Assembly (NCBI GenBank): GCA_963817895.1
Contig: CAWFQB010000005.1
Coordinates: 704,001 to 768,000, forward strand
Length of the DNA: 64,000 nucleotides
Source: an uncultured Chthonomonadaceae bacterium
Lineage (GTDB): Bacteria > Armatimonadota > Chthonomonadetes > Chthonomonadales > Chthonomonadaceae
Direction: 5' to 3'
Below the pieces are notes generated by a model. It was given only the letters and a program-made list of their open reading frames with translations. It made no database searches and was not told the DNA's origin. Of the stretch, positions 1-64,000 are shown one piece after another. The stretch's first letter is position 1. Every line of letters begins with the position of its first letter. The position numbers and the translations under genes were made by a program.

Positions 1-2
1 TG

Positions 3-809
3 GCGGAACGACGCTGGCGCACGGAACCCGCCGATTCGTTGCGGCGTATCCATCCCGACACGCTGTTTGATGTCGGATTTTGGGGCTTTGTCGTCGGCAT
101 TTTAGGGGCGCGGCTGACGTTCGTACTGCTGGACTGGCACAGTTTTGCCGGTCATCCCGTGGAAGCCCTCAAATTTTGGGAGGGTGGGCTTTCGCTGCAC
201 GGCGGCATGTTCTTCGGCATCCTGTATATGGTGGCGGCCTGCCGCTGGAAAAAAGCCCCGACCCTGCAAATCGGCGATTTGTGCGCGACTTCATGGGCGC
301 TCGCCTATGCCATCGGACGTATCGGCTGCTATTTGAACGGCTGCTGCTATGGCGGCGCGTGTGACGCGAGTTTGCCCTGGGCCAGCGTGTTTCCCGACGA
401 GCGGTACTTTCACGATAACAGCGCGATTACGCCCGCCACCGTTCTGACACCGCCAAGCCACCCGGTTCAACTGTACGCCACTGTCTTCAACATGTTTTTC
501 TTCGCGCTCATGGTTCAATGGGAAAAGCGGCGGCGCGTGGATGGCGACCTGTTTTGGGGCTACATCGGCCTGTATGGTTTTTACCGCTTTGTCGTCGAGT
601 ATTTCCGGGCGGGCGCAACGTCCACATACGCCATTCCGCAATGGCACATCACGGACACTCATATTATCAGTGTCCTGATGATGGGCCTTGCCGTGAGCGC
701 GATCTGGTGGCTCCGCCGCCATCGCCCGCTGTACAAGGACGCCATCTACCAAAACCCGCAGCCCACGCCGGCTATCCTCGCGGAAACCCCGGCAGCCGCT
801 GCAATTTAA
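3..809 (+). CDS. lgt: Prolipoprotein diacylglyceryl transferase, 5'-truncated by the window edge
   Basis: GARL, WEGGLSLHGG, GRIGCYLNGCCYG, HPVQLY and RFVVEYFR Lgt motifs; frame open back to nt 3. Confidence 0.93.
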   Translation, partial: AERRWRTEPADSLRRIHPDTLFDVGFWGFVVGILGARLTFVLLDWHSFAGHPVEALKFWEGGLSLHGGMFFGILYMVAACRWKKAPTLQIGDLCATSWALAYAIGRIGCYLNGCCYGGACDASLPWASVFPDERYFHDNSAITPATVLTPPSHPVQLYATVFNMFFFALMVQWEKRRRVDGDLFWGYIGLYGFYRFVVEYFRAGATSTYAIPQWHITDTHIISVLMMGLAVSAIWWLRRHRPLYKDAIYQNPQPTPAILAETPAAAAI

Positions 810-810
810 C

Positions 811-999
811 AGAAAAGGAGAAAAGGAGAAGAGGAGAAGAGGAGAAACAAACCGAGGAAGACACGAAATAAACGAAATAAAATGCAAAGAACCACAGTAG
901 CAAAAACGTCGGTGTAAGTTTTTTGGCCTTTTCGTATATTTAGTATGTTTCGCGGTTTATTGTCTCTCCTCTTCTCCTCTTCTCCTTTTCTCCTTTTCT
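811..999. repeat. Intergenic inverted-repeat element with purine/pyrimidine-skewed arms
   Basis: AGAAAAGGAGAAAAGGAGAAGAGGAGAAGAGGAGA (811-845) pairs with its reverse complement ending at 999. Confidence 0.85.
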
Positions 1000-1013
1000 A
1001 TAGAGGTACTTCT

Positions 1014-1736
1014 ATGGCGCAGAAAATTGTGGGAATTACGTGCAGCACGAGCGCGGCGAAGGGGAGGTCCGGGGCGCGGCAGACGCTCAATCGCGCCTAT
1101 GTGTGGGTGGTGGAGCGGGCGGGCGGTATCCCGATTATTCTGCCGGTCACGCGCGAACCGGAAGTGATTGCGCGGTATCTCGGCGTTATAGATGGACTGT
1201 TGCTATCGGGCGGCGTTGACGTGCATCCGAACCATTACGGACACGATCCGCACGAGCATTTGGGCGACGTAGATGAAGACCGGGATACGACGGAAATGCC
1301 CCTGATACGCGCCGCTCTGGAACAGGATATGCCGATTTTCGCCATTTGCCGGGGGATTCAGGCGCTGAATGTGGCGATGGGCGGAACATTGTATCAGGAT
1401 TTGCCATCGGAATTGGCGTCCGACATTGTTCACGCGCAGGACAAGCACGACCTGCCGCGCCATGAAACCTGCCATGCCATTGCCATTGAACCCTATACCC
1501 ATATCGCGGACGTTGCCGGCAGTCATACCATGCGCGTCAACAGTTTTCATCATCAGGCGTTGCGGGACGTGGCGGATGCGCTGGCTGTCACCGCTGTTGC
1601 GCCGGACAGCGTGATTGAAGCCGTAGAGGGGCGCAAGCACCGGTATCTGGTGGGCGTACAGTTTCACCCGGAAGAAACCGCCGCGCATGATGCCGCCTCG
1701 CAAAAACTGTTCGACAGGTTTGTGCAGGCGTTATAA
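1014..1736 (+). CDS. Class I glutamine amidotransferase, peptidase C26 / PuuD-like family
   Basis: DGLLLSGGVDV, AICRGIQ nucleophile, VNSFHHQA, GVQFHPE; GAGG RBS before ATG 1014. Confidence 0.92.
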   Translation: MAQKIVGITCSTSAAKGRSGARQTLNRAYVWVVERAGGIPIILPVTREPEVIARYLGVIDGLLLSGGVDVHPNHYGHDPHEHLGDVDEDRDTTEMPLIRAALEQDMPIFAICRGIQALNVAMGGTLYQDLPSELASDIVHAQDKHDLPRHETCHAIAIEPYTHIADVAGSHTMRVNSFHHQALRDVADALAVTAVAPDSVIEAVEGRKHRYLVGVQFHPEETAAHDAASQKLFDRFVQAL

Positions 1737-1936
1737 AACTTGCAGAATTATAAATTCACGTTACGCAGACGAGCGATTGCCGCGCGCAACGCAATAAATT
1801 GCTTTGCGCCAACTGCAAGGCGCGGCAAAAAGCCTGCATGCGCAACGTGAGCAGTAAATGAAGAGCCGATATTTTCACATCATTGCGAAAATATCGGCTT
1901 TGTTTTGCGAGGCGGTTAGAGCCTATCCTGATAGTT

Positions 1937-1978
1937 CCCCTTCTCCCAAAGTTGGGAGAAGGGGTCAGGGGTTGAGGG
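1937..1978. repeat. REP-like palindrome family CCC(T)TCTCCC-loop-GGGAGA(A)GGG; other copies near 4446, 6271, 21131, 38930 and 49614
   Basis: CCCTTCTCCCAAAGTTGGGAGAAGGGG is identical at 1938 and 4446; variants elsewhere, all near gene 3' ends. Confidence 0.85.
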
Positions 1979-1995
1979 CCAATGGAAATAGGCGG

Positions 1996-2208
1996 TTATT
2001 TCGCGCCGCCTTCAGGGGGTTGAGGATTGGCGAGGCTACCGGTGGCAGTGGAAGCCGCGCCCGAAGTGGTGGCAGCGCCCGGTGTGGCAGCGCTTTTGCC
2101 GGACGCATCCGGGGTTACATCATCGGACTTGCCGCCGCAGCCGGATAGCAGAACGCCTGCAAGCGCAAGAGTAGTAAGCGCGAAATGGGCTTTTTTATGA
2201 ATCGCCAT
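1996..2208 (-). CDS. Small lipoprotein (70 aa)
   Basis: Basic N-terminus, hydrophobic stretch, lipobox LSGC, then low-complexity A/T/S/G tail. Confidence 0.75.
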   Translation of the reverse strand: MAIHKKAHFALTTLALAGVLLSGCGGKSDDVTPDASGKSAATPGAATTSGAASTATGSLANPQPPEGGAK

Positions 2209-2213
2209 GATAC

Positions 2214-2540
2214 TTACCTTTCAGTTGATAACATTTTCAGAGTATTTTTTGCCTGGGGCGCGGCGGAGTCATTTTGTTTGCCTGTCAATCTGTTCAGTTC
2301 CGCAAGCGTCAACTGCCCGGAATGGACAAGATAGAGTTTGTCGCCCGCCTTATCGGCCATCGCTTCCAGCGTATGCTTATCCGAGTGGCAGCCGATGCAA
2401 CTGATCTTTTCCGCTGTTGGATGCTCGAGATTATAGAGACCACGCCATTCAAAATAAGTTATAGAAACCATGGTGAGCGCAATCACAGAAAGGGCGAAAT
2501 GCAATGGGAGTTTTGCGCCGCTGATTTTACGAAAACTCAT
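2214..2540 (-). CDS. Small membrane-anchored protein with one CxxCH motif (putative c-type cytochrome)
   Basis: N-terminal TM helix, then SCIGCHSD; start could be 2588. Confidence 0.6.
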   Translation of the reverse strand: MSFRKISGAKLPLHFALSVIALTMVSITYFEWRGLYNLEHPTAEKISCIGCHSDKHTLEAMADKAGDKLYLVHSGQLTLAELNRLTGKQNDSAAPQAKNTLKMLSTER

Positions 2541-2615
2541 CGTCGGTTTCCCGTCTCGCGAACAGAAGCGGGTTGGAGCAAATGTCATAGTACAGTTCCA
2601 GCAGAAGCTAGAAGA

Positions 2616-2643
2616 CGAAAGGCAGGGTTGATTCTGCCTTTCG
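2616..2643 (-). terminator. Hairpin after the 2683-2889 lipoprotein gene
   Basis: CGAAAGGCAG...CTGCCTTTCG 10-bp stem; weak U tract. Confidence 0.4.
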
Positions 2644-2682
2644 CATTGGTACTCGCTTTCAGCAGTGCCTTTACAGCAGCGA

Positions 2683-2889
2683 CTACTTTACTGTTGGCGC
2701 AGGCGGCGTGCCGGTGCCGGGAGCCGCCAGATCGCCGCGTTTATCTGCGCGCGCCTCTGGCGTGATGTCTTCGCCGGGAGCGCGCTTCTCAATGGGCGTA
2801 CTCGCCGGTTCGGAATGGCAGCCCGTCAAAAAAAGTGCCAGCAGCAGGGAGGCGATGCTATAAGCGAACTTCTTCATAGTGAATTTCAT
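2683..2889 (-). CDS. Small lipoprotein (68 aa)
   Basis: MKKFAYSIASLLLALFLTGC lipobox signal. Confidence 0.75.
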   Translation of the reverse strand: MKFTMKKFAYSIASLLLALFLTGCHSEPASTPIEKRAPGEDITPEARADKRGDLAAPGTGTPPAPTVK

Positions 2890-2911
2890 GGTTATGACAC
2901 TCTTTCAGAAA

Positions 2912-3805
2912 CTAATCGGGCATCATGCAGCTGCTGGCGCTCCCGGTGGGGCAGGGTGGGAAGTTGGCATCCATGTAAGCGCCGTACTGACCACACGCCA
3001 TGAGCGGAATCGGTACGCCATCAGAAGCAGCGCTGTTGGTTCCTGTGCCATCGTAGGTCTGGTTCGGATCGGCGCACCAGTAAGAAACCTGGTCTGTGGC
3101 GCGGGGGCGGGCAAAGCGACCGGCTTCGCCTCCCTGAACCCAACCAGCCTTCATGGCAATGGATTTGGCGTGTCCGTCGGCAAAGCCAAAATTGAAACGG
3201 CCACCGGAATGGCGCAGCGAGCCGTTGTTCGTTCCGCCCCAGGTGCAGAGCAGAAACGTCATCGTCGCCGTAATGCGGGGCGTGTCATACGAGTCCCCAA
3301 AGGCTACCAACTGAGCAGGAGCAATCATACCGGCCAGCGGAATGCCTGGCAAGTATTTTGCTTTTCCACTCGGATCATTGGGGTCCGGTTGCTGTCCCAG
3401 TACCAGGCCACCGCCACGGCGCTGGATCGGTCCCCAGTTGTAGCCGTAACCAATCGAGCGGTTGGTGTTCGTGACTCCATCCGGGGCTTCAATGGCATCG
3501 GTGCCGGAGCGGTCCGGGCAAATGAAGAGTTGCGCATTCTTCACGTAGGGGTACAGGCGATTCGTGTAGTCGCCACTGCCCATGTGCGGACAAGTCTCAT
3601 CATAGTCCTGCGTGTACATGTAGAACGAGGTGCCGATCTGCTTGACATTGGACAGGCAGGAGATGGAACGCGCTTTTTCACGCGCTTGGGCAAAAACGGG
3701 GAACAGAATGGCAGCCAGAATAGCGATGATGGCAATGACCACGAGTAGTTCAATCAGGGTGAAAGCGGCGGGGCGACAACCGCGCAGGGGGAAATGGGTA
3801 CGCAT
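2912..3805 (-). CDS. Prepilin-type N-methylation domain protein with H-X9-DG motif (DUF1559-like)
   Basis: [64 protein letters not shown]. Confidence 0.93.
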
Positions 3806-3961
3806 ACAACGTCCTTTCGTCAGATTCTAATGGTGTGACAGAATTGAGGAGGCGCGTCAAAAAGCGCGTTAGCAATCAGGCCGCCGCAACGAGGCGGCGG
3901 GCAAAAGCGACATGGGGTGAGAAAGAGTTCCGGCTCATGCCCACCCCGCGCGGTAAAAGCG

Positions 3962-4123
3962 TCAGTCGGTTTGCTTGCTGCCGCTGGAAGCGGGCGTTCC
4001 GGTTTTGGCCGCGCCGCTGTCTGCGCCATTGGCGTTATCGCTCTTGCTGCCGCATCCCGCCAGAAGGCTGCCGCACAGCGCCAGCAGAACCATGCCGATT
4101 ATCAGGGATTTGTTGGTCTTCAT
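3962..4123 (-). CDS. Small lipoprotein (53 aa), below the ORF-track length cutoff
   Basis: Manual translation MKTNKSLIIGMVLLALCGSLLAGCGSKSDNANGADSGAAKTGTPASSGSKQTD*; LAGC lipobox; AAGGAG RBS. Confidence 0.8.
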   Translation of the reverse strand: MKTNKSLIIGMVLLALCGSLLAGCGSKSDNANGADSGAAKTGTPASSGSKQTD

Positions 4124-4189
4124 TGCTTCTCCTTGCTCCGTTGATGGTTGAGTAGTTGCGCATCCGCAAATATCCTCAAGAACAACATC

Positions 4190-4243
4190 AGTATGGCGAA
4201 CATGGATTAAGGAGAAATTAAGAGGGGGTTAAACTTGTGTTAA
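4190..4243 (-). promoter_or_regulatory. Four YTTAA direct repeats at 11-bp period plus -10 CATACT (Pho-box-like, OmpR/PhoB-type site)
   Basis: TTAA at 4207, 4218, 4229 and 4240; CATACT at 4195-4190. Confidence 0.65.
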
Positions 4244-4479
4244 ATTCGGGAGTAAGGCAGGCAAAAAGAAACCTGCACCTGAGTTTCTAAGAACTCTGAT
4301 ACAGGCCCCATCACTATTGATGGACTTCTATGAAAAGGAGGACATGCGCTGGTTATATAACGTTTCAGGGCCAAAGATTGTTCCTGAAAATGTTCAGGCT
4401 ATTTTGTGAGGTTTTCGCCGCGCTTTTTCGTTATTCCAACAGGTTCCCTTCTCCCAAAGTTGGGAGAAGGGGTTGAGGG

Positions 4480-6019
4480 CTATTCAGGACAGGCGCATAA
4501 TTCCGGCAGTTCCAGCGTGGACACAATGCCGGTTTCCAAGTGGAACACGCGCAGGCAATGGTTGTTCGTATCCGCGATATACAGGTTCCCATTCGCGCCG
4601 CTCAATCCATTCGGCTCATTAAACTGCGCCGCGCTGCCGAATCCGTTTGCCATGCCGGATTTCCCTGTTCCCGCCAGCGTTTGAGTATTGCCCGTTATGG
4701 GATCGAAAACCCTGATTTTGTGGTTGTAGGTGTCGGCGATATAAATCAGGCCGCGATACGCGCAGACTCCCATCGGATGCTGTAAACACGCGCTGTCTCC
4801 GTCGCCGTCCGCATCGCCCCACGTATACAGGCCCCCGCCAATCAGCGTTTCCACGACCTCTTCCCCGGTATTCGGGGAAACGCGGATACGCCGCAGGCTG
4901 CTGCTTTCGCTGTCCGCGATATAAAGCGCGTGTTCGTCCGCCGCAACTCCACCTGGCTGCGCGAAAGCAGAAGTTTTCAAGGCTCCATTGATGCAGGACT
5001 CGCGCCCGTTCCCCGCATACGGCTGAACCTCCCCGCTCCGCAGATCATAGCGCCACAACTGATGGCTGCCCGCCATTGCCAGCGTGAGAACGCCCTCGTC
5101 GCTGTGATGGTAACAGATGTCCCACGGTGAGGAGAGCGGGGTTATCATTCCCGGCCCGCCTGAAGGCCGCGCGCCGGCCTGCGCGCCGGTTCCCGCAACG
5201 GTGGTAACGGTTTGGCTGGCAAGATCAATCCGCCGCAGAACATGGTTGCCGCTGTCGCACACCGTCAGCGCGTCCCCGATCAGCGCCATTCCCTGCGGGC
5301 GACAAAATCGCGCCGCCCGCGAACCGCCGTCCGTTCTTCCCGCTTCCCCGTTCCCGAATGTCTGCGCCCCCCGGCCCTCCAGATCGCAAACCACAATGCG
5401 GTTGTGTCCCGTGTCCGCCACAAACAGCCGTTGTCCCAATCCATCCGCCAGAATTTTGCCGGGAAAGGAGAGGAGCGCGGCCTGTGGATCTTTTCCCTGT
5501 AGTGTCAAAAAGAGGAAATGCGCGGGACGACTCTCATTTGCGCGGCGTAGCCAGCAATTGCCCGATAATCTGATCCAGTTCGTCTCGATGCCCCTCGCCC
5601 GACAGACTGCCGAGATAGTAGCCTTCAGGATCAATAATGCCAATCGTAGGCCACGCATGAACATCGTACTCGTCCCAAACCCGGTGGTCGTTATCACACG
5701 CGACGGGATGCTGAATGTCGAGACGCCGTACCGCGCTTGCAATGTTAGCCACAACGCGCTCGTTGTCGAACTTGCCGGAGTGGATGCCGATAACCACAAA
5801 AGGAAGACCGGCGTATTTCTCTTCCAGATATTTCAGGTCGGGCAGGATGTGCAGGCAGTTGATGCAGCCATACGTCCAGAAATCGAGCAGGACAACGCTG
5901 CCGCGCAATTGCGCCAGTGTCACCGCTTTGCCGTCCGTATTCAGCCAGCAGGCGGGGTCAGCGGGCAGTTGCGGGGCGCGGACGCGCGCTTCGGACAGTA
6001 ATGAATGGGGTTCGCTCAT
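4480..6019 (-). CDS. Thioredoxin-like plus NHL-repeat protein (NHLRC2/SOQ1-like), split by a frameshift near 5550
   Basis: LLDFWTYGCINC in ORF 5534-6019; NHL repeats (LFVADTGHNRI, LYIADSES, LQHPMGV) in ORF 4480-5799. Confidence 0.88.
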
Positions 6020-6068
6020 AACGGGAAACAGCGCTCCTGAAGAAGCCCCTATTGTAACTATTCAGCCT

Positions 6069-6220
6069 CTTCTAGTACACCGTCAACGTAGAAGTGTAGG
6101 GTACGGTTGTAGGGGTTCTGCTTGCTGAACCCTCCTCTAACAAGGCGCAGCAAGCCGCTATATTGGGCGCAGCAAGCAGCGCCCCTACCTAACTGTTCTA
6201 CCTTGATGGTGTACTAGAAG
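6069..6220. repeat. MITE-like element: 25-bp terminal inverted repeats around a REP doublet
   Basis: 6069-6093 vs 6196-6220 match at 23/25; inner GTAGGGG...(6109) and ...GCCCCTAC (6188). Confidence 0.75.
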
Positions 6221-6320
6221 TTCAAGATTCGGCCTCTCCCCAATATCGGAGAGGAATTGTCTCTAAATAGCCTCTCCCAAACTTGGGAGAGGGGTTGGGG
6301 TGAGGGCTATTTCCCATACG

Positions 6321-8177
<1,857 letters not shown>

Positions 8178-8247
8178 AAAGCCCTCCGCTATCCGCGCGA
8201 CGGAATTTATTCAAAAGTTAAATCCATTATCGGGAGGTTGTGGCGTT

Positions 8248-9147
8248 ATGTTCAGATGGATGTGTCTATGGATGTTTCTGCTGTTGATGAACGCGCAGGG
8301 TCTATTCGCGGGCGGCAAGCCCGTCACGAATAAGGAGGGGTGGGTACGACAAGAGGAAACAGGTGAAGCCGGGAAACCGCAGACGCTGCATTTTTGCGTG
8401 TACGGGGATACTCGTGACGGCCACGCGATGCACCGCAAAGTTTTAGCCCTGATGCTGAAGCAGAAGCCGGAATTCATCCTGCAAACGGGCGATTTGGTAC
8501 ACGACGGCGGCAATCCCCGTTTATGGCAGATTTATGACAGCATCACGGGTGAAGCGCGTAAAACCACGCCCTTTTATCCGGCGCGGGGCAACCACGATCC
8601 GGGCGGGCCGGGTTACGCGGCGCGGGTGACGACGCCTTTCACGTCCGGCAATAAATTATGGCATTCCTTCGACAAAGGCGATTGCCATTTCATCTGTTTG
8701 TGCGTGGATGAAGAGACGGCGTATGCCCCGGACAGTCCGCAGTACAAATGGCTGCTGAAGGATTTGGAAACCACGCGTAAAACGCATCCCGCGCACCTCT
8801 TTGTGTTCTTCCACGTTCCCCCGTACTCCATCGGCTCGCATGGCAGCGACCTGGAAGTTCGGCGGCAACTATGCCCGCTCTTCATCCGCTACGGCGTGGA
8901 TGTCGTCTTCAACGGCCACGACCACAACTATTACCGCACCCGGCGCGACGGCGTGACCTATATTGTGACCGGGGGCGGCGGCGCGCCGTTGTATCCGGCC
9001 AACCCGAATCGGGGCGCAATCGAGGGCGACCGCTACGAAAGCGTGAACAACGGCGTGGTCTGCGATGTCAGCGGCAAACAGGTGACAGTCACTGCCCTCC
9101 GCGCCGACGGAACCACGCTGGACCACTTCACGATGCCGAACAGATAG
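8248..9147 (+). CDS. Secreted calcineurin-like metallophosphoesterase (purple acid phosphatase-like)
   Basis: Signal peptide; YGDTR, TGDLV, GNHD, FFHVP, GHDHNY; GGAGG RBS. Confidence 0.9.
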   Translation: MFRWMCLWMFLLLMNAQGLFAGGKPVTNKEGWVRQEETGEAGKPQTLHFCVYGDTRDGHAMHRKVLALMLKQKPEFILQTGDLVHDGGNPRLWQIYDSITGEARKTTPFYPARGNHDPGGPGYAARVTTPFTSGNKLWHSFDKGDCHFICLCVDEETAYAPDSPQYKWLLKDLETTRKTHPAHLFVFFHVPPYSIGSHGSDLEVRRQLCPLFIRYGVDVVFNGHDHNYYRTRRDGVTYIVTGGGGAPLYPANPNRGAIEGDRYESVNNGVVCDVSGKQVTVTALRADGTTLDHFTMPNR

Positions 9148-9165
9148 AAGAGAAGAAAAGGAGAG

Positions 9166-9384
9166 GGGGAGAGTGGGAACCGCGAAACACACGAAAAAAG
9201 AAACACAAAAGAGGAATAGACAGGATTAACAGGATTTTTCAGGATGGAACAGGATTATATGTAGAGAAGATATGTCCGTCCTTTTCTCTCCTCTGTGAAA
9301 CCTCTGTGTCTCTGTGTCTCTGTGGTGAATGTTTGTTTTGTCTTTTTTCGTTTGTTTCGTTTGTTTCGTGGTTCCCACTCTCCC
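9166..9384. repeat. Composite inverted-repeat element between convergent genes
   Basis: GGGAGAGTGGGAACCGCGAAAC...GTTTCGTGGTTCCCACTCTCCC arms enclosing CAGGAT and CTCTGTGT sub-repeats. Confidence 0.85.
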
Positions 9385-9394
9385 TGTCTTGTAC

Positions 9395-10228
9395 TTAGAA
9401 CAGGCTTCCTTGCACGGCAGCGGGGATGGGTCGGGTAGGCTGGCCGAGCATCTGTTGGAAGCGGAAAGCGGTTTCGGGGGAGTAGCCTTCGTAGTCGTTG
9501 TTGCACTGGATGTAGGCGTTGGCGAGATGAGATTGATGGGCGAGAATGGCTTTCGCCCATGTTTGCATGTCGTGGGTGTGGTCGCCATAGAGTTTGTCGT
9601 GTTGGGGATAGGTTCCGTGCTGCCCGATCAGGCGTAGATAGAGGAAATCGGTCGTGAGTTCAAAACGGCGGGGCATGGAAACATAGTCGGTCAGGGCAAG
9701 GGCAACGTTGTGGTCACGCAGCATTTGGGAAACATCGGGCGCAAGCAGGGAACGATGCCGGAACTCGATGGTAAAGCGAACGTCAGCGTTCCCCATATCG
9801 CGCAACGTGGGTAGGAGGGCGCGAAGATTGTCCACTTCCTGCCGGGTGAAATCCGGGGGCATTTGCAGCAGAATGGGGCCGCATTTCGGGCCGAGCAGAC
9901 TCATTACCCGGACGAATTCCGTTAAGGGTTCCTGAACGCCAATAAGCCGCATGTCATGCGTAATTACGCGCGGCACTTTGGGGCAGAAAGTGAAACCGGG
10001 CGGCGTAATCTGCGCCCACTGTTTCACCTGCGCTTCGCGGGGCGTTCCATAGAACGTCGAGTCAATCTCAACAGTATCGAACGTCTGCGCGTACAGCGTG
10101 ATGTAATCCCGCGAAGCCGCGCCATCAGGATAAAACACGCCCGCCCAATCCGCATAACTCCATCCCATTGTGCCGACACGTATAATAGAAGCGTCCGGCT
10201 TATTTGTGAAAGTCGCTGTATCACTCAC
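9395..10228 (-). CDS. DUF72 family protein
   Basis: GTMGWSYADW, FDTVEIDSTFY, KVPRVITH, EFRH, YLRLIG, NNDYEG. Confidence 0.9.
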   Translation of the reverse strand: MSDTATFTNKPDASIIRVGTMGWSYADWAGVFYPDGAASRDYITLYAQTFDTVEIDSTFYGTPREAQVKQWAQITPPGFTFCPKVPRVITHDMRLIGVQEPLTEFVRVMSLLGPKCGPILLQMPPDFTRQEVDNLRALLPTLRDMGNADVRFTIEFRHRSLLAPDVSQMLRDHNVALALTDYVSMPRRFELTTDFLYLRLIGQHGTYPQHDKLYGDHTHDMQTWAKAILAHQSHLANAYIQCNNDYEGYSPETAFRFQQMLGQPTRPIPAAVQGSLF

Positions 10229-10254
10229 AAGTTATCTGCTTTCAAGTTGAAGAT

Positions 10255-10614
10255 TTATGCCGTCACTCGTGGTTTGACGCGCCAAACTGCCTCCAGAAGT
10301 TCCCGCAATTCTTCAGCAATCTCTTCAGGAGGTTCTCCAGAAAGACCGATACAGACAAGACGTTCCGCATCGCGCAAACGCCCGCAATCCATGGCAAGCG
10401 TTGCCGCGCTGCGGTGCAAAACAGAGCGGATTGGTTCGGCTTCGATGTTTAGGGCTACCATTTCCGCCGCTTTTCGTTCCATGTCGTAGGCTTGATAAAA
10501 TAAGTGGTTTGCCTGTTCGTACTGTCCGGCCTGTTTCGCGGCAAAGGCCTGGTCTGCAAATTCCATTGCGCGTTGATGATATTCTCGCGCGGTGTTCATG
10601 TTTTCATCACTCAT
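10255..10614 (-). CDS. Hypothetical helical (TPR-like) protein
   Basis: Clean 119-aa ORF between co-oriented genes. Confidence 0.65.
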   Translation of the reverse strand: MSDENMNTAREYHQRAMEFADQAFAAKQAGQYEQANHLFYQAYDMERKAAEMVALNIEAEPIRSVLHRSAATLAMDCGRLRDAERLVCIGLSGEPPEEIAEELRELLEAVWRVKPRVTA

Positions 10615-10631
10615 TTCACCATCAATCTACG

Positions 10632-11660
10632 TCAACCATCCACGCCCTGCAATTGTTCCGCCATGCTGTCGCACAAACGATTCCACTCCGCGATGATTTT
10701 GTCGTCGAACGGCTCGTCGTCGCTGTTTTCCACTTTGCCGCGCTCGTCCAGCCAGGCGACGGTTCGCTTCACGCCCTCTACCCAGGGAATCGTGTACCGG
10801 AAACCCAAATCCTGTATGGCCGCGCTGTTGTCGAAAATGCTGGGGTACTGGAAAATGTCAATGCTGATGCCGAAGTGTTTGCGGGCGATACGCGCCATCA
10901 GGTCCGTGGGAATGTGAACAAAGGTCGGTTTGGGCGCGTTCAGGGCTTCGGCTACGCCCTCATGGTAGCGGTTCCACGTCATCCACTCTTCGCCCGTGAC
11001 ATTGTAGGATTTGCCGAACGCTTTTGAATTGCCCGCTGCGCCGACAAAGCCGCGCGCCACGTCATCAATGTGGCAGGCCGCCCATAGACAACTGCCGTCG
11101 CCATGCACGATGATGGGCTTGCCTTTGCGGATGCGGTCCAGATAATACGAACGCCCACCGATGCTATGCACGATAGTTCCGCCCTCGCCATACGTTTGCG
11201 ACGGGCGCATGATGGTCACGGGAAACGCGCCGCTCGCGCCGGCGGCGTTGAGAATGTCCTCACATTTCACTTTGTTCGCGCCGTAACCGCCGGTCGGAAA
11301 GCGGGGTTCGTCTTCTTTGATGGGATAATGCGCGGCGGGACCGCCATATACGCAAACGGTGCTGCAAAAGATAAAGTGTTCGATACGCCCTTCAAACGCG
11401 CGAATCACGCTTTCGGCGTCTTCCGGCACAAAGCCCACCATGTCTATCACGCAGTCGAAATGCCCCGCGTCCGCCATCTGCTTCTCGAACTCGGCGTACT
11501 GCTTGCGGTCGCCGTTGAGAATGGTTGCGCCTTCGGGGATACGCGCCTCGGATTTGCCCCGGTTGTACAGCGTCACCTCGTCGCCGCGTTCCAGCAGTTG
11601 TTTGGTAATCGCCGTGCTGATCAGCCCCGTGCCGCCAATAATCAGAATCTTCAAGCGCAT
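10632..11660 (-). CDS. NAD-dependent epimerase/dehydratase (extended SDR)
   Basis: IIGGTGLIS, STVCVYG, YGANK; AGGAG RBS. Confidence 0.92.
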   Translation of the reverse strand: MRLKILIIGGTGLISTAITKQLLERGDEVTLYNRGKSEARIPEGATILNGDRKQYAEFEKQMADAGHFDCVIDMVGFVPEDAESVIRAFEGRIEHFIFCSTVCVYGGPAAHYPIKEDEPRFPTGGYGANKVKCEDILNAAGASGAFPVTIMRPSQTYGEGGTIVHSIGGRSYYLDRIRKGKPIIVHGDGSCLWAACHIDDVARGFVGAAGNSKAFGKSYNVTGEEWMTWNRYHEGVAEALNAPKPTFVHIPTDLMARIARKHFGISIDIFQYPSIFDNSAAIQDLGFRYTIPWVEGVKRTVAWLDERGKVENSDDEPFDDKIIAEWNRLCDSMAEQLQGVDG

Positions 11661-11766
11661 TCTCCTTTGTACCGTTCTTGTTGAGCGTTCCGCAGGAATA
11701 TTCAGAGAGAATGTCCTTGCGGAACGTTGCTGTTGAACCAGTATACGCGAATTGTTGTGGCGCGTT

Positions 11767-12297
11767 CTAAATCCGCAAGCCTTTTACCTGTCCTAACGCA
11801 TGTACCCATGCTGCCCGTCCGTTGACGACAAAACGCTCGTTTTGCCCGGACGCGGTTTTGATGAGCAGGCCGTTGGGAACAATGCCCGCCGTCGCGACCG
11901 TTTCCGCGCCCGCGATTTCATGCAGGGACAGAGACAGGTCATGCGTCTGAATGTTGATTTTGTGAGAGGTAAAATGCAGCCGCTGATTAGTTACGGTCAG
12001 CCAGCCGCCTACGCTTTCGCCCCGGATGATGTGATTGGCAGGTCCTTCTTTAACAATCTCCTCACCGGGCCGCAGGGGCAGTTTGCCCGCCATTTTGCGG
12101 CTCATCACGCCGCCGAAGACGCCGATAATCAGGCCGAACAACACTCCGGTAATAATCCCGGTCAGCAGCGCGGAAGCGAAGCCAGCCGTAAAAACGGAGA
12201 AAATCGCCATGAAGATGCCGAACACAATGCCGCTGTACACGCCCGCCTTGACGTGGTCTTTCAGCACCCTTTTACGCTGTTGCGGACTTTGCCCCAT
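11767..12297 (-). CDS. Two-TM membrane protein with GRAM/PH-like C-terminal domain
   Basis: Two hydrophobic helices, then EGPANH...VGGWLTVTNQRLHF. Confidence 0.7.
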   Translation of the reverse strand: MGQSPQQRKRVLKDHVKAGVYSGIVFGIFMAIFSVFTAGFASALLTGIITGVLFGLIIGVFGGVMSRKMAGKLPLRPGEEIVKEGPANHIIRGESVGGWLTVTNQRLHFTSHKINIQTHDLSLSLHEIAGAETVATAGIVPNGLLIKTASGQNERFVVNGRAAWVHALGQVKGLRI

Positions 12298-12358
12298 TGT
12301 TTTTGTTCGCTCCTGCTCTGGTCGAGTTGATCGCCGCCGGTTCATGGCGCAGGGACAA

Positions 12359-12988
12359 TCACAAGGTTTGCGTAGCAAACTTGATGAAAATCCAGCGCGC
12401 GGAGGGATTGGGGTTGTCCTGAGTACCGCCCGCAAAGTAGAAAACCAACGCGCCATCCTGATTGGGATGGTTGCCGAACCCGGCGCCGGGTTTCTCGCCG
12501 TTGTTGTAGTGAATATCGTGAAGCCCGTTGCCCGTGCTGTAGGTAAAGCCGAACGCGGCGATGCGGTAAGCAGACCGGGCGTACTGCATCACGGTAGCGG
12601 CAAGGTTGGGGCCGGTGATAGTTTGAAAATCGGTCTGTTTCAGCCCCATGCTATGGTACGACAGCGTTTCGGTCGCAGCGAAACCGGTGGACGGAAAGGC
12701 TGCGCTGCCCAAATCCTCCTCCTTTTCCGCATATTGCGCATTGGAACCCTGATTGGAGTGCGTGTTGAACGCGCACTCATACACGCCTGCCAGCGCGCCA
12801 GACGGGACGCGGAGCAGTATGTAAACGTGGTTGTCGTCCGGTTTTGAACTGCCGCGCGGCGTGAGGCTGACGCTGTTGAAAACGCCTGTCAACATGCCGA
12901 AATGATTGGCAGGCAATTTGTGCTGCGCGCGGGACACGCGCTCGGCGGATGTGAGAAAATGGTGGTTGTCGCTGCTGTGGTCGGCCAT
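12359..12988 (-). CDS. DUF2278/YukJ-like protein
   Basis: GLHDIHYNNG...QDGAL...FATQ motifs; GGAGG RBS. Confidence 0.7.
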   Translation of the reverse strand: MADHSSDNHHFLTSAERVSRAQHKLPANHFGMLTGVFNSVSLTPRGSSKPDDNHVYILLRVPSGALAGVYECAFNTHSNQGSNAQYAEKEEDLGSAAFPSTGFAATETLSYHSMGLKQTDFQTITGPNLAATVMQYARSAYRIAAFGFTYSTGNGLHDIHYNNGEKPGAGFGNHPNQDGALVFYFAGGTQDNPNPSARWIFIKFATQTL

Positions 12989-13000
12989 GGGAGTCCTCCT

Positions 13001-13471
13001 TCAGTCGCCGCTTCGCAGGGCTTCAAGAAGCAAGCGGCGAACATGCGCGTTCGGGCGATAATGAACGAGAAACGGCGTCTGATCGTGGTTGTAAAACTGA
13101 CTGAGCGCGGCTGCCACGCCCGCCGAGCGCGACATGCCCGCTTCGCAATGTACGACAATTAAGTTTACGTCATTTTGCCGCTGTTCGCGCGCGAAGTCGG
13201 CAATCTGTCGCGCCATTTCCGGCGTGAATGGCGCGACATGCGTGATTGAGCGCAGCCGGGGCAGGTCGGAAGCGACATCTGAAAAGTGGAGGCGCAGCAC
13301 GGCCTTGCATTGCGCGGAGTCGGCAAGCGAGGCGGTCTTAACTTGAGGCTCGCCAATAGAGATGACGCCATAGGGTTCCATGTGCGTAACGGTACGCGCC
13401 AGACTGCGATCCAGCACCTGCAATTTGAGGGCTTCGCCTGCAAAAACATCCCGACAGATCGGTTCCAACAT
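13001..13471 (-). CDS. Protein tyrosine phosphatase-like protein
   Basis: VVHCEAGMSRSA (HCX5R); RPNAHV. Confidence 0.85.
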   Translation of the reverse strand: MLEPICRDVFAGEALKLQVLDRSLARTVTHMEPYGVISIGEPQVKTASLADSAQCKAVLRLHFSDVASDLPRLRSITHVAPFTPEMARQIADFAREQRQNDVNLIVVHCEAGMSRSAGVAAALSQFYNHDQTPFLVHYRPNAHVRRLLLEALRSGD

Positions 13472-13487
13472 TCAGCCCGCGCCTTTC

Positions 13488-13811
13488 TTATTCCTCTTCC
13501 GTCATATCCAGCGCAAACGTTTTCCCCGGTTGTTTCGGCTGCCATCCGCGCGCCAATGCCGTTTGTATGTACTCCTCAACATCTACCGGAACAATGGGGC
13601 GTTCCACAGGAATGTCCGGCCCGACATTCGGATGTTGTTGCGGCAATGTGATCGTCAGAACGCTGCCTTTTGCATCGGCATGTTCCACTGCCAGTCCCAT
13701 CGTGTTGGTCATGTAATCCGACTGGCTCTGAGTCGGTCGGCGGCGCATATACCAGCGATACGGTTCGCCGTTCACGACAATGTTTCTGGAACCCCGCTTT
13801 GGTATCGCCAT
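13488..13811 (-). CDS. Hypothetical protein
   Basis: 107-aa ORF with GAGGAG RBS, co-oriented with neighbours. Confidence 0.7.
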   Translation of the reverse strand: MAIPKRGSRNIVVNGEPYRWYMRRRPTQSQSDYMTNTMGLAVEHADAKGSVLTITLPQQHPNVGPDIPVERPIVPVDVEEYIQTALARGWQPKQPGKTFALDMTEEE

Positions 13812-13841
13812 GTTCTTACTCCTCTTCTAGTTTGCAGAATG

Positions 13842-13895
13842 TATTCCTGAAAACGCTGATATTCCTGTATAGGAATACGGTATAATACAGGAATA
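13842..13895 (+). promoter_or_regulatory. Repeated TATTCCTG/CAGGAATA operator boxes around TATAAT upstream of the AbiEi-like gene
   Basis: TATTCCTG at 13842 and 13860, AGGAATA at 13871, CAGGAATA at 13888, TATAAT at 13881. Confidence 0.65.
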
Positions 13896-13944
13896 AGATT
13901 TTGACCATCCTGAACGCGCGAATCAGAAAGACAAACAGAAAATT

Positions 13945-15054
13945 ATGCAGGCGAGAAGCCCCTTGAGTGAGGCGGAGTTGATACAGCATTTGCTTGAAGA
14001 CGAGTTACAAGTGCCTCCTGTGAAATTGCGTCTAGTGCCTGAACCACTTCAACTCCCTTCTGGAGTAAAGCCAGATGGCGTATTGGAAGTGAGTTGGCAG
14101 GAGCGAATACATCGTTTTGTCTTTGAATACAAACCTTTGAACACCCCGAAGGCAATTGATACAGCCATCGCGCAGGTAAGTCGGTTTGCCACGCAATCAA
14201 AATTCCTTCCAATGATTATTGTACCCTTCCTGTCGGAAGAACAACTTCACAAGCTTGAACAGGAGAAAATAAGCGCGGTTGATCTCTGCGGCAATGGGGT
14301 CATCCTTGCGCCGGGAATGGCAATATGGCGTTCAGGCCAACCCAATCTTTTCAAAAGCGCTCAAACTATCAAAAACATATACGGTGGCAACAGTTCTATT
14401 TTCGCCCGCTGTTTTCTGTTGCAGTCGGAATTTGCCTCTATTTCCGAACTGCGCGATTTCGCCTGGAAACGTTCCTATACCGCTTGGGGGAAAGAGCCTG
14501 ATAAAGCAACGCTGACACAAGGCACAGCTTCTAAAGTGGTACAGGCGCTTGAGCAAGAACTGATTGTTTCGCGCCGCGCGGGTAAGTTGACGCTGATTGA
14601 TCCGCAAACGCTTCTGGAAAGATTGCGCGTAAAGCATCGCCGACCGGAAGGCGCGTTGATGAAGGGAAAGACCCTGCTCTCAAGACAGGAAATCTGGCAA
14701 AGACTTCAAGACGCAGACCAGAATAGCGCAATGCGCTATGTTGTAACCGGGGCCGGGGCCGCGAACCACTATGGCCTTCTTTCTGGCATAGAACCCCTGT
14801 CATTGTATGTAACTTCGCTCAGTACCGCTTCCAATTGGCTTGAAGTAAAATCCACGCATGTCTTTCCCAACGTTGAGTTAATAGAAGACAAGGGCAATGT
14901 GGTCTACTTCGATGCGCGAAAATCAAATAAAGAAATTTGGGCTTCACCAATACAAACCTGGCTTGAACTTGTCTCCGGCAATGCGCGCGAACAAGAGGCA
15001 GCCAAAACGCTGGAGGATCAACTGCTCCAAGAGAGTATGGAGAAAACTTTTTGA
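13945..15054 (+). CDS. Putative type IV TA antitoxin / AbiEi-like regulator with N-terminal PD-(D/E)xK-like segment
   Basis: KPDG...FEYK, DLCGN, central HTH-like region, C-terminal ASPIQTWLEL...REQEAA; overlaps a downstream nucleotidyltransferase-like gene. Confidence 0.6.
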   Translation: MQARSPLSEAELIQHLLEDELQVPPVKLRLVPEPLQLPSGVKPDGVLEVSWQERIHRFVFEYKPLNTPKAIDTAIAQVSRFATQSKFLPMIIVPFLSEEQLHKLEQEKISAVDLCGNGVILAPGMAIWRSGQPNLFKSAQTIKNIYGGNSSIFARCFLLQSEFASISELRDFAWKRSYTAWGKEPDKATLTQGTASKVVQALEQELIVSRRAGKLTLIDPQTLLERLRVKHRRPEGALMKGKTLLSRQEIWQRLQDADQNSAMRYVVTGAGAANHYGLLSGIEPLSLYVTSLSTASNWLEVKSTHVFPNVELIEDKGNVVYFDARKSNKEIWASPIQTWLELVSGNAREQEAAKTLEDQLLQESMEKTF

Positions 15055-15917
15055 ACAATTCACTGGTCGAAGACGCGCTACTGCCGCACCTGTTGGATAT
15101 TGTCTCTGATCCAGCGGCAGAAGGATTGATATTGGCAGGCGGATTAGGCATTCAGTTGAAGCGCCAATACCTGCGCGACACGGAAGCAAGAACGCTCATC
15201 ACTGTTGGAGAACTGCCTGCTGTGCGCCCGACACAGGATATTGACCTTTTTCTGCTGATTGAACTGTTTTTGAAGAAGGAACGTGGCGCAACATTCAGAA
15301 ATCTACTAAACGGTCTGGACTATAAGCCAAACAAACCGAATTGGAAATTTGGAAAGCCACTGGGTTCCGCATTTCCTGCCCATGTAGAAGTGATACTTGA
15401 CTTGATGGCGCGTTCGCCACAAGAAGATGAAAATGTAAAATACGACGATATGCGTGTTGGCAAGAAGTCGGGAACTGATTTACATGGGCGTAACACGCCC
15501 GAGGCTTTTGCAGTTGAAGACGTGCCGCTCAAAATTGATGTTTCAGGAACGCGAACAGATGGTATGGAAATTGATGCTGAAGTTCTGGTACCGCATTCTT
15601 ACGCCTGGCTGAACATGAAGGTAAAAACGGCGCATGATTGGCTAACCCAAGCTTCGGCAAATCCCAGTGAAAAACATACCTTTGATGTATACATGCTGAC
15701 GGCGATGCTCACGTAAGCCGAAATCGAAACAGCATCCGAACTGGCGTTAAAATATGCCAGTCACCCGATTGCAGCAGACAACAAAAAGTTTGCGGTTGAA
15801 CTGTATGACTTACCTGACTCAGCAGGCTGTAGAGAAGCCGGGCGACAAGCCGGGAAACCACTTGAATATGACGTATTTTGGGAAGCGCTCCGCCAAGTTT
15901 TGGGCATCAATCTTTAA
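15051..15917 (+). pseudogene. AbiEii-like nucleotidyltransferase with an in-frame TAA at 15714-15716
   Basis: LILAGGLG and RPTQDIDL motifs; the same frame stays open for 66 more sense codons to TAA at 15915-15917. Confidence 0.6.
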
Positions 15918-15995
15918 CTTTGCGTAATGGCGCGCGCCAACTTCGCAAACACTCTATCTTATTTTTGAAGCATTTTGCTCAGGAGGGGCTTTGCC

Positions 15996-16460
15996 ATGTT
16001 CAACTCGAAACACTTTCCCACGCAATCCGTTTGCCTGCGCGTTTTACTGCTGCTGCTTGTCGGCGCGCCGCTCGGCGGATGCGGCAGCGGCGACTATAAC
16101 CCCGACTACACGGGAAATGGCATGCAGGGCATACGCGGCACGGCCTACGTCAAAAATGTGGATGGCTCTATGATGCCGTATGCCGATGGCAGCATCGTGG
16201 CAACCGCGAACTACTGCATTCGTATCAGAGATGGCGTCGTTGAAGGCCCCGCCTGTGGCGATCATATCGTGGCAAGCGCAATAACCGATGCGGCAGGGCA
16301 TTACACGCTTTCCCTGATTCCGGGTATGTACATCCTGTCCTTCGCGCCCCACGACGACTTCAACAACCCTTTTCTGGTGACGCTTCCCGGCACGGTCGTA
16401 AAGTCGCGCGCGTTTACCACAGTGGATCCCCTGCATGATCTCTCCAAACCCGCGCAGTGA
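15996..16460 (+). CDS. Lipoprotein with carboxypeptidase-regulatory-like beta domain
   Basis: LGGC lipobox; TDAAGHYTLSLIPGMY; AGGAGG RBS. Confidence 0.7.
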   Translation: MFNSKHFPTQSVCLRVLLLLLVGAPLGGCGSGDYNPDYTGNGMQGIRGTAYVKNVDGSMMPYADGSIVATANYCIRIRDGVVEGPACGDHIVASAITDAAGHYTLSLIPGMYILSFAPHDDFNNPFLVTLPGTVVKSRAFTTVDPLHDLSKPAQ

Positions 16461-16604
16461 CGCGCTTATTACGACGGCGCGGCAGCCGCGAAGTTTCTTT
16501 CCCCCTCTTTCGGACAGTCTTGCGAATAAAGCAGGAGATTGATACGTTGTACAGAATACAGGAAGTATGACACTGCGGGGAAGCGGAAAGGGAGCGACTA
16601 TCGA

Positions 16605-18299
16605 ATGGCGATGCCGGTTATCTGGACGATTGATGATGATGCGGATGTGCTGCAGGCCGTGCGCAATGATTTGCGGCAGTACGTTCATGGGATGGCGAAA
16701 GCGGCGGGAACCACGCCGCAATACCGGATTATGGCCGCGTCTTCCGGGCCGAGCGCGCTGGAAGCCCTGAAGGAGCTGAAAGCGCGAAATGAACCCGTCG
16801 CGCTGTTTCTGGTGGATCAGCGCATGCCGGAAATGACGGGCGTGGAGTTTCTGGAACAGGCCCGCCACCTGTACCCGGACGCCAAACGCGCCCTGCTCAC
16901 GGCCTATTCCGACTCGGACGCGGCCATACGCGCGATCAATTCCGTGCGCGTGGACTACTATCTGGTGAAGCCGTGGAGTCCCGCGCAGCAGAATCTCTAT
17001 CCCGTTCTGGATCGGCTCTTAGCGGCATGGCAGCAGGATTACCGTCCCGATTTCGACGGTATTCGCGTTATCGGGCATCGGTGGTCGCCCCTGACGCACG
17101 ATGTTAAGGATTTCCTCGCCCGCAATCGCAGCCCGTATCTGTGGATGGACGTGGAAACCGAAAAAGATGTTTGCGCGCGTCTCACAGCGCTTGATCTGGG
17201 CGATGAAGACTTGCCGGTCGTGCTGTTTCCCGACGGGTCGCATCTTGCGAAACCATCCATCCTCGAACTTGCCGATAAACTGGGACTGAAGACGCAGGCG
17301 CAGGCCGAATTCTACGATTTGATTATCATTGGCGGCGGACCGGCGGGATTGGCGGCGGGCGTGTACGGCGCGTCCGAAGGTTTGAAAACGCTGATGGTCG
17401 AGCGGGAAGCGCCGGGCGGGCAGGCGGGAACCAGTTCGCTGATCGAAAACTATCTTGGTTTTCCCGAAGGGGTGACCGGGCAGGAACTCGCGCATCTGGC
17501 TGTAAGGCAGGCGGAAAAATTCAACGTGGAAATCCTCGCGCCGCAAGAAGTTGTCGGCATTCGCGTTGAAGACCCGTATCGTTATGTGAAGCTGAAAGAC
17601 GGCAGCGAAGTGGGCGCATACGCTATTGTAATCGCGACGGGCGTGACGTGGCGGCGCTTGAACGTGCCGGGACTGGAAGAACTGACGGGCGCGGGCGTGT
17701 ACTACGGCGCGGCGATGACTGAAGCGATGGCGTGCCGGGATGAGCGTGTGTTCATTGTGGGCGGCGCGAACTCCGCCGGACAGGGCGCGATGTACTTTTC
17801 CCGTTATGCCAGTCATGTCACCATGCTGATAAGGGGCGACAGCCTTGCTCGCACGATGTCGCAGTATCTCATCGAACAGATCGAGAAAACGCCGAACATC
17901 GAGGTGCGGACGTGCGCTCAGGTGGTGAAAGCGCGCGGCGAAAACCGACTGGAAGCGATAGACATTCTGGACGCGAATGGCGACAAGGTAGAAACCGTTC
18001 CCGCCACATCCCTGTTTATCTTCATCGGCGCGGAACCCTGCACGGAATGGCTGGACGGCATTGTAGCCCGCGACGATCACGGTTTTATTCTGACCGGCCC
18101 GGACCTGATGCGCGACGGCAAATACCCCGCGAACTGGAAACGCGACCGCGACCCGCTGCTGCTGGAAACGGACGTTCCCGGCATTTTCGCGGCGGGGGAC
18201 GTGCGGCACGGTTCCGTAAAACGCTGCGCGGCAGGCGTAGGCGCAGGTTCTATTTCGGTGCAATTCGTGCATCAGTATCTGGCGGAAGTTAGAGGATAG
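16605..18299 (+). CDS. Receiver domain fused to a thioredoxin-reductase-like FAD oxidoreductase
   Basis: IDDD...VDQRMP...KPW receiver; GGGPAG, GGANSAG, FAAGDVR. Confidence 0.92.
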   Translation: MAMPVIWTIDDDADVLQAVRNDLRQYVHGMAKAAGTTPQYRIMAASSGPSALEALKELKARNEPVALFLVDQRMPEMTGVEFLEQARHLYPDAKRALLTAYSDSDAAIRAINSVRVDYYLVKPWSPAQQNLYPVLDRLLAAWQQDYRPDFDGIRVIGHRWSPLTHDVKDFLARNRSPYLWMDVETEKDVCARLTALDLGDEDLPVVLFPDGSHLAKPSILELADKLGLKTQAQAEFYDLIIIGGGPAGLAAGVYGASEGLKTLMVEREAPGGQAGTSSLIENYLGFPEGVTGQELAHLAVRQAEKFNVEILAPQEVVGIRVEDPYRYVKLKDGSEVGAYAIVIATGVTWRRLNVPGLEELTGAGVYYGAAMTEAMACRDERVFIVGGANSAGQGAMYFSRYASHVTMLIRGDSLARTMSQYLIEQIEKTPNIEVRTCAQVVKARGENRLEAIDILDANGDKVETVPATSLFIFIGAEPCTEWLDGIVARDDHGFILTGPDLMRDGKYPANWKRDRDPLLLETDVPGIFAAGDVRHGSVKRCAAGVGAGSISVQFVHQYLAEVRG

Positions 18300-18313
18300 G
18301 TGTTCAGGTACTC

Positions 18314-18435
18314 ATAGACAAATCACTTAAACATGGTACATTTGCCTCATACCGGCATATAAAATGCCGGTTATAAGGCCTTCGGCCAACTGTCCTGCGG
18401 ACGAAGGATTGTTTTATGTTTAATGATTTGTCCAT
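18314..18435. repeat. ~122-bp MITE/REP-like element, same family as 31228-31352
   Basis: Ends ATAGACAAATCA / TGATTTGTCCAT; internal GTCC-loop-GGAC hairpin module. Confidence 0.65.
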
Positions 18436-18472
18436 AAGTGCTTCTTACGCTTGAACCCTAACGGCTTCACTC

Positions 18473-19174
18473 ATGGTCATTGAAATCGGGAAATTAGTAA
18501 AAGAGAATCAGAGGATGTACATGCCCATCACTAAAACTGAGGAACTTGATAAGCAATTGCGCGAACTCTACGCCGTTCATTCGTCTGATACACTTCACAT
18601 CAAGCCCATCCTTGATGAGCAGGAAGCCGAAGATTTCCTTGCTGGTTTTACAGCGGAACTTTTTACGGTAGACGATCTTGGCTATGCGCAAAGCGCTCAT
18701 TTGGATGAGGTTCGACCAAAAAAGGACCGTCAACAAATATTTCAATTGTTCTGGCATGGTCCTAAGCTAGAAAATCCATCTCCAGAGGCTCGTCGTAAAC
18801 GTTATCTCTTTCGAGAAGGCGTATGCCAATTGGCTGCTGTTTCGGCTCTGGTCTTACGTTACGGATGGCCGCGTGAGCAAGTCTATCTTGATCCGGGTAA
18901 GACGTTAAGCGGGAATCTTCAATATGCGGTGGATTTGGTTGTGACCAGTGGCGCAACGGGGCAAACAGTCATTTGCGGCGAAGTAAAGCGAAGTACGGCT
19001 GATCTTCAGGCTCTTATTCGTCAATTCTCTGATTGTTGTCAGCGAGGAGCGCATGGTAAGAACGAATGTAACAACAGTCAGCACCGTAAATTTGAAGCCT
19101 GCTGGCAATCGCGTCCCCAATATTTTCTGGGCTGTTTGTCCGGGAAGCAGGCGAACCTTCAGCCTCTCCTTTGA
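18473..19174 (+). CDS. Hypothetical lower-GC protein, possible PD-(D/E)xK (HsdR-N-like) nuclease
   Basis: YGWP...AVDLVV...ICGEVK pattern; 3' end may be frameshifted. Confidence 0.5.
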   Translation: MVIEIGKLVKENQRMYMPITKTEELDKQLRELYAVHSSDTLHIKPILDEQEAEDFLAGFTAELFTVDDLGYAQSAHLDEVRPKKDRQQIFQLFWHGPKLENPSPEARRKRYLFREGVCQLAAVSALVLRYGWPREQVYLDPGKTLSGNLQYAVDLVVTSGATGQTVICGEVKRSTADLQALIRQFSDCCQRGAHGKNECNNSQHRKFEACWQSRPQYFLGCLSGKQANLQPLL

Positions 19175-19405
19175 GGAAGATCGTCTCGTGCCGAAGGAAG
19201 TGGAGGATATTCCCTGTTGGGAATCCTGATGGAGAAAGCAGTGGACTGAGAGGCAATCCTCCGTCCGCAGGACGGTTGGCCGAAGGTCTCTCCAACCGAC
19301 AAAAGAGATTTAGATGGTATACGTCGGTTAAGCGCGATTGTACAATTTCAATATGATTTACCTGTTAGACTGTATCTCTCGCTGTGATTTGTCAGGGAGT
19401 ATCTT

Positions 19406-20809
19406 ATGCCGACGCGCGATGAAGTGTTGTATCCAAAACTGAATGATGAGCAGATCGGGTTTCTGTCACAAAAGGGGCGGGAAGTCTGCTATAAATCGGG
19501 CGAGATGATTTTTGAAGAGGGGCAACCTGTCAGCAGCCTGCATATCGTGTTGGCAGGGCAGATACGAGTGACGCGGCGGGATGGCGTTGCCAACCATCTG
19601 ATTACCGTGCATGGGCCGGGAGAGTTTACCGGGGAATTTTCGCTGCTGACGGGCGGAACCAATGTGGCGACGGGGCGCGCGATGGGTGAGTGCCGCGTGC
19701 TGGAAATCGGGGCGGAGACGTTTCGAGGCATGTTGGGCAAATGTTCGCCCCTGACGAATACGGTCGTGCAGGCGCTGGCAACGCGCCGACAGGACGTGGA
19801 CGCTTTGCAGCAGCAGCGCGAAAAGCTGGCGTCACTGGGATTGATGGCGGCGGGACTGGCGCACGAACTGAACAATCCGGCGGGCGCGGCCCTGAGTGCG
19901 GTTCAAACTCTGCGCGATACGTTTCACACGCAGCAGACTTTGACTCTGCAACTTCACCGCTCTGCCAAACTGCCGCCCGACCAGCACGCCTTTTTGATTG
20001 ATTTCGCCTGCGAAGCGACCGACAAGAACCTCAAGGCCGAGCCGCTTGATCCGATTACGCAGAGCGACCGGGAAGAAGAACTAATCGCATGGCTGGACGA
20101 GTATGACGTTGCCGACAGCTACGAACTCGCGCCGACGTTTGTGGCGAACGGACTGGACAAAACCGCGCTGCAAAAAGTTGTGGATACGGTAGAGTGTGAA
20201 TTGCTGTGCGATGTGTTCGCGTGGCTGGAATCCCTCCTGAAAATGCGCGGCCTGATGGATCAGATTGAAAGCAGCACGAGTTGGGTATCCAAACTCGTGG
20301 CATCGGTGAAAAAGTACACGTACATGGATCAGGCTCCCATACAGGAGATTGACGTTCACGAGGGGTTGGACGACACCTTGACTATGCTCGGCTACAAACT
20401 GAAAAAGGCGAGTATCAAGCTGGAACGGGAGTACGCGCCCGACCTGCCCCGCATTTGCGCGTATGGCAGCGAACTGAATCAAGCGTGGACAAACCTGATT
20501 ATCAACGCCATTGACGCGCTCGAAACCGTTGATGCCAAACGCGCCCTGCGCATCCGCACCAAACCCTCGGACGACAGCGTGATTGTGGAGATCGAAGACA
20601 ACGGGCCGGGGATTCCTATCGCCATTCAAGACCGCGTGTTCGACCCATTTTTCACGACCAAAGACGTGGGTAAAGGCACAGGCATGGGGCTGGACATCAC
20701 CAACCGCATCATCACCAAGCGCCATCACGGCGACCTGCAACTCCTGTCCGAACCGGGCAGCACCTGTTTTCGCATCCGATTGCCGATAAAACCGGTGGAG
20801 AGTGAATAA
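19406..20809 (+). CDS. cNMP-binding domain sensor histidine kinase
   Basis: GPGEFTGE; AGLAHELNNP; LNQAWTNL; DNGPGI; FFTTK; GTGMGL. Confidence 0.93.
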   Translation: MPTRDEVLYPKLNDEQIGFLSQKGREVCYKSGEMIFEEGQPVSSLHIVLAGQIRVTRRDGVANHLITVHGPGEFTGEFSLLTGGTNVATGRAMGECRVLEIGAETFRGMLGKCSPLTNTVVQALATRRQDVDALQQQREKLASLGLMAAGLAHELNNPAGAALSAVQTLRDTFHTQQTLTLQLHRSAKLPPDQHAFLIDFACEATDKNLKAEPLDPITQSDREEELIAWLDEYDVADSYELAPTFVANGLDKTALQKVVDTVECELLCDVFAWLESLLKMRGLMDQIESSTSWVSKLVASVKKYTYMDQAPIQEIDVHEGLDDTLTMLGYKLKKASIKLEREYAPDLPRICAYGSELNQAWTNLIINAIDALETVDAKRALRIRTKPSDDSVIVEIEDNGPGIPIAIQDRVFDPFFTTKDVGKGTGMGLDITNRIITKRHHGDLQLLSEPGSTCFRIRLPIKPVESE

Positions 20810-20858
20810 GAAGTGAGAGTGAGAGAACATGGTTTTACTCTCACTCAAAGGAACTGCT

Positions 20859-21122
20859 ATGACCGAAACATGTACCCATCTTGACCATATCCACGATGTA
20901 ACGCCGAGCGCGAAGGGCTGCGAGGAGTGTTTGAAAATGGGCGATTCGTGGGTACATCTGCGGATGTGCAAAGAGTGTGGACACGTCGGCTGCTGCGACT
21001 CCTCCAAAAACAAACACGCCACCAAACATTTCCATGCCACGAACCACCCCGTGATGCAGTCGTTTCAACCCGGCGAAGACTGGTACTGGTGTTACGTAGA
21101 TGAACTCACGTTTGAACTGTAA
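20859..21122 (+). CDS. UBP-type zinc finger protein
   Basis: CTHL...CEEC...HLRMCKECGHVGCCDSS...HATKH...WCYVD. Confidence 0.9.
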   Translation: MTETCTHLDHIHDVTPSAKGCEECLKMGDSWVHLRMCKECGHVGCCDSSKNKHATKHFHATNHPVMQSFQPGEDWYWCYVDELTFEL

Positions 21123-21512
21123 GTTTGTTTACCTCACCCCCGGCCCCTCTCCTTGCCGCGCAACGCGCTAAGAGAGGGGAGGCGCTTTGATGGAGAATTT
21201 TGTAATGGCAGAACAATCTTCATGGGACGCGGGCAAGGAATTTGTGTTGAAGATGTTGCGGTGGGTTTTTAGACTTCCACAAGCCTCTATCACTCATAAG
21301 GAAGCTGTTAAACTTGCGTGTCGTGTGGCCTGTACTGAGGGGAATATTCCTACTAATCCTTGGATATCCAAACATGGACTGAGATACTGTGTAGTAACGA
21401 TGCACCAGCGTAAAGGCAACAATAGCCATTATATCGTTGACCTTGTGAGCGTCACTGCCGAACATGTGTAAACCCAATGCAAGCGCGTGAGTTGGATAAC
21501 CATTTGCTAATA

Positions 21513-21794
21513 TTAGCCCTGCGACCCTTCCAGCAGTCTTTTTCCTGCCATCTGAATTGCCTGCACAACCTGCTCACGCGTGACAGTGGGAAAACATTCG
21601 AGAAACACATCAATGTTTTCGCCGCCCGCAAGGTAGTCCCATAAATCTTGAACAGGAACCCGTGTCCCGGTGAAGCAGGGAACGCCGCCCATGCGTTCCG
21701 CGTCAATGGAAACCACTATGGAACGTGGGTCGAACGGCGATACTTGTTCGGTGTTTGTTTTATCCAAAACTGGCAGAATGGTTGCTGAACTCAT
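21513..21794 (-). CDS. DUF433 family protein (antitoxin-like)
   Basis: MGGVPCFTGTRVPV...FPTVTREQV; GGAGG RBS. Confidence 0.88.
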   Translation of the reverse strand: MSSATILPVLDKTNTEQVSPFDPRSIVVSIDAERMGGVPCFTGTRVPVQDLWDYLAGGENIDVFLECFPTVTREQVVQAIQMAGKRLLEGSQG

Positions 21795-21843
21795 GAAGCG
21801 CCTCCCTCTGAACTTTCTCTATGATACAGGAATCCAGACATAG

Positions 21844-22767
21844 CTATTTTGCCTGTCGCTGCCGGTGAATAGCGTCCAGCAAATGATAAGGGGCCGCTTC
21901 GCCGTCGAGGATACTGAGGTCGGCGCGTTCTACCGCGCCGAGTTTCACTTTGGGCTTGACCGTTGGGCCGTGAAAGTCGGACCCGCCCGATGTCAGCAGG
22001 CCGTGCCGCGCCGCCAGATCAAGGTAACGCGCCGTGTCTTGGAGGGAATGAAGATTGTACCGCGCTTCGATGCCGTCCAGTCCTTTTTCCCGTAACTGTA
22101 GAATGTAGTTTTCCGTCTCTTCGTTTGTGCCGCATTTGCAGTTGTTGGGGTGCGCCAGTATCGCCACGCCGCCCGCGTCATGGATCAGTCGAATGGCCTC
22201 TTCCGCCGTCACTTTCTCTTTCGGCACGTTGCCCTTCGCGTTTTCCGCCAGATACTCGTTGAACGCCTCCTGTACGCTGCCCACAAGCCCCTTTGCGATC
22301 AGCACTTTGGCGAAATGTGGACGCGCGATAATATCGCCGCCCGCTTCGGCTTCCACTTCCGCCAGCGTAATGTGAATATTTCGGCTTTTCAGTTCGTCAA
22401 GACTGTTCAGTTTTTCCACCATCAGGGCGTTGCGGTTCACGCGCTTGTGCTGAATGTCGCGCAGGCGGTTGAGCAGCTTGGGATTGCGCGGATCAATGCC
22501 CAATCCGAGGATATGGCACTGCCCCCGCTCCCTTGATGTGTTTTCAATCTCCGCGCTCAATTCTATGCCCGGTATTACCTCTACGCCCAGCCGCTTCCCC
22601 GCTTCCAGCGCTTCGGCAACGCCATTCGTCGTATCATGGTCGGTGACGGCAATCGCGGCCAGTCCTGCGGCTTTCGCCAGTTCGATAAGCTGCGTGGGCG
22701 ACTGGTCGCCGTCCGAGGCGGTGGTATGCGCGTGAAGATCAATTCTGCGCGTGTCAAGTTCCGGCAT
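21844..22767 (-). CDS. PHP domain metal-dependent phosphoesterase (YciV/TrpH-like)
   Basis: DLHAHTTASDG, TDHD, HILG, RPH, LAHP, GGSDFHG. Confidence 0.92.
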   Translation of the reverse strand: MPELDTRRIDLHAHTTASDGDQSPTQLIELAKAAGLAAIAVTDHDTTNGVAEALEAGKRLGVEVIPGIELSAEIENTSRERGQCHILGLGIDPRNPKLLNRLRDIQHKRVNRNALMVEKLNSLDELKSRNIHITLAEVEAEAGGDIIARPHFAKVLIAKGLVGSVQEAFNEYLAENAKGNVPKEKVTAEEAIRLIHDAGGVAILAHPNNCKCGTNEETENYILQLREKGLDGIEARYNLHSLQDTARYLDLAARHGLLTSGGSDFHGPTVKPKVKLGAVERADLSILDGEAAPYHLLDAIHRQRQAK

Positions 22768-22779
22768 GGCAAACTCCTG

Positions 22780-22867
22780 TGTAGGGAGTAGGTTGTAGGT
22801 TGTAGGGAGTAGGGACAATGCTGTTATGTATTTTCCTACTCCCCACTCCCTACAACCTACTCCCTAC
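22780..22867. repeat. Inverted heptamer-repeat array (GGGAGTA/GGTTGTA type)
   Basis: GTAGGGAGTAGGTTGTAGG... mirrored by ...CCTACAACCTACTCCCTAC. Confidence 0.8.
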
Positions 22868-23412
22868 GTTATCAATCCTTCATCCGTCAAATGCTTTACA
22901 ATACGGGCAACGGATTCCTCAATGGTTTCCTGACTGGTCAGGGCTACAATGTCTGGATGTTCCGGGGCTTCATAGGGATCGGAAACGCCGGTAAAATGTT
23001 CGATTTCGCCTGCCAGCGCTTTTTTGTACAGCCCTTTCACATCGCGTTCCACAAGCGCGTCGAGGGGCGCGTGGGCGTACACTTCCACAAAAGTGGCGTG
23101 GCCTTCGTTTTCGGTTGCCGCCCGGATTTCATCGCGTACCTCCGCATAGGGAGAAATGGCGGCGGTGATGGCGATCACGCCGTTCCGCGCCAGTACCCGC
23201 GCCACCCATCCGATACGCCGAACATTCGTATCCCGGTCCTCTTTGGAGAAGCCAAGCCCTTTGGATAAATGTTCGCGCACCTCGTCCCCGTCCAGTAACT
23301 CTACTTTATAGCCCCTGCGGGTAAATTCCTGCATGATATTGTCAGCAAGCGTGGATTTGCCCGCGCCTGACATACCCGTAAACCACAGAATAAATCCTTT
23401 GTGCGAATCCAT
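22864..23412 (-). CDS. cysC: Adenylyl-sulfate kinase
   Basis: [34 protein letters not shown]. Confidence 0.96.
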
Positions 23413-23443
23413 ATTCCTCCTGACTCCTAACCTGAAGAGCGTG

Positions 23444-23483
23444 TTGACAAACCGGCGCGATTGTACTATAATCTTATCAGATT
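23444..23483 (+). promoter_or_regulatory. Consensus sigma70 promoter for cysH with an overlapping short palindrome
   Basis: TTGACA at 23444, 17-bp spacer, TATAAT at 23467; TAATC-N6-GATTA overlapping the -10 box. Confidence 0.8.
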
Positions 23484-23506
23484 AGTCAACTTTATTTCCC
23501 GCTGCG

Positions 23507-24247
23507 GTGGGAGGTCAGGAAGTGTCGCATGACCGCGCAAACAATGGTTTCTCGCTACTCCGCCGAAGAGCTTCAGCTCTGAGTTTAACCTTTGAAGACA
23601 AGTCGCCCGAAGAGATTCTGCGTTGGGCGGTGGATCAGTATGGTTCCCGATTGACGATGGCAACCGCGTTCGGCGCCGAGGGGTGCGTTCTGCTGGCGAT
23701 GCTGGCGGACATTCCCGGCGCAAAGGAAGCGCGTATCTTCAATCTGGAAACCGGCTACCAATTTTCGGAGACTCTGGAACTGCGCGAACGCATCCGCGAA
23801 CACTACGGCATCACGGTCGAATACGTCAGCGCGTATGAGTCGGTGGAAGAGATGGAACGCCGATTGGGTGGCCCGATTTACGGCACAAACCCGGACGAGT
23901 GCTGCCGTATCCGCAAAATTGAGCCACTGAAGAACGCTCTTGTCGGCTACGACGCCTGGATTTCCGCCATTCGCCGCGACCAGACGCCCGACCGCGCCCT
24001 TGCCGACATTTTTGAATGGGACAAGAAGTTCAATCTCGTTAAAGTAAACCCGCTCGCCAACTGGACCAAGCGCGACGTGTGGGACTACATCCTGCGCAAC
24101 GATGTTCCCTATAACCCCCTGCACGATCAGGGCTACCCCAGCATCGGTTGCCGCCACTGCACCCGCGCTGTTGCTGTAGGGGGAAACGACCGCGACGGGC
24201 GCTGGACGAACTTCGCCAAAATGGAATGCGGTCTGCACACCCGGTAG
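23507..24247 (+). CDS. cysH: APS/PAPS reductase, Fe-S-binding type (start uncertain)
   Basis: ETGYQF, ECCRIRK, RRDQ, GYPSIGCRHCT, ECGLH. Confidence 0.95.
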   Translation: MGGQEVSHDRANNGFSLLRRRASALSLTFEDKSPEEILRWAVDQYGSRLTMATAFGAEGCVLLAMLADIPGAKEARIFNLETGYQFSETLELRERIREHYGITVEYVSAYESVEEMERRLGGPIYGTNPDECCRIRKIEPLKNALVGYDAWISAIRRDQTPDRALADIFEWDKKFNLVKVNPLANWTKRDVWDYILRNDVPYNPLHDQGYPSIGCRHCTRAVAVGGNDRDGRWTNFAKMECGLHTR

Positions 24248-24255
24248 GAGAATTC

Positions 24256-24471
24256 ACCACCCGCTGCGCTAGAGACACAGAGGCACAGAGAGGGAACACA
24301 GAGGAAGAAAAGGAGAAAAGGAGAAGAGGAGAAGAGGAGAAACAGGGAACAATCAGCAGTCTGCGTTCTTCGTTGCTAATCCTGTTCCATCCTGTTAATC
24401 CTGTCTATTTCCCTCGTGTTTTTCTCTGTGTGTCCTCTCTGTGTCTCTGTGTCTCTAGCGCAGCGGGTGGT
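24256..24471. repeat. Composite inverted-repeat element between convergent genes
   Basis: ~38-bp arms ACCACCCGCTGCGCTAGAGACACAGAG... enclosing modules shared with the 811 and 9219 repeats. Confidence 0.85.
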
Positions 24472-24995
24472 TAGATCACTCTTCTCGCCACGAGCAGGGA
24501 TGCGATGGTTTTGGCGTCCTGCACTTCGCCGGACAGGACGAGTTGTTCGGCCTCTTCCAGTGGCATCGTCACCAGTTCCAAATCTTCGCCCTCGTCGAAA
24601 TGGGTCTGTGTTTTGGTCAGTCCGGTGGCGAGATAGGCGTGGATGAGTTCCGTCGAGTAACCGGGCGCGACAAAGGTAGTGAACAGGGGGCGCAGGTTCG
24701 CGGCCTTGTAGCCGGTCTCTTCTTCCAGTTCGCGCAGGGCGCAGGCGTCTGGGTCCTCGTCCTTCTCCAGCGTTCCCGCCGGAACTTCCAGCAGCACTTT
24801 GCCCGCCGCCAGCCGGAACTGCTTCACGAGCAGGACGGTTCCGTCTTCCATGAGCGGCACGATGCACACCGCGCCGCCGTGCGAAACGATTTCCCGTTTT
24901 GCCTCGTTACCATTCGCCAATCGTACCGTATCCACATGCAGATGCACGATTCTGCCCTTGTAAATCTCTTCGCTGCTGATGACCGTTTCCGCCAT
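24471..24995 (-). CDS. NUDIX hydrolase (ADP-ribose pyrophosphatase-like)
   Basis: PAGTLEKDEDPDACALRELEEETG Nudix box; QFR, DAKT. Confidence 0.92.
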   Translation of the reverse strand: MAETVISSEEIYKGRIVHLHVDTVRLANGNEAKREIVSHGGAVCIVPLMEDGTVLLVKQFRLAAGKVLLEVPAGTLEKDEDPDACALRELEEETGYKAANLRPLFTTFVAPGYSTELIHAYLATGLTKTQTHFDEGEDLELVTMPLEEAEQLVLSGEVQDAKTIASLLVARRVI

Positions 24996-25161
24996 TGTCC
25001 TCGCCTCCCCAAATCTAGTTTGCTGTTCTTCTCTAATCTGAGCAGAACTTTCCCTATTGTACCCCTGACGCTGCCCGCAAAGACTGGAAAGCGCAATTTA
25101 CTTTTTTCGCGTCCGTAAGCGATATAGCAGGATATATATCAGGCAAGGAGAAGTTACGCGA

Positions 25162-25731
25162 GTGTCAGAACAAATATGGTTCACATCGGACAGTCATCAC
25201 GGGCATGCCAATATAATTAAGTTTTCGCAGCGTCCGTTTGCGGATGTGAATGAGATGAACGAGGCGCTGATTGAGAACTGGAACGCGGTTGTGGGCGAAA
25301 AGGATGTCGTGTATCATTTGGGCGATATTTTCATGCTGCCGACCACGCAGGCGATACAGATACGCCGCCGCCTGAAGGGGCGCATTTGCCTGATACGGGG
25401 CAACCACGACAAGACCGCCGATTCCATAAAGGACGCTTTCGAGTGGATTAAGGACTACTACGAACTGAAAGTGGACGATGAGGACGCGCCTGATGGCAAG
25501 CGGCGCATTGTGCTGTGCCACTACGCTTTTCGGGTCTGGAACAAGTCCCATCACGGGGCATGGCATTTATACGGCCACAGTCACGGGTCGCTTCCCGACG
25601 ATCCGAACAGCCTGTCATTTGATGTGGGCGTGGACTGCCACCACTACATGCCTATTTCCTACGAGCGCGTCAAGCGCGTCATGGCGGCAAAACACTTCGT
25701 CCCCGTAGACCATCACGGGGCGCGAGAATAG
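25162..25731 (+). CDS. Small calcineurin-like phosphoesterase
   Basis: TSDSHHGH, HLGD, GNHD, LCHY, YGHSH, DVGVD. Confidence 0.9.
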   Translation: MSEQIWFTSDSHHGHANIIKFSQRPFADVNEMNEALIENWNAVVGEKDVVYHLGDIFMLPTTQAIQIRRRLKGRICLIRGNHDKTADSIKDAFEWIKDYYELKVDDEDAPDGKRRIVLCHYAFRVWNKSHHGAWHLYGHSHGSLPDDPNSLSFDVGVDCHHYMPISYERVKRVMAAKHFVPVDHHGARE

Positions 25732-25750
25732 CGCTATGTGTTGTGGAGGG

Positions 25751-26425
25751 CTATGACAGGTCGGCGTTGCCGCGCTGCCGTTTGTAGTGGGCGGCAACCT
25801 TGGATCGGTTGCCGCACATGCTCATGCTGCACCAGCGGCGCTTGTGGTTTTTGGAAACATCATAAAAGTACAAAATGCAGGCCGGATTTTCGCATTTGCG
25901 CAGATACGACAAGTCTCCCCCGGCAAGCAAGTCGGCTGCGGAAGCCGCTACGGGCGCTAACAGCGACAGACTTGTTTGCCATGCGAAATAAAAGGTTTTC
26001 ACATAACCCTGCTCGGTTTTAACCAGTCCAGCGTGGCCCCTGCTTTCCGTCAGGCGATGATTTATGCAGTCGAGAATATCCTTTGAAACGTCTGCGCCCT
26101 GCGTTATCTGCTCGGCCATGCGCCGCAGCTGCGCGCGGAATGACAACGCCGCCCGTAGCGTGGCTTCCTTTTCCTCCCCACTCCACGCGCTTTCCACGTT
26201 CGAGAACCCAGCTTCACTGATAACGTCTGCTGTAACAAGCCAGTCCCGCAAGTCCGCAAAATCGTTGATGAGACTGACTCGTCGCCCCTTCGCGATAATG
26301 TCCGTGTTGATAAAATCGAGGCACAAAGCATTCCCCAAAAACAAGAACGGGATGTTATCCGTTTTCACGGCACAAACTCCTTCTTTCCAGACTCCGCCTT
26401 CCAATTTCCTGATTTCGTCCTTCAA
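25751..26425 (-). CDS. ABATE/CGNR zinc-finger regulator
   Basis: LCLDFINT...CENPAC...WCSMSMCGNRSK. Confidence 0.92.
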   Translation of the reverse strand: MKDEIRKLEGGVWKEGVCAVKTDNIPFLFLGNALCLDFINTDIIAKGRRVSLINDFADLRDWLVTADVISEAGFSNVESAWSGEEKEATLRAALSFRAQLRRMAEQITQGADVSKDILDCINHRLTESRGHAGLVKTEQGYVKTFYFAWQTSLSLLAPVAASAADLLAGGDLSYLRKCENPACILYFYDVSKNHKRRWCSMSMCGNRSKVAAHYKRQRGNADLS

Positions 26426-26565
26426 CTATTACGGCTCAAAATAGCCTGTGAAAAATAATTAGCAGATTTACGACGAATTTAACACTAAAACGCTCTAACT
26501 TGTATTATACTGTATTGGCAGTTAGTTTGCCACGATCTCGTTTTTTCAAGCAAAGGAGCTATTCT

Positions 26566-27108
26566 ATGTCTCGTTTGACCGCCATTGATCCTACACAGGC
26601 CCAGGGTACGGCCAAAGACCTGCTCGACGCCGTGCAGGGCAAGCTCGGCATTACGCCCAACATGATGCGTACTATGGCCCAATCGCCCGCCGTACTGGAG
26701 GGCTATCTGAGTTTCAGCGGCGCGCTTGCCAAAGGCACATTAAGCGCCGCGCTACGGGCGCAGATTGCTCTGGCCGTTGCCGAGCAGAATGGCTGCAACT
26801 ACTGCCTGGCCGCGCACAGCGCATTGGGTAAGATGGCAAAACTGGATGACGAGAGTATTCTCGCCAGCCGACAGGGTAATGCCGCTGACCCGAAGGCGCA
26901 GGCCGCTTTGCGATTCGCCCATACCCTGATTTCCAGACACGGCGCGGTATCGGAAGAGGATGTCGCGCAAGCGCGCGCAGCCGGTTTCACGGAGGGCGAG
27001 ATCGGTGAAATCATTGCCAATGTCGCTCTGAACATCTTCACCAACTACTTCAACACCGCCGCGCAAACTGACATTGACTTTCCCAAAGTGCAAGTCCTGT
27101 CCCGGTAA
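26566..27108 (+). CDS. AhpD-like / carboxymuconolactone decarboxylase family peroxidase
   Basis: NGCNYCLAAH; AAGGAG RBS. Confidence 0.9.
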   Translation: MSRLTAIDPTQAQGTAKDLLDAVQGKLGITPNMMRTMAQSPAVLEGYLSFSGALAKGTLSAALRAQIALAVAEQNGCNYCLAAHSALGKMAKLDDESILASRQGNAADPKAQAALRFAHTLISRHGAVSEEDVAQARAAGFTEGEIGEIIANVALNIFTNYFNTAAQTDIDFPKVQVLSR

Positions 27109-27211
27109 CAAGTGGCATCAGAAGCCGCTTCAACGCTAATACTGCGGAAAGGAAGCGGACTGAGTTTTAGTTCGCTTCCCGACGCTCTTACCCTTATCGG
27201 CAAAATTCGCT

Positions 27212-27625
27212 ATGTCTACTATCATTTCTCCACCTTTCACCGAAGAAACGGCGCTCGCCAAAGTGCAGGCCGCCGAAGACGCCTGGAACACGCGCGACCC
27301 GGAGCGCGTCGCGCTTGCCTACACCGAAGACAGCCATTGGCGCAACCGCGACGAGTTCTTTCAGGGACGCGAAGCGATCAAAGCCTTTCTACGCCGCAAA
27401 TGGGCGAAGGAGTTGGAGTATCGCCTGAAAAAAGAATTGTGGTGCTTCACGGGAAACCGCATTTCGGTACGGTTCGAATATGAGTGGCGAGATGCTGCCG
27501 GACAATGGGTTCGTTCGCATGGCAACGAGCATTGGGAGTTCGCGGAGAACGGCTTGATGCAGCGCCGGGATGCCAGCATCAACGATATGCCCATACAGGA
27601 GACTGAACGCCGCTATCGTCCTTAA
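27212..27625 (+). CDS. DUF1348 (NTF2/SnoaL-like) protein
   Basis: PPFT...[10 protein letters not shown]...WRNR...FEYEW...GNEHWEF...ASIND. Confidence 0.9.
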
Positions 27626-27812
27626 AAAATAATACGCTATATAGCATGAATTCCGCAATAAAATGTTTAATAGATGAGGGCTATCCACTTTCGGCGGGAG
27701 ATTGCCCCGCACAATCGGGATGCTTTTTCTTCAAACCTCCTGAGCGCAAAGCGGCGTTCAGGTTTTGGGCGTTGAAAATGCCCGTGTATATAGATCACAG
27801 GAGAATCACGAC

Positions 27813-28757
27813 ATGCGCCTGCGCACTGTAGCGCCATTGCTCGCAATGGCAATGGGAATGTTCATGGAGCCTGCCCACGCTCAACTCTCGAACTTCGAAA
27901 TCACGCTTACCAATCTCACGCCCACCATCAGTTTCGACGCGACGGATACCATTAGCCCGCCCAAAGCTCCCATGTTCCGGGCGAAAAACGATTTCTCTTC
28001 GCAGGTCTTCACGCAGCCTGTTTTCGCCACGCACGACAGCAGCTATACCCTGTGGCGAGCGGGACAGGCGGCGTCTACCGGGACGCAGTCCGTTGCGGAA
28101 AACGGATTGACCAAGCAGCCCGGCAACTTCGGCAACCCGGTTTATCTGGTTGGAGATTTGGCTTCGCATCAGGCGAGTAATGGCGGCAACGGCAGCGTAT
28201 TGTCCGTCCGCGAGGTTGCCAACCCCAATTTCAATCCGTCCAATCAATGGCACAACGCGGGCGGGAATGCGCCGGGAAGTTTCACGCCGCCATTCCCGAT
28301 AATGAACTGGGTTCCCTCACAGACCAGTGTTATGTTCAACATCGCTACCGATGCGGCGCACCCGCTATTGTCCGGCGAGTTTATGCTGGTTCGCACCAAT
28401 GACGGCTTTTCCGGCCTTGACAGCATCAACCTGTTCAATTTGCCGGGCGGTTCCGAAACGTTCGACATCTATGCCTATGACGCAGGTACGGAAGTCAACA
28501 CTGAAGCGCAAAGCGATCTGGTCTTCTGGAACAGCATCCCCAGCGGCCATACCGCCGAAAACGGCGTGATTACGCTGCATCCCGGCATTCAGGGATTGAA
28601 CGGAGGCTTTCTCAGCCCCTTTGCCTGGAACACGGCCCTGCCAGTCGGACGCATCACCGTGACCGCCGTTCCCGAACCAAGCAGCATGTGCCTGTTTGTG
28701 GCGGCAGGCATGTCCACGTTCCTGCTGTCCCGCCGCCAAAAGCGCCGGGCGCGTTAA
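27813..28757 (+). CDS. Spondin_N-domain PEP-CTERM surface protein
   Basis: Signal peptide; ITLTNLT, AENG, TNDGF, YDAGTEVN; VPEP plus TM helix and basic tail. Confidence 0.85.
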   Translation: MRLRTVAPLLAMAMGMFMEPAHAQLSNFEITLTNLTPTISFDATDTISPPKAPMFRAKNDFSSQVFTQPVFATHDSSYTLWRAGQAASTGTQSVAENGLTKQPGNFGNPVYLVGDLASHQASNGGNGSVLSVREVANPNFNPSNQWHNAGGNAPGSFTPPFPIMNWVPSQTSVMFNIATDAAHPLLSGEFMLVRTNDGFSGLDSINLFNLPGGSETFDIYAYDAGTEVNTEAQSDLVFWNSIPSGHTAENGVITLHPGIQGLNGGFLSPFAWNTALPVGRITVTAVPEPSSMCLFVAAGMSTFLLSRRQKRRAR

Positions 28758-28897
28758 AGCCACTTCCAAATAGCCAGGCGCTTTCAGTACTCGGCCTGTA
28801 TTTCACAGCACATGTTTCAATCCCTGACACTCCGCAGGCCATGCAGCCAGGGATTTCTAACCCCTGGCGAAAATGTGTCCGGTAGTAAAAGAGGTTC

Positions 28898-29872
28898 TTA
28901 TTCGCGGGAAGACCGGGGCGCGTCAGCAGGGGTGAGCGGGATGGGATGCAGCAGTCCGCGCTGAAAACTCCGCGATTCGGTGACGCGCAGGCGTTCGGGC
29001 AGAATGTAGGGGAACCGCAGCCCCTGCGACCCTTCCGCCGGATATGTGGACCCGGCGTACTGCACGGTATATTTGCGGGCCGAAGCATCCGAGCCGAACG
29101 CGATTTTGACAACCGGGGTTTTGGTCTCCGCAATGCCGTGCAGAACCGACCATTCCACAGGCCAGTTCAGCATCTCTTCCAGCCAGCCGATAACCTCCGC
29201 GTGTCCCGCGCCGCGTCCAATCGCGATATAAGCGTCCGCCTGTTCCCGCGTCGCGGCGCAGTCGAAGCGGCAGGGCAAATGCGGCACGGCGCGCGCGCCC
29301 AGCGAACGCAGCAGAACATTGCCCGGTAACGGCCCGGTAACACGCCAGGTATCGGGCGCGATTTCTTCCTTTTGGACTGTGTTCAGCGTCATGGGCCATG
29401 TAGGGTCCACAAACCGGTCGCGATACCAGATTTGCTCGAAAAACGCATGGCAGCAGGCCGGACAGCCTACCATCCGCGCCACTTCCGCCCTGTCGTCGCG
29501 CTGCCAGGCCGCCGCTAAGTCCTCCACATTTTCCAGCGCCCCCACCGCCACACGGTAACGGAGGGGAGTCGCGCCCGTATCGCGCGCCGCGTAGTGCGTT
29601 CCCCCGTCCAGGCCTTCCAGAATTCTCAGGTGCAGCCTGTGCCGCGCGCCCTGTTCGCGCAGGTGTTCCAGTTCCCCCGCATAAACCACCACCCGCATAC
29701 ACGGACGCAAGCCCTCCGCGACGGACAGCAGTTCCCATTCCTGCCAGGCGGCGATAAGACGATCCACGCGGGGCTGCCACACTTCGCGCGCCCGGTCGCT
29801 GACCCATGAAAAGCGGGTAAAGTCCGGCAGACGAAAATCAAGACGCTCCATCGTTTCTGTAAATGATTGCAT
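28898..29872 (-). CDS. Uncharacterised Cys-motif protein (DUF483-like), radical SAM partner
   Basis: GCPACCHAFF and HLPCRFDC motifs; 73 bp downstream of the rSAM gene on the same strand. Confidence 0.75.
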   Translation of the reverse strand: MQSFTETMERLDFRLPDFTRFSWVSDRAREVWQPRVDRLIAAWQEWELLSVAEGLRPCMRVVVYAGELEHLREQGARHRLHLRILEGLDGGTHYAARDTGATPLRYRVAVGALENVEDLAAAWQRDDRAEVARMVGCPACCHAFFEQIWYRDRFVDPTWPMTLNTVQKEEIAPDTWRVTGPLPGNVLLRSLGARAVPHLPCRFDCAATREQADAYIAIGRGAGHAEVIGWLEEMLNWPVEWSVLHGIAETKTPVVKIAFGSDASARKYTVQYAGSTYPAEGSQGLRFPYILPERLRVTESRSFQRGLLHPIPLTPADAPRSSRE

Positions 29873-29945
29873 TTCCGCTCCCTTTCCGCCCGTCAAAAGC
29901 AAAGGCTACCGCCCGAACACCCGAATACCTGAACACCCGCATTGT

Positions 29946-31115
29946 TCAGGCTTTGACCGCAACGGCCCGCATCGCTTCCAGCGTTTCTTCCATTGTCGGG
30001 TTGCTGCCCCGGCCCCACGCTTCCAGCATGGCTCGTTCGAGGTATATCCGGTTTGGCTGCGCGGAAATCGGGAAACTTCCCCGATCCAGCAGACGCTCTT
30101 CGACGTGGCGAAACAGTTTTTTCCAGATGTCGCAGTGTTCCGTGCGGTTGCGCCAATCGCCGTCAATGGCCGTGCCGGGACACTGCCCTTTGCACACAAG
30201 AAAAAAGCGGCAATCCCTGCATCCGCCATGCGCCTGCGGCGTGTGGTACAGCGCGATGTAACGCTCGTAGCCGGAACGGGAGGCTTTGGTGAAATCTATG
30301 CCGTCCTTGTTGGTGCGCCCGCAATTGCTGCGCTGCCCGTGTCCCTCTATGCCCTGTACAGCCGCCGTCGTATAAGGGTCGCAGGCCATCCATACGCACG
30401 TCGCCTGCCGATCCTTTCCCGCCAGCAGGCGTTCCATATCGGAGAACAGGTCGAATCGCAAATGGGATAGCGACGACTCCATTTCGGCAAAATGCAGCAG
30501 CGCACCGATATTTTCCGGCGCGTTCAGCGCGTATTTGCGGCGAATGAACTCGTTTTCCACTTCCAGAATGTGCAGCCGCGCGCTCGTGATGCCCATAGCG
30601 TCACATTCGCGGAACCACGCTTCCATGCGCGGCAGTTTGTCCCCGGTGGCATTGTTGCGGTGCAGGGTCACAATCAGGCTTGGCGGTGTCCCCTCTTCGC
30701 ACAGGCGGCGAATGGCCTGATGCGTTTTCGCGCTCGCTTCCCGCGTTTTCGCCAGATTGCCGGCCCAGCGCGCATCGTTGAGTTCGTCAGGCCCGTCTAC
30801 CGAAATTCCGACGTGGACGTTGTACTTTCGGAACAGGCGGATGTGATTTTCGCTGACCAGCGTTCCGTTCGTTTGAACGGAATTGGTCCCGAACTGCTCC
30901 AGCCCCCACGCCCACAATTCTTCCAGGTCATTATCGTGAATCAGCAGCGGTTCCCCGCCGAACAGGGTAAACGCGCCGCTTTTCAATACCGCCTGCTTCA
31001 TCGCCTCCATATCATACGATTGGGTCAGATTGCCCGCGTCCCGTTGCGGATTCTGGTAGCAGTACTGACACCCGATATTACAGTTGACGCCCAATGGCCT
31101 CAGTTCAACGCCCAT
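29946..31115 (-). CDS. Radical SAM/SPASM peptide or protein maturase
   Basis: CNIGCQYC; FGGEPL; QTNGTL; GISVDGP; C-terminal Cys cluster including CRDCRFFLVCKGQC. Confidence 0.93.
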   Translation of the reverse strand: MGVELRPLGVNCNIGCQYCYQNPQRDAGNLTQSYDMEAMKQAVLKSGAFTLFGGEPLLIHDNDLEELWAWGLEQFGTNSVQTNGTLVSENHIRLFRKYNVHVGISVDGPDELNDARWAGNLAKTREASAKTHQAIRRLCEEGTPPSLIVTLHRNNATGDKLPRMEAWFRECDAMGITSARLHILEVENEFIRRKYALNAPENIGALLHFAEMESSLSHLRFDLFSDMERLLAGKDRQATCVWMACDPYTTAAVQGIEGHGQRSNCGRTNKDGIDFTKASRSGYERYIALYHTPQAHGGCRDCRFFLVCKGQCPGTAIDGDWRNRTEHCDIWKKLFRHVEERLLDRGSFPISAQPNRIYLERAMLEAWGRGSNPTMEETLEAMRAVAVKA

Positions 31116-31227
31116 GATTGTTGCTCCCCGCGCAAAAAGGATGAAGGGTGAAGGATGAAGGATGAACAGCCTCCCATTCATCCTTCATTACTCAGCATCT
31201 CTATCAACTATCAACTATCAACTGCTT

Positions 31228-31352
31228 ATGGACAAACCAGATAAAGATTGTACTATGGCGGGGTTCCGAGTGTTGAAAACACCCGTCTGAGTGGCGTTCC
31301 GCCAAGCGTCCTACGGACGCGGGATTGTACAATGTCCAAGTGGTTTGTCCAT
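31228..31352. repeat. ~125-bp MITE/REP-like element between the giant gene and the rSAM gene
   Basis: Perfect 12-bp IR ATGGACAAACCA/TGGTTTGTCCAT; inner 31273-31320 is 46/48 identical to the reverse complement of 59786-59833. Confidence 0.75.
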
Positions 31353-34300
31353 TAGATCGCCTTCGCCGGCACATCAATATGCGGCGTCGAGGTGTCCCCG
31401 TGCGGAATGGCCGTGCCGTCCGTGTGCGGAATGGTTTTGGTGTCTATGTGCGGCAGCGTCTGCGTGTCCACATGGGGAATGATTGTGGAATCCACATGCG
31501 GCACGACCGGCGTGTCCACATGCGGGCTGATAGCCGTATCTACGTGCGGAATGATCGTGGCGTCCGTGTGCGGTGTGCCAACGTCAAAGTGCGCCCCGGG
31601 GGTGTCCCAGTGCGCGTGGGTATCTACATGCGCCTTGCCAAAGAAACTGGTGTCGTCGTGAGAGCCGGTGGAATCGGCGTGACTGCCTCTGCTGTCCGCA
31701 TGGCTGGACGCCGTATCGCCGTGTTTGGCGGCAGTATCGGCGTGTTGGGCGGCAACATCCGCATGCAATTTCTGTGGCGTATCCCCATGCTGCGAGGGCG
31801 TGTCTACGTGCTGCGGCGGCGTATCCACATGCGGCGCAGCCGGAATATCGGCGTGCTGCGAGGGCGTATCTATATGCTTGCCCGCCACATCTATATGCGG
31901 CGTCACCAGACTGCTGAACAGGGAACTGGCGTTGTCCTTGATCTGCTTCTGAACGCGGTCCGCCAGCGCGTTGATGTCGCGCGGAGACACGGACAGGGTG
32001 AAAGCGGGCATATTCACCTTATGGCCCGACCATACAAACTGGCCGCTGACGGACGCGCTGAAGCCGGACGAGCCGATATGCGTGTCGAGCTGCAGGCCGA
32101 TGGAGGTATCCAGGGATATGTTGGGAATGAGGGTAGTATGGGTCACCGGGTCCTGAATCGCGCCCGTATCCAATTTCAGCGGCAATCCGATTGTTACCAG
32201 ACCGGCAAATTCGTAGGCGTTGCCTGTACGCTGTATGCTGAATGTCGCGCTCACGCCCAGCCACTGCCCTGTGATGATCGCGCTGTTGTTCGTAACCGTC
32301 ACCATAGACTTCAAAAGGTTGAAGTCTTGCAAAGTAACGCTGACTGCCACCTGCAAAAACAGGGTTCCCTTGTTGTCGAGCGTCATAAGGCCGTCCGCTT
32401 TTACTTTCAGCGGGGACGAGTCCGGGAACAGATCGAGATGCCCCTGCATCTGGAAGTGGGTATCGTCCATTGCCAGGCTGGCCGTAAAGACCGTGTAGTC
32501 GCCCACGCGCAGCAGGCTTGTTCCACTCACTGAAAAAGCGGGAGAGCTGTGGCTGATAACCACCTGCCCGCGTAAATCCGCCGAAAACAGGCTGCCGATG
32601 CTGCCGGACAGATGCAGGACGGTTCCGAAGCCGCCCGACGCGCCCGCAACTCCGAAGCGGCAGTCGAAGGCAAGCGCGTTTGCCAGATTCCAGCCGCCGC
32701 GCAGGAACAAGACCATACCCTCATCGTTGGGCGTAGGCGAGGGCGGCAACACCTGTATGGTCGCGTTCAGATCGTTGAAAGCGGCGGGAACCCGGTTCTT
32801 CGCCACCAGGTCGCGGAACTCTTTGGGCGTGGTGATAAGCCAGTCGGCGTAAATGCCCGACATGAACCCGAAGGCCAGCGTCTCCTGCCCGACGCGCTTT
32901 TCCAATGGCAGGCACTGGATCAGTTCGTTCAGGCTGAGGGTCTTGATCGCGTTCAGCAGATGCGCCAGAACGCCATACGCGGTATACGGCGGCTGTAACC
33001 CCGTCTGTGTGCCGAGCGACTTGCCGCTGAGATATTTGGGCAATTGCAGGTAGTTCGGCCCGACGGTCAGGGAAAACGGAACTGCCGACGCGAACGAGGC
33101 ATTGGGGTCGAGCAGGTAGGTTCGATCCGTAAAGAACTTTTCTACGCTGGTGAACAGCGCCAGCAGTTGCTTGAAGTCGGGAACCTGCGGTTTCGGGAAC
33201 TGCCAGTCCGTCACCACGCTCAAGCCTTCCAATCCGAGATATTCGTAGCGCAAATGTTCGCAGAAAAGCGGAATGGGGATCGGAATCACGGTTTCGTAGA
33301 GTACCAGCACGAACAGGTTGTGGAGCGTGATCGTGTTCACGAGCGCGTTGCTGTTGGGCAGAATCGGCAGTTTGTCCAGGGGCAGCGCGATGGCGGCGGC
33401 CATAGTAATCACATCGAAGAAATCAATAACGGCGTCTATCTTGACGGAAAGCGCGGCGCCTCCGAACAGTTCGCCAATCGTGAGACTGTACAGTTCGATG
33501 CCCATGATCTGCGGCAGCGGGCCGATGAAGCAGGATGTCAGTATTTTGATCGGCTTGTCGCCCTCTACGGCGATCTTCCCGCTGACGCGCCCATCGTCCG
33601 TGATGGTAATGTCGAAGGTGAAGCCCTGCGGTATCTCAAAATCGAGATAGGACTTGAAGCGAGTCGGCAGATGGTCGAGCCGGGACGCAACGGCGTTGAG
33701 CGCTGTCGTGAACTCTGTGGGGAGGGAAACGCCGGTTTTTTGCAGCAGCGCCAGCAGCGCGCCTGTGTTCAAATTGCCTTTGTCGTCGAACGCCTTTATC
33801 TCCGCGAGAGGAATGCCTTTGGGCAGAGCCGAACTCAGCGCGTTCAGGTGGCAGGCATCCAGAAGCGATTTGATGGGCGTAAGCGGAATTTGGAGCGGAA
33901 ACGCTGGGATCGGCCTGCTCGAAGCCGCCCTGCGCGTTGAACTGTTTGCCGTCGTAACTGAAGACGGGAACCTCGAATTTGAACTTGCCGAAATCGCCGA
34001 AGTCCGCGTAGCACCAGGTAGTCCCGCCCTCGGTTTTGAACTGAAGGACGAGGAAGGGGGAGGAGACGGCGCGAATGGAAAGCCCGTTTTTGACATCGGC
34101 CTCGACCCGCAGGCGCGTCACGCTGCTGTCATCACCTTTGCGGTATGTGTTGAAAACATTCACGGACGGGGAGCCGTCAGATTTCGTGCCAAACAGCGTG
34201 TTTGTCTGATTCGGGATGCCGAACCCGGCGTCCATCGCGAAACTGATGTCGCTGCCCAGTTGCAGGGTGAAGTTGGCGGCTTCGATATTGCCCGTGCCCC

Positions 34301-36196
34301 ATTTCAGATGCAGGCTGCCCACATTGGTATCGGGGTAATTGATTTCCAGGGGGCTGACCAGATGATCTATCGTCAGCGTCGCGCCCGCCGCGTCCGCTTT
34401 GAAATCCGCTTTGCAGGGCGTGTTGGTGGCGGGGAACAGCGATTGCAGACCGTTGGGCATTCCCGTGAACCACAGGTCTACCTCCGAGTTAAGGCCCATT
34501 TGGTTTTGCCCGCGCTGTCGCGCGTCCCGGTTATTCCGACGGACTCCCATCCGAGATGAACGGCAGAGGGGGTGCCGGGAATGGGAATGGAAACGTCGGC
34601 GCTCGTGGCTTTGAAAACCAGCCCCATCGTTGCTTCCTTCTTGTAAAGCTGCACGGAACCGGCAACCGCAACGTCGGGGTCGAAATGGAGTCCGCCGGCA
34701 ATGGTAACGTCCCAGGTATACGCGCTGGCAGCGTCCAGGGGCTGCGCGGTATCGGGCTTTTTGGTTGTGGATTTAAGGGCTTTTTGAATGGAAATCGCCA
34801 CGCTGTTCGCCGTCATGCCGCCGTCCGGCAACGTGACAAGATCGCCCTTGCCGGTCTGTCCGGCGTCCAGGGTAAACGTTCGGGCGTCCGAAGTGGTCAT
34901 CACGCTGGCGGCTAAAGTAACATTGTGGTCGAAAACGGTGGCGGCGATGGAACCGGAAACGCTCCAGTCGGTTTTCCCGTCGTACTGAAAACTGAGGTTC
35001 GTGCCGGTGAATACCAGTCCGTCCACAACCGTGACGGTTTCGGTGTCCTGCGCCGTAAGCAGCGCGTGTATCGCCCCGGAAACCTGTGTCACGCCGCTGC
35101 CCGCGCTTGCATCCCTGGCGATATGTACGGTAGTGGTGTTAATGCCCTGATTGGCGACGCCGAACGGCAGCGTCCAGCGCGTGGCGCAAACGGCGTCGAA
35201 GGTAAAAACGCCCGTGTCGGGAACGGCGGTCAGTTTCACGCCGGAAAGCGCGACATCGGGAACTTCGGGCGGAAGCGCGACGCCCTGCGGCAGCAGGTCA
35301 CGGACAACCGCGTTCAAATTCAGCGGCGTTTGCGCCGCCAGATCCGCTTCCAGCGTCCAGTTGGCGGCTCCCGCGGGCTTGCTTGCGGATACCGTCAGGT
35401 CGCTGTCGAACAGCAGAAGCTGGCCCTGAATACTGCCTTCTACGGTTCTGGTCGCGGCCGTGCCGGGCGTATTGACGGTCAAATTGAGCGACACGCCGCT
35501 GACGGCGAATTTATCCGGGAAAACCTGCCAGGCATGGTCTTTGCCCGATACCTGCGTTGCCAGCTGAATCATAGCGATGGATTTCGTTTTAATATCCACG
35601 CTGAGGGTGAGACTGGCAAGCGATACGTTGCCCAAACTTGCAAGCCCGGAAGGGAAGAACGAAAGGTCGGCGGAAGTGAGGCTAGACAGTTCGGTCAGGC
35701 CAAGCGCGGGCAGGGCGTTGGCTGCAAGGGTCAGAGTCCAGAGGGCAGCCGTCGCCGTCACCTGAAATTCTACAGACACGGTTGTTTGTTTTACCGTAAT
35801 GGCGGCATCCACAATTCCCGTGACGGTATTTACGTCTGCCGAACTGACGTTCAGCTTGACGCGAGTCACGGCCAGCCACGACGCTTCGGGAAAGAGGAGG
35901 GGCGCGGCATCTTGATAGGTCACGGTCAGGCCGCACGACTTTGCCGTCCCCGCTTCCGTAAAGTCAATCTCTACATTCGCCTGTGGAATGTCAAAAAGAG
36001 TGACAGCGCCGGTAAGCGCGAGGCTGCCGTCTGAGGCAGTGGCGAGATTCGCGTTTTGTACCACGATTTTATCGCCGCCGGGGAGGTGGGCGAGCAGGGC
36101 GGGAAGAAGCCCGCCGCTTTGGGCAATGCCGGCCAGGGAGAGCAGGCCGTTTTGAATGTCTTGCTGAATCTCTTGCTGCAGCTGCGCGAGCGACAT
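31352..36196 (-). CDS. Giant beta-rich protein (~1614 aa after repairing two compensating indels) with a C-terminal His-x-Asp repeat tail
   Basis: Three overlapping ORFs joined at ~34490 (-1) and ~33900 (+1); 4845 nt = 1615 codons; GGAG before ATG 36196. Confidence 0.8.
31355..31900 (-). repeat. Coding repeat: 24 H-x-D motifs in 182 aa, period mostly 7-8 aa
   Basis: PHIDVAGK HIDTPSQ HADIPAAP HVDTPPQ ... HGDTSTP HIDVPAKAI*. Confidence 0.95.
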
Positions 36197-36336
36197 AGCG
36201 GAACTCCATTTTCGGTGAACGTACCGACCGTGTGAAGAGAACAGTTGGCAGAAAACGGTGGCCTGCATAGTGGCAAGGAGTGGCCTGTGTCGGAAGCGTA
36301 GTATCAGGACGAGCTTCCCCCGTAACCTTACCAGCC

Positions 36337-36365
36337 ATTATAACAAAAGTATTATTCGCTGTCAA
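36337..36365 (-). promoter_or_regulatory. Perfect sigma70 promoter with extended -10 for the giant-protein/rSAM unit
   Basis: TTGACA at 36365-36360, 17-bp spacer ending TGT, TATAAT at 36342-36337. Confidence 0.85.
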
Positions 36366-36517
36366 TAAGTTTTTTGAGGTTGTGATATTTGTATGCTATG
36401 TCAATTTTTGGCAATATATATAGGCGTATATCCTGTGTTACTTCCGGCGTGACAGTGGAAGCACACGTCCTCCACAATGAGATTGTTTTTCTCCCTTGAT
36501 AGTCATGAGAAACGCTT

Positions 36518-36550
36518 CTTAATCTTCTCTTAACAGGCGGCTGGTATGAT
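36518..36550 (+). promoter_or_regulatory. Two CTTAA repeats at 11-bp period plus TGnTATGAT (Pho-box-like promoter)
   Basis: TTAA at 36519 and 36530; TATGAT at 36545. Confidence 0.6.
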
Positions 36551-36716
36551 ACCGCAAGAAATCCGTGAGATAAATCTCGCGGCTGTGATAACGAAACCCG
36601 CCTTCGCGGGTTGCATACTCAGTCCACGCAGGTGGACTTTGTTACCGCAGCCGAGGAATTTATTCCCCGGATGCCAATGTTTTATGACAGTATGCCTGTT
36701 AAGAGAGGATCGTTTC

Positions 36717-38297
36717 ATGTCTACGGAAACCACATTGCCCAATATATCGCGCCGTCAACTGCTGCAAGCCGCCGGGGGTGTCACCTTCCTCGCGCTTGTG
36801 CCAACGCCCAACGGCTACGCCGCCCGTTTCGACCGCAACTATCAATCGAAAACCGAAAACCGAAAATCGGAGACTGCGCTGCCTCTGTTCACCGCCCTGC
36901 CCTATATTCAACCCGGCACGAGCAGCAGCAAACTGGCAGAAGGGCAGGAATCGCTTGTCGTGGCGTGGCAGACCAACCATGTTCCCGCCGAGTTTACCCT
37001 CGATTACGGCGCGTCCGGCCTGAACCAGAAGGCCAACATTACGCGGGCGCAACGGTTGAGCGGCGACCATGAGGACGAAAGCCACCACCAGAACTATGTG
37101 GCGACCCTGACCGGCTTATCCCTGAACAAGCGCTACCAGTACCGGGTTCGCATGAACGGCGAGGTTCTAATGGAGGGGTATTTCACGACCCGCAAGCCGC
37201 GTGGCGTGAAAAGCCGGTTCGTGGCGTTTGGCGACAACTCTTACGGCGACATCAGCGACCGCGCCATCGCGTATCAGGCGTATCGCGCCCGCCCCGACTT
37301 TATGATGAACACGGGCGACAACGTGTACGAGGATGGGCTGGACAACGAGTACGCCCGCTACTTCTTCCCTGTGTACAACGCCGAGCAGACCGGACAACGG
37401 ACGGGCGCACCCCTGCTGCGCTCGATTCCCTACTACTCCGTGATTGCCAACCACGATGTTCACGCCAAAGGGCCGCAAGGCCGCCCGGTTGCCGACTTTA
37501 CGCTGCACAATGACGCCCTTGCCTATTTCACCAATTTTCACTTTCCGCTGAACGGCCCCACACCGGCGCAAAAAACGCCCGCGTATGGCGATGCCGCCGC
37601 TATTGACCATTTCGCCAAATGCGCCGGGCGCGCGGTATCCCAACATGGTGAACTACTCCTACGATTACGCCGACGCGCATTTCCTGTGTTTGGACAGCAA
37701 CATCTATGTAGACCCGACGGATACGGGCTTGCAGGAGTGGATTGCCGCCGACTTAGCGAATACGGATGCCGCCTGGAAGTTCGTCGTGTACCATCATCCC
37801 GCCTTCAACGCGGGCTTCGACCACTACGCCGAGCAGCACATGCGCGTTCTTGTCGCCCCTGTTCGAGAAGCATGGCGTTGACATGCTGCTGCACGGCCAC
37901 GAGCATACCTATCAGCGGACGCGCCCCTTCCGTTTCGCGCCGAACGGCGTTGCCGGAGCCAAAAACGTCAACAGCAAGAATCGATTGGTTCCCGGCAAGT
38001 TCACGATTGACACGCGCTTCGACGGCAAGACCGTTACCAAACCGGACGGCATTATCTATATCACGACGGGCGCGGGCGGCAAGCACCTGTACGACCCGGA
38101 AAGCAACAACAACCCCAAAATCGTGGCTGCACCCCGAAGACAACAACGCCGATTACGTCGTCCGCTTCGTGTCCGACCGCCACTCCCTGACCGTTTTCGA
38201 CATGGACGCCAACAGCCTGACCATGACGCAGATTGACGAGTGGGGCAACACCATAGACCGCATTCGCATTACCAAAGCTGATTGTTCTGAACGATGA
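36717..38297 (+). CDS. Tat-exported purple-acid-phosphatase-like metallophosphoesterase with three frameshifts (~37630, ~37850, ~38118)
   Basis: SRRQLL Tat motif; FGD, TGDNVY, ANHD; YHHP in ORF 37585; HGHEH in ORF 37766. Confidence 0.85.
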   Translation: MSTETTLPNISRRQLLQAAGGVTFLALVPTPNGYAARFDRNYQSKTENRKSETALPLFTALPYIQPGTSSSKLAEGQESLVVAWQTNHVPAEFTLDYGASGLNQKANITRAQRLSGDHEDESHHQNYVATLTGLSLNKRYQYRVRMNGEVLMEGYFTTRKPRGVKSRFVAFGDNSYGDISDRAIAYQAYRARPDFMMNTGDNVYEDGLDNEYARYFFPVYNAEQTGQRTGAPLLRSIPYYSVIANHDVHAKGPQGRPVADFTLHNDALAYFTNFHFPLNGPTPAQKTPAYGDAAAIDHFAKCAGRAVSQHGELLLRLRRRAFPVFGQQHLCRPDGYGLAGVDCRRLSEYGCRLEVRRVPSSRLQRGLRPLRRAAHARSCRPCSRSMALTCCCTATSIPISGRAPSVSRRTALPEPKTSTARIDWFPASSRLTRASTARPLPNRTALSISRRARAASTCTTRKATTTPKSWLHPEDNNADYVVRFVSDRHSLTVFDMDANSLTMTQIDEWGNTIDRIRITKADCSER

Positions 38298-38451
38298 TTT
38301 TCATGCTTGAGGATACAGGATTAGCGAGGCGCGTTCATCATGGGTATCTCATAATCCTGAAAATCATAGTTCAAGACAAAGCCGTTTGACTTGCGGCAGG
38401 AAAACCGTTTTCCTGTGGAATGAGGCGCAAACACTCTAAGGAGAGCGGCAC

Positions 38452-38905
38452 ATGCCCAACAACGGACACAATACTACGATTGGCGGCGGGGGTTTTCATC
38501 ATCTTGCCCTGCGCGCCTACGATTTCGACAAGACACTGGATTTTTACATCAACGGGCTGGGGTTCCAGAAAAAGCACGGTTGGGGCGAGGACGGCAGGAG
38601 CAAGGGCGAACCGGACAGCCGCGCCGTGATGCTGGACACGGGCGACGGCAACTATCTGGAAGTGTTCGCGGGCGGCAACGATGCTGCCCGAAGACGTTCC
38701 CGAAGGCGCGCTGTTCCATTTCGCCATCCGTTCCAGTGACGTTCCCGCCGCGCTGGAACGCGCCCGCGCGCATGGCGCCACCGTTACCGTCGAACCAAAA
38801 AAGGTCACGCCCCCCCACAGCGAACGCCCGCTGGAATTCCATATCGCCTTTGTGCGCGGGTTTAACGGCGAAGTCATCGAATTCTTCGACAATCCTGAAC
38901 TGTAG
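38452..38905 (+). CDS. VOC/glyoxalase family protein, frameshift near 38678
   Basis: FHHLAL...FYINGLG...LEVF joined to HFAI...GFNGEVIEF. Confidence 0.85.
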
Positions 38906-39002
38906 CCTTCATCGGGTGTCCACAATGGTCCCCTTCTCCCAAATTTGGGAGAAGGGAGGCATTTATCTCAGTATATAGCGAAAACAATGAAAGCGGGCGG
39001 CG

Positions 39003-40381
39003 ATGGATTTTGAGGCGAGCCTTCAGTATATGGAGAGCCTGCTGCGGTTCGGCTGGAAATTGGGCAATGAGCGGTTTTCCGCCCTGTGCGAACGATTGGG
39101 CAATCCGCAGGACCAGTACCACATTATCCATATCACCGGCACGAAGGGCAAAGGCTCCACAACCGCGCTGGCGGCGAACATTTTGCGAGCGCAGGGCTAT
39201 AACGTCGGCGCGTACTTTTCGCCGTATGTGTACGATCCCTGTGAGCGCGTTCAGGTCAACGGGCAGATGATTCCGCGCGACGATTTTGCCCGTATTGTTA
39301 CCGAAATTCGCCCGCATATTGAAGAATTGGCGCAAACCGAACTGGGGCAGACGACGGAATTTGAATTGAAAACCGCGCTTGGCTTCTGCTGGTTTGCCGA
39401 ACAAAATGTGGATTGGGCCTGCATCGAGGTGGGAATCGGCGGCAGGCTGGACGCCACGAATATCGTGAAACCAACCGTTTCGGTGATTACCAACATCGGG
39501 CTGGACCACATGCAGCAATTGGGCGACACCCACGCCCTGATTGCGAGTGAAAAAGCGGGCATCATCAAGCCGGGTATTCCGTGCATAACAGCAGTAGAAC
39601 ATCCCGACGCGCTGGAAGTGATACGGCAAACGGCGCGGGAGCGGGATTCTCCCCTCGCGTTGGTACGGCAGGGCGAAGCCTCGCAGCCAACAGGGGACGC
39701 AGGGCGAATTTACTGGCGGCTTGACTTGAAAACAAAACCTAAATGGCAGCCCGGTGAAGAGGATGAACATACTGCCCCGTTTAAGGTCGCCACTGCCGCA
39801 AACATTTACCGTTTCCTGAATTTACGCTTGAATGGCGTATACCAGCGCGTAAATGCCGCCTGCGCGATTGCCGCAGTGGAAACCGCGCTGCACCAGCGAA
39901 ATGAAACGCTTTCCAAAAAGGCGGTTCGCGAGGGGTTGTGGAACACAACTTTGCCGGGACGGTTCGAGCAGGTACAAATACCCGATGGCCCGCTTGTGGT
40001 TCTGGATGGGGCGCACAATGAAATGGCGGCGCAGGCATTGGCCGGCCCGGTTCGCGCCCTGTGCGCGGCCAAACACATTTCGCGCGTGTTTCTGGTCATT
40101 GGCATGTTGACCGGACACGCGCCCGAAGGCGTATTTGCCGCTCTTGCGCCGCTTGCCGAGCGTATTTACGTGTGCCAGCCCCAATGGAAACGCGCGCAGA
40201 CCGGTAGAAGAACTGGCAAACGTGGCGCGTCAATTCTCCGAGAATGTCATCGTGATTCCTGACGTTCGGAAGCCGCGCAAACCGCTATCGCAGCACGCGC
40301 GACCCGGATGATCTCGTACTCATTACCGGCTCATTCTATACTGTTGGCGAAACAGCTACCGTAAGCGGAATTAGAGGATAA
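39003..40381 (+). CDS. folC: Folylpolyglutamate/dihydrofolate synthase, 3' part frameshifted after ~40200
   Basis: TGTKGKGST, EVGIGGRLDATN, LDH, EKAGI, PGRFE, LDGAHN; terminal TGSFYTVGE in another frame ending at TAA 40381. Confidence 0.93.
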
Positions 40382-40384
40382 TAT

Positions 40385-40576
40385 TTGACCGCTCGACAAG
40401 TAATTAAACGTCTTTTGGATGAAGGCTGGTATGAAGACCGGCAAAACGGCAGCCACAAAGTTTTCAAGCATCCTGACAGACCGGGCCGGGTTGTTGTGGC
40501 GGTTCACGGCAGCAAAGACATACCTCGTAAAACACTTCAGGACATTTACGATCAAGCCGGATGGGGGAAACCATAA
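40385..40576 (+). CDS. hicA: HicA family toxin
   Basis: 63 aa; GW...RQNGSHKVFKHP...VAVH. Confidence 0.9.
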   Translation: MTARQVIKRLLDEGWYEDRQNGSHKVFKHPDRPGRVVVAVHGSKDIPRKTLQDIYDQAGWGKP

Positions 40577-40800
40577 TGAACGAGTATGCGGTTGTTTATG
40601 AGCGGGGTGAGGAGGGCGAGGAGAATTGGGGCGCCTACGTTCCTGACCTTCCGGGCTGCACTACGACGGCGGACACCTTTGAGGAGGCGCAGCGTAATAT
40701 TCAGGAAGCCATTGAGGGCTACATTGCGTCCCTGCGTGACGGCGGAGAACCTGTGCCACGTCCCACAACCATAGTTGGGCGTGTCGCAGTTGCAGCGTGA
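40576..40800 (+). CDS. hicB: HicB family antitoxin (short form, no DNA-binding domain)
   Basis: AYVPDLPGC...EEA...EAI; TAATG coupling to hicA. Confidence 0.9.
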   Translation: MNEYAVVYERGEEGEENWGAYVPDLPGCTTTADTFEEAQRNIQEAIEGYIASLRDGGEPVPRPTTIVGRVAVAA

Positions 40801-40820
40801 TTCAAACTAACCTCCATGCG

Positions 40821-42397
40821 CTAATTCTCTATTTGCGCCCACGCTGCGGTCTTAACGATGTCTTGCATCTGCGCGGGCGTCAGGCCCAGTTTGGCCGCGC
40901 TCGTAATCACGTCCCGCATGTCCACGCCGTACCAGTTGCGCTTGTTCGGTTCGCCTAATCCCGCTACGTTCAAACACGCGATGGCATCGGCTACCTGACG
41001 TTCAAAATCAGCAGCGTTTAATTTCCGCTTTGTACGCACGTGTTCACGCAGTTGTTGCGCGGCGTGTTTCATTCCCGTTGCGAATGGCGGGAAATCTGCG
41101 GCAAGGAACTGTTGCGGGCGGGCAGGCATGTCAACGCGACGCGCCATTTCCGCGTGACTTGCGGCGGCAAAATAGAACATTGAGAACGCCCTAAATAATG
41201 GAAAGTCCGTCATTCCCGCATAGCAGGCGGCAATGAACTGCGCCGTCCAATCGGCTTCGCGCAGGGTAACGCTGTTATACTCCTGTAAGTCGCGCTTCCC
41301 AGCTCCTGCGTACCCCACGCTTCTTCAAACATTCGTCCCAACCGCTCAATTCCTAACAGCGTCAGCGGCATTCCCGTGCTGAAGAGCGGGTCTACAAACG
41401 CCATTGCGGACGGCAGCAGCGCCCACCTTTCTCCGGCGGCAATGCTCATGCGATACGTAAGTTTGGGCGCGTAAACAAACGGGCGAATGGTCTTCGCGTC
41501 GGCAAACTGCGCCTCAACCGTCGGGAAGCGGCGTAAAATACGCGGCCACGCGGCTTCGCCCTCCGCAAGGTTCAACTCCCGCGCCAGCCAATCTTCTATT
41601 GCCACGCCCGCGCTCGTGACGCCATTATTAAACCGCAAAACCCACATCCAGCCGCCCTCAAAGACATGATGCAGCGCGGCGTCATCGGGCGGATACGGGG
41701 GCGTTTCGGGAGTTTGGAAAACGTTCATACGGTCGCAACGGTGTACGTTCGTGAAATGCGAATATAAGGCTTGCGTGGGCGGGTAAGCGGCAAAACTTGC
41801 AGTCGGCAAATTCAGGCTTCGCGCCAGCAGTCCGTTCGGCCCGCCCGCATCCACGACAAATTGTGCCACGACGCGAATGGCCTGCCCGTACCGCTCGCCC
41901 GTCAGAATTGCGCTCCCCGCCGTAAACTCCGCGCCGCACAATCGCGTTTCATCCAGATACTCCACGCCCAACGCCAGCGCTTCCCGCAAAAGAAAATCAT
42001 CTACATCCGAGCGCAGCCAGTGCGTATCCGCAACCGCGTTGTTCGGGCTTGCCGCGACAATCAGTTGATTTCCGCGCGCAGGGTCGGGACAAAACGGCCT
42101 GCCCGCCTGATGGTGGTAATAGGTGAAGCCGCGTTTTAATCCGCAAACGACATCGGGGTACGCGGCCTGCCACGCGCCATAGGTGGTCAGAGGAAGCAGG
42201 CGGGAGAGGTCGTAACGATGCGCAAGCTGTTCAATCAGCAGGTTCATCAGGGGCGACGTGGATTCGCCGATGGCAAACCGGGGATGCTTGCCCTTTTCCA
42301 GCAAAATCACGCGCAGCCCGATACGCCGCGCAATCATCGCCAGCAGCGTTCCGCCAAATCCTGAGCCAATAACGGCTATATCGTAGTCTGTTTGCAT
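40821..42397 (-). CDS. Flavin-dependent halogenase-like oxidoreductase, frameshift near 41295
   Basis: GSGFGG, PRFAIGES, LKRG, GWMWVL, FVDPLFSTG; C-terminus in ORF 40821-41318. Confidence 0.85.
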
Positions 42398-43323
42398 GGT
42401 TCAAGACAATCACAGTCCACTGTCAGCGGCAAGGATTGCAAGCGATTCATTTCCGCGATACGTTTGGCGCGGGCGGGGGAACAGGCGCAGGCATAGAACT
42501 TTTCTATGTCCCATAAATCCGCGAACACGCGCCCTCGTTGTAAGTTTAGGCCGTACTCCTGCGCGGATTCGAGAGAACGAAGCGAAGGAGGGGCGAACAT
42601 TCCGGCTTCAGCCAATGCTTCCATTGCGCCATTGCCGCCCCGCGTCGGTATCAGGCAGCAGACGGACGCGCCCGCGTCGAAGGCCACGTCCAGCGAACGC
42701 TTTGCCCATTCCAGCCCCTCCGCCTCACTCATAAACGGCGGGCGAACCAGCAGAAACACGCGCAGGTCTATGCCTTCCTGACGCAGCCACGCGGCTTTCT
42801 GTTGAAAATCCTCTACGGTAAACCGCTTGTTCAAACGCTGCAACACCTGCGGGTGCGCGGTTTCCAGCCCGATAGCCACTTCCAACTTCCCTGCCAATCT
42901 CCTGCGGAACTGTCGGCAGCGTTCGCCGATAAAAGCCGGGTGCGCTTCCACAATCACGCGCTCGAAATGGGTGACAAGGGCGGCGATCTCCTCATCGTCT
43001 TCGGGCGGGATGGCGTTGGGATCGAAGAAACTGCCCGCGTTATAGAGTTTAATCTGGCGGGCGGGCGGCAAACGGTTGAGCGCATGGCGTATCTGCGCGG
43101 CAATCGCGCCTTGTGGTACGGTCGTATCCAGCGTGTTCTGCCACAAATCGCACATCAGGCAACGGAACGGACACTCGCGATTGGTCAGAAACACGGTCGC
43201 GGTCGGCACGAGTTCGCCATTCGCGCCCCATTCCTCTTCCCATAAAAACGCATACGGAACAAGCGCGTCAAGGGCGTTTTTCGGGCCGCGCTGTGCAGTT
43301 ATCCAGCGACTTTCATAGTTCAC
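42376..43323 (-). CDS. Radical SAM enzyme, RaSEA/TIGR01210-like
   Basis: CPFRCLMC; IKLYNAGSFFD; EVAIGLET; no SPASM domain. Confidence 0.85.
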   Translation of the reverse strand: MNYESRWITAQRGPKNALDALVPYAFLWEEEWGANGELVPTATVFLTNRECPFRCLMCDLWQNTLDTTVPQGAIAAQIRHALNRLPPARQIKLYNAGSFFDPNAIPPEDDEEIAALVTHFERVIVEAHPAFIGERCRQFRRRLAGKLEVAIGLETAHPQVLQRLNKRFTVEDFQQKAAWLRQEGIDLRVFLLVRPPFMSEAEGLEWAKRSLDVAFDAGASVCCLIPTRGGNGAMEALAEAGMFAPPSLRSLESAQEYGLNLQRGRVFADLWDIEKFYACACSPARAKRIAEMNRLQSLPLTVDCDCLEPCKQTTI

Positions 43324-44766
43324 TTATTTCGACGCTTCCGCAGGGACGACATTGCCTGATAATCGCTCACTTTCCGGGTTCCAGGCTTCGCGCAGGCGGT
43401 CTTCCCACTGGCGCAGAAACACCTGCCGACACCACGCCTTGCTGACCCGCCAATCCCGGTACGATTCGCCGCCCGCCCCGTCCTGAAAGCGGCGCTTGGG
43501 GTATACGGGCATGTCGATTCCTGTCACTGCGCGAATGCCCGCCTGCACAACCGTTTGTTTTAAGGTATACAGCCGTTCCACGCTGCCGTTCAGAACCGTT
43601 TCAAAGGGAATGGCAAGCGCGGGCGCGATTACGGAACGCATAGTATAGGGGGAAAGCGCGTCAAAGCCGTAGCGCTGCGCGGGCGCGTATGTGCGGACAT
43701 AGGCGCGGGACAGGCCGCCCGAATACGTCAGGCTGTGCTTCATGTTTTCCACGCCCCAGCCCTCCTGATACAGCAGGGGGTTGCGCAGAACGCTTGAGAG
43801 AGTCAGGTCGGAGTCTTCCAGCGGGTAGGATTTCAGGTTCTCGTCGCCGCCGTCGCCGTCCAACAGGTATTTGAGGTTCGGATAGCGTTCGCGGATGGCG
43901 CGGAGCAGGCACAGCGCGACGGCGGCGCACTCTACGTCGAGCGGGTGATAGTCCTCAATGACTCCAATCGCCGCTTCTAAGTCAACATGGCTTGCGGGAA
44001 CCTGTACGCGCTCCCATTGCGCTTCAAGCCCCAGTTCTTTTACAACCATTTCGGCCTGTTGCGCATCCTTGCCGTTGCCAAGATCAAGGGTAAAGGCGCG
44101 GAGCAGATTGGGGTCGCGTCCCAATTCTTTCAGGGCATGATTTGCCAGAATTAAAATTGATGTGCTGTCAATGCCGCCTGAAAAAGCCAGCCCAATTTGT
44201 TCCCCGTCCGGCAGTCCTCCAAGCCAGCGTTTCAGCACGGCATACGCCGCGCCGACATAGTTTGCGCCCGCTTCTTCCAGGTCGGTTGTGCCCTGCCCGA
44301 TGGGGGGCGTAAAAAAGCGGTGGTAGCGGGGCGCGGGGTCGGGGCAGCCGATCTGGTCAATCTCGACAAGATAGTGCGCGGGAACCATGCGCGTGTACAT
44401 CGGGTCGAACTGCCAGCCGATTTTCTGCTCCTGACACCACTGGAACAGGCTGTCTATGCGGTCGGAAACCAGCAGGAACGGACCGTGAAACATCTTCGCC
44501 ACAAAATAGCGCAGGGGAACGCCGATTGTGCGGGCAAGCCGAACTGTCTGCTCACATCGCGCCGTCCCCGCGAAATGCCCGTCCATGCCTGCAAGGGTAG
44601 CTATATCCGCGTTGCGAATAGCCGTTAAAATCGCATCTGAACTGCCTGCTTCCGGCCTTTCAACACTGGACGCCAAAACAGTGTTCGATGCTACATTTGT
44701 ATTATCCTTCAAGGCCGCATGATGCAGGCCGGTCAAATCCACAAGGCGTTCCACCCCCAAAAGCAT
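43324..44766 (-). CDS. Asparagine-synthase-like ATP-dependent ligase lacking the N-terminal catalytic Cys
   Basis: FSGGIDS PP-loop; DGDGGDE; KRRFQDG; GGAGG RBS. Confidence 0.85.
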   Translation of the reverse strand: MLLGVERLVDLTGLHHAALKDNTNVASNTVLASSVERPEAGSSDAILTAIRNADIATLAGMDGHFAGTARCEQTVRLARTIGVPLRYFVAKMFHGPFLLVSDRIDSLFQWCQEQKIGWQFDPMYTRMVPAHYLVEIDQIGCPDPAPRYHRFFTPPIGQGTTDLEEAGANYVGAAYAVLKRWLGGLPDGEQIGLAFSGGIDSTSILILANHALKELGRDPNLLRAFTLDLGNGKDAQQAEMVVKELGLEAQWERVQVPASHVDLEAAIGVIEDYHPLDVECAAVALCLLRAIRERYPNLKYLLDGDGGDENLKSYPLEDSDLTLSSVLRNPLLYQEGWGVENMKHSLTYSGGLSRAYVRTYAPAQRYGFDALSPYTMRSVIAPALAIPFETVLNGSVERLYTLKQTVVQAGIRAVTGIDMPVYPKRRFQDGAGGESYRDWRVSKAWCRQVFLRQWEDRLREAWNPESERLSGNVVPAEASK

Positions 44767-44900
44767 AACACACCTCCCAAAACGATTACCGCGAGTATTC
44801 GTCAATCTATTGGCGGTTTCCTGCTCAACGCGCCGACATAAGCCCACATAGGCGTGTCGCAGTCGCCAGAGATCGAAAATCCCTGTTAAGCTGTGGGGAC

Positions 44901-46298
44901 GTGAACACCTTAAAATTTGAAACGCGCTCCTCGATCCAGCGTCAAAAGGAATTACGAACGGCAGCGGCGAACTGTAGCGGTAGTCAGTCGTTCAGGATAA
45001 AGCAGGAGGCGTCAGTGTCCGCTGTTCCCTCACAAACAAAACGCGCTTCACGGTTTGCCGGTTTGCGCCGCCCGCGCAAATGGGTGTCGCGCCGCGCCGT
45101 TTTGCGTTTCATGGCGTGGGCCTGTCTGCCGACGTTTTGGGTCGGGCTGGTGACATACCGGGGAGTTCAAAAGCGGCAACTGTTTGAAGCGGTGCAGAGC
45201 GGAAGCCCCACGAAAGTGCAACGCCTGTTGCGCTCCGGCATGGACGCCAATACGGTTGTGAATACGCAGATTATTGACAATCACAATCCGCTGATGATGC
45301 TATGGTGGTGGGGTACGCGCTGGTCCGACAAAGAGGAGGACACCAACTGCGCGCCGATTCTGGTCAGCGCGGCGCAAAAGGGGGATCGGGACATTGTGAC
45401 CCTGCTGCTGGACGCGGGCGCGAAAGTCAATGCCAAAGACCCGTCCGGCGCAACGCCCCTGATGGCCGCCTGCGAAGTTGGGAAGCCTCAAATAGCGGAA
45501 CTGCTGCTGGCGCGGGGGGCGCATCCCAACGCCGCCGATAACAACGGCGAAACCGCGCTGATGAACGCGGTCACGTTTCCCAAAGTGGTCAAATTACTGC
45601 TGACGCATGGCGCAAAGGTCAATGTTCGCGACATTGAGGGGCGTACCGCGCTGTCAAGAGCCTGCTCGAACGGCCAGATGACAGTCGCGCGGCTTCTGGT
45701 GGATGCGGGGGCGGATGTCAACCCGCAGCGCGTGGGCGATGATACGCCGTTGCGCAATGCGGCAGGGCAAAACAGCGTCAAGCTGGTACGCCTGCTGTTG
45801 GAACATGGGGCCGATGTGCAACGCGCCGAAGAAAACGGCCTGACGCCCCTGATGGCGGCAAACAACGCCGAAATCGCGCGGCTGCTGCTGGCGCATGGCG
45901 CGAACGTGAACGCTGTTTCCAAAGTCGGCGATACGCCTCTGATGATGACGGCCACCATTGATGACGGGCGCCTGGCTGCCGCGCTGCTGGCGCGGGGGGC
46001 GCGGCTTGAGGACGTGGACAAGGACGGCGATACCGCCCTGTTCTGGGCCGTGAGCAGTCACACGCGCAAATATGCGCGGGGATTGTTGGAAGCGGGCGCG
46101 AATGTCAACGCGCAAAACAGAGTCGGCGATACGCCCCTGCTGAAAGCCGAAGCCGAAGGCGACATGGGAATGGGCGCGCTGCTGTTGCAGCATGGCGCAA
46201 ACGCCGCTCTGGTCAACAAAGCCGGCCACTCGGCGCAGGCATGGGTGGCAACGCTTCCCGTTCCTCCACTTGTGGCGTCCAAAACAGCCGGGCATTGA
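44901..46298 (+). CDS. Membrane-anchored ankyrin-repeat protein (start uncertain)
   Basis: Multiple G.TPL..A...LL..GA.VN repeats after an N-terminal TM helix. Confidence 0.9.
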   Translation: MNTLKFETRSSIQRQKELRTAAANCSGSQSFRIKQEASVSAVPSQTKRASRFAGLRRPRKWVSRRAVLRFMAWACLPTFWVGLVTYRGVQKRQLFEAVQSGSPTKVQRLLRSGMDANTVVNTQIIDNHNPLMMLWWWGTRWSDKEEDTNCAPILVSAAQKGDRDIVTLLLDAGAKVNAKDPSGATPLMAACEVGKPQIAELLLARGAHPNAADNNGETALMNAVTFPKVVKLLLTHGAKVNVRDIEGRTALSRACSNGQMTVARLLVDAGADVNPQRVGDDTPLRNAAGQNSVKLVRLLLEHGADVQRAEENGLTPLMAANNAEIARLLLAHGANVNAVSKVGDTPLMMTATIDDGRLAAALLARGARLEDVDKDGDTALFWAVSSHTRKYARGLLEAGANVNAQNRVGDTPLLKAEAEGDMGMGALLLQHGANAALVNKAGHSAQAWVATLPVPPLVASKTAGH

Positions 46299-46369
46299 AA
46301 ATCCCGTTCGAGTGGCGTTCCGCGTAGGGACATAACTTGTTATGTCCCTACGGACGTAATCTCTGAATA

Positions 46370-47513
46370 ACTCACCTTACGCAGGCGAGCAGTTTGTAGT
46401 CACAGATTTGCTGTTGTTGACGGTAGAATAGTGTCATGGACAAACAACTTCTGGACCTTTACTCAGACTATCTCCTTTGTTCGTTCGGCCTGACTACCGC
46501 GACGGGCCTTTCCACCCTGCTCGACGGCGCGATTAGCCACGACAAGATCACGCGGTTCTTGTCAGGACGTGACTTCACTTCTTCGGACCTGTGGCATCTG
46601 GTCAAACCCTTGGTACGGCAGGTACAATGTGAAGACGCAGTTCTGGTCTTCGATGACAGCATCGAAGAAAAACTCTATACGGATGAAAGCGAACTCATTT
46701 GCTGGCATTGGGATCATTGCTTCAACCGCAACGTGAAGGGCATCAACATTCTGACCTGTTTGTATCGCGCGCCCACTGCCGCTCTGCCCGTTGCCTTCGA
46801 GTTGATCCAAAAGTCGGCTTGGGAAACGCATAAGAAGACGGGCAAACCCAAGCGAGTGTGTCCCAAGACCAAGAACGAATACCTGCGCGAGATGGTGGCG
46901 CAATGTCAGAAGAACCAATTGCCTTTTCGCTATGTCCTGGCCGACGCTTGGTTCAGCGCGGCAGAAACGATGATGCACCTCAAAAACGAAGGCAAAACCG
47001 ACTTTATCTTCCCGATTAAGGCCAACCGCAAGGTGGCTTTGTCCCAGGAAGACAAGTTGGCAGGCCGCTATATGCCCGTATCCTCGCTTTGCTGCGAAGC
47101 GGACGCCGTATTGAACATCTGGCTGGAGGGGGTAAACTTCCCCCTTCTGCTGTGTAAGCAGGTCTTTACAAACAAGGACGGCAGCCAGGGCGTTCTCTAT
47201 CTCGTGACGAGTGACACGACGTTAAGCGGTTGCGACATCCAGACGATCTACCAAAAACGGTGGAAAGTGGAAGAGTATCACAAATCGGTCAAGAGCAATG
47301 CGAGTTTCGCCAAGTCGCCGACCAAAACTATTCGGACCCAGAGCAACCATATCTTCGCCTGTTTATGGGCGTATGTGAAGTTGGAAAGTCTGCGTTTGCA
47401 GACGCGCTTGAACCATTTTGCGATGAAAGGCAGGCTCTACAAAGCGGCCCTTGCCAGCGCCTACCGCGAACTACAACTGCTCAAAGGCATGAGTGCGCCT
47501 GCGTAAGGTGAGT
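46370..47513 (+). mobile_element. Complete IS701-like insertion sequence (1144 bp)
   Basis: Perfect 18-bp TIR ACTCACCTTACGCAGGCG; flanking GAATA direct repeat (or TGAATAA if the ends are one base further in). Confidence 0.93.
46436..47506 (+). CDS. DDE transposase (IS701/IS4-like)
   Basis: VFDDS, LADAWF, YQKRWKVEEYHKSVK. Confidence 0.93.
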   Translation: MDKQLLDLYSDYLLCSFGLTTATGLSTLLDGAISHDKITRFLSGRDFTSSDLWHLVKPLVRQVQCEDAVLVFDDSIEEKLYTDESELICWHWDHCFNRNVKGINILTCLYRAPTAALPVAFELIQKSAWETHKKTGKPKRVCPKTKNEYLREMVAQCQKNQLPFRYVLADAWFSAAETMMHLKNEGKTDFIFPIKANRKVALSQEDKLAGRYMPVSSLCCEADAVLNIWLEGVNFPLLLCKQVFTNKDGSQGVLYLVTSDTTLSGCDIQTIYQKRWKVEEYHKSVKSNASFAKSPTKTIRTQSNHIFACLWAYVKLESLRLQTRLNHFAMKGRLYKAALASAYRELQLLKGMSAPA

Positions 47514-47547
47514 GAATAAGCATCTGCGTCCGTAGGAGGACATAACA

Positions 47548-48513
47548 TTGCGAAAACCAAACGGGCGTTTCTGGAAAAATATGCTGCTGCTGCTGCTCGC
47601 GGCTGGCCTGCTGACGCTGCTATTGGGCTGGCAGAGCTGGAATATCGTTCGGCAGTCGCGTCTGGATTATGGCCTGATTGTGGCTGTGCGCGACGGCGAT
47701 CCGGCACGGGTTACGCAATTACTGACGGAGGGAGCCGACCCGAACGCCCGCGATTTGGAAGCGCAAAAACACACGCCCCGGCAGATTCTGAAAATCTTCA
47801 TGGATCGCCTGCTCCGCCACCCCGCTCCCGTTCCGCGCAAACCAACCGCCCTGATTCTCGCCGCCGAGCATCCGCATCCAGACATCACGCGCGCCCTGTT
47901 GCAAGCGGGCGCGCGCCCGGATTATACCGATGGCGAGAGCCGGACGGCGATTATAGCGGCGGCCTACTGCGGCGAAGCGGGCAACATCAAAGAATTGATT
48001 GAGGGCAAGGCAAACATTGACGCGCTGGATGATAAAGGCCGCTCCGCGCTGATGGGCGCGTCCGTGTGCGGCTACGCGCCTGCGGTAAGCGTACTGTTAG
48101 AGCATGGCGCAAACCCAAACGTTCAGACGGTTTTTGGGCGGACATCGCTGATGTGGGCGGCGGGCTTCCATTTCCCCGTTGTGGTTCGCCTGCTGCTGAA
48201 CCACAAGGCGGATGTGAACGCGCGGGACAAGGAGGGCAAGTCCGCCCTGATGTACGCGCTCGGCGATGGCGCGGCGAACATTGCCCTGCCGCCCTCTCCC
48301 AAGTTTTACCCGACAACCGGCGCTCCGTATACGGGAGGCCCCGGACGCAACAATGCGGAGCCGAATGTTCACGACTGCGTAGCCCTGCTGCTGCTCAACG
48401 GCGCGGACCCGAACACGCGGGACAACGCGGGGCTTTCCGCCGCAAAGCAGGCCGCCGCCGAAGGCTACCCTGACCTGATTGACGCGCTTGCAAAGGCCGG
48501 GGCAAAACCGTGA
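47548..48513 (+). CDS. Secreted or membrane-anchored ankyrin-repeat protein
   Basis: N-terminal hydrophobic helix; repeated G..ALM.A...LL..GA.PN. Confidence 0.88.
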   Translation: MRKPNGRFWKNMLLLLLAAGLLTLLLGWQSWNIVRQSRLDYGLIVAVRDGDPARVTQLLTEGADPNARDLEAQKHTPRQILKIFMDRLLRHPAPVPRKPTALILAAEHPHPDITRALLQAGARPDYTDGESRTAIIAAAYCGEAGNIKELIEGKANIDALDDKGRSALMGASVCGYAPAVSVLLEHGANPNVQTVFGRTSLMWAAGFHFPVVVRLLLNHKADVNARDKEGKSALMYALGDGAANIALPPSPKFYPTTGAPYTGGPGRNNAEPNVHDCVALLLLNGADPNTRDNAGLSAAKQAAAEGYPDLIDALAKAGAKP

Positions 48514-49613
48514 TGTGGGAAGAACAAATTTCCAACCCGCAAAATCAAGAGGAACCAACCCGGCGCGAAAACGGCCTGCGAACCCTGCTGCTGCGCGTGG
48601 ATGCGCAATCGCCCGACGCGGCTGTAATCGAGCAGGCGGCGGAAATTTTGCGCGGTGGCGGGTTGGTGGCGTTTCCAACTGAAACCGTGTACGGGTTAGG
48701 CGCGAACGCATGGGACGCGCAGGCGGTTGCGGGCATTTACGCCGCCAAAGGCCGACCGTCCAATAACCCGTTAATCCTGCATGTGGCGAATGTGGAAGCG
48801 GCGCGGCAACTCGTGACCGAATGGCCGGAAACCGCCGCCCGCCTTGCCGAACGGTTCTGGCCCGGTCCGCTGACCCTTGTATTGCCGAAAAATCCCAATT
48901 TGCCGGACAATGTGACCGGGGGCGGGCCGACTGTCGGGGTTCGCGTACCGGCGCATCCGGTCGCCCTTGCCCTGCTGCGCAGTTGCGGCTTGCCCATTGC
49001 CGCGCCGAGCGCGAATTTGTCGGAACAATTGTCACCTACCCGTGCCGAACACGTTATGGAGGGATTGAACGGGCGTATTCACGCGATTTTGGATGGCGGC
49101 GCGACAACCGGCGGGCTGGAATCCACCGTGCTGAACCTGACGACAAAGTACCCGACGCTGCTGCGTCCCGGCCTGATTACGCCCGCCCAACTGGAAGCGG
49201 TTGTCGGCCCGATCAAGCGGCGCGTAACTCCGGCGGGGACTGCCGACGCCAACGCGCCCCTGCCCGCGCCCGGATTGCTTGCCCGCCACTACGCGCCCCG
49301 CGCCCCGCTGGAAATGAACTATGGCATTGGCTTGCACCGGGTAAAGGCTCTGCTGGACGCGGGGGAAGTGGTTGGCTGGCTCTGCCATGCCGCCGCCGGT
49401 CTGCTGGATTATCGGCGCAAGCATGGCGAAGTTTTTCCGAACTTGTATGCCCTGCAAATGCCTGACGATCCCGAAGCCTACGCCGCCCTCCTGTATGACC
49501 GGCTGCACGAGTTGGATAATCTGGGCGTCACCCGTATCATTGTAGATGCCGTCCCCAACACGGAAGTTTGGCTCGCTATTCGGGATCGTTTGCAGCGGGC
49601 GACGGCAAAATAG
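48510..49613 (+). CDS. sua5: L-threonylcarbamoyladenylate synthase (Sua5 type)
   Basis: VAFPTETVYGL, KGRPSNNPLI, WPGPLT, APSAN, PGLLARHYAP. Confidence 0.95.
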   Translation: MMWEEQISNPQNQEEPTRRENGLRTLLLRVDAQSPDAAVIEQAAEILRGGGLVAFPTETVYGLGANAWDAQAVAGIYAAKGRPSNNPLILHVANVEAARQLVTEWPETAARLAERFWPGPLTLVLPKNPNLPDNVTGGGPTVGVRVPAHPVALALLRSCGLPIAAPSANLSEQLSPTRAEHVMEGLNGRIHAILDGGATTGGLESTVLNLTTKYPTLLRPGLITPAQLEAVVGPIKRRVTPAGTADANAPLPAPGLLARHYAPRAPLEMNYGIGLHRVKALLDAGEVVGWLCHAAAGLLDYRRKHGEVFPNLYALQMPDDPEAYAALLYDRLHELDNLGVTRIIVDAVPNTEVWLAIRDRLQRATAK

Positions 49614-49661
49614 CCCTCACCCCTGCCCCTCTCCCAAAAAAGCCTGGGAGAGGGGAGACTG

Positions 49662-50423
49662 GTGATTATTCATTTGCCTGAACAGTTACAAAGGAGAACA
49701 GTTTTGAAATATCAGCGTGGAATTTTGACGGGAATGTTGGCAGTGGCGAGTATTGGTTTGTTCGGGTTGGGATATACGCAGGACGCGCCGACACACGCGC
49801 CCCTGCCCGCGTGGAAGCCACAACCCAAACTGATGCGCTATCTGTCTTCGCTGACCCGGTTTAGCGGCTATGCGATTCAGCCGCCGCGCGGGTACGCCAT
49901 GCAGCAGGCGCAACGGACGGGGTTCGCGGTGTGTGGCTGGCAGGGCGAGGGGCGAAACGGCGTTACGCCGGGGCTGCTGATGACAATAGGGCCGGTTCCG
50001 GTTCGCGGCAGCAAAAAACCAACGCCGGAACAACTGCTGACGGCTTCACTGGACGCGCAAAAACGCCGCTATGTGGATTGGACACAGACAGACTTCGAGC
50101 GGGGGCAGATCAACGGCGTGGTGTTCGCGCGCGCCTACTGGACAGCGACACAGCCGCAGGCCAAACACAAACTGCGCGGCGTGACATACTTTGCTGTGGA
50201 TGGGGGAATAGCGATACAACTGACCGGTCAGGACGCGGCAGGGAACGGCAAACCTGTTGGAAATACGGACGCGGGAACCCGCCCCGATGCCGGAAGTGAA
50301 GACCCCGACGCGAACAGCGACGATACGACGCCCAATGGTATAGACCGGCTGCAACTGGTGGAAACCGCCATGCAAACGTTTCATCGCGTTGGCGGCTTCA
50401 AGCCGTCCGCGCCTGGATATTGA
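49662..50423 (+). CDS. Secreted hypothetical protein (start probably slightly downstream)
   Basis: Signal-like segment; codon pattern like neighbouring genes. Confidence 0.65.
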   Translation: MIIHLPEQLQRRTVLKYQRGILTGMLAVASIGLFGLGYTQDAPTHAPLPAWKPQPKLMRYLSSLTRFSGYAIQPPRGYAMQQAQRTGFAVCGWQGEGRNGVTPGLLMTIGPVPVRGSKKPTPEQLLTASLDAQKRRYVDWTQTDFERGQINGVVFARAYWTATQPQAKHKLRGVTYFAVDGGIAIQLTGQDAAGNGKPVGNTDAGTRPDAGSEDPDANSDDTTPNGIDRLQLVETAMQTFHRVGGFKPSAPGY

Positions 50424-50476
50424 GCAAAAGCAACTATTCACCACCAAGACGCCAAGAACACCAAGAAGAATGAGAA

Positions 50477-52330
50477 TCAGCAGTCACCAGCCACTTCATG
50501 CGTCCCCGACAGGCGGATTTCCTGCGCTTGAAGTTGCGCGCTGAGATAACCGTCATGGGTGTCGCAGGTGAGATGGGCGGCGACATCTACGCGACAGGCG
50601 ACGGGGTAACGCGAGGCATCCGCGCCCTGTCCCCATGCCATGATGGTGAGCGTGTTGGAACCTGTGTCATCGCGCAGAAACAGTTTGAGATGTTCGCCCT
50701 TTTTCACGGTTTGCGCCCGAACCACCTGTAAATTGCGCAGCAGCAGCAGGGGTTGCGTTCGGTCTTCGCGGAACGGGGCCAGATGCGCCAGTGTCCGCAA
50801 CGTTTCCAGCGACACATCGTTCGCGTCGAACTCGCCGTCGAAATCCAGAGTGGGCGGCGCGATAGTTTTGCCTTCCGCTTCCGCCTGCGCCGCCTGTTCC
50901 CACCGATACGCCAGAACGCGGGCGTCAAGGCGTTCTGCCAGCAGGGTCAGGTTTTCCGCCGTTAGCGCAAACCCCGCCGCGAACTGATGGCCGCCGCAGC
51001 GTGTCAGCAGCTCTTTACATTCCGGGGATTTCAGCGCGGACAGGACAGGAAAACTGCGGGGCGAACGGCAGGAACCTGTTACGGTTCCATCCGGGCAGAT
51101 ACGGGCGGCAAGCGCGGGACGCCCCAACTTTTCCGCCAGTTCGGAGGCGAGGGGGCCGAGCAGTCCGGGCTTCCAATCCGGGGACGCGACCACAACCACG
51201 CCGTCACGCAGAATGGCCGTTCCCCCGACGGATGTTTCCCCCGCTAAAAGCGCAAGCGCTTCGGCCTCCGTTTGCGCCAGCAGCAGTTTGCGCTGCCGGT
51301 TGAAACCCTCCACACGCGCCGCGCCCTGCCGCGCTTCGGTCTCTTCCAATGCCAACAATAAATCCAGCGCGTAGTGTGGATCGTCCACGCGACCGGGCGC
51401 GTTCAGGCGCGGCCCGATCTGAAACGCGATACTCGCGCTCGAAAGCAGGGTGGAATCCAGGATGCCGGACGTTTGCAGCAGGGCGCGCAGGCCAAGTTTT
51501 TGCGTCTGGCGCAGTTGTTCCAGCCCCAGTTGCACCAGAACGCGGTTCTCGTCCACAAGCGGGGCCATGTCTACAATCGTGCCAAGCGCGACGAATTCCA
51601 GCAGCCGGTTGCGAACATTGGCTAAGGGCAGTTTGCGCCGTTCGCACAGCGCCAGCATGGTCTTGAACGCCACCCCCACACCGGACAACCCGCGAAACGG
51701 ATATACGGAATCGGCGCGATTGGGGTTGACAATTGCCACGCAGGAGGGGAGTTTAGCCTCCGGTTCCGGTTCGTGATGATCGGTGACAATGATGTCAATT
51801 CCCGCTTCGCGGGCGGCGTTCACGGCCTGATGCGCGTCCGTGCCGCAGTCAACGGACACCAGCAGCGTCGCGGCTTGCTGCTTTGCCCGCTCGACGGACT
51901 CGACTTGCAGGCCGTAGCCATCATGCAGACGGTGCGGCAAATAGCGCGTCACCGTTGCGCCCAACTTTCGCAACGCATAAACAACTACAGCCGTCGCGGT
52001 CACGCCATCGGCATCGTAATCGCCATGTACGTGAATGGTTTCGCTGTTGTCTATGGCGCGGTTCAGGCGTTCCACTGCCGCTCTCATATCGGGCAGCAGC
52101 CAGGGACTATGCAGCGCGTCGGCGTCCGGGCAGTTGAACGCCTGAACCTTTTCCGCCGTATCCAACCCAAGCCGCAGATACAATCCCGCAACGCCCGCTG
52201 ACACGTTCAGAGCGTCCGCCAATGCTTTGGCCTGCGTCGTATCCACAGGCGCAATCCGCCATTGTATTTGCGCGTCCCTGTTGTCGGCCCTATCGTCCGT
52301 CGGCAAAAAAATCGTTTTATTCATGTCCAT
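50477..52330 (-). CDS. recJ: Single-stranded-DNA exonuclease RecJ
   Basis: GDYDADG, VDCG, TDHH, GTIVD, PRLNA, GGHQFAAG. Confidence 0.95.
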   Translation of the reverse strand: MDMNKTIFLPTDDRADNRDAQIQWRIAPVDTTQAKALADALNVSAGVAGLYLRLGLDTAEKVQAFNCPDADALHSPWLLPDMRAAVERLNRAIDNSETIHVHGDYDADGVTATAVVVYALRKLGATVTRYLPHRLHDGYGLQVESVERAKQQAATLLVSVDCGTDAHQAVNAAREAGIDIIVTDHHEPEPEAKLPSCVAIVNPNRADSVYPFRGLSGVGVAFKTMLALCERRKLPLANVRNRLLEFVALGTIVDMAPLVDENRVLVQLGLEQLRQTQKLGLRALLQTSGILDSTLLSSASIAFQIGPRLNAPGRVDDPHYALDLLLALEETEARQGAARVEGFNRQRKLLLAQTEAEALALLAGETSVGGTAILRDGVVVVASPDWKPGLLGPLASELAEKLGRPALAARICPDGTVTGSCRSPRSFPVLSALKSPECKELLTRCGGHQFAAGFALTAENLTLLAERLDARVLAYRWEQAAQAEAEGKTIAPPTLDFDGEFDANDVSLETLRTLAHLAPFREDRTQPLLLLRNLQVVRAQTVKKGEHLKLFLRDDTGSNTLTIMAWGQGADASRYPVACRVDVAAHLTCDTHDGYLSAQLQAQEIRLSGTHEVAGDC

Positions 52331-52424
52331 GCGCGTCCTGCCAGTAAGAATAGAGTGGTTACTATGTCTACTACATTCTTACGCGATAAAGCGGAAAGAC
52401 GGCGGCGAGAATGGGATGAATACA

Positions 52425-52602
52425 CAATCGGATGAACAGGAGGCGGGACAACGGAGTAAACCAATTTGAGCGCAACAGAATGAACCAGGTCGAGCGCAAC
52501 GGAATAAATTGTTGCTGACCTTTCCCGCCTTGCCTGTGTCGCGCAGAGCAGCAACGGGAGGTCTGCAACGAGAATTGGACAGCAACAATTTATTCCGTTG
52601 CG
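52425..52602. repeat. Four degenerate 24-bp-period direct repeats ending in a perfect 23-bp inverted repeat
   Basis: CAA-led units at 52425, 52449, 52473 and 52497; 52495-52517 pairs with 52580-52602. Confidence 0.75.
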
Positions 52603-52632
52603 TAACACAAACACTGCGCAGACGCTTTGCTG

Positions 52633-54006
52633 TTACTCAATCTCCGCGCTTTTGCGGCGCAGCAGGAGACGGGCGGGCGCGTCGGCATTGGCGGGAAAGC
52701 GCAGGGTCAGTTTGCGCCATGCGGCCACGTTGACGAGGATGCCGTTTGTGCCGATAGGGTGAATGGCTCTGGCGTCGGAAGCGAATACCCAACTCTTCGC
52801 GGAACCGGACAGGCTGACCGCGAACTCGCCGCGCGGCAGGTATATCCAGAAATCGGCTTTGCCGTCACGAGAGGGCAGGGGACAGGCGTATGTGATGTCG
52901 GCTGCGCCTTGCAGCGAGGTTTCCACGCCCCGCAGAAAGTCGGGAGCCTGTGTGAACGTCCCCTGCGTTTTCGGGGCAGTGTAGGCAAGGGCGTTACGCA
53001 GGGCGTTTGTGCCGTTCACGCTGTCGGAATACAGGGCGAGTCCGGTATACAAATCCATTGCGAGCGCGTCCCGTTTCGCCAGCGCGCTTTCCTGTATCCC
53101 CTCCCGCGCAATGCGCTGCAAAAGGGGCGTATCCTGTTTCGCCACGTATTCGGCAATGTCGTCTGGTTTAGCGAACGGCACATCGTCCGCTTTGATTTTG
53201 CCCGCTGTTATCTCCTCGCTGATCCAGCGCAGAAACAGGCGTTCGCCCAGAACGCCATTCGCCCACTCTTCCGGCGCTTTGAAGCCCGACACTCCCGGCA
53301 AAACGTAATGGCCGTACTCGTGCGCCAGTTCGCGTACCCACTCCACGCCCCTCCGTTCCGCAAAGATGTTGAAAATGTAAATCTGGTTTTGGAACTGCTC
53401 GCCGCCCGCGTCCGGCGAACTGCTCGATAATGCCTGCCCACTCAGCCACACGTCTACGGTCTGATGAAACGGGTGGTCGGTATGCAGGCGAGTCGAATTG
53501 AGGCCGTACAGAAGCAGTAACAGGCGCGACGCGCGTTTCACGAGGGGCAGGCTGTCGGCTTCGGGCGCGTGAACCACAAATCGGCGGATATAATTGACAG
53601 GCTGACCGGTCGAAGCGGCGGCGGAAACTTCTCCAACATATACGAAACAGGCCGCGCGATACCGCTGCTTGTACTTTTCGTCCGTCGCCTGCTGTGGCCC
53701 ATGCGGGATGAGCAGCAGGCCGGGCGTGGGCGCGGCAACCACTTCCTTGTCCGCGTCCTGCCTGTCTATGGCCGACGGCAGCAGTTGCGCGGGCATCCCG
53801 TCGGCGCGGACACAGGAAGAAGCAAAGCAAACACATGCCAACAGGAAAGCCGTCAATAAAGCAGAAGCAAAAGGCTGCTGGAATTGAACAAGATAAGTCC
53901 AGAAAACTGATTTAAGTTGTGTCCGTAAAGCGCCAGGAAGGATTGTTGTCATGGGCATAGTATACCAAAAGCGAGGAATATTCGCCTGTAGAGCCAGGCA
54001 AGGCAA
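52633..54006 (-). CDS. Secreted hypothetical protein with a zincin HExxH motif (start uncertain)
   Basis: Hydrophobic signal-like segment; RELAHEYGHY followed by WANG. Confidence 0.7.
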   Translation of the reverse strand: MPCLALQANIPRFWYTMPMTTILPGALRTQLKSVFWTYLVQFQQPFASALLTAFLLACVCFASSCVRADGMPAQLLPSAIDRQDADKEVVAAPTPGLLLIPHGPQQATDEKYKQRYRAACFVYVGEVSAAASTGQPVNYIRRFVVHAPEADSLPLVKRASRLLLLLYGLNSTRLHTDHPFHQTVDVWLSGQALSSSSPDAGGEQFQNQIYIFNIFAERRGVEWVRELAHEYGHYVLPGVSGFKAPEEWANGVLGERLFLRWISEEITAGKIKADDVPFAKPDDIAEYVAKQDTPLLQRIAREGIQESALAKRDALAMDLYTGLALYSDSVNGTNALRNALAYTAPKTQGTFTQAPDFLRGVETSLQGAADITYACPLPSRDGKADFWIYLPRGEFAVSLSGSAKSWVFASDARAIHPIGTNGILVNVAAWRKLTLRFPANADAPARLLLRRKSAEIE

Positions 54007-54108
54007 AATAAAAAGTCACGAAAAATCTTCTTGTCTGATCTTTTTCAAAAGTCTCTTGGGACGCGACTTTCCTTTTGGGCACAGCCCGCTTTTACTAAGG
54101 AGTTCTTT

Positions 54109-54630
54109 ATGAACGCACGCATTTCGAAATGGTTTGCTCTCTCCGCGCTTCTGCTTGGTTCCCTGGCCTTGTCGCCGCGCGTCCAGGCGCAGGAGAGTAT
54201 CAGCGCATACCCCACATTCAGCAATGTCACCAATGGCACGGGCTATCTGGGGCACGAGATGGCTATCTACGATGCTCCGTTGGGTGGCGACACCCTCACG
54301 GCCACAGGGTCTATCGAATTGGCCTCTTGGTCTCTGGTAGGCACTGGCGTGACCAATCTGTACAATAACCAGAGCGAAACTTACTTTAACAGCAGCATCA
54401 CAGCGCCAAGCTACGGCGATGCGTCTGAATCTTCAATAGATCGTCCGCTCAGCGTACGTGATTGGACTATTGCCCATATCAACGCGGGCGCTGGCACGAA
54501 TTTGGCATCCGTGAGCAATCTCACGTCCGCGATGGTGTATTTGTACGTCGAGTCTCATTCGGGCATCGTCACCAATCTCTCTACGTCGCTGCATGTTATT
54601 GCGACGTACACTTCCAACCCTGATTACTAA
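54109..54630 (+). CDS. Secreted hypothetical protein
   Basis: AAGGAG RBS; Sec signal ending VQA. Confidence 0.75.
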   Translation: MNARISKWFALSALLLGSLALSPRVQAQESISAYPTFSNVTNGTGYLGHEMAIYDAPLGGDTLTATGSIELASWSLVGTGVTNLYNNQSETYFNSSITAPSYGDASESSIDRPLSVRDWTIAHINAGAGTNLASVSNLTSAMVYLYVESHSGIVTNLSTSLHVIATYTSNPDY

Positions 54631-54673
54631 AGCATTGCGCGCTTGTAAGCGCACAAGCAACAGTAGACTCGGC

Positions 54674-54713
54674 AAAAAATCAACCTCCACTTTTAAGAAG
54701 TGGGTTGATTTTT
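54674..54713. terminator. Bidirectional intrinsic terminator
   Basis: AAAAAATCAACC...GGTTGATTTTT stem between convergent genes. Confidence 0.7.
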
Positions 54714-54721
54714 GGTATTCC

Positions 54722-55309
54722 TTACGGTTTGATTTTGAAGCCTTGGGGAAGCGTTATTTTCGATTGTGGTGAAGGCGCAGCTTTAGAGGGCAGCGCGTGG
54801 TAGCGGATTACCGTGCCGATATCTGGGTATTTCCACACGGTCACAAACAAACTTCGATACACGTTGAGGGTGTCGCTCATGGCGACCGAAATTGTGAAGC
54901 GGGCTTCCAGACTGGTGAGTGGCAACGCGGTATTGCGCGTTACTTGCACCATCTGAGAGTGCCCCATCGACAAATTATTATCAACGATATACATTTCCAT
55001 CGCCGCCATGCCCCAGCTCTCCTGCAATTTAAGCATGGCCCTCTGCTTTTGATCGGGGGGGAGGCGCGGGCTGATGGTGTCGAACACAGGCACGCGCGCG
55101 GGCAGTTCCAGCATGATTTTCGAGCGCGGAGCCACCAGATGGCTGTTGATTTGCGCCATTATTTCGGGTGAGATAGGGTTTCCATTACCGTCCAGCGCTC
55201 TTCGCTGTGGCCCCTGTTTGGCCTGCAGATTGTGCATGCCGCCCGAAAGCAAACCTAAACTGAGAATGCCCATCAGGGCAATACGAGACTTCGTGTGTGA
55301 TGAGAACAT
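54722..55309 (-). CDS. Secreted hypothetical protein
   Basis: GGGAG RBS; N-terminal signal-like segment. Confidence 0.65.
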   Translation of the reverse strand: MFSSHTKSRIALMGILSLGLLSGGMHNLQAKQGPQRRALDGNGNPISPEIMAQINSHLVAPRSKIMLELPARVPVFDTISPRLPPDQKQRAMLKLQESWGMAAMEMYIVDNNLSMGHSQMVQVTRNTALPLTSLEARFTISVAMSDTLNVYRSLFVTVWKYPDIGTVIRYHALPSKAAPSPQSKITLPQGFKIKP

Positions 55310-55491
55310 GTTTGTTGTTTTTCTCCCTGGTTCTTAGCGCCTGTCGCTGTATAGCGATGCGCCCTGTTATTATCGACGGAAAGTTTGTGCCTGTCAACTC
55401 CTTTTGCAGGAAGAAAAACACGCATAAAGTCTTTCGGCAACAAGATAGCCACGCCTGCCCAAAGTTAAGGGCAAAACTTGGCCATACATTG

Positions 55492-56026
55492 TCAGGGTTT
55501 GAATTCGTTGATCTCGTCGAGCGCGTCCCACATTAAATTCAGATCGGTGGTACGCAGGAAGTAACGGAAGGAGGGATATTCTGCCCGATACTTGCCGTAC
55601 ATGCTGCTGCCCGATTGTTTGGAATACAGCATGTTGGCGGCGCGATCTGCCAGTTTCACGAACGTGGCAAGTTCGTTCCCCATAATTTTCAGGTATGCGG
55701 TCAGAGCGCGTTCTTTGCGATTTCTGCCAAATCCACTCACCGCAAACACGGTGTCTGCCACGACAATCGCCGCGCTTTTACTGTATGGCTCTAACGCCCC
55801 CCACCAGATCACTGTGCGTGACGGTAGTGTCTTCCAGAACATCGTGTGTCCAGGCGGCGGCAAGCGCAATGTCGGCATCGGCATCCAAAACATGCAGGTA
55901 GCGGCTGGCAAAGTCTACCTGTGCCAGATGGACTTCGTAGGGTTTGCCATCGTAGTTGCAGTTTCGGGCGTTATGCTGCGCAATGGCAAAGTCGCGGGCG
56001 AGAGTGACAATGTTTTGCGGTTCCAT
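55492..56026 (-). CDS. Small RelA/SpoT-type HD hydrolase (Mesh1/SAH-like), frameshift near 55800
   Basis: PYEVHL, AAWTHDVLEDT, then VKLADRAAN in a second frame; AAGGAG RBS. Confidence 0.8.
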
Positions 56027-56204
56027 GTGTTTTTTATTCTCCTTTCTATATGTTCTTCCGCCCGCACAGGATGGGGGAGGACTGCCTGTGCGGGCAGAAG
56101 TCTGTGTGAAAATCAGATTAGTGGAACAGATGCACGATGAACATAACCAGGCCGATAGCTGCGCTCACCCCGACCCCGAAGGAAATCACCGCAACAGCGA
56201 TAAA

Positions 56205-57218
56205 TCAATGCGGCAGGCTGACGAAGGCGAAGAGAATGAGCAGGATTTGACCGGCGGCAACGAAAGTCATAAACTGCTGCGAGGCTTTGGTAAACGCCTC
56301 GTCTTCGAGAATGGAGACAAAGCGTTCGAGGCTATCGCCCATATTTCCTGCTGTTTCGCCGACAGCCAGCATATCAATGAGATAGCGGGGCAGCAGTTCG
56401 GTTTTTGCCAGGCTGTCGCTTAACGACCCTCCCTGCCGGGTTCGGCGGGCGGCTTGCCGCAAAGCGCGTTCGTAATGCGCGTTGAGCGCGCTGCGGGAAG
56501 AGACTTCCAGCGCGTAGGAAACGGCCACGCCGCTATTCCACAGAGTGGCAAACGAGCGGCCCCACCGCGCGGCAGCCAGATTGCGCGTCACTGTTCCCGC
56601 CTGCGGCAAGGCGAGTTTGATCGTATCCACCCACAAACGCAAAGCCTGCCAGCGAAACAGGAAGCGGCACAGCAACCGTCCTCCAATGTAATACGCCGTC
56701 AATGTTGCCAGAGAAACAAGCAGGCCGGAAAGCATAGCCGCCAGTGAATTGGACAGATGATACGCGGCCTGAAACAGCGACAATCCGACAATGACATACC
56801 AGGGGTTGAATATGGAGTGCGCGATTTTGCGGTCGAGCATTGCCGACTGCCCGAAGGCGTGTTCCAATCGCCGGGTTGCGCCCTCCAGCGTCCCCGCCAC
56901 TTCGCCCACTTCCAGCACCGGCAGAACAATTTCCGGCAGCCGATGTTTGTAGGGCGCAAGCGCAGCGGAAAACGGTACTCCCCGCTGTAGGGACGGAGCA
57001 ATTCGGGCGCATATCCATTTTAATTCCGGGTCGGAAACCAGCGCGGCGCGGCGCAGCGCCGCATCAATGGCGATACCGGATGCCAGCAGGGTCGCCGTCT
57101 GCCCGAAGAACGCGCCGAGCGTGGCTTTGGGAAGCGGATCGCCGAGCAGGGCGCGCAGCCGCCAGCCGAGCAGCGTTCCCATTCCCGGTTCTTTTATCGG
57201 TATCGCGGCGTCTATCAC
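56205..57218 (-). CDS. Type II secretion F / PilC family membrane protein
   Basis: Two T2SSF repeats (LASGI...GEVAGTL; NSGV...GETAGNM). Confidence 0.88.
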   Translation of the reverse strand: MIDAAIPIKEPGMGTLLGWRLRALLGDPLPKATLGAFFGQTATLLASGIAIDAALRRAALVSDPELKWICARIAPSLQRGVPFSAALAPYKHRLPEIVLPVLEVGEVAGTLEGATRRLEHAFGQSAMLDRKIAHSIFNPWYVIVGLSLFQAAYHLSNSLAAMLSGLLVSLATLTAYYIGGRLLCRFLFRWQALRLWVDTIKLALPQAGTVTRNLAAARWGRSFATLWNSGVAVSYALEVSSRSALNAHYERALRQAARRTRQGGSLSDSLAKTELLPRYLIDMLAVGETAGNMGDSLERFVSILEDEAFTKASQQFMTFVAAGQILLILFAFVSLPH

Positions 57219-57269
57219 GCGCTCTCCCTTCCAATCAGCAACAAGGTAAGTGTTGAAACTATTTTGGCT

Positions 57270-58889
57270 TCATTTCCATTGAAAGGCAGGAGCCGCGAAC
57301 AGCAGGGCGGTGGTTTCGGCCAACAGCGTCGGTTCGTTGACTCCCTCGCGGCGGGCGCGTTCGACGTGGGCGGCAATCTGTTTGCGGACGGGCATCAGTT
57401 CGGGCGCGTCGCATGGCCTGCCGTAAACGGTTTCCAGCAGCGTATCTGTAATAGTCGTGTCCGAGGATGCTTTGGCGGCGGTGAGCGGAGCCTGTAGGTC
57501 AATGCGCGTCCCGCCGATTTTGTTGGCGGTCAGGGCTAGAGCGTAGTTCCAGCGCGGCAGGAGAGCGCTGGCCCAGGCCGACGATTTTTCAGGAAACCCA
57601 TCCGGCATCGGCCAAAGATACAAAGGCTGTCCCATATCGCTCAGGAAGTTTTGAAGGTTTTTGCCGCCATCCGTATCGGCGGCAAGGGCGCGGAGTGAAC
57701 TGGCGACGTAATCTAAGGGGCGTTTCAAAATGGGCAGGCACTGTTCGGGATCGGTCAGGCCGTCCAGCAGAATGGGGCGCAGGGTGGCGCGAATGTCGCT
57801 TTTGCTGTTGAGATAGGCGGCGGCGGCCTGCGCCACAACCGAACCGGTGGCGTTGCCCAGGAAATGGCGGCACAATTTGCGGGCAATAAAATGCGCTGTC
57901 GTGGGGTGCATCGCCAGCCGTTCCAGAACCAGTTGCGCGTCCCGTTCGCCGCCTTTGGGCGCAATCGTCAGGTTCAGGAACGGGATGTATTTCGCGTCCT
58001 CGTCGTGTCGGCCCGCCTCGTACTCGAACGCGCTATACGGTTTGTTCATGTTGGCAAGCGACAGTTTCACCCACCCCTGATGCACTGTCCAGCCCGTGAA
58101 GCAGCGAGCCACTTCCTGAATGTCGCGCTGCGTGTAGCCGCTTTTTACGCCTAATGTGTGCAGTTCCAGCAGTTCGCGGGCGTAGTTCTCATTGGCGTTT
58201 TCACTGCCGTTTTTGCGTCGGTTCTGGTTATTATCCAGATAGCCGAGCATGGCGGGGCTGTGCGCGGAAGCCGTTAGCAGTTCCCGAAATGTGCCAAGCA
58301 CATGCGGGCGAATGACGTGTTCGGTATCGGTGGGAAGCAGGGAGCGTCCATCGTTTTTCAGCGCGTAGATGTTGAAGTGGTTGGTCCAGAAGTCGGCAAG
58401 CATTTCGCGCAGTTGGTGGCGGCTGTAAACGGCGCGGAGCAGGGCGGCCTGCGCCGTCTGCGTCAGCACTTCGCCGTCATCATAACTCGCCAGCACATCG
58501 GGCGAGTCTCGCTCGATCTGCTGCGTGTCCAATCCCCCGACGCGCCATGTTACGGCAGGGTCTTCGTCCATGCGGTCAGCCAGTTGCTCTTCGATATAGG
58601 CTTTCTCGCCAATCTCCGCGACGCGCGCCACATCGCCGGGACGCGGGCCAAACGCGACACGATTGAGAACATGCGCGGCGCGGGTGACGGCAGGCGCGTC
58701 GTGGGGCAAAGCCGTCCACTGCGCGGGGGCAGGCCCGGTAAGCCGTTTCGCCTGATCGCGCATGTCCTTGCAGCCCGCCCCGCCAAGCAGAAGCATAGCC
58801 GCGCCCGCGCCTGTCGCCGCCCCGCGCTCTAAAAACGCGCGGCGGTCAATGTTTTCTGATGAAGGTTTGCCTTGTACTGAATCAGACAT
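57270..58889 (-). CDS. DUF1800 family protein with Tat-lipoprotein signal
   Basis: DRRAFL...AGC; LNRVAFGPRPG, FWTNHF, AMLGYLDN, NENYARELLELHTLG. Confidence 0.93.
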   Translation of the reverse strand: MSDSVQGKPSSENIDRRAFLERGAATGAGAAMLLLGGAGCKDMRDQAKRLTGPAPAQWTALPHDAPAVTRAAHVLNRVAFGPRPGDVARVAEIGEKAYIEEQLADRMDEDPAVTWRVGGLDTQQIERDSPDVLASYDDGEVLTQTAQAALLRAVYSRHQLREMLADFWTNHFNIYALKNDGRSLLPTDTEHVIRPHVLGTFRELLTASAHSPAMLGYLDNNQNRRKNGSENANENYARELLELHTLGVKSGYTQRDIQEVARCFTGWTVHQGWVKLSLANMNKPYSAFEYEAGRHDEDAKYIPFLNLTIAPKGGERDAQLVLERLAMHPTTAHFIARKLCRHFLGNATGSVVAQAAAAYLNSKSDIRATLRPILLDGLTDPEQCLPILKRPLDYVASSLRALAADTDGGKNLQNFLSDMGQPLYLWPMPDGFPEKSSAWASALLPRWNYALALTANKIGGTRIDLQAPLTAAKASSDTTITDTLLETVYGRPCDAPELMPVRKQIAAHVERARREGVNEPTLLAETTALLFAAPAFQWK

Positions 58890-58931
58890 ATATTATTTCT
58901 CACTTTACACTTGCGCAAGTATCCTGGTCAG

Positions 58932-59558
58932 TTAGCATGCGGTTTTCCTGACGGGCTGGATTGGGGCTGCGCCGGGTTGTAGGTAGGACGCGGGCGTTTC
59001 CTGCATCGGCGACGCCATGGTGGGCATCAGGGTTGCGCCGGCGAACGCGGGCTGCGTCTGCCAGCCGAGCGAAACGGGCTGGATACGCGGCGCGCGCATG
59101 GCGCGAACGCCCGCGCCCAGCGCGCAGACAATAGAGATGGGAGCCAGCACGAACCAGCCGATGTACGGAAAGAACACGGCCACGCTGTACGCGATGCTGC
59201 CGCGCACCAGAGCGCCAAAGGTAGTTTTCGCGCCCGACATTTCGCTGATGCGCTTGCCCATCAGCCCCGCCATGCCCGCGCCGCCAACCGTTACGATGCC
59301 GCTAATGGCCGTTACAACCGCGAACCCGATCAACTTCAGCGGCGGAACGGGAAGGTTGAGCAAAACGATTCCAAATACAAACGCCAGAAGCGACAGCAGG
59401 CCGACAAACAGGCAGCGTTTGGGCGACTGTTCCAGCTCGGCTTCCGCCCGTTGCGCGTGGGCGGGCAGCAAAATCGCGACTGAGGTGAGCAGGCCGGTCA
59501 AAGAGATCATCAGGGCAACGAACAGAGCGACGGTTGCCTGTACTTGAGCCAGTGACAT
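58932..59558 (-). CDS. Multi-pass membrane protein
   Basis: About five hydrophobic helices; co-oriented with the DUF1800 gene. Confidence 0.75.
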   Translation of the reverse strand: MSLAQVQATVALFVALMISLTGLLTSVAILLPAHAQRAEAELEQSPKRCLFVGLLSLLAFVFGIVLLNLPVPPLKLIGFAVVTAISGIVTVGGAGMAGLMGKRISEMSGAKTTFGALVRGSIAYSVAVFFPYIGWFVLAPISIVCALGAGVRAMRAPRIQPVSLGWQTQPAFAGATLMPTMASPMQETPASYLQPGAAPIQPVRKTAC

Positions 59559-59710
59559 TTTTGTGAAACCTTTCTGACCTACGCCAACAAGCGCGCAGGT
59601 AAAGTTTGTATACCTGATACTACTCTAACGGCGTAAAGCGCGTTTCGCAAGTTTGATGGACGCGCTTCACAACATTAATTGGAAATTCACTACCGGACAC
59701 ATTCTTGCCA

Positions 59711-59840
59711 GGGGTTGAAAACCCCTGTCTACATGGCCTGCGGCCAAGCGTCCTTCGGACGCAAATGCTTGTTTTGCAGTGAATCGCGTCCGAAGGACGC
59801 TTGGCGGAACGCCACTCAGACGGGTATTTTCAATACCCGG
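59711..59840. repeat. Inverted doublet (REPIN-like) of the GCGTCC-loop-GGACGC repeat family
   Basis: CCAAGCGTCCTTCGGACGC followed by GCGTCCGAAGGACGCTTGG; outer GGGGTTGAAAACCCC-type palindromes. Confidence 0.8.
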
Positions 59841-59948
59841 CAACATAGGTTCGGTAGTGAAATTGGAAAAAGGAACAAAATTATTCCCTGAATCTTCCTG
59901 TAACTACATCTTTCGGGAAACTCCCGCGCTATTCCCATTCGTTATTCA

Positions 59949-59975
59949 TTTGAATTCAAACTAATTGAGTTCAAA
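59949..59975. promoter_or_regulatory. Tandem palindromic operator upstream of the MarR gene
   Basis: TTTGAATTCAAA (59949-59960) and TTGAGTTCAAA (59965-59975). Confidence 0.65.
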
Positions 59976-59994
59976 CTAAACAGGCGATTAAGCT

Positions 59995-60470
59995 ATGAAG
60001 CCGGAATTTGAGAAACCACAGGCAGGTGACGCGGCGACACAGCAGGCTTTGCATCTGTTCGTTGTTCTGATGCGTTGCTGTAGCAGCGTCACGGAACAAA
60101 CGCGGCAGGATATTACGCGTACGGCCTGAGCGTCAGCGAGTTCGCGGTATTGGAACTGCTGTACCACAAAGGGCCGACGCTGCTTGGCGCGGTTGCCGAA
60201 CGCGTTCTGCTGACAAGCGGCAGCATGACCTATGTGATTGACCAACTGGAAAAGCAGGGGTTGGTACAGCGGGTTGCCTGTCCCAAAGACCGGCGGCGCA
60301 TGTACGCCGACCTGACTGAAGCCGGCAGAGCCAAAATCGCCGCTATCTTTCCCGGCCACGCCGAGCGTATCCGGCAAGTCATGGCCGCTCTGTCACCGCA
60401 GGAACAGGAACAGGCCACGCAACTGTTAAAACAGCTTGGCCTCGCGCAGAAAAGTGAGAGTGGAGAGTGA
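59995..60470 (+). CDS. MarR-family regulator (MhqR-like), frameshift near 60120
   Basis: Repaired YGLSVSEFAVLELLYHKGP...SGSMTYVIDQLEKQGLV...DRR. Confidence 0.85.
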
Positions 60471-60534
60471 GAGTGAGAGAACAACATCTACTCTCACTCT
60501 CACTCTCCACTCTCACTTCTGAAAGGAATTTGAA

Positions 60535-61186
60535 ATGGCAGACAACGTGAAGGTTCTCATTGTATTTTATTCGCGCAACGGCAGCACGGCGGCATTGGCC
60601 GAAGGCATTGCGGAGGGCGCGCGGAGCGAGGGCGTACAGGTGGAATTGCGCCGCGTGGATGAGTTTTTGTCGGACGACATCATCAATGGCGTCCCCGGCT
60701 GGCAGGAGAGCCGGGAAAAACTGAAAGCGAAATACGCCGCGCCCACGATTGAGGACGCTGAAACAGCGGACGCCATCATTTTTGGTTCGCCCACGCGCTT
60801 CGGCAACGTGTCGGCGGAACTGAAAAGCTATGTTGACTCGCTGGGCGGATTGTGGATGCGCGGCGTTTTGAACGGCAAGGTGGGCAGCGCGTTCACGTCC
60901 ACATCCACGCCTGCACGGCGGCAACGAAAGCACCAACATCACCATGTACAACTTCATGGCGCATCTCGGCCTGATTATCGTGCCGCTCGGCTACAGCGAC
61001 CCGGCTCTGTTTGTGGCGGGTACGCCCTACGGAGCCAGCACGGTATCCGGCCAGACCAACGCCCCTCCCACCGAAGAAGACCTCGCCGTCGCCCGCCATC
61101 AGGGTAAGCGCGTCGCGCAGGTGGCGAAGAAAGCTGAAATAGGTCTAAAGCCTCATGCGGAAACTAGCCTCCCCGAACTACACTGA
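60535..61186 (+). CDS. wrbA: NAD(P)H:quinone oxidoreductase WrbA, frameshift near 60910
   Basis: FYSRNGST, GSPTRFGN, GKVGSAFTST; second frame HGGNEST...GTPYGAS...HQGKRVA. Confidence 0.9.
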
Positions 61187-61220
61187 TTTGTATCAGCGTG
61201 GATTTGAGGGAGGCTTTGTT

Positions 61221-61961
61221 ATGAAACATTTTGTGTCGTTTATGTGGGCAATCGCGCTGCTGGCGATTGGGGCCGCGCTCGGGTTGAGCGGGTGGCTTGG
61301 TTCGCTTGTGCAGACCAGTTTGCAAACGCATCTGCTGGATTGGGTAATGGGCGGATTGTGCCTGATCTGGCTGCTGATAATCCTGATTGTGCCGTGGGAC
61401 TTGTATTTTCAGGCGCAGGAGGCGTTTTTCGAGATACAGCGGGCGGGAGAACTGAACATTGCCACGCCCCCCGGACGCGCCGAATACGTTCACATCCTGC
61501 GCGGGCGATTGCTGTGGCTGGCATTGGGGGCGCATCTGCTTTCCGCCGGGTTTGTGGCCGCGCTCGCCTTCTGGACACATGGGCGCATCGGCTACTATTT
61601 CGCCGTGTTTTATCTGGTTTCCACCGTGTTCCGACCGGCGATTGCGGGCTATGTGTATCTGTCGCGCAAATTGAAGGCCATTCGGCAGGAGGCGCATTAT
61701 CCGCGCGAAGACGTGATGGAACTGCGCGAACGATTGCGCGTTCAGGAACAGGATACGCTGAATCTGAAAGCGCAAACGGAGCGGCAGTCCGAGAGTTTGA
61801 AGCGGGAAGTGGAACAGCGCGAAGCGGAAACCCGCGAACTGCGGCAGCGGATGCAGGCTATAGGGCGCGAGTTTGAAAGCACCGTCAGCCGCCTGACGGA
61901 CAATCAGGAGGTCATCAAGGGGATACAGGCGTTCGTTCGGTTGATTGCGCAGTCTACATAG
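61221..61961 (+). CDS. Four-TM membrane protein with C-terminal coiled coil
   Basis: Hydrophobic helices, VPWDLYF, E/R/Q-rich tail; GGAGG RBS. Confidence 0.8.
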   Translation: MKHFVSFMWAIALLAIGAALGLSGWLGSLVQTSLQTHLLDWVMGGLCLIWLLIILIVPWDLYFQAQEAFFEIQRAGELNIATPPGRAEYVHILRGRLLWLALGAHLLSAGFVAALAFWTHGRIGYYFAVFYLVSTVFRPAIAGYVYLSRKLKAIRQEAHYPREDVMELRERLRVQEQDTLNLKAQTERQSESLKREVEQREAETRELRQRMQAIGREFESTVSRLTDNQEVIKGIQAFVRLIAQST

Positions 61962-62017
61962 AGGCAGAGGAGTTTAGCCGCGAATGAACGCGAATGAACG
62001 CGAATAATCTGTGAAGA

Positions 62018-62049
62018 AGCCGCCTTCTTCAGAAATGAAGAAGGCGGCT
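62018..62049. terminator. Strong hairpin between convergent genes
   Basis: AGCCGCCTTCTTCA-GAAA-TGAAGAAGGCGGCT. Confidence 0.7.
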
Positions 62050-62085
62050 GTATGTGGGCGCGTGATTGCAGAATTCAGCAAACGA

Positions 62086-62736
62086 TTACCGCTTGCGATG
62101 GCGACGGAGCGCGAACACGGAACCGGAACAGATGCCGCCGAACAGCAGCGCGAGCGACCCCGGTTCTGGAACCGTAACGATGAGCGGAAAGATGTTCACG
62201 GGCGGAGTGGAAGAACTTATGTCCACGCTGACAATGCCGTTATTGCCGCTCGGATCGGAGGTGGGAAGGTAATTATTGCCATTGGCATCCAGAATGCAAA
62301 TCAGGAAGTTGTCGGGAGTGCCGCTCGCGTCCAGATTGGTCGAAGATTGCACGTCGAATTGCAGCGAACTGCCTGCCGTGAACCCCTGCGCAATATCCGT
62401 CACGTTGACAGTAACATCATCTTTCAACGTGAATCCAGTGGCAATGGTTCCGGTCGCGTCGCCCATGGTGGGCGGGAGAATAGCGCCTGCCGTGCCGCCG
62501 CCAAGATTGAAGTTGTTGACGTTAAGGGTATTGTTGCCGTCTGCGGGCAGACTATTGCCGACCTGTCCATCGCTGAGAGAGATTTCAATGTTGAAGAGGC
62601 CGCCGATAAGACTCGACGTATCCACATTGACGTGAAAATTAATTTGAGCCGAAGCCGATGCGTTCAGTCCGAAAAGCCCAAGCCCGATAAGGGCGGGCAA
62701 AATCAGGCTTTTGAGATTTTGTAAATAGGATTTCAT
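62086..62736 (-). CDS. PEP-CTERM surface protein
   Basis: Signal peptide; VPEPGS plus TM helix plus RRHRKR. Confidence 0.9.
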   Translation of the reverse strand: MKSYLQNLKSLILPALIGLGLFGLNASASAQINFHVNVDTSSLIGGLFNIEISLSDGQVGNSLPADGNNTLNVNNFNLGGGTAGAILPPTMGDATGTIATGFTLKDDVTVNVTDIAQGFTAGSSLQFDVQSSTNLDASGTPDNFLICILDANGNNYLPTSDPSGNNGIVSVDISSSTPPVNIFPLIVTVPEPGSLALLFGGICSGSVFALRRHRKR

Positions 62737-62874
62737 TAAAAGCGCGTGTCCTTTCCTGACAGTATAGCGTTGTGTAGAGCATTACAGCGAGATAGTATAG
62801 CTGATGTGGAGGAAACATTCCAGAAATGCCGGTCTGTTTCCTCCTGCTATTTTGGCGTGTTTTCTGCCGCTATA

Positions 62875-63999
62875 TTAGCGCGAACCCGATCCGGCAACGA
62901 CCTGCGTGGTATAGCTGATGGCTCCGGCTCCTGTCGAGGCGAATCGCAGCGTGAGCGTGGCCGAGGAACCGGGGTTGCCGCTGGCCGCGAGACTTCCGGC
63001 AGGCAGGTTGATGTACGGGCGTCCCGCGGGCAAAACCGCGCTCGTGGTTCCGGTAGCGTTTTGCAGCGTTCCGTTCGTCAGATTGCCCAGTATCAGCGAA
63101 ATGGGGCCATTGATAGCCGTTGCGCTTGTGTTGGTGAGAGTGACTGTCTGCGTGTAGGTTCTGGAAGGGCGATCATACACGAACGAGCCGCGCGTCACGG
63201 TAACGATTCCGCTGACATCCGTCGGGCCAACCGGGATAACGGGGTTAACGGTGATACTGACAGTTGCCGTATTGCTGTCTTTCACGCCGTTGTTCACTTT
63301 GAATGTGAAGCTATCGCTGCCGAAGTAGCCCGCGTTCGGCGTATACGTCACATTGGGCGCGGTTCCGCTTAATGTACCGTTTGTGGGATTGGAAACAATC
63401 GTGTACGTCAGGCTGCGCGGCGGCGTATTCGGGTCCGAACCCGTCAGCGTTATTCCAACGGCGGTATCCTGATTGGTGGTCACGGATTGCGGGTTCGCCG
63501 TGGGAGCCAAAACCACCTGTGTTACGGTGATGCTGACCGTCGCCACATTGCTGTCTTTGACGCCGTTATTCACCTTGAACGTGAAGCTATCCGGGCCGAA
63601 GTACCCGGCAGTCGGCGTATACGTCAAGTTCGGAGCCGTTCCACTCAATGTGCCGTGTGTGGGACTGGACACGACGGAGTAGGTCAGCGAACGCGGTGGC
63701 ATGTTGGGGTCGGAACCTGTGAGCGTAATGCCGACAGCGGTATCCTGGTTAGTTGTGACCGATTGTGGATTGGCGACGGGAGCCTGAACCACTTGCGTCA
63801 CGGTGATGCTGACGGTAGCCGTGTTACTATCCTTTACGCCGTTATTCGCTTTGAAGGTGAAGCTGTCCGGGCCGAAGTAGCCCGCAGTCGGCGTGTATGT
63901 CAGGTTCGGCGCCGTTCCTGTGAGTGTGCCATGCGCCGGGTTGCTGACTACTGAATAGGTCAGCGAACGCGCCGGGTTGTTCGGATCGGAACCGGTCAG
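62875..63999 (-). CDS. Large surface protein with tandem 92-aa Ig-like/cadherin-like repeats, 5'-truncated by the window edge
   Basis: AP.ANPQSVTTNQDT...YTP.AGYFG.DSFTFK repeats (two full, one partial); frame open to the window end. Confidence 0.9.
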   Translation of the reverse strand: MTGSDPNNPARSLTYSVVSNPAHGTLTGTAPNLTYTPTAGYFGPDSFTFKANNGVKDSNTATVSITVTQVVQAPVANPQSVTTNQDTAVGITLTGSDPNMPPRSLTYSVVSSPTHGTLSGTAPNLTYTPTAGYFGPDSFTFKVNNGVKDSNVATVSITVTQVVLAPTANPQSVTTNQDTAVGITLTGSDPNTPPRSLTYTIVSNPTNGTLSGTAPNVTYTPNAGYFGSDSFTFKVNNGVKDSNTATVSITVNPVIPVGPTDVSGIVTVTRGSFVYDRPSRTYTQTVTLTNTSATAINGPISLILGNLTNGTLQNATGTTSAVLPAGRPYINLPAGSLAASGNPGSSATLTLRFASTGAGAISYTTQVVAGSGSR

Positions 64000-64000
64000 C

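Follow-up and report, generated by a model that had tools for sequence, protein, structure and literature searches.

What does a radical SAM/SPASM enzyme act on when the gene before it encodes a giant protein that ends in 24 His-x-Asp (HxD) motifs? Such a gene set lies in a stretch of 64,000 nucleotides from an uncultured Chthonomonadaceae bacterium, which was analysed as a whole and is called the window here.

The operon and its giant gene

The operon is on the minus strand in a single orientation, with the giant gene first, followed by the radical SAM (rSAM) gene and then by a partner gene. Its features are as follows.

36337..36365, minus strand: sigma-70-type promoter, TTGACA-17 nt-TATAAT with TG before the -10 element, 12/12 consensus matches
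31352..36196, minus strand: giant putative substrate gene, drawn from ORFs and ortholog comparison, ~1,615 aa in the intact ortholog
31355..31906, minus strand: C-terminal HxD array of the giant gene, 184 aa with 24 H-x-D motifs, the last motif region ending 6 residues before the stop
31324..31351, minus strand: weaker promoter-like site, 10/12 matches, a consensus match only, within the 236 nt that separate the giant gene from the rSAM gene
29946..31115, minus strand: radical SAM/SPASM enzyme, 389 aa, Pfam Radical_SAM match of 55.4 bits
28898..29872, minus strand: partner of 324 aa with remote similarity to DUF483; GYPxCC...LPCxxxC and LHGIAE are invariant

The original prediction had described three co-oriented genes behind a perfect promoter, with no protease or exporter adjacent, and both descriptions hold. 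The promoter ranks top of the 9 promoter-like sites in 28400-36600 (shuffle mean 3.4), and the operon is flanked by a Spondin_N/PEP-CTERM gene and a purple-acid-phosphatase-like gene. We found no phage genes around this chromosomal copy and no match to the sulfatase family among the 19 neighbouring ORFs that were scanned against Pfam. PADLOC returned only weak viperin-like matches to the rSAM core, and a defence role is not indicated.

The giant gene starts with MSLAQ, a start that is preceded by GGAG and agrees with that of the ortholog. In the window the gene appears as three ORF pieces (34478-36268, 33636-34550, and 31352-34096), whereas the intact ortholog from the same genus, found in genome G002, encodes 1,615 aa. 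Comparison of the two by blastn (88% nucleotide identity) revealed two compensating 1-nt indels: one nucleotide is missing near 34489, and one is extra near 33899. The claimed protein of ~1600 aa therefore agrees in length with the intact ortholog, but it does not correspond to one ORF here. The indels could mean that the system is dead in this genome, the giant gene being a recent pseudogene and the enzymes having lost their substrate. The stop at 34478 after the first indel is consistent with such decay, as is the lack of a second large HxD array in the assembly, yet we consider this reading improbable. The 590-nt segment between the indels is an open frame encoding conserved sequence, each indel alters the length of a short base run, and the sister assembly is itself broken where that of the window is intact, namely at the partner C-terminus and in the phosphatase-like gene. 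The window's assembly has a completeness score of 81% and consists of 14 contigs. Taken together, the compensating indels, the base runs, the breaks in the sister assembly, and the completeness score fit an assembly error better than decay, and the promoter, the rSAM, and the partner are all intact.

No family for the giant protein is present in Pfam, NCBIfam, or PHROGs. It is a carrier with a beta-meander, and its body has homologues in Chloroflexota and Cyanobacteria with 28-37% identity over about 1,400 aa. The predicted tail of 24 HxD motifs on the first gene was recovered in the last 184 aa, which contain 25 His (24 of them in HxD), 25 Asp, and no Cys, the motifs being spaced by 6-10 residues and mostly by 7-8. 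In the ortholog, each of the 24 tail His belongs to an HxD motif, whereas the body (1,425 aa) also has 24 His but only 2 of them in such motifs, and none of 10,000 shuffles of the ortholog tail reached 24 motifs. Across the full assembly of 7.48 Mb, no other array exceeds 4 motifs; for the tail, AlphaFold2 gave a pLDDT below 50.

The radical SAM enzyme and its partner

The second gene was expected to encode an rSAM/SPASM enzyme, and the Radical_SAM match together with the CNIGCQYC motif and a full SPASM cysteine set bears this out. Across 20 orthologs, the CX3CX2C core (C12, C16, and C19) and eight cysteines of the SPASM region (C240, C245, C265, C299, C302, C308, C312, and C328) are invariant. 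None of the curated NCBIfam cut-offs was reached, every match being far below. The top score was obtained for DynA (77.3 bits against a cut-off of 450), and lower ones for AmcB (67.5/425), YhhB (58.8/445), GrrM/OscB (51/310), XyeB (40.6/450), and FxsB (35.1/370), while anSME, with 75.7 bits against 349.45, was on par with the cyclophane synthases. The best family and structure matches are cyclophane synthases and anSME (DynA, AmcB, YhhB, GrrM/OscB; ChlB 9gm3), and the nearest solved structure is anSME 4k36 (E 7e-12). Judged by its sequence, the protein is a SPASM enzyme nearest to the cyclophane synthases and anSME and a member of none of them. In a quick tree, it groups with enzymes from other phyla whose giant substrates are homologous.

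The partner has five invariant residues (C140, C141, C201, C205, and H245). The window's own copy has no match in Pfam or NCBIfam and stays below the PF04467 cut-off, which other members of the family reach (e.g., 27.7 vs 25 bits). Foldseek gave no match to its fold at E <= 0.001, and the best VIA match (Z 6.4) is a protein of unknown function. The partner family forms 1,345 clusters at 50% identity, and the enzyme pair has no functional annotation. Most of the best 120 of 297 partner homologs carry a class I SAM methyltransferase domain. Fusions of the partner to DUF364/DUF4213, annotated as “putative heavy-metal chelation”, also exist, as do fused forms of rSAM and partner (P0209) and of rSAM, partner, and methyltransferase (P0148).

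Modelling supports a physical interaction between the rSAM and the partner. The modelled complex scored 0.88, as compared to 0.51 for the best control; in the benchmark of this score, 116 of 157 solved complexes attained that mark, as did 2 of 215 mismatched pairs. Contact agreement between runs was at least 77%, and the pLDDT of the partner was at least 87. The partner sits on the SPASM part of the rSAM in the model, and the predicted interface contains invariant residues of both families.

HxD arrays as the probable substrate

The partner family was surveyed in 80 genomes from many phyla. The rSAM gene is directly upstream of the partner gene in 73 of the 80 loci, and in the remaining 7 the contigs end there; the Cys-motif partner, which had been proposed as part of the system, thus forms a fixed pair with the rSAM. 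In 54 loci, the cassette has an HxD-dense ORF next to it. Near the pair there are 66 such ORFs in 583 kb, as compared to 1 in 329 kb far from it (11.3 vs 0.30 per 100 kb), which is a density ~37x greater. No array of at least 4 motifs was found in 25 of the 80 loci, some of which are on short contigs, and two of the three full-length loci that were read individually showed only 2-motif peptides. Among 38 viral loci, the rSAM is present in 36 and an HxD/HxN array in 35. The outcome that the original prediction had named as contrary to it, homologous rSAMs without HxD ORFs, was looked for in this way, and the opposite was found.

In 68 arrays, 1,404 of the 1,476 His are in HxD, and the last motif falls within 15 residues of the C-terminal end in 59 of 71 array-bearing ORFs. 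The proteins that carry the arrays are unrelated, and include the giant-body family (only 4 of 15 relatives have the tail), other giants, short proteins with Tat-like signals, and a Thermus phage protein encoded among baseplate genes. In relatives, the arrays are found on exported and phage proteins and as tails of 1,000-2,270-aa proteins, with up to about 90 motifs. A regular-expression search detected a Tat-like signal in 26 of 55 short carriers. Relatives from the same order retain the rSAM and the partner (60% identity), which are paired with 6-motif peptides of roughly 90 aa rather than with the giant protein. Since the array occurs on unrelated carriers, it is the array that constitutes the common element. 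The pair accompanies triplet arrays in many phyla and in phages, which makes a chemical modification of the tail by the enzymes very probable; from these genomic associations, we are confident that the pair acts on HxD arrays at all.

The explanation that we favour as a whole, and consider probably correct, is a widespread protein-maturation system, present here as a cellular copy, in which a triplet-modifying rSAM–partner complex acts on a tail that stays attached. The rSAM/SPASM enzyme and its DUF483-like, Cys-rich partner would form a cytoplasmic complex that reads the His-x-Asp triplets themselves, with no conserved leader and no RRE domain, and that covalently modifies each triplet in the C-terminal tail of the giant protein. 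A 5'-deoxyadenosyl radical would take the C-beta hydrogen from Asp, and the C-beta would then bond with C2 of the imidazole ring in the His that precedes the Asp by two residues, giving -2 Da per motif and about 24 small rings. These rings would make the tail rigid and protease-resistant with metal chelation retained, presumably for adhesion or metal binding outside the cell. For the window's copy, an extracellular role is unsupported, since a signal peptide is absent from the giant protein and a Tat-like motif from all 16 giant carriers. By analogy, such a triceptide-like His-Asp cross-link is the most likely chemistry, although we propose it only tentatively. The two halves of the proposed bond have separate precedents in the literature: His-C2 to C-beta bonds are known for HaaB, YhhB, and HtkB, and bonds from an aromatic carbon to Asp C-beta for OscB and YxdB (PMC11002830; PMC11499958). 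The HxN variants in phages fit a preference for Asn or Asp at position 3.

The same substrate might instead undergo another chemistry, such as His/Asp epimerisation, anSME-like oxidation of Asp C-beta, bonding through C-N or C-O, or connections from one motif to its neighbour, followed in most relatives by methylation through the fused methyltransferase. We regard this as somewhat unlikely, but the rSAM scores nearly as high with anSME as with the cyclophane synthases (75.7 vs 77.3 bits) and has an anSME as its nearest solved structure, and the report on the HXS system describes an unexpected +8 Da, not -2 Da, after rSAM action on H-x-S (PMC13128918). The methyltransferase domains of the partner homologs indicate that further chemistry exists in the family; the window's partner, however, has no such domain. 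Moreover, triceptide motifs are recognised by this strict i, i+2 arrangement of an aromatic residue with Asp/Asn, and there is the precedent for both halves of the bond. It is far less probable that the pair acts elsewhere, for example on DNA or nucleotides, with the HxD proteins being co-located metal-binding or fibre proteins. Homologs lie near deazapurine DNA-modification genes in some cyanobacteria, according to a preprint (bioRxiv 10.1101/2024.08.14.607894), unmodified His/Asp arrays could bind metals, and the fusions of some partners to DUF364/DUF4213 point in the same direction. Against this, the arrays accompany the pair on carriers that are unrelated, in different phyla and in viruses, some rSAMs bear short HxD repeats on their own C-termini, the window's operon contains no DNA-modification gene, and the nearest relatives of the rSAM all use peptides or proteins.

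Returning to the cross-linking system, we suggest as a possibility a two-subunit machine, made of a SPASM enzyme and a DUF483-like Cys4 partner, that would staple His-x-Asp/Asn triplets by the dozen into small rings, with structural proteins of full length as its targets in place of short peptides. It would be common to more than 10 bacterial phyla, an archaeon, and many phages, and the modified array would serve as a C-terminal “cap”, portable between unrelated carriers such as giant beta-meander proteins, Tat-exported proteins, and virion fibres. If true, this would extend radical-SAM “RiPP” chemistry to large proteins and to many sites at once (24 in this tail, up to about 90 in relatives), through a new enzyme family that probably makes a new His-Asp ring of use in engineering peptides and proteins. 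Such a system would also explain a conserved module of phage tail regions and provide a testable case of a portable protein tail that is enzymatically hardened or metal-binding. The window contributes a cellular operon that is clean and lends itself to simple co-expression, since it consists of three genes behind a strong promoter and its putative substrate has an intact ortholog.

Comparison with known systems

Triceptide synthases (XncB/XyeB, OscB/GrrM, MscB/FxsB, YxdB, HaaB, YhhB, HtkB, and ChlB) are rSAM/SPASM enzymes without an N-terminal RRE that act on repeated aromatic-x-x motifs. The window's enzyme shares their CX3CX2C core and SPASM auxiliary-cluster cysteines, and it too has repeated aromatic-x-x motifs beside it, 24 HxD in the adjacent gene. 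In contrast, it reaches no curated cut-off of these families (XyeB, GrrM/OscB, FxsB, YhhB, and AmcB) and has an obligatory DUF483-like partner. The substrates also differ, as triceptides arise from short leader-core peptides, whereas the array here forms the C-terminal part of a protein of ~1,615 aa. The window's enzyme shares with anSME the SPASM rSAM class and, as proposed, a leaderless full-length protein as its substrate, but its anSME score is low relative to the cut-off, the neighbouring genes include no sulfatase, and Cys is absent from the tail.

The HXS system (HxsA-D), as described in its report (PMC13128918), has rSAM enzymes that mature a protein with His-x-small-polar repeats; its effector is not a short peptide but a protein that acts outside the cytoplasm. 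It uses two rSAMs (HxsB and HxsC) and HxsD, whereas the window has one rSAM and a different partner. Besides five HxS repeats, the HXS effector has a peptidoglycan-binding domain, is cleaved at its N-terminus, and undergoes one change of +8 Da, whereas the giant protein here has 24 HxD motifs and no Pfam domain. HxsB and HxsC are not among the best 25 of 58 rSAM matches, and the partner matches no NCBIfam family.

The original prediction knew of no described family. In the literature searched, we found no report of a His-x-Asp ring or of an HxD system, so this part stands; the rSAM+DUF483 module itself, however, had been noticed in Thermus phages by a 2024 preprint, which suggests DNA modification and leaves the HxD substrate unrecognised (bioRxiv 10.1101/2024.08.14.607894). 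In the “rSAM module” of the phages Cumys and phiMa, the rSAM is 52-53% identical to that of the window with 98-100% of the query covered, and the gene after it is annotated as a DUF483-domain protein, in line with the window's partner family. The gene before the phage rSAM, Cumys_13, encodes an HxD-rich protein of 344 aa. The phage module lies among baseplate and fibre genes, in contrast to the chromosomal copy of the window, which has a giant protein as its carrier.

The operon and its giant HxD-tailed protein

The operon comprises three genes in one orientation behind a single promoter, which ranks top among nine promoter-like sites of the region and agrees with the original prediction of three co-oriented genes downstream of a perfect promoter. 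The genes around it are ordinary chromosomal ones.

36365-36337, minus strand: promoter TTGACA-17 nt-TATAAT with TG before the -10 element (consensus score 12/12)
36196-31352, minus strand: giant gene, first of the operon (start MSLAQ, with GGAG ahead)
31115-29946, minus strand: radical SAM/SPASM (rSAM) gene, 389 aa, second of the operon
29872-28898, minus strand: partner gene, 324 aa, third of the operon

Downstream of the operon and on the opposite strand (27765-28757) lies a gene that encodes a Spondin_N domain and ends in a weak PEP-CTERM motif. On the minus strand at 41210-46298, asparagine-synthase-like, radical SAM, and tryptophan-halogenase/FAD-type genes form a possible second natural-product cluster, which is adjoined by a 465-aa ankyrin-repeat protein.

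The first gene had been predicted to end in 24 His-x-Asp (HxD) motifs, and we counted 24 in the last 184 residues of the protein, where 24 of 25 His fall within HxD and there are 25 Asp; the motifs are spaced 6-10 residues apart, 7-8 in most cases. In the ortholog from G002, a genome of the same genus, HxD holds 24/24 His of the tail as compared to 2/24 of the 1,425-aa body, and none of 10,000 shuffles of this tail reached 24 HxD. When the complete 7.48-Mb assembly was scanned in six frames, no second array with more than four HxD motifs was found. Beyond the window but in its assembly, at ~130,250 on the minus strand of contig C2, a small ORF encodes a Sec-like signal peptide and an H/N/D-rich C-terminus with HxD and HxN triplets (four HxD in 24 aa); its product may be another substrate of these enzymes, unlinked to the operon.

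The claim of a ~1600-aa protein is borne out by G002, in which the giant gene is a single intact ORF of 1,615 aa, and not by the window's assembly, in which it is split into three ORFs (34478-36268, 33636-34550, and 31352-34096). By blastn alignment of the two genes (88% identity), the window lacks 1 nt near 34489 and has an extra 1 nt near 33899. G002 in turn is broken in the partner C-terminus (locus L006, 3664-4698) and in a phosphatase-like neighbour (11336-12619), both of which are intact in the window, so both assemblies seem prone to indel errors. The split could reflect real decay of the giant gene, which we consider improbable; the breaks are very probably assembly errors, because the two indels compensate, the 590 nt between them are still an open frame with conserved sequence, each indel makes a short run of bases longer or shorter, G002 has breaks elsewhere, and the window's assembly (14 contigs) is 81% complete. 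One public DNA run contained 6% of the words, and its three contigs reach only 34011-34161 and 34297-34445, outside both indel sites.

AlphaFold2 modelled the C-terminal 847 aa of the giant protein at pLDDT 68 overall. Residues 394-636 of the model are a confidently predicted antiparallel beta-meander; a long helix comes next, ahead of the tail, which is unstructured (pLDDT <50). Foldseek returned generic beta-sheet matches alone for this region (usher barrels, OspA, and ApoB100; TM at most 0.22), and no fold was assigned. In the Protein Atlas the giant body matched unnamed clusters, the nearest named one, DUF6603 at 0.80, being a lead only. PHROGs and PADLOC gave no match for the giant protein or the partner. 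Fifteen relatives of the body are known from the searches, 987-2,481 aa long, and this family of giant carriers with a beta-meander is common to three phyla. Only four of the 15 end in HxD, so the tail is a module that has been attached to a scaffold.

The enzyme pair and HxD arrays across genomes

The partner family was surveyed on contigs of one genome per species; of 93 relatives fetched, 80 were kept, which represent many phyla and include one archaeon. An rSAM gene, 46-73% identical to the window's, lies directly upstream of the partner in 73/80 loci, and in the other seven the contig ends at most 322 nt from the partner. Of the 80 loci, 55 contain an HxD-dense ORF, defined by 4 or more HxD in 50 aa. 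The proposal that the rSAM modifies the HxD tail implied HxD-repeat ORFs near homologous rSAMs, and these were indeed found outside the pair, within 6 kb upstream or 3 kb downstream, in 54/80 loci, at a density of 66 in 583 kb near the pair as compared to 1 in 329 kb further out. Several of the 25 loci with no array are short contigs; among three full-length array-less loci inspected, two hold peptides with only two motifs.

In 68 pooled arrays, 1,404 of 1,476 His belong to HxD, and the last motif lies within 15 residues of the ORF end in 59 of 71 array-bearing ORFs. Sixteen arrays begin past residue 600 of their carrier, and a twin-arginine motif is present in 0/16 of these, as compared to a Tat-like signal in 26 of the other 55 carriers (by a heuristic regex).

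The rSAM matches Pfam Radical_SAM at 55.4 bits, and its invariant Cys in 20 orthologs are C12, C16, and C19 plus eight between 240 and 328. Among the best 25 listed of the 58 NCBIfam families that it matched, all scores are far under the curated cut-offs; the comparison with characterised cyclophane synthases was made by HMM scores.

Matches of the window's rSAM to NCBIfam families (bits; curated cut-off)
DynA: 77.3; 450
anSME: 75.7; 349
AmcB: 67.5; 425
YhhB: 58.8; 445
GrrM/OscB: 51; 310
XyeB: 40.6; 450
FxsB: 35.1; 370

Among solved structures, the rSAM comes closest to anSME (E 7e-12) and then to the triceptide synthase ChlB (E 3e-7), and PADLOC and PHROGs gave generic rSAM or viperin-like core matches. 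Short HGDxPHGD-type repeats similar to the substrate motif occur at the C-terminal end of the rSAMs themselves in loci L020, L027, L028, L032, L046, L076, and L083; the window's enzyme lacks them.

No Pfam or NCBIfam family matched the window's partner, while some family members reach the cut-off of DUF483 (PF04467), e.g., 27.7 vs 25 bits. A word-limited search returned 297 clusters at 90% identity, and an exhaustive search 1,345 clusters at 50% identity (E <= 0.001), 563 of them at E <= 1e-30. Invariant residues include C140/C141 (GYPxCC), C201/C205 (LPCxxxC), and H245 (LHGIAE). Among the best 120 of 297 listed, most relatives have a class I SAM methyltransferase added at the C-terminus, and rSAM-partner fusions occur with or without it. 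Fusions of some partners to DUF364/DUF4213 (locus L077, 7995-9854; proteins P0163 and P0211), annotated as "putative heavy-metal chelation", hint at a link to metals. The AlphaFold2 model of the partner is confident (pLDDT 83.5). Foldseek found nothing in the PDB at E <= 0.001, and a wide VIA-align search gave no convincing solved relative, the best being 2guk, a function-unknown protein (Z 6.4), followed by NleE (Z 3.9); no fold was assigned.

Complex model and proposed chemistry

The rSAM-partner complex model scored 0.88, against 0.51 for the best control. In a benchmark, 116 of 157 solved complexes attained this score, as did 2 of 215 mismatched pairs; these counts are approximate, since own alignments were used. 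Contact agreement between runs was at least 77%, and partner pLDDT at least 87. In the modelled interface, residues 270-298 and 320-323 of the rSAM's SPASM region, among them the invariant W321, R322, and N323, meet two invariant stretches of the partner, FTR..W and LHGIA. The model supports binding of the partner by the rSAM.

The rSAM lacks an RRE domain and no leader is common to the carriers, so the complex would have to recognise the repeated HxD motif itself. We think it highly likely that the pair acts on HxD arrays at all. What it would do there is a more tentative matter. An aromatic residue and Asp/Asn at i and i+2 form the triceptide pattern, and bonds from His-C2 to C-beta (HaaB, YhhB, and HtkB) and from an aromatic residue to Asp-C-beta (OscB and YxdB) are both described in the available parts of the sources (PMC11002830, PMC11499958). 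By analogy with this pattern and these two bond halves, our leading guess, held at somewhat less than even chances, is that each motif may be closed into a His-C2 to Asp-C-beta ring. A different radical reaction at these motifs is a serious rival: in the HXS system, the rSAM-dependent change is +8 Da, according to the part of the report available (PMC13128918).

Cassette history, phage copies, and relation to known systems

Three genomes of the same order have the pair (60% identity) and no giant gene; they carry 6-motif peptides with a Tat-like signal instead. In same-order relatives (locus L007, 12922-15380) and also in locus L047, a short HxD precursor is followed by a PqqD-family gene, a Pfam-less ORF that looks P-loop-like on visual inspection alone, and an NTP_transf_5 gene, a trio not found in the window's operon. 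The substrate has thus switched within one order. On a quick tree, the window's rSAM groups with giant-substrate enzymes of Chloroflexota, Cyanobacteria, and Myxococcota, apart from its same-order kin, in an 11-row group whose SH-aLRT of 90 is not strong. Substrate class changes 7 times on this tree, as compared to a shuffled mean of 19.5, which shows label clustering only, as related rows share labels. Together with the same-order difference in substrate and the presence of the rSAM in only 5/41 related genomes, this placement and clustering point to transfer of whole cassettes together with their substrate.

The window's rSAM is also 52-53% identical to genes of the Thermus phages phiLo, phiMa, and Cumys. 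In Cumys, an HxD-filled 344-aa protein precedes the rSAM and an annotated DUF483-domain protein follows it. The Cumys rSAM gene sits amid baseplate and fibre genes, whereas the window's copy has a chromosomal setting. In IMG/VR, the partner occurs in 38 loci, with an rSAM in 36/38 and an HxD/HxN-dense ORF in 35/38. Two of these loci, L096 and L097, share rSAM/partner match coordinates, the HxD-array ORF, and contig size (38,936 nt) with L076, a locus from a Dehalococcoidia genome. Should all three be one and the same DNA, either the Dehalococcoidia contig belongs to a prophage or phage or its viral assignment is in doubt.

The rSAM and partner are covered by no curated family. Literature searches turned up no rSAM HxD system; the HxD or His-x-Asp papers retrieved concern kinases, dioxygenases, a coronavirus signal, and HXS, and the only relevant item on DUF483 was a 2024 preprint on Thermus phages. 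The claim that no family had been described therefore holds for curated families and for an rSAM HxD system, and not for the gene module, since the available part of this closest published work points out an rSAM and DUF483 module in Thermus phages, with DNA modification as its conjectured role (bioRxiv 10.1101/2024.08.14.607894). The window adds a clean chromosomal three-gene operon, a giant carrier family with a predicted beta-meander, a within-order substrate switch, and a model of a putative enzyme-pair complex.
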